Assembly (NCBI GenBank): GCA_902826705.1
Contig: CADEFY010000007.1
Coordinates: 1-25,210, forward strand
Length of the DNA stretch: 25,210 nt
Source of the DNA: an uncultured bacterium
GTDB taxonomy: Bacteria > Eisenbacteria > RBG-16-71-46
Reading direction: 5' to 3'
Shown: positions 1 to 25,210 of the stretch, piece after piece
Numbering within the stretch: the first letter of the stretch is position 1
Layout: the number at the start of each line of letters is the position of its first letter
Position numbers and translations under genes: made by a program
Notes under the pieces: model-generated
What the model was told of the DNA's origin: nothing
The model's database searches: none
The model's input: the letters and a program-made list of their open reading frames with translations, nothing else

Positions 1-1965
1 GAACGGCGGGTTCTGCGTGCCCGCGTATTGCGTGTTGTCGAGCACCACGTAGTACACCCCCTTCGGCACGCGCACGACGCGCCGCTGCACCCGCGTGCCG
101 CCCGCCTCGAGCCGCGCCACGTAGATCCCGGCGGGCACGCGGCGACCGTCGTCGTCGCGGCCGTCCCAGTCCCACGCAAGCGCACCCGCGGCCTGTGGCG
201 CGTCGACCAGCGTGCGCACGCGGCGGCCCGTCACATCCTGCAGCGTGAGGCGCACGTGCATCGCGACGGGCAGCGTCGCGGCGAGCCGTGTGACGCCGCC
301 GCTCGGGTCGGGCGCGGGGCGTGCGAACGCGAGCGCGGCGGGCGCGGGCGGAGCGGTCGAGCCGATCGCGAACGCGCCGGAGACGCGCACGCCCTCGGCG
401 CCCGTGGCATCGCGCGACCGCACCCGCACGCGTGCCGCGCCGCTCGCGCCGGCGGCCACGCCCTGCCACTCGCCGAGGTTGGCGAGGCCGCTCGCGATCG
501 GGGACCAGGTCACGCCGTCGTCGAGTGAGAGGTCGATGTCGACCGAGGTCACCTCGGCGCTCGCACGCGGCCGCCAGCGCACGAGGAGCGGGTCGCCCAG
601 GGCCAGCCGTTCGCCACCCACGGGGGCGAGCAGCGTCTGGGCCGGCGTCACCCACACGTCGACCCGCACGCCGCCTCCCGGCGCATCGCGCAGGTGCTCG
701 ATCGCCACGCCGCTCGAGAGCGTCTCGGGCGACTTGGGGTCGTCGTCGGGGTGCAGCCGCGACGAGGGATTGCTGTTCGCATCCAGCACGGTCGCGGCGC
801 CGGGCACGAACAGGTCGCCTGCCGCGCCGGACTCGAGCGGGTCGGCCTCGAGCGGGTCGCGCCCGGTCACCGCGTCGGGCAGCCCCACGCGCCAGCGGCC
901 GCGCGCACTCTCCACGTCCCAGCGCAGCTCGCGCTCCGCCGAGTCGCGCAGCACGTGCCACACCAGCAGCCCGGCGCGGCCGTAGCGCACGTCGTAGGGC
1001 GTGGTGGCGCCATGCCACGCGAGCGCGAAGCGCTGGCGCGGGCGGCGCGTGACGACCTCCACGAGTTCGCCGCTCGCATCGAGTACGTCGGCCAGCTCCA
1101 GCCCCAGCGTGTCGCGGTCGATCACGCGCCGCGGCAGCCAGCCCCAGCGCGCCTGCATCAGCGCGCTGTAGGGCAGCAGCCCCTCCTCGCGCACCGCGGC
1201 GCCGTTCACGCCCGAGCGCATCAGGTCATAGCGCCCGAAGTTGACCCAGTCCTCGCCGGCGGCGTCGGAGCCCGGCGCGTGCGGCGTGGCGAGCAGGCGG
1301 TGCCCGAACTCGTGCGCCGCGAACGACGCCTGGATCGCATGGTCGCGACCTTCGGAGGCCAATGCGTAGCGCCGCTGCGTGGTGCCGCCGCCGGTGAGCC
1401 CGGGCACGTCGCCCTGGTTCAGCCCCAGGGCCGCGATGCCGCCGAACGGACAGGTGTCCTCGCAGCGCTCGCGGCTCGAGTTGTCCGTGCAGGCGAACGT
1501 GCACTGGTCGTGTACGACCCACACCTGGTCCACGTCGCGCCACACGTCGGGCTGTTCCACGGTCACCTGTGCGAGCACCTCGCGATTCGCCACCCAGTAG
1601 CGCGCGCCGTTCGGCCCCGCGTAGTCCGCCGCCGGCCGCGGCGCACGCCACGCGGAGTCCGGCGCTCCGGCCCGGCGCACGAGCCGGATGTCGGTGCGCC
1701 AGCGGCCGCGCGACTGCGTGGCCAGGAAGTGCGCGAGTTCAACGGCCAGCGAGTCGGCGTAGCCGGGCAGCAGGCCCGATCGCGAGTCGGGGAACGTCAC
1801 GAACACGATGCGGCCCACGAGCAGCGTGTCGCTGGGATCCACGTGCGTCTGCAGCGCGGCCTCGGCCGCGAGCGGCGAGCACGACTGCGACGGCGCGGAC
1901 CACGCCGCAGGAGCGGTGGCCAGCGTCGCGGCGATCGCGAGGGCGGTACGCATGCCGCGTGTCAT
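1..1965 (-). CDS. Secreted HEXXH zinc metallopeptidase-like protein with a FlgD-Ig-like C-terminal domain. Partial: the C-terminus runs off the window start.
   Basis: I translated the minus strand from the ATG at 1965 and got an open frame down to position 1. It is not in the ORF track because there is no in-window stop. The N-terminus MTRGMRTALAIAATLATAPAAWSA is signal-peptide-like. An HEFGH (HEXXH) motif is present. The C-terminal region (...RLAATLPVAMHVRLTLQDVTGRRVRTLVD...GIYVARLEAGGTRVQRRVVRV) resembles FlgD-Ig-like / T9SS-like C-terminal sorting domains. The start lies 4 nt after the stop of the upstream gene, consistent with an operon. Confidence 0.7.
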   Translation of the reverse strand, partial: MTRGMRTALAIAATLATAPAAWSAPSQSCSPLAAEAALQTHVDPSDTLLVGRIVFVTFPDSRSGLLPGYADSLAVELAHFLATQSRGRWRTDIRLVRRAGAPDSAWRAPRPAADYAGPNGARYWVANREVLAQVTVEQPDVWRDVDQVWVVHDQCTFACTDNSSRERCEDTCPFGGIAALGLNQGDVPGLTGGGTTQRRYALASEGRDHAIQASFAAHEFGHRLLATPHAPGSDAAGEDWVNFGRYDLMRSGVNGAAVREEGLLPYSALMQARWGWLPRRVIDRDTLGLELADVLDASGELVEVVTRRPRQRFALAWHGATTPYDVRYGRAGLLVWHVLRDSAERELRWDVESARGRWRVGLPDAVTGRDPLEADPLESGAAGDLFVPGAATVLDANSNPSSRLHPDDDPKSPETLSSGVAIEHLRDAPGGGVRVDVWVTPAQTLLAPVGGERLALGDPLLVRWRPRASAEVTSVDIDLSLDDGVTWSPIASGLANLGEWQGVAAGASGAARVRVRSRDATGAEGVRVSGAFAIGSTAPPAPAALAFARPAPDPSGGVTRLAATLPVAMHVRLTLQDVTGRRVRTLVDAPQAAGALAWDWDGRDDDGRRVPAGIYVARLEAGGTRVQRRVVRVPKGVYYVVLDNTQYAGTQNPPF

Positions 1966-1969
1966 GGGC

Positions 1970-3001
1970 TCACTTCCCCAACGCGACGCTGGTGCCCAGC
2001 AGCAGATGGTCGCCGGCCAGGATCGTCGCGGACTCGCTGTGGCTCCAGAGTCGCGCCTGGTAGAGCGCCAGCACCGACAATCCGGGCAGCACCTCCACCG
2101 ACACGCCGGGGGTGAGGAACAGCGATCGCGAGCCCGAATGCAGCGACTCCCCATGCGACACGGCCTCGCCTGCTGCAGCATGCTCGCGGGCCTCGTCGGC
2201 GCCATGCGCGGCCCAGTTGAGCTGCGCGAGCAGCGTGACGCGTGGCGCCACCGCGACGCCGGTGGCGAGCGCGGCCTGCAGCTCCTCGCCCATGCGGTAG
2301 TCGTCGGTGCCGAGGCCGTTCCAGCGCATGAGCACGCTGGCCGAGACCGGCAGCGCACGCGACCACGGCAGCGCCTGCGACACGACCGCACCGGCGAGCC
2401 AGTCGGTGGAGCCGCTGCCCGGCCGCGCCGCGGGCTCGAGGTGCGACTCGAACCCGAAGTTGCTGCGCTCCTGATCGGGCACGTGCTGCCGGCCCGTGGG
2501 CAGCTTGACGCCACCCTGCAGCGTGACGCGCGGCAGCCTGGGGCGCTGCAGTGCGCCGCACTGCGCGAGCAGCGTGGCGTCGCCCAGTCCCTGGTACTCG
2601 AACGTGTCGAGGAACCGCGCGTCGTAGCGCGGTACGTGGCGCAGCCAGTGCCGATGCTCGCGCTTCAGGTAGGGGAGCGAGGCCGACAGCGTCCACCGCG
2701 CATTGAGGCGCATGAGCCCTTCGGCCACCCACGACCGCGTCCGCGTGTACAGCTCCACCTCGCCGTGTGCCTCGGACTCGGCGATGAGCGCCTCGAGCGT
2801 GGTGGCCGCGGATCCGTTCCACAGCCGGTCCTGCGTGACCTCCTGGTAGCGCAGGTCGAACGTGAAGCGGCCGCTCGTGGCGCCGGCCCGCACGATCGGG
2901 CAACCCTCGGCGCCGCAGGTCGCATGCAGCGGAGCCGCCGCGAGTGCGCTGAGCAGCAGCGCGCCGCCCGCGGCGCACCACGCGCGCACGCGCGCGATCA
3001 C
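1970..3001 (-). CDS. Predicted exported protein, possibly an outer-membrane beta-barrel. Hypothetical.
   Basis: ORF 1970..3001 has a GTG start that overlaps the upstream stop (shared at 2998-3001). The N-terminus MIARVRAWCAAGGALLLSALAAAPLHA is a signal peptide. The mature region is Gly/Ser/Leu-rich with alternating hydrophobic stretches. No catalytic motif was recognised, so the function call is weak. Confidence 0.6.
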   Translation of the reverse strand: MIARVRAWCAAGGALLLSALAAAPLHATCGAEGCPIVRAGATSGRFTFDLRYQEVTQDRLWNGSAATTLEALIAESEAHGEVELYTRTRSWVAEGLMRLNARWTLSASLPYLKREHRHWLRHVPRYDARFLDTFEYQGLGDATLLAQCGALQRPRLPRVTLQGGVKLPTGRQHVPDQERSNFGFESHLEPAARPGSGSTDWLAGAVVSQALPWSRALPVSASVLMRWNGLGTDDYRMGEELQAALATGVAVAPRVTLLAQLNWAAHGADEAREHAAAGEAVSHGESLHSGSRSLFLTPGVSVEVLPGLSVLALYQARLWSHSESATILAGDHLLLGTSVALGK

Positions 3002-3852
3002 GGCAGCAGGATGCAGCGCCGCACCACCCGCTCGCCGCCCGAGACGACGGACACGAAGTGCAGCCCCGCGCCGGCGCGCAGCGCGCGAGGCGCGAGGCGC
3101 ACTTCGTGCGCACCGGCGGCGAACTCGCCGGCGGCCAGCTCCGCGACCTCGCGCCCCTGCACGTCATGCAGCGCGATGCGCGCGTGCGCGGCGCTCGGCA
3201 GCGTGAACGCGATGCGCGACTCGGTGCGCACGGGGTCGGGCGCGATCGGCGCGAGCGCCAGGTGCGGCGCGGTCGGCGGCACGGCCATCGACAGCAACTC
3301 CACGGCCGCGTCGTCGATCGCGGGACCCCAGGGGCTGGCGTCGAGGCTCGTGAACCGGATCACGGTGCTCGTGCTCGTGGCGGTGAACTCGAGGCTCCGC
3401 AGCTCCCAGCCCATGTCCCAGTGCCACGCCTCGGTGTTGTCGAACGTGAACTCCTGCTGGGCCGGCCCCGCCTGCACGCGCAGGTGCTTGATCGTCGGGC
3501 TCGAGAACGGCTCGCCCGACTGCCAGAACGTCAGCCGGTAGCTCGCGCCCACGGCGGTGCCGAACGCCTGCTCGATGCTGCCCGGGCCGCTGCTGCACAG
3601 GGCCAAACTGCGCGCACCGACCTTGGGGGACCAGTAGTTGTCGGTCACGATCGTCACCGCGCCCGCGGTCACGGTCCAGCCGGTGAGCGCCGTGTTCCCG
3701 GGCGCCACAGCCTGCACCGCCTGCTGCAGCGGGATCACCGGCCCCTGCTCGAAACCGCCGTTGGTCAGGAGCTGGGCGTGCGCGCCGGGCGCCGCGCAGA
3801 CGAGGATCGCGACGAGGCGGCCGGGCAGGACGAGGCGAGCGAGGGTTCTCAT
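2998..3852 (-). CDS. Secreted DUF642-like protein with a C-terminal FlgD-Ig-like domain
   Basis: An internal ATG at 3852 gives MRTLARLVLPGRLVAILVCAAPGAHA, a signal peptide. This is followed by QLLTNGGFEQG, the characteristic start of DUF642 / choice-of-anchor C type domains. The C-terminal roughly 80 aa (PIAPDPVRTESRIAFTLPSAAHARIALHDVQGREVAELAAGEF...HFVSVVSGGERVVRRCILLP) are FlgD-Ig-like. The 45-codon N-terminal extension in the ORF track (start 3987) was rejected because it has no SD and precedes the signal peptide. Confidence 0.7.
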   Translation of the reverse strand: MRTLARLVLPGRLVAILVCAAPGAHAQLLTNGGFEQGPVIPLQQAVQAVAPGNTALTGWTVTAGAVTIVTDNYWSPKVGARSLALCSSGPGSIEQAFGTAVGASYRLTFWQSGEPFSSPTIKHLRVQAGPAQQEFTFDNTEAWHWDMGWELRSLEFTATSTSTVIRFTSLDASPWGPAIDDAAVELLSMAVPPTAPHLALAPIAPDPVRTESRIAFTLPSAAHARIALHDVQGREVAELAAGEFAAGAHEVRLAPRALRAGAGLHFVSVVSGGERVVRRCILLP

Positions 3853-4147
3853 GTCGGGCCTCTGGTTCGTCGGGGCGAGTCGGAGGGCGCGCGCGGCCGC
3901 GCCCGGAGAGGCTAGCACCGGCGTGCCCGCGACGCTGCGATGAAGCGCCTCCGGGGGGCTCGGGGCGCTCCCGAGGTTCAGCGGCATCGGACGAACGCGG
4001 CGGGGAGCGGCCCTCGGGACGATGGAAAGCCATTGTAAAGTGCCACCCGGAAGTCCATGCTATGGGGGAGCTTGGTCGCATCACGGGCTCTCCCGGTGGC
4101 CGCCGACCGGCTGCCGGACTCACCCGCTCTGTCACGGAGGAATCCCC

Positions 4148-4897
4148 ATGAAGCGTCGTTACGCGTCGGTCCTGGCCTGTGGTCTCGCCGGTGTCCTCGC
4201 CTCCACGGCCGCGTTCGCCGGCCCCAAGCCGTTCGGTGAAGTGAGCACGCTGTCGGGCGAGCCCATGCAGCGCATCAACACGCTCGGCGTCGAGAGCGCC
4301 AACGCCACGTGCACGCTGGGTGTGCTGGGCGCGCCGGCGTTCTTCTTCAACTACCTGCTGCCTCCCAACGACGCCTACTACACCAAGATCAGCAGCGCGG
4401 ACTGCTCGGCATGCACGAGCCCCGGCGGGATCGAGGTGGTGTCCGCGGACATCTTCCTCAACTTCCGCGTCAACTGCACGATCCCGGTGCGTGTGGCGCT
4501 GGTGGGTGCGCAGGGTGATGCGGGTTGCCGCACGCCGGACCCGAACAACCTGCTGTGCGCGCCGATCACCTACAACCTCAGCCCGGGCGCTGCGGGCAAC
4601 TTCATCTTCACGATGCCGCTGCCGGCGGGCTGCTGCGTGTCGGGCGACGCGTTCGTCGAGATCACGTTCCTGGCCAACGGCGCGGGCTGCAGCACCAGCA
4701 CGACGATCCCCCGTCTGATCACCACCGCCACGTGCGACCCGTGCACGCAGTACAACATCTACCCGGGTGGCAATGACGAGTGGTGCAGCGTGCTGCCCCC
4801 CGGCAACTTCGTCGTGACGGCCGCGGCGAACTGCTGCAACATCGTGCCCGCGCTGCCGAAGAGCTGGGGCCAGCTGCGCATGATGTACCGCAGCTGA
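4148..4897 (+). CDS. Secreted cysteine-rich protein (14 Cys in the mature chain) with a C-terminal ...SWGQLRMMYRS tail
   Basis: The internal ATG at 4148 is preceded by GGAGG (4137-4141). MKRRYASVLACGLAGVLASTAAFAG is a Sec signal peptide. The mature protein has 14 cysteines, including two CC pairs. No known domain was recognised. The ORF-track start at 4022 was rejected because its N-terminal extension has no signal or SD logic. Confidence 0.75.
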   Translation: MKRRYASVLACGLAGVLASTAAFAGPKPFGEVSTLSGEPMQRINTLGVESANATCTLGVLGAPAFFFNYLLPPNDAYYTKISSADCSACTSPGGIEVVSADIFLNFRVNCTIPVRVALVGAQGDAGCRTPDPNNLLCAPITYNLSPGAAGNFIFTMPLPAGCCVSGDAFVEITFLANGAGCSTSTTIPRLITTATCDPCTQYNIYPGGNDEWCSVLPPGNFVVTAAANCCNIVPALPKSWGQLRMMYRS

Positions 4898-4927
4898 TCC
4901 ACACGCCGCACGGACGTCTCGCTTCGC

Positions 4928-4968
4928 GACCGGGGCCCTCGAGAGGGGGCCCCGGTCGTCGTTTGTGG
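4928..4968 (+). terminator. Rho-independent terminator candidate
   Basis: The 11-bp GC-rich stem is gaccggggccc...gggccccggtc, followed by gtcgtttgtgg (T-rich). It sits 30 nt downstream of the 4897 stop. Confidence 0.55.
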
Positions 4969-5195
4969 CAGGCTGTGCCGCGCCTCGATGCGGGGTGAGG
5001 GCGTGCTGCTCGGAGTTCAGTCAGACTGTCCGCCTTGCGGCGATCCCACTACAAAGCGTGGCTCGCACCCGGTTCCTCGCGGTATGATCGCACCACGGTG
5101 CACGTCCCCATCGCATCGCGCTGCATCCGGCCGGTCCGTTCGCCGTTCCCCTCGGTGAGCGAACCCTCGTTCCGTGGACTCTCTGGAGGCGCCCC

Positions 5196-5984
5196 ATGAT
5201 CCGAATGCGACCCCTCGCCGCTCTCGTCCTCGCGCTCGCGCTCTCGGCTCCGGCCGCGTCGGCGCAGGTGCCCATCATCGTGGGCGCCAGTTGGGATGGA
5301 CCGGCCAACAGCCTGCAGAACATCCTCGACGCCGAGTACGGCCCCGGCGTGATCGATGTGCTCACCGACTACATCGGCGCCAACGCCAGCGATCCGGATC
5401 CGTTCTACTGGACCGACGGCGGCTTCACGGCGCTGATCATCCGCGAGGTGGCGGGCAACGAGAACAGCAACGTGATCGGCTGGTACAAGGAGACCGGTTC
5501 GGCGCCGGTCATCGACGGCATCGATGACGGTGTGGTGTTCACCGGCCCGTACAACGCCTCCAACCCGCCGGTCGTCGTGGCGCTCTCGAGCGTGCAGAAC
5601 TTCGGGTTCTACATGAACCCCAACGGCCCGGGCTCGGCCACCAATGCACCGGAGCCGGAACTGTTCTACACGAACCGCTTCTACAACGACATCGGGCCCA
5701 ATGGCTCGGGCGCGATCCACGTGCCGCTCGACGGCGATGTGCAGGCGCTGGTGTTCGACCTCTCCGCGATCCGCGGCCCCAACACGTGGCTCGTGTGCTT
5801 CGAGGACCTCGACGCCGGCTCCACGATCTCGGCGGTGTGCTGCGCAGCCGACGGCCTCACGCCTCCGGGCGGCACCGGCAACACCGATGATGACTACAAC
5901 GACCTCGTGTTCGAGGTCACGGCGACCGGTGTCACGCCGGTGCAGCCGGTCACCATGGGTGCGATCAAGCGCACGTACCGCTAG
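5196..5984 (+). CDS. Secreted protein with a DUF4114-like C-terminal region (DDDYNDLVF motif) and a ...MGAIKRTYR tail
   Basis: GGAGG lies at 5185-5189 before the ATG at 5196. MIRMRPLAALVLALALSAPAASAQ is a signal peptide. The D-D-D-Y-N-D-L motif near the C-terminus is, as I recall, characteristic of DUF4114 (PF13448). Confidence 0.75.
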   Translation: MIRMRPLAALVLALALSAPAASAQVPIIVGASWDGPANSLQNILDAEYGPGVIDVLTDYIGANASDPDPFYWTDGGFTALIIREVAGNENSNVIGWYKETGSAPVIDGIDDGVVFTGPYNASNPPVVVALSSVQNFGFYMNPNGPGSATNAPEPELFYTNRFYNDIGPNGSGAIHVPLDGDVQALVFDLSAIRGPNTWLVCFEDLDAGSTISAVCCAADGLTPPGGTGNTDDDYNDLVFEVTATGVTPVQPVTMGAIKRTYR

Positions 5985-6002
5985 ACGCGCGCCGGCAGCA
6001 CG

Positions 6003-6032
6003 ACGCCCCGGGGAGCCTGCGCTCCCCGGGGC
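6003..6032. terminator. Bidirectional hairpin between convergent genes
   Basis: The 13-bp perfect stem is cgccccggggagc / gctccccggggcg with a 4-nt loop. It lies between the + gene ending at 5984 and the - gene ending at 6058. The flanking T tract is weak, as is common in GC-rich genomes. Confidence 0.45.
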
Positions 6033-6057
6033 GTTCGCATGCGCGCGTGCTCGCGCG

Positions 6058-6846
6058 CTACTGCCCGCCGAGGATCAGCGGCAGACCGTCCTTGCCGGCG
6101 CCCACCACGACCACCTTGCTGTTCGCCGACTTGGCCAGCTCCGAGGTGGCTTCGATGCCCTTCCAGCGCAGGAGCTGGTCGGTCAGGCCGGCGCTGACGA
6201 TGCGCTGGTAGTCGGCCACACCCTGCGCCTCGATGCGCTTGCGCTCGGCCTCGGACCGCTCCTTGCGCAGCACGAACTCCATCTGCTGGGCCTGCTGGTC
6301 GGCCGCGAGCTTGGCCTGCACGGCGTCGGCCACCTGGTCGGGCAGCGACAGGCCGCGCAGCAGCACGGCCTCCACGTCGACGCCGCGCGACTTCATGCGC
6401 GACCGGAGCTCGTCGGACATGCGCGTGGTGACCTGGTTGCGGCGCTCGGAGTAGAGGTCCGAGGCCGGGAACCCCGCCGTCACGTCGCGGATCGACGAGC
6501 GGAACTCCGGCTTGAGCACGTTCTCCACGATGCCGTCCACGCCGCCGTAGCGCGCGTAGATCTCCTGTGCGAACTCGGGCTGCACATGGAACACGATGCT
6601 CACATCGAGCCCGACCACCAGCCCCTCGCTGGTGGGCGTCTGCGTCTTCTCCTCGATCGACAGGGTGCGGCAGTTGATCCGGTGCACGCCCTGCCAGGGC
6701 ATCCACAGGTGCAGCCCGGGCGACCAACTGCCCTTCTGCACCGCGCCGAACACCTCGACGACGCCGACGTGCTGGGCCGGCACGGCCGCGCAGCCGGCCG
6801 AGCCGAGGGCGAGGAGCGCGCAGAGCGCGACGATCGGGAGACGCAT
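6058..6846 (-). CDS. SPFH/band-7 (prohibitin/HflC-like) family lipoprotein
   Basis: The internal ATG at 6846 has GGAGG upstream. MRLPIVALCALLALGSAGC is a lipoprotein signal with a lipobox Cys. The body is SPFH-like (…VVGLDVSIVFHVQPE…, coiled-coil, Ala/Gln-rich C-terminal part). Confidence 0.7.
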   Translation of the reverse strand: MRLPIVALCALLALGSAGCAAVPAQHVGVVEVFGAVQKGSWSPGLHLWMPWQGVHRINCRTLSIEEKTQTPTSEGLVVGLDVSIVFHVQPEFAQEIYARYGGVDGIVENVLKPEFRSSIRDVTAGFPASDLYSERRNQVTTRMSDELRSRMKSRGVDVEAVLLRGLSLPDQVADAVQAKLAADQQAQQMEFVLRKERSEAERKRIEAQGVADYQRIVSAGLTDQLLRWKGIEATSELAKSANSKVVVVGAGKDGLPLILGGQ

Positions 6847-6942
6847 GACGGACCTCCGGTGGGGAGTGGGCAGGGGGCGTGAGCGAGGCATCACGCCGCG
6901 ACTGTGGTGGCGCGCGCGGGTCCGGGCAAGTCGGCGATCCGG

Positions 6943-7395
6943 CTATCCGGCGACGCCACGGTCGCGCAGGCACATCATGGTCCCGCCCAACGTCGCCACC
7001 AGCCGCTCCGTGCCGGCGCGCTGCATGAACCCCTCGGCGCGCGTCACGGTGATCGTGCGCCCGGGCTTCACGACTCGCGCGCGCGCCACGAACGTGTCGC
7101 CCTCGGCCGGCGCGAGCAGGTCGAGCTTGAACTCCACGCTGAGCACGCCCGCATCCTCCGGCATGAGCGTGTACGCGGCGTAGCCGCACGCGGAGTCGAG
7201 CACACTGGCCAGCGCGCCTGCGTGCAGGTAGCCGTGCTGCTGGGTGAGGCGGGCGTCGAACGGCATCGAGAGCTCGACCTCGCCCGGCTCCACGCGCACG
7301 AGGCGCACGCCGAGGGTGGTCATGAAGTGCTGCTTCGCGAGGCTCGCGCGCACGCGTTCGCGGAAGTCGGACGTGGGGCTTGGAGTGGGAGGCAT
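6943..7395 (-). CDS. Hotdog-fold thioesterase (PaaI / DUF4442-like)
   Basis: The ORF is 6943..7440. I placed the start at the internal ATG at 7395 (MPPTPSPTSDFRE...). The sequence pattern (…QHGYLHAGALASVLDSACGYAAY…VEFKLDLLAPAEGDTFVARARVVKPGRTITV) is typical of PaaI-type thioesterases. Confidence 0.65.
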   Translation of the reverse strand: MPPTPSPTSDFRERVRASLAKQHFMTTLGVRLVRVEPGEVELSMPFDARLTQQHGYLHAGALASVLDSACGYAAYTLMPEDAGVLSVEFKLDLLAPAEGDTFVARARVVKPGRTITVTRAEGFMQRAGTERLVATLGGTMMCLRDRGVAG

Positions 7396-7534
7396 CGGCA
7401 GGTCTCCAGGGGGTCGGTGCCCGCAGTGTCGCATGCCCACGCCGGACGCGCGCTAGCCCGGACTATTCATGAACCGCCAGCCGAGAGAGACAGATGCAGT
7501 GCGGCCACAAGGCGCGCGAGCGTGCCGCACCGGA

Positions 7535-7554
7535 GGCGTGTCGGATGACACGCC
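7535..7554. promoter_or_regulatory. Perfect inverted repeat GGCGTGTC-ggat-GACACGCC in a divergent intergenic region. Candidate operator.
   Basis: I saw this directly in the sequence. It has 8-bp arms and a 4-bp spacer, and is flanked by cggag/gagga. It lies in the 251-bp region between the divergent thioesterase (-) and glyoxalase-like (+) genes. Confidence 0.35.
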
Positions 7555-7646
7555 GAGGAGCGCCACGGTCGTGCAACGCAGTGGACGTGCTGCAGGTGGC
7601 GCTCGGAGGCGGCGGGCTCAGGATTAGTCTGGGCTAGACTTGGCGC

Positions 7647-8426
7647 ATGTCACTCCTCTTCGACCATGCTGTGGTGGTGGTGCCCTCGCTCGCCGAGGCC
7701 GTGGCCGCGTTCCGCGAAGCGGGCTTCACGGTCACGCCGGGCGGCCGCCACGAGGCGATCCCCACCGAGAACGCGCTGGTCGTGTTCGCCGACGGCACCT
7801 ACCTCGAGCTGCTGGCGGCGCGCGATCCGGAGGCGCGGGCGCTGCTGCGCGAGCAGGCGGCCGCGCCCGACTGGGACCGCCGCATGCATGCGGCCACGGC
7901 GCTCGGGCGACGCTTCCTGCCACTGCTCGCGGGGCGCGATGGCGTGGCCGACCTGGTCGTGCACGGCGCGCCGCTGACGCGGCTGGCGCGGGAGGCGCGC
8001 ACGCGCGGCCACGTGCTGACCGGGCCGACTCCCATGCAGCGCACGCGACCCGACGGCGTGGTCCTGTCGTGGCAGCTCCTGCTGCCGCACGCGCCCGAGG
8101 CGCCGTTCCTGATCGAGGACGTCACCGCGCGCACGCTGCGCGTGCCCGACGCCGCCGCGGCCACGACGCACCCCAACGGCGCGCGAGGCATAGGGTGGGC
8201 GAGCGTGCGCGTGCCGGACGTGCCCGCCACGGCGCTCGCGTGGGCGGACCTCTATGGCTGGGCACCGCGCCTCGACGCCGAGGGCGCCACGCACTTCATG
8301 CTCGGGAGCGCGAGGCTCGTGCTCGTCCCCGGCGCACCGGCCGGCGCCTGCGAGGTGGGCGTGCTCGGCGTGCCGGCGCTGACCGCGCGGCTCCTCGACT
8401 GGGGGCTGCGCTCGCACGCGCGTTGA
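7647..8426 (+). CDS. Glyoxalase-like / VOC-superfamily protein (Glyoxalase_3-type)
   Basis: MSLLFDHAVVVVPSLAEAVAAFREAGFTVTPGGRHEAIPTENALVVFADGTYLELLAARDPE matches the N-terminal pattern of PF13468-type glyoxalase-like proteins. Confidence 0.65.
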   Translation: MSLLFDHAVVVVPSLAEAVAAFREAGFTVTPGGRHEAIPTENALVVFADGTYLELLAARDPEARALLREQAAAPDWDRRMHAATALGRRFLPLLAGRDGVADLVVHGAPLTRLAREARTRGHVLTGPTPMQRTRPDGVVLSWQLLLPHAPEAPFLIEDVTARTLRVPDAAAATTHPNGARGIGWASVRVPDVPATALAWADLYGWAPRLDAEGATHFMLGSARLVLVPGAPAGACEVGVLGVPALTARLLDWGLRSHAR

Positions 8427-8479
8427 CGCGCCTCGGCTTTCCGATAGGCTCGCGGACGGCGTCGCACCCGGAGGGACCC

Positions 8480-8833
8480 ATGCCCCGCCCCGATCCATCC
8501 CAGCCTCGATCGCTCGACCGCCGCACGTTCCTGCACCTCACCGCGGCGGCCGCCGCCGCGGCCGCACTCGCGCCGCCCCGCGCGTTCGCGCAGAGCGCAC
8601 CCACGGCACCGACCCCCGCCGCACCCGTGGCGCCCGCGACCGGGCCCACGCCGCCCTCCGACGAAGCGCGTGCGCTCACGGCGATCCTGCAGAAGCGCTT
8701 TCCCGACCGCCTCACCGACGAGCAATGGGAGGCGGTGGCGCGCGACTTCGAGGCCGATCTGGGCGCCGGTCGCCTCCTGCGCGCCCTCGCTCTCACCAAC
8801 GCGGACGAACCCGATGCCGGCTTCCGCGCCTGA
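8480..8833 (+). CDS. Small Tat-signal protein, GatC/AtzG-like. Putative small subunit of the downstream amidase.
   Basis: This is the real 118-codon tail of the spurious long ORF 7640..8833. The ATG at 8480 is preceded by GGAGG. The twin-arginine signal is DRRTFLHLTAAAAAAAALAPPRAFA-QS. The mature core (LTDEQWEAVARDFEADLGAGRLLRALALTNADEP) resembles GatC-type small subunits. Confidence 0.6.
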   Translation: MPRPDPSQPRSLDRRTFLHLTAAAAAAAALAPPRAFAQSAPTAPTPAAPVAPATGPTPPSDEARALTAILQKRFPDRLTDEQWEAVARDFEADLGAGRLLRALALTNADEPDAGFRA

Positions 8834-10247
8834 AGCGCCGCGGGACGACCGCGAACTGCTGTTCACGCCGCTCGCACGGCTGGCCGATCTGCTGCGCACG
8901 CGCCAGCTCTCGCCGGTCACGCTCGTCGAGGCGAGCCTGTCGCGGCTCGAGTCGCTGGGGCCGCGCTACCACGCCGTCGTCACCGTGATGCGCGACGCCG
9001 CGCTCGCCGAGGCGCGCGCGGCCGAGAGCGAGATCCGCGCCGGGCGCTACCGCGGTCCGCTCCACGGGATCCCGTATGGCGCCAAGGACCTGGTCGCCAC
9101 GCGAGGCGTGCCCACCACGTGGGGCGCCGAGCCGTATCGCGAGCAGGTGTTCGATTTCGACGCCACGGTGGTGACCCGCTTGCGAGAGGCGGGCGCGATC
9201 CTGGTGGCCAAGCTCGCGATGGTCGAACTGGCGGGCGGCATGGGCTACAACCACGCCGACGCCTCGTTCACGGGGCCCGGCCTGTGCCCGTGGGACACGC
9301 GCTTCTGGAGCGGCGGTTCCTCGAGCGGTCCGGGTGCGGCGGTGGCCGCGGGGCTGGTGACGTTCGCGATCGGCTCCGAGACCTCGGGCTCGATCGTGAC
9401 CCCGGCAGCGTTCTGCGGCGTGACCGGGCTGCGGCCCACCTATGGCCTCGTCTCACGTCACGGCGCGATGGCGCTGGCGTGGACGCTCGACAAGCTCGGG
9501 CCCATGGCGCGCACCGCGGAGGACTGCGGCCTCGTGCTCGCGGCGCTCGCCGGCCCGGATCCGGCCGACGAGACGTGTGTGGGTCGAGCGTTCCGCTTCA
9601 AGGCGCCCGCCGGACTCACGCGGCCCCTGCGCGTGGGCGTGCCCAAGGGCTGCGTGGAGCAGGTGCAGCCCGCGGTGCGGGAGCAGTTCGAGCAGTCGAT
9701 CACGGCGCTCGGCAAGGACATCGTGGTCACGCGCGACGTGCCGTGGCCGGACCTGCCGTGGGGACCGGCCGTGGGCACGATCGTGGGCGCCGAAGGAGCC
9801 GCGGCGTTCCGCGAGCTGATCGAATCGGGTCGGGTGTCGCAGCTCAAGTGCCCGGCCGACCGCACGGGCGGCTACTCCGCCCTGCTCACGCCGGCGGTCG
9901 ACTATCTCGATGCGATGCGCGCGCGCAAGCCGATGCGGCGCGCGATGCGCGACCTGTTCGCGCGCTTCGATGTGATCGCCACGCCGACACGGGCCTCGGT
10001 CGCGTACCCGGCCGACCGCGAGTTCCAGCAGGCCTACCCCGGCATCTCGGGCGGCCCGCCCGTGATCCCGGCGGGCAATCTCACGGGCCTGCCCGCGCTG
10101 GCGCTGCCCAACGGGTTCGGCGAGAACGGCCTGCCGACGTCGATCAGCTTCATGGCGCCGGCCTTCGAGGAGCGACGTCTCGTCGAGCTGGGCGCGCTGC
10201 TCCAGAGTCGCACCGACCACCACACCCGCCGTCCTCCTGCCGTCTGA
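8814..10247 (+). CDS. Amidase-signature family amidase (GatA/AtzE-like) with no signal peptide
   Basis: The GGSSSG nucleophile motif, GAKDL lysine and GSETSGS cis-Ser identify the Ser-cisSer-Lys amidase signature. The first in-frame ATG after the junk overlap is at 8814 (MPASAPEAPRDDRELLF...). This overlaps the upstream gene by 20 nt. The start is uncertain. Confidence 0.75.
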   Translation: MPASAPEAPRDDRELLFTPLARLADLLRTRQLSPVTLVEASLSRLESLGPRYHAVVTVMRDAALAEARAAESEIRAGRYRGPLHGIPYGAKDLVATRGVPTTWGAEPYREQVFDFDATVVTRLREAGAILVAKLAMVELAGGMGYNHADASFTGPGLCPWDTRFWSGGSSSGPGAAVAAGLVTFAIGSETSGSIVTPAAFCGVTGLRPTYGLVSRHGAMALAWTLDKLGPMARTAEDCGLVLAALAGPDPADETCVGRAFRFKAPAGLTRPLRVGVPKGCVEQVQPAVREQFEQSITALGKDIVVTRDVPWPDLPWGPAVGTIVGAEGAAAFRELIESGRVSQLKCPADRTGGYSALLTPAVDYLDAMRARKPMRRAMRDLFARFDVIATPTRASVAYPADREFQQAYPGISGGPPVIPAGNLTGLPALALPNGFGENGLPTSISFMAPAFEERRLVELGALLQSRTDHHTRRPPAV

Positions 10248-10264
10248 CCCCTTCGGAGACCCCC

Positions 10265-10645
10265 ATGCACCGGATCCCCCGTGTCGCTGTGATCGCACTC
10301 CTCGCCGTGAGCGCCACCCTGGGATCGGCCGGCTGCCTCGGCGACGTGACGCAGCAGGTGATGCAGGATCCCAAGCTGGCCGAGCGCGTGATGGGCGCGA
10401 TCGCGGGCAGGCAGGACATGGCCATGGGCATGCTCGACCGGCTCGTGAGCACCGACTCGCTGCGCACGGCGGCCCTCGACCATCTGCTGCAGGACGACGC
10501 GGTCTCGCAGCAGTTGCTCGACCGCGTCGCCAGCAACCCGATGGCGATGGACTACGTGCTGCAGGCGGCCGTGCGCGAGCCGAGGATGCGCGACCACATC
10601 ATCAGCGTGGTCAAGGGCATCGAGATGGCGACCGCGGCCAAGTAG
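10265..10645 (+). CDS. Small lipoprotein (126 aa), function unknown
   Basis: This is the real tail of the long junk ORF 9119..10645. The ATG at 10265 is 17 nt after the amidase stop. MHRIPRVAVIALLAVSATLGSAGC is a lipoprotein signal. Its lipobox LGSAGC is identical to that of the SPFH lipoprotein. Confidence 0.6.
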   Translation: MHRIPRVAVIALLAVSATLGSAGCLGDVTQQVMQDPKLAERVMGAIAGRQDMAMGMLDRLVSTDSLRTAALDHLLQDDAVSQQLLDRVASNPMAMDYVLQAAVREPRMRDHIISVVKGIEMATAAK

Positions 10646-10661
10646 CGCCGCGCGCAGCGGC

Positions 10662-12152
10662 TCAGGCCGCCGGGCGCTTGAGCTGCCGCGTCAGTTCCTC
10701 GGCGAGCGCACGCATGGGGTCGCCGGCCGCGAGCGTGCGCGCGGGTGCGGTCGGGGGCGGCCCGGGTGGCGGCGCGGGCGCCGCCGCAGCGGGAGTGCCG
10801 GCAGGACGCGCGCGGCGCTTGGAGGGCGCAGCCTCGTCCTGCGGCGCGGCCTGCGACGCCGCGGCCGGTTCGGCCTCCGCCGCGGGCGCATCGAATCGCA
10901 GGAAGCTGGCCACCACCGGCACGCCGGTCGAGGCGACGCGTGTCGCGCTGGTGTGCACCACGCCGAGCGGCGCACTGGCGAGCAGGTTCTCGATGCCGTC
11001 GCCGAGCCGCCGGCCATGCGAGGCGAGCCAGCGCGTGAGGATCGAGCCGGCATCGGGGGCGATCACCGCGCACAACACGAGCGGCGTCGATGGCAGCGTG
11101 GCGAGGCTGGGCGCCGCGCTCGCGCACTCGAACACCACGCGCTCGGGCGGGGCGATGCGCAGCATGTCCAGCGCGTCGGCGAGCGTGCAGTGCACGAGCG
11201 CGCCCGCGCCATCGGCATGCGCGTAGCGCGGCGATTCGGCCACCAGCAGCGTCTGACCGCCGCGTTCGGCGAGCTGGCGCTCGAGCAGCCCGTGCAGCAG
11301 CGCGTCGGCCGCCTGCGCACTCGGCGCTCCCACGAGCACGAGGCCCGACGTGGTCTCGATCAGCGCGGGCAGCGCCTCCACCGCGCCGCTCCAGCGCGCG
11401 GGATCCGCGGGCGCGAGGCCGGCGGCGCGCACCCACAGGGTCTCGGGCGGCCCGGCCAGCCGCGTCACATCGAGCATGCGGCCATCGACCGGCACGGTGC
11501 GGCGCTGCGGGCGCTCGCTGCGCGGATCGACGGGCGGCCATGCGGGATCGAGCAGACGCGAACGCAGTTGCTCGAAGCTGCCGGGATCGAGCGGCTGCTG
11601 CGCCAGCGAGCGCCACTGCCCGGCGATGCGCGCGCGCGGGATCTGACCCGCACGATAGAGGAGCGTGTCGCCCGTCTCGCGCAGCACCGAGAACGGAGTG
11701 CCATCATCGCCCACGGCCGAGGCGTCCTGCGCCTCGGTGACGACGGAGTGGAACGCGTCGCGCAGGTCCTGGAACATGCCGAGCTGCGACTGCAGCCGCT
11801 CCGTGGCGCTGTCGCCCTCGGCCGTGAGGCCCGCCTCGTCCATCTGCCGCGCGGCCTCGAGCATGATGCTCTCGGTGGTCTCGGTGATCCCGCGCGCGCC
11901 ACCCACGGCCTCGTGCTTGAACTCGAAGCGGCCTTCCTTCCACGCGAAGATCCGGTACGCCGCGGCCTCGCCCTGCTTGTGGTCCTCGTCGACCGCGTTG
12001 GTGAGCTGGCCCTTGTCGAAGTACAGGTAACAGCGGCGCTGGCCCTCGCTCAGCGACAGCACTCCCGTGGCGCCGTTGAGCATGAGCAGCTGGCCCAGGT
12101 CGAAGAGCCCGATCAACCCGAGTTCCCCGGCCAGTGCGACTGGCGCCGGCAT
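10662..12152 (-). CDS. PATAN (DUF4388) domain protein with a Pro/Ala-rich C-terminal tail
   Basis: The N-terminus GELGLIGLFDLGQLLMLNGATGVLSLSEGQRRCYLYFDKGQL is the DUF4388/PATAN signature. The start ATG (12150-12152) overlaps the pilT stop (12152-12154) by 1 nt. Confidence 0.7.
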   Translation of the reverse strand: MPAPVALAGELGLIGLFDLGQLLMLNGATGVLSLSEGQRRCYLYFDKGQLTNAVDEDHKQGEAAAYRIFAWKEGRFEFKHEAVGGARGITETTESIMLEAARQMDEAGLTAEGDSATERLQSQLGMFQDLRDAFHSVVTEAQDASAVGDDGTPFSVLRETGDTLLYRAGQIPRARIAGQWRSLAQQPLDPGSFEQLRSRLLDPAWPPVDPRSERPQRRTVPVDGRMLDVTRLAGPPETLWVRAAGLAPADPARWSGAVEALPALIETTSGLVLVGAPSAQAADALLHGLLERQLAERGGQTLLVAESPRYAHADGAGALVHCTLADALDMLRIAPPERVVFECASAAPSLATLPSTPLVLCAVIAPDAGSILTRWLASHGRRLGDGIENLLASAPLGVVHTSATRVASTGVPVVASFLRFDAPAAEAEPAAASQAAPQDEAAPSKRRARPAGTPAAAAPAPPPGPPPTAPARTLAAGDPMRALAEELTRQLKRPAA

Positions 12153-13240
12153 CAGGCGGCCTGCGCGCGCGGTCCCGCCTGCGCGATGCGCTCGAGCGAC
12201 GGCAGGAGGTCCTTGCTCGACAGATGCGGCGCGGCGTCCTGAGGCGTGACGCGGCCCTCGCGCACGAGGTTCATGAGCGAGTCATCCATGGTCTGCATGC
12301 CGTCCTTCTTGCCGGTCTGGATCACCGACTGGAGCTGGAAGATCTTCTTCTCACGGATCAGCGCCGAGACCGCCGGCGTGCCGACCAGCACTTCCATCGC
12401 GAGCACGCGGCCCTTGCCGTCGGAGCGCTTGAGCAGCCGCTGCGCGAGCACGCCCTTGAGCGACTCGGACAGCATCAGCCGCGCCTGCGCCTGACGCTCG
12501 CCCTCGAACGAGTCGAGGATGCGGTCCACGGTCTGCGTGGCGCTCATGGTGTGCAGCGTGCCGAACACGAGCTGGCCGGTGGCGGCCGCCGTCATGGCGA
12601 GCGCCATGGTCTCGGTGTCACGCAGCTCGCCGACCAGGATCACGTCGGGATCCTCACGCAGCGCGCCGTGCAGCGCCTTGGCGAAACTGGGCGTGTTGCG
12701 GCCCACCTCGCGCTGCGTGATCAGGCACTGCTGGTTCTGGTGCCGGTACTCGATCGGATCCTCGATCGTGAGGATGTGCTTCTTCTGCGTGCGATTGAGG
12801 TGGTCGACGAGCGCGGCCATGGTGCTCGACTTGCCCGTGCCGGGAGGTCCGGTCACCACGATCAGTCCGCGCGGCGACTCGGTGAGGCGGGCCAGATGCT
12901 CGGGAACGCCGAGCTGGTCGAGCGTGAGGATCTGGCTCGGCAGCACGCGGAACGCACCGGCAGGGCCCTTGTACTGCTCGTAGATGTTGCAGCGCACGCG
13001 CACGACGCCCTGCACCTCGTACGAGAAGTCGACGTCCTTCTGCGCATCGAACTTGGCGCGGATCGGGCCGTCCATGATCTCGAACAGCAGCATCTCGCTC
13101 ATCTCACGCGTGAGCGGCTCGTAGGGGATGGGCGTGATCTCGCCATTGATCCGCACCATGGGCGGCGAGCCCGTGGTCATGTGCAGGTCGGATGCACCAA
13201 GATCCTTGACCTGCTTGAGGATGGCATCGATACGAGCCAT
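12152..13240 (-). CDS. pilT: Type IV pilus retraction ATPase PilT
   Basis: The internal ATG at 13240 gives MARIDAILKQVKDLGASDLHMTTGSPPMVRINGE... The Walker A motif is GPPGTGKSST. PilT-family His and Asp boxes are present, as is the ...MQTMDDSLMNLVREGRVT C-terminal region. The upstream extension in the ORF track was rejected. Confidence 0.85.
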   Translation of the reverse strand: MARIDAILKQVKDLGASDLHMTTGSPPMVRINGEITPIPYEPLTREMSEMLLFEIMDGPIRAKFDAQKDVDFSYEVQGVVRVRCNIYEQYKGPAGAFRVLPSQILTLDQLGVPEHLARLTESPRGLIVVTGPPGTGKSSTMAALVDHLNRTQKKHILTIEDPIEYRHQNQQCLITQREVGRNTPSFAKALHGALREDPDVILVGELRDTETMALAMTAAATGQLVFGTLHTMSATQTVDRILDSFEGERQAQARLMLSESLKGVLAQRLLKRSDGKGRVLAMEVLVGTPAVSALIREKKIFQLQSVIQTGKKDGMQTMDDSLMNLVREGRVTPQDAAPHLSSKDLLPSLERIAQAGPRAQAA

Positions 13241-13419
13241 GCGGGTGCGTTCCCGTCCGGAGTCCTGGGCGATGGGGGCGGATGCCCCCGACATGTCCCC
13301 GTGGGCATCGGCCGATCCGCGGCCGCGCTGGACCGGGTTCTGCGGCACCGCGCTCGCGCCTCAACCTGCGCTCCCGCCGGGCCGATGACCCGGGCATGCC
13401 CCTCGGCAGGAAGGAGACC

Positions 13420-13929
13420 ATGCCCGGCTTCGTCCCGAAGCTGCGGGTGCCGGTCCGGCTCTGCATGGCCGCACAGGCGCCCTATGACGCGTTCCTGTCG
13501 CTGTTCCCGCTCTCGGAGCACCACGCGGGACCGGAGACGTTGCTCGAGCGGCTCAACACGCGCACCCGCGTGCTGCCGGCTGTGCGCGAGGACGACCACA
13601 CGGTCGTGCTCGTGACGCGGGACCAAGTGGACTGGGTGGAGGCGGGCCCCGACGTGGAGGCCCAGCTGATCCGCCCGAGCGCGTATCTGCACACGCGCGA
13701 GGAGCACGTCGAACTGCGGATGGTGTCGGGCGAGCGCGTGGCGGGCATCCTCGCGATGGAGCTGCCGGACGCGTACAACCGCGCGAGCGACTTCCTGAAC
13801 GGCGACGAGGACTTCTTCGCACTCTCGCTCTCGAGCGGCACTCGGCTGGTGAACAAGGCGCGCGTGCTGGACGTGCGCATCTTGAGCGCGGGGCGGGTCG
13901 AGTGGGTGGGGGATAGCGCGGCGGCGTAG
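13420..13929 (+). CDS. Hypothetical protein (169 aa), divergent from pilT
   Basis: AGGAAGGAG sits immediately upstream of the ATG at 13420. The earlier part of ORF 13282..13929 is Arg-rich junk. No domain was recognised. Confidence 0.5.
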   Translation: MPGFVPKLRVPVRLCMAAQAPYDAFLSLFPLSEHHAGPETLLERLNTRTRVLPAVREDDHTVVLVTRDQVDWVEAGPDVEAQLIRPSAYLHTREEHVELRMVSGERVAGILAMELPDAYNRASDFLNGDEDFFALSLSSGTRLVNKARVLDVRILSAGRVEWVGDSAAA

Positions 13930-14220
13930 CGACTCCGCTGCGCGGGGCTGCATCGCTCTGGGCGCGCGGTCGGGCCGGGGACACGGGTGGAGCGGCCGCT
14001 CGGTTCCGCATCCTGCTTCACCTCGCTGAGGCTGAGCATCGGTTCCGCCCTCCTGGCTCCACCGACGCTCAGACTCGCCGCTCCACCCATGTCCCCGGCC
14101 CTCCGGCGCGCACGTCGCGCGGGGAGGTGGGATGGATGACGGGTGGTTGCGTCGGGCATGGGGCCCACGGCATCATCGCGGCTTCCATTCCCATCCATGT
14201 GCGGCGAGGAGAAACGGTCC

Positions 14221-16263
14221 ATGCACCAGCTATTGCCGGCGCGGTTGAAGCCGGGTGTCACTCCGGAGGCGCTGCCGGGGCCCAGGGCGGCGGATGCGCC
14301 GGCGGCGCAGGGCGCGGCGGGGCGTGTGATCCGCGGCGGCGCGTTGATCTTCTGGGATCCCAAGGTGCCGGGCCGGAAGCTCGATGCGATCGACACCGAC
14401 CAGATCACTCCGGCCACCGACTGCGTCTCCGAGAGCCTCGAGACGCTCGATGAGCGCTGGAAGGCCGGCAGTTTCCGCTACCTGATGCCCGACTTCCGTG
14501 CACGGGTGCATGCGGGGCAGACGTTCCTCGTGGCCGGCGACCGGTTCGCCATCGGCAGCTCGCGCGAGATGAGCCCGGCGGGACTCAAGGGCGTGGCCGA
14601 GGAGGTCGGGCTCGAGATGGTCGTGGTCTGCGGCCAGAACATGGGCGACATCTTCCGCCGCAACAGCTTCAACCTCGGGCTGCAGGTGGTGCAGAGCCCC
14701 GAGGCGGTGATCGACGCGCAGGAGGGCGACCAGTTCGAGTTCGACACCGACTCGCGCCAGCTCACCAACGTCACGCAGAACCGCCGCTACGACGCGGTGC
14801 CGCTGACGCCCAAGGAGGACGAGATCCGCCGCTCGGGCGGCATCTTCGCGATCGGGCGGCGCGAGTTCCGCGACTCGGTCACGCGCCAGCCGCGCATCGA
14901 GTGGCCCGACGCGGCCACGGCGCGCCGGCTCACCACCACCGAGCAGATCCTCTGGGCACACCGGGTCGACAAGGACGCCGACGTGCGCGCGGGCGCCACG
15001 CTGCGCGTGTACGCCGACCTGCTGCCGGCCTCCGACGGCACCGCGCCGTTCTCGATCCACACGTTCAACCAGATCACCGGCGGCGAGAGCATCTGGCCGC
15101 GGCAGATCGCGATCGCCAACGACCACTTCGTGTTCACGGGCCTCGAGGCCGACGACAAGCAGACCTCGATCGGTCGGCAGTTCGCGGCCATGCACGGGAT
15201 CGAGCGGCCGTACTACGCCACGCCAGGCGACGGCATCTTCCACTTCTACTTCCCCGAGCAGGGGCTCGTGCAGCCGGGCATGATGATCCCCGGCGCCGAC
15301 TCGCACTCGCGTGCGTACGGCGCCTACGGCGCGATCGGCATCGGTGTGGGCTCCACCACGCTCGGGTTCGGCTGGAGCACGGGCCACATCTACACCACGG
15401 TCGCCAAGCCGCGGCGCGTGGTGTTCAAGGGCGCGCTGCAGCCGTGGGTGACGGGCAAGGACCTGGTGCTCGAACTGCTGCGGCGCTGGGGCGCCAAGCA
15501 GTCTCAGGGCATGAGCGTGGAGTTCGTCGACGCCGACCAGCAGCTGCCGATCGCCTACCGCAACACGATCTGCAACATGATGGCCGAGGCCGAGAGCTAC
15601 AACGGCATCTTCGCGCCCGACGACATCACCTACGCATGGTTCGCCGCCAAGGGCATGCGCGACCTGCCATACCCGCGCATCGCACCCGGCGCGGACGTGG
15701 CGTGGGAGATCGACGAGGCGCTCGAGCTCTCGGACGTGCGCCCCATGATCGCCAAGCCGTTCAGCCCCGGCAACGCGTTCCCCGCCGAGGATGTGGCGCG
15801 CGAGCGCATCGCGTTCGACAAGGCGATGATCGGATCGTGCACCAACGGCGGGTACGACGACCTGCTGTCGGCTGCACTCGTGCTGCGCGCCGCGCGCGGT
15901 GCGGGCCGCACGCAGGCCGCGCGCGAGTTCGTGATCTTCCCCGGTTCGGGCGGCGTGCGGGACCGCATCGAACATCCCGACGCGCGGCTCGGCGGCGAGA
16001 GCATCGCCGAGGTGTTCCGTTCGGTGGGCGGGCAGATCCGCCAGAGCTGGTGCGGGCCGTGCTTCGGGCAGGGGCCCGACGCGCTCACCGCCGGCCAGCG
16101 TGCGATCACCAGCTTCAATCGCAACTGGACCAATCGCATGGGACTCGGCGGCGAGGGCTTCCTCGCCTCCCCCAGCGTGGTGGCGGCCAGTGCGATGCTC
16201 GGCTACATGGCGCCGCCCTCCGAACTCGGGCTCGCATGGGAGGCCGAGGCGTTCGCGGTGTAG
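14221..16263 (+). CDS. Aconitase-family Fe-S dehydratase with the swivel (LeuD-like) domain first and the catalytic (LeuC-like) domain last, in AcnB-like order
   Basis: GAGGAG sits 8 nt before the ATG at 14221. The N-terminal part has the LeuD motifs (IDTDQI, GSSRE, FRRNSFNLGL). The C-terminal part has aconitase catalytic motifs (GADSHS, GSCTNGG, CGPCFG; three cluster Cys). Confidence 0.7.
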   Translation: MHQLLPARLKPGVTPEALPGPRAADAPAAQGAAGRVIRGGALIFWDPKVPGRKLDAIDTDQITPATDCVSESLETLDERWKAGSFRYLMPDFRARVHAGQTFLVAGDRFAIGSSREMSPAGLKGVAEEVGLEMVVVCGQNMGDIFRRNSFNLGLQVVQSPEAVIDAQEGDQFEFDTDSRQLTNVTQNRRYDAVPLTPKEDEIRRSGGIFAIGRREFRDSVTRQPRIEWPDAATARRLTTTEQILWAHRVDKDADVRAGATLRVYADLLPASDGTAPFSIHTFNQITGGESIWPRQIAIANDHFVFTGLEADDKQTSIGRQFAAMHGIERPYYATPGDGIFHFYFPEQGLVQPGMMIPGADSHSRAYGAYGAIGIGVGSTTLGFGWSTGHIYTTVAKPRRVVFKGALQPWVTGKDLVLELLRRWGAKQSQGMSVEFVDADQQLPIAYRNTICNMMAEAESYNGIFAPDDITYAWFAAKGMRDLPYPRIAPGADVAWEIDEALELSDVRPMIAKPFSPGNAFPAEDVARERIAFDKAMIGSCTNGGYDDLLSAALVLRAARGAGRTQAAREFVIFPGSGGVRDRIEHPDARLGGESIAEVFRSVGGQIRQSWCGPCFGQGPDALTAGQRAITSFNRNWTNRMGLGGEGFLASPSVVAASAMLGYMAPPSELGLAWEAEAFAV

Positions 16264-16296
16264 CGGCAGCTCCACGGATCCCCGGAGACCTCACGC

Positions 16297-17592
16297 ATGA
16301 GCATGCCTCCCGTCTCGGCCACCGGCACCGTGCCCATGGATGACCGGGCCCTCTCGAGCCTCGCGCGCGGCATGGTGGGCTCCGAGGTGCTGCGCATCGC
16401 GGCCGAGGTGCGCGCGGCGATCGCATCGGGGCGCGACGTGCTCAACCTGACCGTGGGCGACTTCGATGCGCGTGAGTTCCCGGTGCCGGCGCCGCTGATC
16501 GCCGGCATCCAACGCGCGCTCGCCGCGGGCCACACCAACTACCCGCCCTCCAATGGCATCGCCGAGCTGCGCCAGGCCGTGGTCGACTTCTATCGCCGCG
16601 AACTCGGGATCGAGGTCCCGGTCGCCTCGGTGGTGATCGCGGGCGGCGCGCGGCCGTTGATCTACGCCACGTATCGCACGCTCGTCGATCCGGGGGAGTC
16701 CGTCGTGTTCCCCGTGCCGTCGTGGAACAACAATCACTACGTGCACCTGTGCGGTGCGCGCGGCGTGCCGCTCACGGTCACCCGCGAGCACGGATTCCAC
16801 CCCACGCCCGAGCAGATCGTCGCGGCGCTGCCGGGCGCGCGGCTCGTGGCCCTGTGTTCGCCGAGCAACCCCACGGGCACGCTGATGCGCCGCGAGTCGC
16901 TCATCGCGATCTGCGAGGCGATCGTGGCCGAGAACGCGCGCCGCGCTGCGACCGGCGACCGACCGGTGTTCCTCATGTATGACCAGGTCTACTGGGCCAC
17001 CGCGTTCGGCGAGGCGCCGCCGCTCACGCCCACCGCACTCGTGCCGGAGGTGATGCCGTACACGGTGCTCATCGATGCGATCAGCAAGTCGCTCGCCGCC
17101 ACCGGCCTGCGCGTGGGCTGGGCGATCGCGCACCCGGCGGTGACGGCGCGGCTCTCGGACCTGCTGGGCCACGTCGGGGCGTGGGCACCCAAGCCCGAGC
17201 AGGTGGCCACGGCCGAGTTCCTCGTCGACGCGCCCGCGTTCCAGGCCGCGCGCACGGACATGGAGCGCCGGCTGCGCGAGCGACTCGGCGTGCTGTACCG
17301 CGGCCTCGCGCGCCTGCGCGAGCAGGGACACCCCGTCGATGCCGTCGAGCCACAGGGCACGCTCTACCTGTCGGTGCGCTTCGCGCTGCAGGGCGAGCGC
17401 TGCGGCCGCACGCTGCGCAGCAACGAGGACGTGCGCCGGCTGCTGCTCGAAGAGGCGGGCCTCGCCGTGGTGCCGTTCCAGGCGTTCGCGCTGCCCGACG
17501 AGGACGGCTGGTTCCGGTTGTCGGTGGGCGCCACGTCGGTGGCCGCGATCGAGCGCGGCCTGTCACGGCTGGAGCAGATGTTGAATCGCTGA
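16297..17592 (+). CDS. PLP-dependent class I/II aminotransferase
   Basis: GGAG sits 9 nt before the ATG at 16297, 33 nt after the aconitase-family stop. The PLP-lysine context is IDAISKSLAATGLRVGW, and the overall fold-type I pattern is typical (…SNPTGT…). Confidence 0.75.
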   Translation: MSMPPVSATGTVPMDDRALSSLARGMVGSEVLRIAAEVRAAIASGRDVLNLTVGDFDAREFPVPAPLIAGIQRALAAGHTNYPPSNGIAELRQAVVDFYRRELGIEVPVASVVIAGGARPLIYATYRTLVDPGESVVFPVPSWNNNHYVHLCGARGVPLTVTREHGFHPTPEQIVAALPGARLVALCSPSNPTGTLMRRESLIAICEAIVAENARRAATGDRPVFLMYDQVYWATAFGEAPPLTPTALVPEVMPYTVLIDAISKSLAATGLRVGWAIAHPAVTARLSDLLGHVGAWAPKPEQVATAEFLVDAPAFQAARTDMERRLRERLGVLYRGLARLREQGHPVDAVEPQGTLYLSVRFALQGERCGRTLRSNEDVRRLLLEEAGLAVVPFQAFALPDEDGWFRLSVGATSVAAIERGLSRLEQMLNR

Positions 17593-17732
17593 GCGCCGGG
17601 GTTGCATCGGAGGGCGTGGCGTCGCAGACTTGTCGCAGCTCACTCGCGTGCCGCACGCACGCGCGGGTCGGTCGGTCGGGCTACCGGCGGATCCGGGAGG
17701 GATGGGTCCCTCCGCGCAGTGGGAGCCCCGAG

Positions 17733-17791
17733 AAGGAGGTGATCCATTGGACAGTTCACGTAGTCGTTCGGTGGAGGTGGCGTCCTCGTAG
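17733..17791 (+). other. Extended Shine-Dalgarno (AAGGAGGTGATCC, perfect complement of the 16S rRNA 3' end) followed by a 14-codon TTG mini-ORF
   Basis: I saw this directly in the sequence. It lies in the convergent intergenic region, 140 nt downstream of the aminotransferase. TTG at 17747, encoded peptide MDSSRSRSVEVASS, stop 17789-17791. Confidence 0.2.
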
Positions 17792-17861
17792 GGGAAGCGC
17801 GGCTGCCGCGAGGCGCTCGTGTGACCCCCAAGCGGGGTGACCCAGCGCTGCCGACACCGAG

Positions 17862-17900
17862 AATCCCAGGGCCCCGGTCCCGCAAGGGACCGGGGCCTCT
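17862..17900. terminator. Hairpin terminator candidate with a GNRA tetraloop between convergent genes
   Basis: The stem is ccccggtccc-GCAA-gggaccgggg (10 bp), followed by cctctgtcttgtcgc on the + strand. It is 20-35 nt beyond the rhomboid stop on the - strand. Confidence 0.45.
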
Positions 17901-17919
17901 GTCTTGTCGCGCGCGGCGT

Positions 17920-18744
17920 TCAGCCGAGCAGCACGCGCGCGAACGCCGCCGCCAGTGCGATCCCCGCGAGCGCTCCGGCGACGCGCGTGAGGCCGCCCGC
18001 GGGCATGCCGCCGAGCCGCTCGCTGAGCGGCAGCACGGCGCCCAGCGCCAGCCCGGCGGCGAGTCCCGCCGCATGCGCCGTGTTGTCCGTGCTCGGCCGT
18101 TCGAAGCCGCTCGCGAACCCGGGCAGCGCCAGGAACAGCACCGAGGCCGCCAGCGCGCGGGCGCGCGTCGGGGCAAGCCGGTCGCGCAGTCGGAACGCGC
18201 CGGTGAGCAGCGCGCCTCCCATGGCGAACGCCACCCCCGAGCCGCCCACGCTCAGGCTCACGCCGCCGGCGTCCACGCGCGCGGCGCGCCACGCGAGGCT
18301 CGCGAGCGAGGCGGCCGTGCCGCCCCACGCGGCCGCGATCCACAGGCCCCAGCGCGTGAACACGCGCTCGACGGCCTGCCCGAGCACGAGCAGCGTGACG
18401 GCATTGAAGCACAGGTGCGACACGCCGCTGTGCAGGAACGTGGACGTGAGCGCGCGCCAGAGCGACGACCATGCGCCCGCACCCGTGACGCTGGCGCCAT
18501 GCGCGACCAGCGCGCTGGAGTCCGGTGCGCCGGGCGAGAGGCCCACGGCGACGGCGCTCATCGCCCAGCTCAGCGCGAGCACGACCGTGCCCCACGGCGT
18601 CACGTCCCCGACGGCACGCCACAGTTCGACCGGGGGCGGTTCGTCGGGATCGGCCTCGGGGAACGCCTCCTCGGACGGGAGCGGGGGCCCCGGCTCGAGT
18701 TCGCGCTCCGGGTCCGGATCGCGCGGCGAGGCGGGGATCACTTC
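17920..18744 (-). CDS. Rhomboid-family intramembrane serine protease
   Basis: GGSGVAFAMGG is the GxSG catalytic-Ser motif. A downstream TM segment carries His (…NTAHAAGLAAGLALG). Multiple TM helices are present. The start is uncertain. A GTG at 18744 overlaps the gpx stop by 7 nt. Alternative starts are a GTG at 18603 or an ATG at 18561. The Pro/Glu-rich N-terminal region would be cytoplasmic. Confidence 0.6.
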   Translation of the reverse strand, partial: EVIPASPRDPDPERELEPGPPLPSEEAFPEADPDEPPPVELWRAVGDVTPWGTVVLALSWAMSAVAVGLSPGAPDSSALVAHGASVTGAGAWSSLWRALTSTFLHSGVSHLCFNAVTLLVLGQAVERVFTRWGLWIAAAWGGTAASLASLAWRAARVDAGGVSLSVGGSGVAFAMGGALLTGAFRLRDRLAPTRARALAASVLFLALPGFASGFERPSTDNTAHAAGLAAGLALGAVLPLSERLGGMPAGGLTRVAGALAGIALAAAFARVLLG

Positions 18745-19331
18745 GCGGGCAGTCGCGACTCGATCGCCTGGACGACCAGCTTGTCGCTCGGATCCACCTT
18801 GGGTTCGAATCGCTCCACCACGCGGCCCTGCGGGTCCACGAGGAACTTGGTGAAGTTCCACTTCACCGGGCCCGGCTTCTGGGACTTCTCGGTGAGGAAC
18901 GCGTAGAGCGGATGCTGCTCGTCGCCCTTGACGTGCAGCTTGGAGAACACGGGGAACGAGACGTCGTACTTGAGCGTGCAGAACTCGCGGATCTCGGCGT
19001 CAGTGCCAGGTTCCTGCCCCATGAAGTCGTTGGCGGGGAAGGCCAGCACCTCGAAGCCGCGCGCGCGGTAGCGATCGGCCAGCGCCTCGAGACCCTCGTA
19101 CTGCGGCGTGAGCCCGCAGCGCGAGGCCGTGTTGACCACCAGCACGAGCTTGCCCGCGTAGTCCGAGAGCGGCACTTCACGCCCGTCCATCGCACGGACC
19201 TTGAAATCATGCACGCTGACTGGCTTGGGAGCGGGCTTGGCGGCCGTGGCGAGCGCGACGAACAACAGGCAGGCCGGCCAGGTGAGGCTGCCCTGCAGGG
19301 CGTTCCAGGGGAGCAGCGAGTCGAGCGACAT
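18738..19331 (-). CDS. gpx: Glutathione peroxidase with an N-terminal signal-like extension (predicted periplasmic)
   Basis: The GPx motifs present are VLVVNTASRCGLTPQYEGLEALADRY, FPANDFMGQEPG and KWNFTKFLVD. The ATG at 19331 has GGAG 9 nt upstream. A hydrophobic segment (WPACLLFVALATAA) precedes the mature VSVHDFKV. An alternative start is at 19373. Confidence 0.75.
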   Translation of the reverse strand: MSLDSLLPWNALQGSLTWPACLLFVALATAAKPAPKPVSVHDFKVRAMDGREVPLSDYAGKLVLVVNTASRCGLTPQYEGLEALADRYRARGFEVLAFPANDFMGQEPGTDAEIREFCTLKYDVSFPVFSKLHVKGDEQHPLYAFLTEKSQKPGPVKWNFTKFLVDPQGRVVERFEPKVDPSDKLVVQAIESRLPAK

Positions 19332-19422
19332 GGCGTGGGCTCCGAGTGGGACTGCGGCGGGGTGGCTCCCCATGATAGATGCAGGAAGGCCGACCTGCGA
19401 TCCCGCCGCAGTCCCGCGAGGA

Positions 19423-20565
19423 CTACTTTCCGCTCGCCTTCTTCTCGAGTCGGGTGATGAACGCCTCGATGTTGCGGCGGTTGGGCTCGTCCGGCGCCGA
19501 GGGCAGCGCCTTCTTGGCCGCGGCGATGGCCTTGGCCGTCTCGCCGAGTCCGTCGTAGCCGCGCGCCAGGCCGAAACCGGTGGGCCACTGGCCGTTGAAT
19601 CGCTTCGCGTTCGTCTCGAACACACGCATCGCGTCCTTGGGCCGGCCGATGCCCTGCAACTGGCGGGCGAAGCCGTGCATGGCGGTGGCCGTCAGCCCGC
19701 CCGACGCCATCGCGCGGTCGATCGTGCGCGTCGCAGCGGCCTCGTCACCGGCGGCCATGTGCGCCATGGCCAGTGTGCTGAGCGTCTGGAAGTTCTCGTT
19801 GCCCACACCGGGCTGCGCCACGGCCTTCTCGGCCCACGCCACCGCCTGCTTGGCCCCGAGCTTGTGCTGCAGCCAGAACTGCGCCGCGGCATCGAGGTTC
19901 CACCAGTCGAACGCCTTGCCGCTGTGCATCTCATCCTGGATCTTCGCGGCGTACAGCGCCGTGGCGTCGGGCACCTTGATCGTGAACGGCACCTGCAGCT
20001 TCTCCCAGCGCAACGCGACCGTGGCCTGCGCCGGCTGGCGGTCCGTGAACTCGTAGGTGAGCCACTCGTGGTACTCGCAGGCCGAGGGCTTCACGGTCAC
20101 ACGCAACGCCTCGTCGCTCGGTTCGTAGAAGTAGCTGCCCCACGCGTCGGCGCGCTTGGTGAAGATCACCGTCCACTCGTCCTTGCCGGCCACCATGTGC
20201 AGCCCGTAGCGGCCCGCGGCGAGCGGCTGGCCCTCGATCGTGACGTCATGCGACACCGCGAATGCCGTGTTCTCGTTGGCGCCGGCACGCCACGGGCAGC
20301 TCTTGCAGTCATTGAAGCCCAGATCGTGCATGCCATAGGGCACGAGCTCGCCCCAGATGTGACCGGTGCGGTCCTCACCGGTGGGCGAGTGCACGTCGGG
20401 ACTGCTGTAGTCGATCGTCACCTTCACGAGGCCGATCCACTGCGAGACCGACGCCTTCTGGTTGTCGCCACTCGGTGGCGTGGAGATGTTCTGCGCGAGC
20501 GCCGACGACGTGGCGATGAGCAGGGCGAGCGAACTGGCGGCGAGTGTGCGGAGCAGCGGACGCAT
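19423..20565 (-). CDS. Exported DUF2911-domain protein with a TPR-like C-terminal region
   Basis: The real start is the ATG at 20565, with AGGA upstream. MRPLLRTLAASSLALLIATSSALAQ is a signal peptide. KASVSQWIGLVKVTIDYSSPDV…GELVPYG is the DUF2911 signature. The N-terminal 227 codons of ORF 19423..21246 are out-of-frame overlap with the upstream gene and were rejected. Confidence 0.7.
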   Translation of the reverse strand: MRPLLRTLAASSLALLIATSSALAQNISTPPSGDNQKASVSQWIGLVKVTIDYSSPDVHSPTGEDRTGHIWGELVPYGMHDLGFNDCKSCPWRAGANENTAFAVSHDVTIEGQPLAAGRYGLHMVAGKDEWTVIFTKRADAWGSYFYEPSDEALRVTVKPSACEYHEWLTYEFTDRQPAQATVALRWEKLQVPFTIKVPDATALYAAKIQDEMHSGKAFDWWNLDAAAQFWLQHKLGAKQAVAWAEKAVAQPGVGNENFQTLSTLAMAHMAAGDEAAATRTIDRAMASGGLTATAMHGFARQLQGIGRPKDAMRVFETNAKRFNGQWPTGFGLARGYDGLGETAKAIAAAKKALPSAPDEPNRRNIEAFITRLEKKASGK

Positions 20566-20701
20566 GGGAGGATCCTCGGGTGGGAGCAGCGACGCGGCAG
20601 GGGGATCTGCGCGGCGCGCAGCATGGGGCCGGTCGGGTCGAGTGCGGCGTGGGGCGCGACGAGAGCCGCAGGCGGCCCGACGAGCGGGGCGCGAGGGGCC
20701 G

Positions 20702-21928
20702 TCAGGGCACTGAGGCGATCGCCGACGCGCCCGCGAGGAACTGCAGCATGCCCGGCGTGCGCAGCGCCCAGTAGGTCTCGTTGTGTGTGTGGCCGGGGGC
20801 TTCGACATGCAGCAGGTCGAGTCCCGGCGAGAACCCCATCGCCACGAGGTTGCTGCGCAGGTCGCGCAGGTCCTGCACATACTGCGCGCTGCCCTCGCTC
20901 GTGCCCATGTCCTGGTACACGCGCTGCAGCCCGGCGCGCGGCCGGCCCGCGGACCATGCACGCATCTCGCGATCATCCCACCACAGGGAGGGCGACAGCG
21001 CCGCGACGCGCGTCCATGTGTCGGAGTAGGCGAGGCCGGCATACAGCGACACGAGTCCGCCCAGCGAGGAGCCCGACATCCAGCGGAAGTTCGGGCCCGC
21101 GAGCGTGCGATAGCGCTGGTCGACCTCGGGCACCAGCACATCGCGCAGGGCCGTGAGGTAGGCGTCCGCGCCGCCGCCGCCGAAGCCCGGATCCGGCCAC
21201 GGGGTGTACTCGTGGATCCGGTTCGCGCCGCCGTTCTCGATCCCAACCACGATCAGCGGGCGAAGCTCGTCACTGGCGATCAACGACTCGCACGCCTCGT
21301 CCACGCGCCACTCGCCCGAGAAGCTCGTGCGGACATCGAACAGGTTCTGCCCATCGTGCATGTACAGCACGGGGAAGCGCTCGCTCGACGTGGCATAGCC
21401 GGGGGGCAGGTACACCCACACGCGGCGTCCGCCCAGGAACGGCGCGTGCGTGAACGACTCGACGTGGCCGGTGATCGTGCCCTGATCGGCCCAGCGTGCG
21501 ACCGTGAAGTCGACGTTCTGCCCGGCCTGCGTGACGAGCGCGCGGTCGGCGATCTCCTCACCCGAGGCGCCCTTCTCCACGCGCGCCCAACTGCCGCGCG
21601 TGAACTTGAAGTGGATCGTGGTGCCGGGCGTGAGGTCCAGGGTGATCGACCAGCGGCCGTCGGGCTGGCGCGTGAGCGCGTGCGCGACGCTGCCCGGGTT
21701 CCAGCCCTGGAAGTCGCCCGCCACGAACACCGTGTCGCCTGCGGGAGTGGCGCTCGGCACGGCGACACGCAGCGAGACGCTGGCCTGCGTCGCCTGCGGC
21801 GCGGCGAGCCGCTCCCCGCGCGCGGGATCGAGCGGATGCGGCGCGCTGCAGCCGGCGAGGAAGACGATGCCGATCAGACCGGCGAGGCGGCCCGCGAGGC
21901 GTCGGAACGTGGAGGGCTGGGGGCGCAT
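20702..21928 (-). CDS. Lipoprotein esterase (PF00756-type putative esterase) with an N-terminal E-set / CBM48-like domain
   Basis: The real start is the ATG at 21928. MRPQPSTFRRLAGRLAGLIGIVFLAGC is a lipoprotein signal. VFVAGDFQGWNPG…TIHFKF is an E-set/CBM48-like domain. VLYMHDGQNLFD and MSGSSLGG (GxSxG) form an enterochelin-esterase-like hydrolase core. Confidence 0.75.
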   Translation of the reverse strand: MRPQPSTFRRLAGRLAGLIGIVFLAGCSAPHPLDPARGERLAAPQATQASVSLRVAVPSATPAGDTVFVAGDFQGWNPGSVAHALTRQPDGRWSITLDLTPGTTIHFKFTRGSWARVEKGASGEEIADRALVTQAGQNVDFTVARWADQGTITGHVESFTHAPFLGGRRVWVYLPPGYATSSERFPVLYMHDGQNLFDVRTSFSGEWRVDEACESLIASDELRPLIVVGIENGGANRIHEYTPWPDPGFGGGGADAYLTALRDVLVPEVDQRYRTLAGPNFRWMSGSSLGGLVSLYAGLAYSDTWTRVAALSPSLWWDDREMRAWSAGRPRAGLQRVYQDMGTSEGSAQYVQDLRDLRSNLVAMGFSPGLDLLHVEAPGHTHNETYWALRTPGMLQFLAGASAIASVP

Positions 21929-21971
21929 GGCACTCAGACGATACCCTCGCACGCTGTACCGAGGCGAGGGG

Positions 21972-22802
21972 TCAGTCCGTGGTGAGCGTGAGGCACATCT
22001 CGAACTGTCCCGTGTCGCGCGTGCCGCCGGCGAGCCGCGCCGCCTCGGCGAGCACGCCCCCCGAGGCCACGTTGAGCAGCCGCAACGTGCGGGCCTCGTG
22101 CACGAGGAGCGCCTGGGCGAGTGCCCGCGCCCACCACGCGGCGTCGCCGCCGCCGCGGGCGTCGAGCAGCGCCCGCGCCTCGCCGGCGCCACGCCAGGTG
22201 ATCGCGCCCTCGAGGCCCTCGAGCGACAGCCGCAGATGTTCCACGCCGGGCGGCCGCTGCGCGAAGCGCGCCCGTGTACCCGCCGAGCGCTGCCAGGGTT
22301 CGGGCTCGAGCAGCGGCCCGCCGGGCTCGGCGCCGGCCTCGAGCGTGAGCCCCGTGGCGACCTCCGCCGCGGGCAGCGACCAGACGTCGACCGCGCGCAC
22401 GTCGCGGAACCCGAGGGATCGATAGAGCGCATGCGCGGCCTCGTTCATCTCGAGCACCTCGAGCCACAGCTCGCTCAGGCCGCGCGCACGCGCGCGTTCG
22501 ATCAGCGCCTGCATCACCACGCGACCGAGGCCGCGGCGCCGATGTGCGGCCACGACCCCCATGCCGCCCACCCAGCCGTGCGGCGGACGCACCGCCAGCA
22601 ACGCCAGGGCCGCCGGGAGGCCATCGACCTCGAGCACCACCGAGTCCGCCAGCGACTCGTCGTAGCACTCCACCATCATCCCCAGGATCGCCTCGTCCAT
22701 GTGCACGGGCAGGGGGTACCCCTCGTAGGCACTGGCGAACAGCGCCGCGAGCGTCGCGAGGTCGAATGCCGAGGCGGGCCGCGGCACCGGGGGAGAGGTC
22801 AT
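21972..22802 (-). CDS. GNAT-family N-acetyltransferase (two-domain)
   Basis: GWVGGMGVVAAHRRRGLGRVVMQALIERA is the acetyl-CoA binding motif A. …LYRSLGF is motif B. Confidence 0.65.
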   Translation of the reverse strand: MTSPPVPRPASAFDLATLAALFASAYEGYPLPVHMDEAILGMMVECYDESLADSVVLEVDGLPAALALLAVRPPHGWVGGMGVVAAHRRRGLGRVVMQALIERARARGLSELWLEVLEMNEAAHALYRSLGFRDVRAVDVWSLPAAEVATGLTLEAGAEPGGPLLEPEPWQRSAGTRARFAQRPPGVEHLRLSLEGLEGAITWRGAGEARALLDARGGGDAAWWARALAQALLVHEARTLRLLNVASGGVLAEAARLAGGTRDTGQFEMCLTLTTD

Positions 22803-22970
22803 GCGGCGCAGGTTCCGCGCCCGTGCCGGCCTGCCACAAGGCCCCCCGGCCGGACGCGGCCGGCCATGCCACCGGCGGGGTTCAGTGAGACCGAACGAGG
22901 GGCCGGGCCGGGTCCAGCCGGAGCAGTTCGGCCTTGCCCCTCGGCGTGCGGTCCAACACTCTCATCGGAA

Positions 22971-22995
22971 GCGCTGCGACCGCACATCGCAGCGC
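22971..22995. promoter_or_regulatory. Inverted repeat GCGCTGCG-n9-CGCAGCGC upstream of the CHRD gene
   Basis: I saw this directly in the sequence. It lies in the 254-bp divergent region, about 60 nt upstream of the 23057 start. Candidate operator or RNA hairpin. Confidence 0.25.
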
Positions 22996-23056
22996 CGTGT
23001 AAGGCCGTCCCCGCCGAGCTGGAGTGTCCCCTCCCACGCCTACCCCGAGGTCCCAC

Positions 23057-23548
23057 ATGCGCGTTCGCCACTCGATCCTCGTTCTGCTCGCCACCGTCGC
23101 GCTCGCTGGCTCGGCGCACGCGGCGACGGGCTTCTCCACCAACATGAACGGCTCGGCCGAGGTGCCGCCCAACGCCTCGACCGCGACGGGCAGCTCGACC
23201 TGCGTGCTGAACGACGCCGGCACGCAGCTCACCGTGTTCGTGCAGTTCCAGAACCTCAGCGCCAACTACTCCGCCTCGCACATCCACGGCTTCTCGGCGC
23301 CGGGCGTCAACTCGGGCGTGCGGTTCGGCTTCACGCCCACGCTGTCCAACGGCAACCGCAACGGCGTGTTCAACGGGACGTGGAACCTGACGGCGACCGA
23401 CGTCACCAACATGATCGCCGGGCTCTGCTACGTGAACATCCACACGACGGCATTCCCGGGCGGCGAGATCCGCGGCCAGCTCGCGGTCGACAACGCCGTC
23501 TCGAACACCCCCTCGACGTGGGGTCGCCTCAAGAAGCTGTATCGCTGA
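23057..23548 (+). CDS. Secreted CHRD-domain protein ending in ...STWGRLKKLYR
   Basis: GAGG sits 7 nt before the ATG at 23057. MRVRHSILVLLATVALAGSAHA is a signal peptide. The CHRD signatures are SASHIHG…PGVNSGV and YVNIHTTAFPGGEIRGQL. Confidence 0.75.
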   Translation: MRVRHSILVLLATVALAGSAHAATGFSTNMNGSAEVPPNASTATGSSTCVLNDAGTQLTVFVQFQNLSANYSASHIHGFSAPGVNSGVRFGFTPTLSNGNRNGVFNGTWNLTATDVTNMIAGLCYVNIHTTAFPGGEIRGQLAVDNAVSNTPSTWGRLKKLYR

Positions 23549-23570
23549 TCGCAGGCCTCTCGGAACGCGG

Positions 23571-23600
23571 AACGGCCCGGGGCGCGTGCCCCGGGCCGTT
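23571..23600. terminator. Bidirectional terminator hairpin between convergent genes
   Basis: The perfect 13-bp stem is aacggcccggggc / gccccgggccgtt with loop gcgt, followed by cgtcttg. It lies between the CHRD stop (23548) and the yceI-like stop (23627). Confidence 0.5.
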
Positions 23601-23626
23601 CGTCTTGCGCATCCGATCGCTGCAGA

Positions 23627-24235
23627 TCAGGACTGGACCTGGTCCGCCTCGAGGTTGAGCTCGATCGTCACGTCGTCTCCCAGCATCACGCCACCCTGGT
23701 CGAGCGTGCGGTTCCAGACGATCCCGAAATCCTTGCGCTGGATCACCGTGGTCGCCGTGAAGCCCGCCTTGGCCGCCGGCTTGTCCGACGAGCCGACCGA
23801 GCCCGCGCCCAGGAAGTCGGCGTCGAAGGTCACCTGCTTGGTGACGCCGCGCATCGTGAAGTCGCCCGTGATCTTGTACTTGCCCTTGCCCGCGGCGACG
23901 ACCTTGGTGCTCTTGAACGCGATGTCCGGGTACTTCTCGACCTCGAAGAAGTCGCCGCTCTTCAGGTGGCCGTCGCGGCGCTCGTTGTCCGTGAAGACGC
24001 TGGCCGACTTGGCGACCGCGTCCACCTTGATCTTGGAGGCGTCCTTCTCGTCGAACGTGATGGTGCCCTCGAACTCGTTGAACTGGCCCTTCACGTAGCT
24101 GAAGAAGTGCTTCACCTTGAAGCCGACCGTGCTGTGATTGCCGTCGACCTTCCAGGTCGTGGTCTGGGCACCGGCCGATACGGCGGTGGCGGCCAGGGCG
24201 AGCGTGACGAGCGCGAGGCTGAGGAACCGCTTCAT
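23627..24235 (-). CDS. YceI-like periplasmic protein
   Basis: The real start is the ATG at 24235, with AAGGAG upstream. MKRFLSLALVTLALAATAVSAGA is a signal peptide. TTWKVDGNHSTVGFKVKHFFSYVKGQFNEFEGTITFD is the YceI family signature. Confidence 0.75.
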   Translation of the reverse strand: MKRFLSLALVTLALAATAVSAGAQTTTWKVDGNHSTVGFKVKHFFSYVKGQFNEFEGTITFDEKDASKIKVDAVAKSASVFTDNERRDGHLKSGDFFEVEKYPDIAFKSTKVVAAGKGKYKITGDFTMRGVTKQVTFDADFLGAGSVGSSDKPAAKAGFTATTVIQRKDFGIVWNRTLDQGGVMLGDDVTIELNLEADQVQS

Positions 24236-24460
24236 CGGGACTCCTTGTGGTCGAGGTTCGGAGCCGACCGTGCGTCGGCAGGGGAGACGATGCGGCCGGA
24301 GGCTAGTCGTCGCTCCCGGCGCCCGGAAGGGGAATCTGCCTTCCGCGCACCACTGAGACGCCCGAACGGGCGCGAAGGGCTCCACATTTTGCCGAGCCCT
24401 GACGCGTGTTCCGACACACAACACGTCGGAGGGTCTGCGGGCATGCCTCGAGAGAGGTCG

Positions 24461-25210
24461 TCAGAGCGCGAAGCGCGCGCGCGCGGACTCGAACTCGGGC
24501 ACGCCGGATCGGCCCGTGAGCGCGAGTGATGCGGCGATCCGTCCCACGGTGGGCGCGAACTTGAAGCCGTGACCGGAACAGGCCGAGACGATCACCGTGT
24601 TCGCCGCCTCGGGCAGCGTGTCGATGATGAAGTCCTCGTCATCGGAGTTCGTATAGAGGCAGGTCTCGGCGTGGACGCGTGCCGCGAGCGGGAGCGTGAG
24701 CTGCGCACGCAGGAACGACTCGACGCCCGCGAGCGTCCCCTCGTCGGGCGGTGCGGCCGCGTCGGGATCGTCGGCGGCGCCCGCTGTCTCGTGGAACGCG
24801 GCCTTCAGCCCCGGCGCGCCGTATCGCGGCAGGCCATAGGCGAGGCCGTTGGGTCCGGGGCCGAAGTACGCCCAGACGGGGAATCGCCCCGGCCCGCTCG
24901 CCGCCGGGTCGCCGAGGACGGGCCAGTAGCCCACGCTCTGCCGCTTCACGGTGAGGCGCTTGCCGAGCGCCGGCACCAGCGAAGCGGCCCACGCTCCGGC
25001 CGCGATCACCAGCCGCGTGGCGGTGATCGCTCCGCGCTCGGTCTCGAGCCGCACGCGATCGCCCAGGGCCTGCCACGCGATCACGCGCGAGTGCTCATGC
25101 ACGTACACGCCCTCCACGGCGCACACGCGTGCCAGCGCCGCGATCGTGGCCGCGGCGTCGATCAGTCCCCCCGTGCGATCGTGCAGCACGCCGGCGGCAT
25201 CGACGAACGT
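24461..25210 (-). CDS. FAD-dependent oxidoreductase, monomeric sarcosine oxidase / N-methyltryptophan oxidase-like. Partial: the N-terminus lies beyond the window end.
   Basis: The frame is open to position 25210. The C-terminal motifs CLYTNSDDEDFIID and SGHGFKFAPTVG are typical of MSOX/MTOX-type flavoenzymes. Confidence 0.65.
   Translation of the reverse strand, partial: TFVDAAGVLHDRTGGLIDAAATIAALARVCAVEGVYVHEHSRVIAWQALGDRVRLETERGAITATRLVIAAGAWAASLVPALGKRLTVKRQSVGYWPVLGDPAASGPGRFPVWAYFGPGPNGLAYGLPRYGAPGLKAAFHETAGAADDPDAAAPPDEGTLAGVESFLRAQLTLPLAARVHAETCLYTNSDDEDFIIDTLPEAANTVIVSACSGHGFKFAPTVGRIAASLALTGRSGVPEFESARARFAL

What the first reader, a model, noticed from the sequence alone, without database searches (positions are those of the whole stretch)
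23057..23548. A third protein, a CHRD-domain protein 18 kb away, carries the same ...STWGRLKKLYR tail
An independent, unlinked gene with a different fold ends with the same W-G-x-L-K-x-x-Y-R terminus. Three of about 13 exported proteins in 25 kb share it. Unrelated cargo domains sharing one terminal peptide is the classic signature of a dedicated sorting or attachment system. CHRD domains, like DUF4114, are frequently found fused to PEP-CTERM-type tails in cyanobacteria and other phyla, again placing this tail in a sorting-signal slot.
Basis: partly seen in the sequence, partly recalled or inferred. Interest (0 to 1): 0.8.

Follow-up and report, generated by a model that had tools for sequence, protein, structure and literature searches.

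The report
Shared C-terminal tag on secreted proteins
A small secreted CHRD-domain protein of an uncultured Eisenbacteria bacterium ends in the same roughly 17-residue peptide (…P-x-x-x-S/T-W-G-R-I/L-K-x-L-Y-R) as at least a thousand otherwise unrelated secreted protein families in this and allied candidate phyla; it looks like an undescribed address or anchoring tag, and the partner that reads it is unknown.

Summary
Gene 23057-23548 (+) encodes a signal peptide, a CHRD domain, a flexible linker and the tail …STWGRLKKLYR-stop. Two other exported proteins in the window (4148-4897, 5196-5984) carry the same tail. The motif occurs nowhere else in the six-frame translation, against 0.007 hits expected by chance.

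The tail is kept in CHRD orthologues and in 76 of the 120 best homologues. Other homologues carry a PEP-CTERM tail in the same position.

Of 124 matches, 122 sit directly on a stop codon, mostly in Candidatus Eisenbacteria, on cargo spanning 41 Pfam families. A 22-position profile found 980 protein clusters among 1.84 billion, at an estimated 15% sensitivity, almost all with the match at the C-terminus.

Some proteins carry 2-5 tandem copies. Paralogues in the same genomes carry a type IX secretion (T9SS) sorting domain instead.

The tail has no transmembrane segment, and no Pfam or NCBIfam model or paper matches it.

Best reading: a modular docking or sorting tag read by an unknown envelope partner. 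The function is inferred, not shown.

The parts
23057..23548 (+). Gene for the 163-aa exported CHRD protein that carries the tail (ATG to TGA)
   Evidence: ORF. Pfam CHRD E=1.2e-27. The identical protein is seen on 19 contigs.
23057..23122 (+). Sec signal peptide (residues 1-22, MRVRHSILVLLATVALAGSAHA, predicted cleavage AHA|A)
   Evidence: Read from the sequence. AlphaFold2 models an N-terminal helix at residues 3-15, outside the domain.
23132..23482 (+). CHRD domain (residues 26-142), the cargo
   Evidence: PF07452 matches model positions 1-117 of 117. AlphaFold2 pLDDT is 88-98 over this stretch.
23486..23512 (+). Flexible linker (residues 144-152, AVDNAVSNT)
   Evidence: pLDDT falls to 74 and then 54, with no regular secondary structure. 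The equivalent positions in 121 other tails are rich in Pro/Thr/Val/Glu.
23513..23545 (+). Tail core P-S-T-W-G-R-L-K-K-L-Y-R region (residues 153-163), immediately followed by TGA
   Evidence: W155 and K159 are at least 90% conserved in 78 homologues. Scores 33.9 bits against the tail profile.
4148..4897 (+). Second tail-bearing exported protein (249 aa, Cys-rich, no Pfam family), ending …LPKSWGQLRMMYRS-stop. Tail core at 4865-4891.
   Evidence: The orthologue in L127 ends …LPKSWGQLRIMYGS. Scores 28.3 bits against the tail profile.
5196..5984 (+). Third tail-bearing exported protein (262 aa, sub-threshold DUF4114-like), ending …TPVQPVTMGAIKRTYR-stop. Tail core at 5955-5981.
   Evidence: The orthologue in L127 ends …TPVTPLTFGSIKRIYR, and the homologue in L060 ends …TPVEMVTFGSLKARYR.
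2998..3855 (-). Context only: neighbouring exported choice-of-anchor C / DUF642 protein. Its C-terminus resembles a T9SS/FlgD_ig sorting domain, the alternative C-terminal module in this organism.
   Evidence: TIGR04362 E=2e-41. TIGR04183 E=0.0099 and PF13860 E=0.006, both below their cut-offs. PF13860 is recorded on neighbouring proteins of the close relative.

Best explanation
The last roughly 17 residues form a self-contained C-terminal docking tag. It consists of a Pro/Thr-rich linker followed by [S/T]-W-G-[R/K/S]-[I/L/V]-K-x-[L/M]-[Y/F]-[R/K].

Proposed sequence of events:
1. The protein is exported to the periplasm by its N-terminal Sec signal peptide.
2. The CHRD domain folds on its own.
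3. The tail stays exposed on a flexible linker.
4. A common envelope partner, either a peptide-binding protein or an envelope polymer, binds the tail. This holds the protein at a defined place in the cell envelope, or hands it on to that place.

The tag would thus do for Candidatus Eisenbacteria and allied candidate phyla what PEP-CTERM or T9SS C-terminal domains do for the same kinds of cargo elsewhere.

Shown: the modularity, the strong preference for the C-terminus, the restriction to signal-peptide proteins, the conservation at protein level, and the interchange with known sorting domains.

Inferred: that the tag is bound by a partner, that binding is non-covalent, and that the outcome is localisation.
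For: 1. Independence from the cargo. In a DNA scan of species genomes, 122 of 124 matches lie exactly on a stop codon and only 2 on the non-stop control TGG. The cargo spans 41 Pfam families, including NHL, lamin-tail, beta-helix, NosD, cupredoxin, PD40, FG-GAP and CHRD. Mean column identity upstream of the tail is 7%.

2. Positions the scan did not constrain are also conserved: P at -15 in 79/121 and S/T at -10 in 116/121.

3. Selection acts on the protein. All synonymous Gly and Arg codons are used, and Ser is encoded by both AGC and TCN.

4. An exhaustive profile search found 980 representative proteins at E<=0.001. In 142 of the best 150 the motif ends within 8 residues of the C-terminus, and in 131 within 2. 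Sensitivity for independently found tails was only 15%.

5. The cargo is exported. 90 of 94 complete ORFs have a signal-peptide-like or lipobox-like N-terminus, by a crude rule.

6. The tail sits in a sorting slot. CHRD homologues carry either this tail (76/120) or PEP-CTERM (PF07589 in 8, more by eye) at the same point after GGEIRGQ. Tail-bearing proteins L026 and L039 are 33-34% identical over about 300 aa to L018:754-3954, which ends in a T9SS type A domain above cut-off. NCBIfam names for cargo include ScyF and PepA PEP-CTERM proteins, choice-of-anchor W and ExeM/NucH.

7. The tail is detached from the fold. pLDDT is 97-98 in the domain and 54-50 in the tail.

8. The evidence favours docking over a cleaved transit signal. 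There are 2-5 tandem copies in P0141, P0148, P0278, P0150 and P0240, three of which have a lipoprotein lipobox. P0209 has one copy right after the signal peptide as well as one at the C-terminus. Up to about 8 extra residues are tolerated after the motif.

9. Specific residues (W, G, K, Y, R) are near-invariant across phyla. That points to a specific partner rather than to general physical chemistry.
Against: - No partner, receptor or processing enzyme was identified. Clustering of all ORFs in 120 loci gave no recurrent non-cargo neighbour except a kinase-like family in one lineage.
- No experimental localisation exists, and almost all carriers are uncultured.
- The very strong preference for the extreme C-terminus would also fit a secretion signal.
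- The tandem-copy cases are a small minority, about 6 of 150, and come largely from one NTF2-like family.
- The conformation of the tail is unknown: AlphaFold2 gives a low-confidence helix, and hydrophobic-moment analysis is inconclusive.
- A census of this organism's own genome could not be made.
Confidence: 0.5

Rival explanations
1. The tail is an outer-membrane translocation signal. A secretion machine reads it and may remove it after export. The machine could be an alternative input to the T9SS that these organisms appear to have, or an unknown exporter.
For: - The tail lies almost always at the extreme C-terminus of signal-peptide proteins.
- It is interchangeable with T9SS type A domains in one cargo family and in the same loci.
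- The carrier phyla named in record titles are mostly ones grouped with the Fibrobacterota-Chlorobiota-Bacteroidota (FCB) superphylum, where T9SS occurs: Eisenbacteria, Krumholzibacteriia, Cloacimonadota, Fibrobacteraceae, Latescibacterota, Zixibacteria, Gemmatimonadota. The FCB grouping is from my own knowledge; NCBI taxonomy lists Eiseniibacteriota under 'Bacteria candidate phyla'.
- The cargo families are typical extracellular or surface proteins.
Against: - The module is 17-20 residues, not the 70-100-residue beta-sandwich that defines T9SS C-terminal domains, and TIGR04183/PF18962 do not match it.
- No genuine hit occurred in Bacteroidota, although that phylum, in my estimate, contributes many species to the collection. 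The one Bacteroidota match was a TGG false positive.
- Tandem copies and a copy near the N-terminus are unusual for a transit signal.
Confidence: 0.2
2. The tail anchors proteins directly to a membrane leaflet or to LPS. It would act as a short cationic, aromatic-flanked interfacial peptide, in the manner of the C-terminal amphipathic anchors of PBP5/6 or MinD, with no protein receptor.
For: - The last 10 residues have a net side-chain charge of about +2.7, with W and Y at the two ends (logo).
- AlphaFold2 draws a short helix at residues 154-161.
- Tandem copies would add avidity.
Against: - The helical hydrophobic moment (0.43) is not above that of shuffled tails (0.39 +/- 0.19).
- Nine residues is very short for an in-plane anchor.
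- Near-invariance of particular residues, including a Gly at position 2, across phyla exceeds what lipid binding requires.
- Known amphipathic anchors conserve their physical character rather than their sequence (established knowledge).
Confidence: 0.12
3. The tail is a site of covalent attachment to peptidoglycan through the invariant Lys. It would resemble Braun's lipoprotein, whose C-terminal …K-Y-R-K is linked to meso-diaminopimelate by L,D-transpeptidases.
For: - Lys is invariant and a Y-R ending is near-invariant, resembling the Lpp …KYRK ending. The resemblance is recalled from knowledge and was not tested.
- A minority of tails end in Y-K.
- Lipoproteins with tandem tails (P0141, P0148, P0278) would bridge a membrane to the wall, as Lpp does.
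Against: - In Lpp the linked Lys is the C-terminal residue. Here the terminal residue is Arg in most tails, and the Lys is 4 residues in.
- There is no homology to Lpp.
- No L,D-transpeptidase association was seen.
- The idea rests on a four-residue resemblance only.
Confidence: 0.06
4. The tail has nothing to do with localisation. It is a C-terminal degradation or quality-control tag read by a periplasmic tail-specific or PDZ protease.
For: - C-terminal peptides are what Prc/Ctp and the PDZ domains of HtrA-family proteases read (established knowledge).
- HtrA-like Trypsin_2+PDZ genes occur in related Eisenbacteria regions, though such genes are ubiquitous.
Against: - A degron shared and strictly conserved on more than a thousand stable-looking structural or enzymatic secreted protein families is unlikely.
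- Tandem duplication and interchange with PEP-CTERM and T9SS domains point to localisation.
Confidence: 0.04
5. The similarity is chance, or it reflects common ancestry of the three window proteins.
For: None beyond the shortness of the motif.
Against: - Expected hits in the window are 0.007, against 3 observed, all next to a stop.
- Upstream sequences and folds are unrelated.
- There are hundreds of independent occurrences at stop codons.
Confidence: 0.01

Closest known systems
PEP-CTERM / exosortase sorting signals (TIGR02595, PF07589)
   Same: A short C-terminal module shared by many unrelated signal-peptide proteins of one genome. It is preceded by a Pro-containing motif ('PVE/TPT' here, 'PEP' there). 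It occupies the identical slot in CHRD homologues. The cargo repertoire overlaps (ScyF-like NHL, PepA-like, lamin-tail, DUF4394, CHRD).
   Different: There is no hydrophobic transmembrane helix and no terminal Arg cluster. The models do not match. No exosortase link is known. Tandem copies occur.
T9SS type A C-terminal sorting domain (TIGR04183 / PF18962, FlgD_ig-like)
   Same: It is found in the same genomes and loci, and on paralogues of the same cargo family. It is C-terminal and ends in a basic-hydrophobic-basic stretch. The taxa carrying it are mostly ones grouped with the FCB superphylum (own knowledge).
   Different: The T9SS domain is a folded beta-sandwich of 70-100 residues, whereas this is a linear motif of about 17 residues. 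No true hits were seen in Bacteroidota. The models do not match.
Short C-terminal linear motifs read by peptide-binding domains (PDZ ligands, peroxisomal PTS1 -SKL read by the Pex5 TPR domain)
   Same: A few specific residues at or next to the free C-terminus, on a flexible tail and independent of the cargo fold, could suffice for recognition.
   Different: No receptor is known here. The motif is longer and tolerates a few extra residues. The analogy is functional only.
Repeated non-covalent envelope-binding modules (choline-binding repeats, SLH, LysM) and the C-terminal tether of Braun's lipoprotein
   Same: The module can be repeated in tandem, also on lipoproteins. That suggests avidity-based tethering of a protein to another envelope layer. 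The …K-x-L-Y-R ending loosely recalls the Lpp …K-Y-R-K ending.
   Different: It is much shorter than those domains. It is usually a single copy. There is no sequence match to any of them, and no evidence of wall binding.
C-terminal beta-signal of outer-membrane beta-barrel proteins
   Same: A C-terminal motif with a Gly and an aromatic residue near the end.
   Different: The cargo consists of soluble domains, not barrels. The last residue is basic rather than aromatic, and the spacing does not fit G-x-x-hydrophobic-x-hydrophobic.

Membership tests
PEP-CTERM (exosortase substrates) | Match to the TIGR02595 / PF07589 models | tested here: not met
   Neither the full proteins nor isolated tails match at E<=10. 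The same Pfam model is recorded on other CHRD homologues.
PEP-CTERM (exosortase substrates) | PEP motif followed by a hydrophobic transmembrane helix of about 20 residues and a basic cluster | tested here: not met
   Only 9-10 residues follow the linker. Three of them are charged, and there is no hydrophobic run.
PEP-CTERM (exosortase substrates) | Co-occurrence with an exosortase (EpsH) gene in the genome | not testable with these tools
   Whole genomes could not be fetched. None was seen in the window or in 120 loci.
T9SS type A/B C-terminal domain cargo | A C-terminal beta-sandwich domain of 70-100 residues matching TIGR04183 / PF18962 (or TIGR04131) | tested here: not met
   The three tail proteins give no match. 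The module is about 17 residues, and AlphaFold2 shows a detached low-confidence segment. As a positive control, 6 of 6 neighbouring or paralogous proteins pass TIGR04183.
Sortase / rhombosortase / myxosortase-type signals (LPXTG, GlyGly-CTERM, MYXO-CTERM) | Signature motif plus transmembrane helix plus basic tail | tested here: not met
   There is no transmembrane segment and no NCBIfam hit. A rhomboid gene lies in the window (17920-18741, -; Pfam PF01694 on its orthologue), but the tail gives it no membrane-spanning substrate.
CHRD domain proteins (PF07452) | Full-length match above the gathering score | tested here: met
   97.5 bits against 24.1, covering model positions 1-117 of 117. The AlphaFold2 model is confident.
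DUF4114 (claimed for the neighbouring protein 5196-5984) | Match above the gathering score | tested here: not met
   16.1 bits against 27, E=0.022, covering only the last third of the model. It is DUF4114-like at best.
Outer-membrane protein beta-signal | Terminal aromatic residue closing a beta-barrel | tested here: not met
   The terminal residue is Arg. The cargo is a soluble CHRD beta-sandwich.
Proposed new tail family ('WGRIK-YR' tail) | An N-terminal signal peptide, any cargo, a Pro/Thr linker, and [ST]-W-G-x-[ILV]-K-x-[LM]-[YF]-[RK] within a few residues of the stop | tested here: met
   The CHRD protein fits at every position and scores 33.9 bits against a profile built from 57 tails. 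That profile includes the three window tails themselves, so the score is not independent. The two other window proteins fit with W->M and K->R variants (28.3 and 27.5 bits).

The most novel reading that the evidence does not exclude
The tail is the address label of a protein sorting or attachment system that has not yet been recognised. The system would have its own receptor or processing machinery, distinct from exosortase, sortase, rhombosortase and T9SS. It would operate in Candidatus Eiseniibacteriota and allied uncultured phyla (Krumholzibacteriia, Cloacimonadota, Latescibacterota, Zixibacteria, some Fibrobacterota) and would handle tens of proteins per genome.
Probability: 0.35. Interest if true: 0.85.

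Novelty: new variant of a known kind. Interest (0 to 1): 0.72.

Why it matters
C-terminal tags shared by unrelated secreted proteins have repeatedly led to the discovery of envelope machines: sortase, exosortase, rhombosortase, T9SS. This tag marks at least about a thousand protein clusters, and by the sensitivity estimate probably several thousand. They lie in phyla known almost only from metagenomes, and the tag is absent from the Pfam and NCBIfam releases searched.

Recognising the tag has three uses:
- It improves annotation, because it identifies a protein as exported and probably envelope-associated.
- It defines the likely surface or periplasmic proteome of Eisenbacteria.
- It gives a concrete handle, through phylogenetic profiling against tail counts, for finding the machinery.

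Its minimal size, about 10 core residues with no membrane span, would also make it an unusually compact targeting or display tag if it works as proposed.

Tried and rejected
1. A census of the tail alone with the search for homologous proteins failed. A 40-aa alignment of 112 tails drew only 15 candidates from the word index, so it was useless as a census. I replaced it with a DNA-pattern scan and an exhaustive profile search.

2. Pfam and NCBIfam scans of isolated tails at E<=10 returned nothing.

3. Literature searches found nothing relevant. I tried motif strings, Eisenbacteria with sorting or C-terminal, and Eisenbacteria or Krumholzibacteria with T9SS. The Fibrobacter 'basic terminal domain' is a separately named paralogous module (FPm-1), longer than this tail as far as I recall. 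The paper gives no sequence, so the two were not compared.

4. The amphipathic-helix idea is not supported. The helical hydrophobic moment is no higher than that of shuffled tails.

5. The search for machinery by conserved neighbourhood in 120 loci found only cargo paralogues, a kinase-like family in 13 loci of one lineage, and a C25 peptidase next to one tail family in two loci. None is general.

6. A census of this organism's genome was not possible. The window's contig is 25 kb.

7. A DNA or RNA element as the cause of the similarity is rejected by the codon variation.

8. The window's taxon could not be read from names in its protein clusters or from locus BLAST. It was settled with the aconitase-family protein.
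Full report
**1. The observation**

The ORF at 23057-23548 (+) starts with ATG and ends with TGA. Its 163-residue product has four parts.
- A Sec-type signal peptide, MRVRHSILVLLATVALAGSAHA|A.
- A full-length CHRD domain: PF07452, residues 26-142, E=1.2e-27, 97.5 bits against a cut-off of 24.1.
- A short linker.
- The ending …NTPSTWGRLKKLYR.

Two other signal-peptide proteins in the window end in …LPKSWGQLRMMYRS (4148-4897) and …TPVQPVTMGAIKRTYR (5196-5984).

The regex [WM]G.[LIVM][KR]..[YF]R hits the six-frame translation exactly three times, each 0-1 codons before a stop. Sequences resampled from the window's base-to-base transition frequencies give 0.007 hits per window. The three 27-nt segments share only 13-17 identical bases, so this is similarity between proteins and not a repeated piece of DNA.

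The DUF4114 label of 5196-5984 is below threshold (E=0.022). Protein 4148-4897 has no Pfam family at all.

**2. The organism**

The window has 72% G+C. Its aconitase-family protein (14221-16263) is 83-87% identical to many proteins. Every one of those that carries an organism name is from Candidatus Eisenbacteria. That phylum is Candidatus Eiseniibacteriota. A 171-kb metagenomic contig from a close relative is syntenic with the window.

**3. Conservation in orthologues and homologues**

In the close relative the three orthologues end in …SSTWGRLKKLYR, …LPKSWGQLRIMYGS and …TPLTFGSIKRIYR.

Among the 120 best CHRD homologues, down to about 40% identity, 76 end in the motif within six residues of the C-terminus. 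In an alignment of 78 of them, W155 and K159 are at least 90% conserved.

Other homologues stop right after the domain. Others carry a PEP-CTERM tail (VPEPST…hydrophobic…RRR; PF07589 recorded on 8) at the same point after the conserved GGEIRGQ.

The statement that CHRD domains are found with PEP-CTERM tails is correct.

**4. How widespread is the tail, and on what cargo?**

*Curated libraries and literature.* No Pfam or NCBIfam model matches the tail, even when 26-28-residue tails are scanned alone at E<=10. Literature searches for the motif and for Eisenbacteria sorting signals returned nothing relevant.

*Genome scan.* I scanned one genome for each of 185,579 species for the degenerate DNA pattern TGGGGNMGNNTNAARNNNNTNTAYMGNTRR. 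It encodes W-G-[R/S]-[aliphatic]-K-x-[aliphatic]-Y-[R/S] followed by T[AG][AG].
- The last triplet can be TAA, TAG, TGA or the non-stop TGG, which gives an internal control. Of 124 matches, 122 end in a true stop and 2 in TGG. Both TGG matches lack the upstream context. Chance matches should show TGG roughly a quarter of the time.
- The same pattern found only 6 matches in 2.9 million viral contigs.

*Taxa.* About half of the record titles name Candidatus Eisenbacteria/Eiseniibacteriota. The rest are unnamed 'bacterium' MAGs, plus Krumholzibacteriia, Cloacimonadota, Fibrobacteraceae, Latescibacterota, Zixibacteria, Gemmatimonadota, Effluviviaceae and a few odd labels. No genuine hit fell in Bacteroidota.

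*Extended motif.* Positions the pattern did not constrain are conserved too: P at -17, T/V/S at -16, P at -15 (79/121), V/T/A at -14, E/R/Q at -13 and S/T at -10 (116/121). The module is therefore about 17 residues: P-[TV]-P-[VTA]-E-x-[ST]-[ST]-W-G-R-[VIL]-K-[SA]-[LM]-Y-R.

*Level of selection.* Codon usage at the tail is fully degenerate. All four Gly codons and all six Arg codons are used, and Ser is encoded by both AGC and TCN. Selection therefore acts on the peptide.

*Position.* In ORFs of at least 80 aa in these loci the motif occurs 137 times. It lies directly before the stop 131 times, within 5 residues 5 times, and 13 residues from the stop once. It is never internal.

*Export.* Of 94 complete ORFs, 90 start with a signal-peptide-like or lipobox-like N-terminus, by a crude rule.

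*Cargo.* The cargo proteins are unrelated to one another, with 7% mean column identity.
- 113 of them hit 41 Pfam families, and none of these families is matched by more than 7 members. They include NHL propellers, lamin-tail domains, beta-helices, NosD, cupredoxins, PD40, FG-GAP, DUF4394 and CHRD.
- NCBIfam names include ScyF and PepA PEP-CTERM proteins, choice-of-anchor W and ExeM/NucH nucleases. These families are known for carrying interchangeable C-terminal anchors.

*Exhaustive profile search.* An HMMER search of 1.84 billion representative proteins with a 22-position tail profile found 980 proteins at E<=0.001.
- In 131 of the best 150 the motif ends 1-2 residues from the C-terminus, and in 142 within 8 residues.
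- Two of the 150 are clear false positives: P0142, a membrane-repeat protein, and P0174, a tape-measure-like repeat protein.
- Only 15% of the independently found genome-scan tails reach that threshold with the same profile. The window's own tails score 33.9, 28.3 and 27.5 bits. The true number of clusters is therefore probably in the thousands.

It is contradicted at the level of the phylum.
- 27 of the 120 loci hold two or more tail genes within 8 kb.
- Three Eisenbacteria regions of 22 kb, chosen only because they hold the aconitase-family gene, contain 0, 0 and 1 tail genes.
- Together these suggest tens of tail genes per genome, but that is a rough inference from a very small sample.

**5. 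Anatomy and what it implies**

*Structure.* AlphaFold2, given 78 homologues, models the CHRD domain with pLDDT 88-98. Confidence drops to 74, 54 and 50 over the last 23 residues. It draws a short unattached helix at residues 154-161. The tail is therefore not part of the cargo fold.

*Physical character.* The tail contains no hydrophobic stretch that could span a membrane. The side chains of its last ten residues carry a net charge of about +2.7. As a helix, its hydrophobic moment (0.43) is no higher than that of shuffled tails (0.39 +/- 0.19). As a strand, the three basic residues fall on one face. Its conformation remains open.

*Repeated and displaced copies.* Two unexpected features bear on mechanism.
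- Several proteins carry the whole module in tandem at the C-terminus: P0141 has four copies, P0148 five, and P0278, P0150 and P0240 two each. The first three have a lipoprotein lipobox.
- P0209 has one copy immediately after its signal peptide and another at the C-terminus.
- Some tails are followed by up to about eight further residues.

*Interchange with T9SS domains.* In one beta-helix-like cargo family, found in 31 loci, some members end in the tail and others end in a T9SS type A sorting domain, sometimes in the same locus.
- Tail proteins L026 and L039 are 33-34% identical over about 300 residues to L018:754-3954.
- That protein and five other tested proteins pass TIGR04183 above its cut-off.
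- The window's neighbour at 2998-3855 (-) is a choice-of-anchor C protein with a weak T9SS/FlgD_ig-like end. The close relative has several FlgD_ig-tailed proteins nearby.
- These organisms therefore appear to use a T9SS-type signal for some cargo and the short tail for other cargo.

**6. Most likely mechanism**

I commit to the following, with confidence about 0.5. The protein is exported by the Sec pathway. The cargo folds. The tail, exposed on a flexible Pro/Thr linker, is then bound by a common envelope partner. This fixes the protein at a defined place in the envelope, or passes it on to that place.

The reasons are these:
- The tail is independent of the cargo.
- It is restricted to exported proteins.
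- It is interchangeable with two established sorting modules.
- Specific residues are near-invariant across phyla, which implies a specific partner.
- It can be duplicated in tandem, which is typical of avidity-based binding modules and not of transit signals that are cleaved once.

All steps after export are inferred. No partner was found. Clustering of every ORF of at least 120 aa in the 120 loci produced three things: cargo paralogues, a kinase-like family next to one lineage-specific pair of tail genes, and a C25 peptidase next to one tail family in two loci.

Rival explanations:
- A true outer-membrane export signal, possibly feeding the T9SS (0.2). The extreme C-terminal position and the taxon range favour it. 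The size of the module, the absence from Bacteroidota and the tandem copies count against it.
- A direct lipid or LPS anchor (0.12). The hydrophobic-moment result and the residue-level conservation weaken it.
- An Lpp-like covalent link to peptidoglycan through the invariant Lys (0.06). It rests on a four-residue resemblance only.
- A degradation tag (0.04).
- Chance (about 0.01; refuted).

**7. Comparison with known systems**

In function, the tail most resembles PEP-CTERM and T9SS C-terminal domains, because it sits in the same slot on the same kinds of cargo. It is a member of neither.
- It lacks the transmembrane helix and Arg cluster that define PEP-CTERM, LPXTG, GlyGly-CTERM and MYXO-CTERM signals.
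- It lacks the 70-100-residue beta-sandwich that defines T9SS domains.
- None of the corresponding models matches it.

In size it is closer to short terminal motifs read by peptide-binding domains, such as PDZ ligands and the PTS1 signal read by a TPR domain. In its ability to be repeated it resembles wall-binding repeats. Both of these comparisons are analogies only.

**8. Novelty and verdict**

The CHRD protein is one carrier of a widespread C-terminal module that appears to be undescribed.

I class it as a new variant of a known kind, namely C-terminal sorting or anchoring tags. There is a substantial chance, about 0.35, that it marks an unrecognised sorting or attachment system. Its function is untested, and it may have been described in sources I could not search.

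Noticed in passing
Loci L007-L126 (tail genes compared with other long ORFs): Tail-bearing genes end in TAG far more often than background ORFs of at least 350 aa in the same high-GC loci: 62 of 127 against 154 of 540. The background includes possible shadow ORFs, so this needs checking against proper gene calls. It is unexplained.
   Followed up: partly
L017:1856-5308 (+) and L083:601-4047 (-): A peptidase C25 protein (gingipain/PorU family) with propeptide and a T9SS type A sorting domain lies directly downstream of a tail-bearing gene of the 'INLDDTWFEG…SWGSIKAFYR' family in two related loci. This may be lineage-specific synteny or a lead to processing machinery.
   Followed up: partly
L010, L012, L020, L034, L061, L091 and others: A conserved pair of adjacent tail-bearing genes ('…FL.PP..R..TWGGIKARYR' followed by '…YLFRHDGKID.QCPTPT…TWGRIKSLYR'). 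In several of these loci (L012, L034, L061, L091) it sits next to a large Ser/Thr-kinase-like / TPR protein, a family found in 13 loci overall.
   Followed up: no
P0141, P0148, P0278, P0209, P0150, P0240: An NTF2/DUF4440-like family, several members of which have a lipobox, carries 2-5 tandem tail modules. One member has an extra copy right after the signal peptide.
   Followed up: partly
window 2998-3855 (-) and 1970-3001 (-): An exported choice-of-anchor C / DUF642 protein has a sub-threshold T9SS/FlgD_ig-like C-terminus. Its stop overlaps by 4 nt the start of a 343-aa signal-peptide protein with no Pfam or NCBIfam family. The close relative has the same pair, plus a 637-aa FlgD_ig protein.
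   Followed up: partly
window 17920-18741 (-): A rhomboid-family intramembrane protease gene lies between the aminotransferase and glutathione peroxidase genes (Pfam PF01694 on the orthologue). I considered it because rhombosortases process GlyGly-CTERM signals, but the tail has no membrane span for it to cut.
   Followed up: partly
L131, L132, L134, L135, L136 (IMG/VR contigs): Five high-GC contigs classed as viral encode proteins with genuine-looking tails, such as …TPARPSTWGRVKGVYR. They could be host DNA in provirus calls, or phage genes that borrow the tag.
   Followed up: no
L050, L060, L078, L089, L101, L058, L109: Tail genes occur on contigs binned as Limnocylindria, Udaeobacter, Actinobacteria RBG_16_64_13, Gammaproteobacteria, Phycisphaera and Planctomycetia. 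L060 encodes a 57%-identical homologue of window protein 5196-5984. Mis-binning seems more likely than true occurrence, but horizontal transfer is not excluded.
   Followed up: no
CHRD homologues P0051, P0052, P0057, P0060, P0061, P0064, P0071: A subgroup has an N-x-[ST] sequon in the linker just before the tail (…PNATDVSSWGKIKALYR). This may be a glycosylation site.
   Followed up: no
P0174 (925 aa): A tape-measure-like protein has five repeats of …GWSALKALYRWSPLGVMQRGFG…, which match the tail profile by chance. This is a false positive to exclude from any census.
   Followed up: yes
window 10662-13255 (-): A PatA_N (PATAN)-domain protein and a PilT-like T2SSE ATPase form a conserved pair. 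The pair is also present in three other Eisenbacteria regions.
   Followed up: no
L139:17794-20052: A microviridin-type cluster lies 300 bp from a tail gene in another Eisenbacteria genome. It has a small Inhibitor_I10-like precursor and two MvdD-type ATP-grasp ligases.
   Followed up: no
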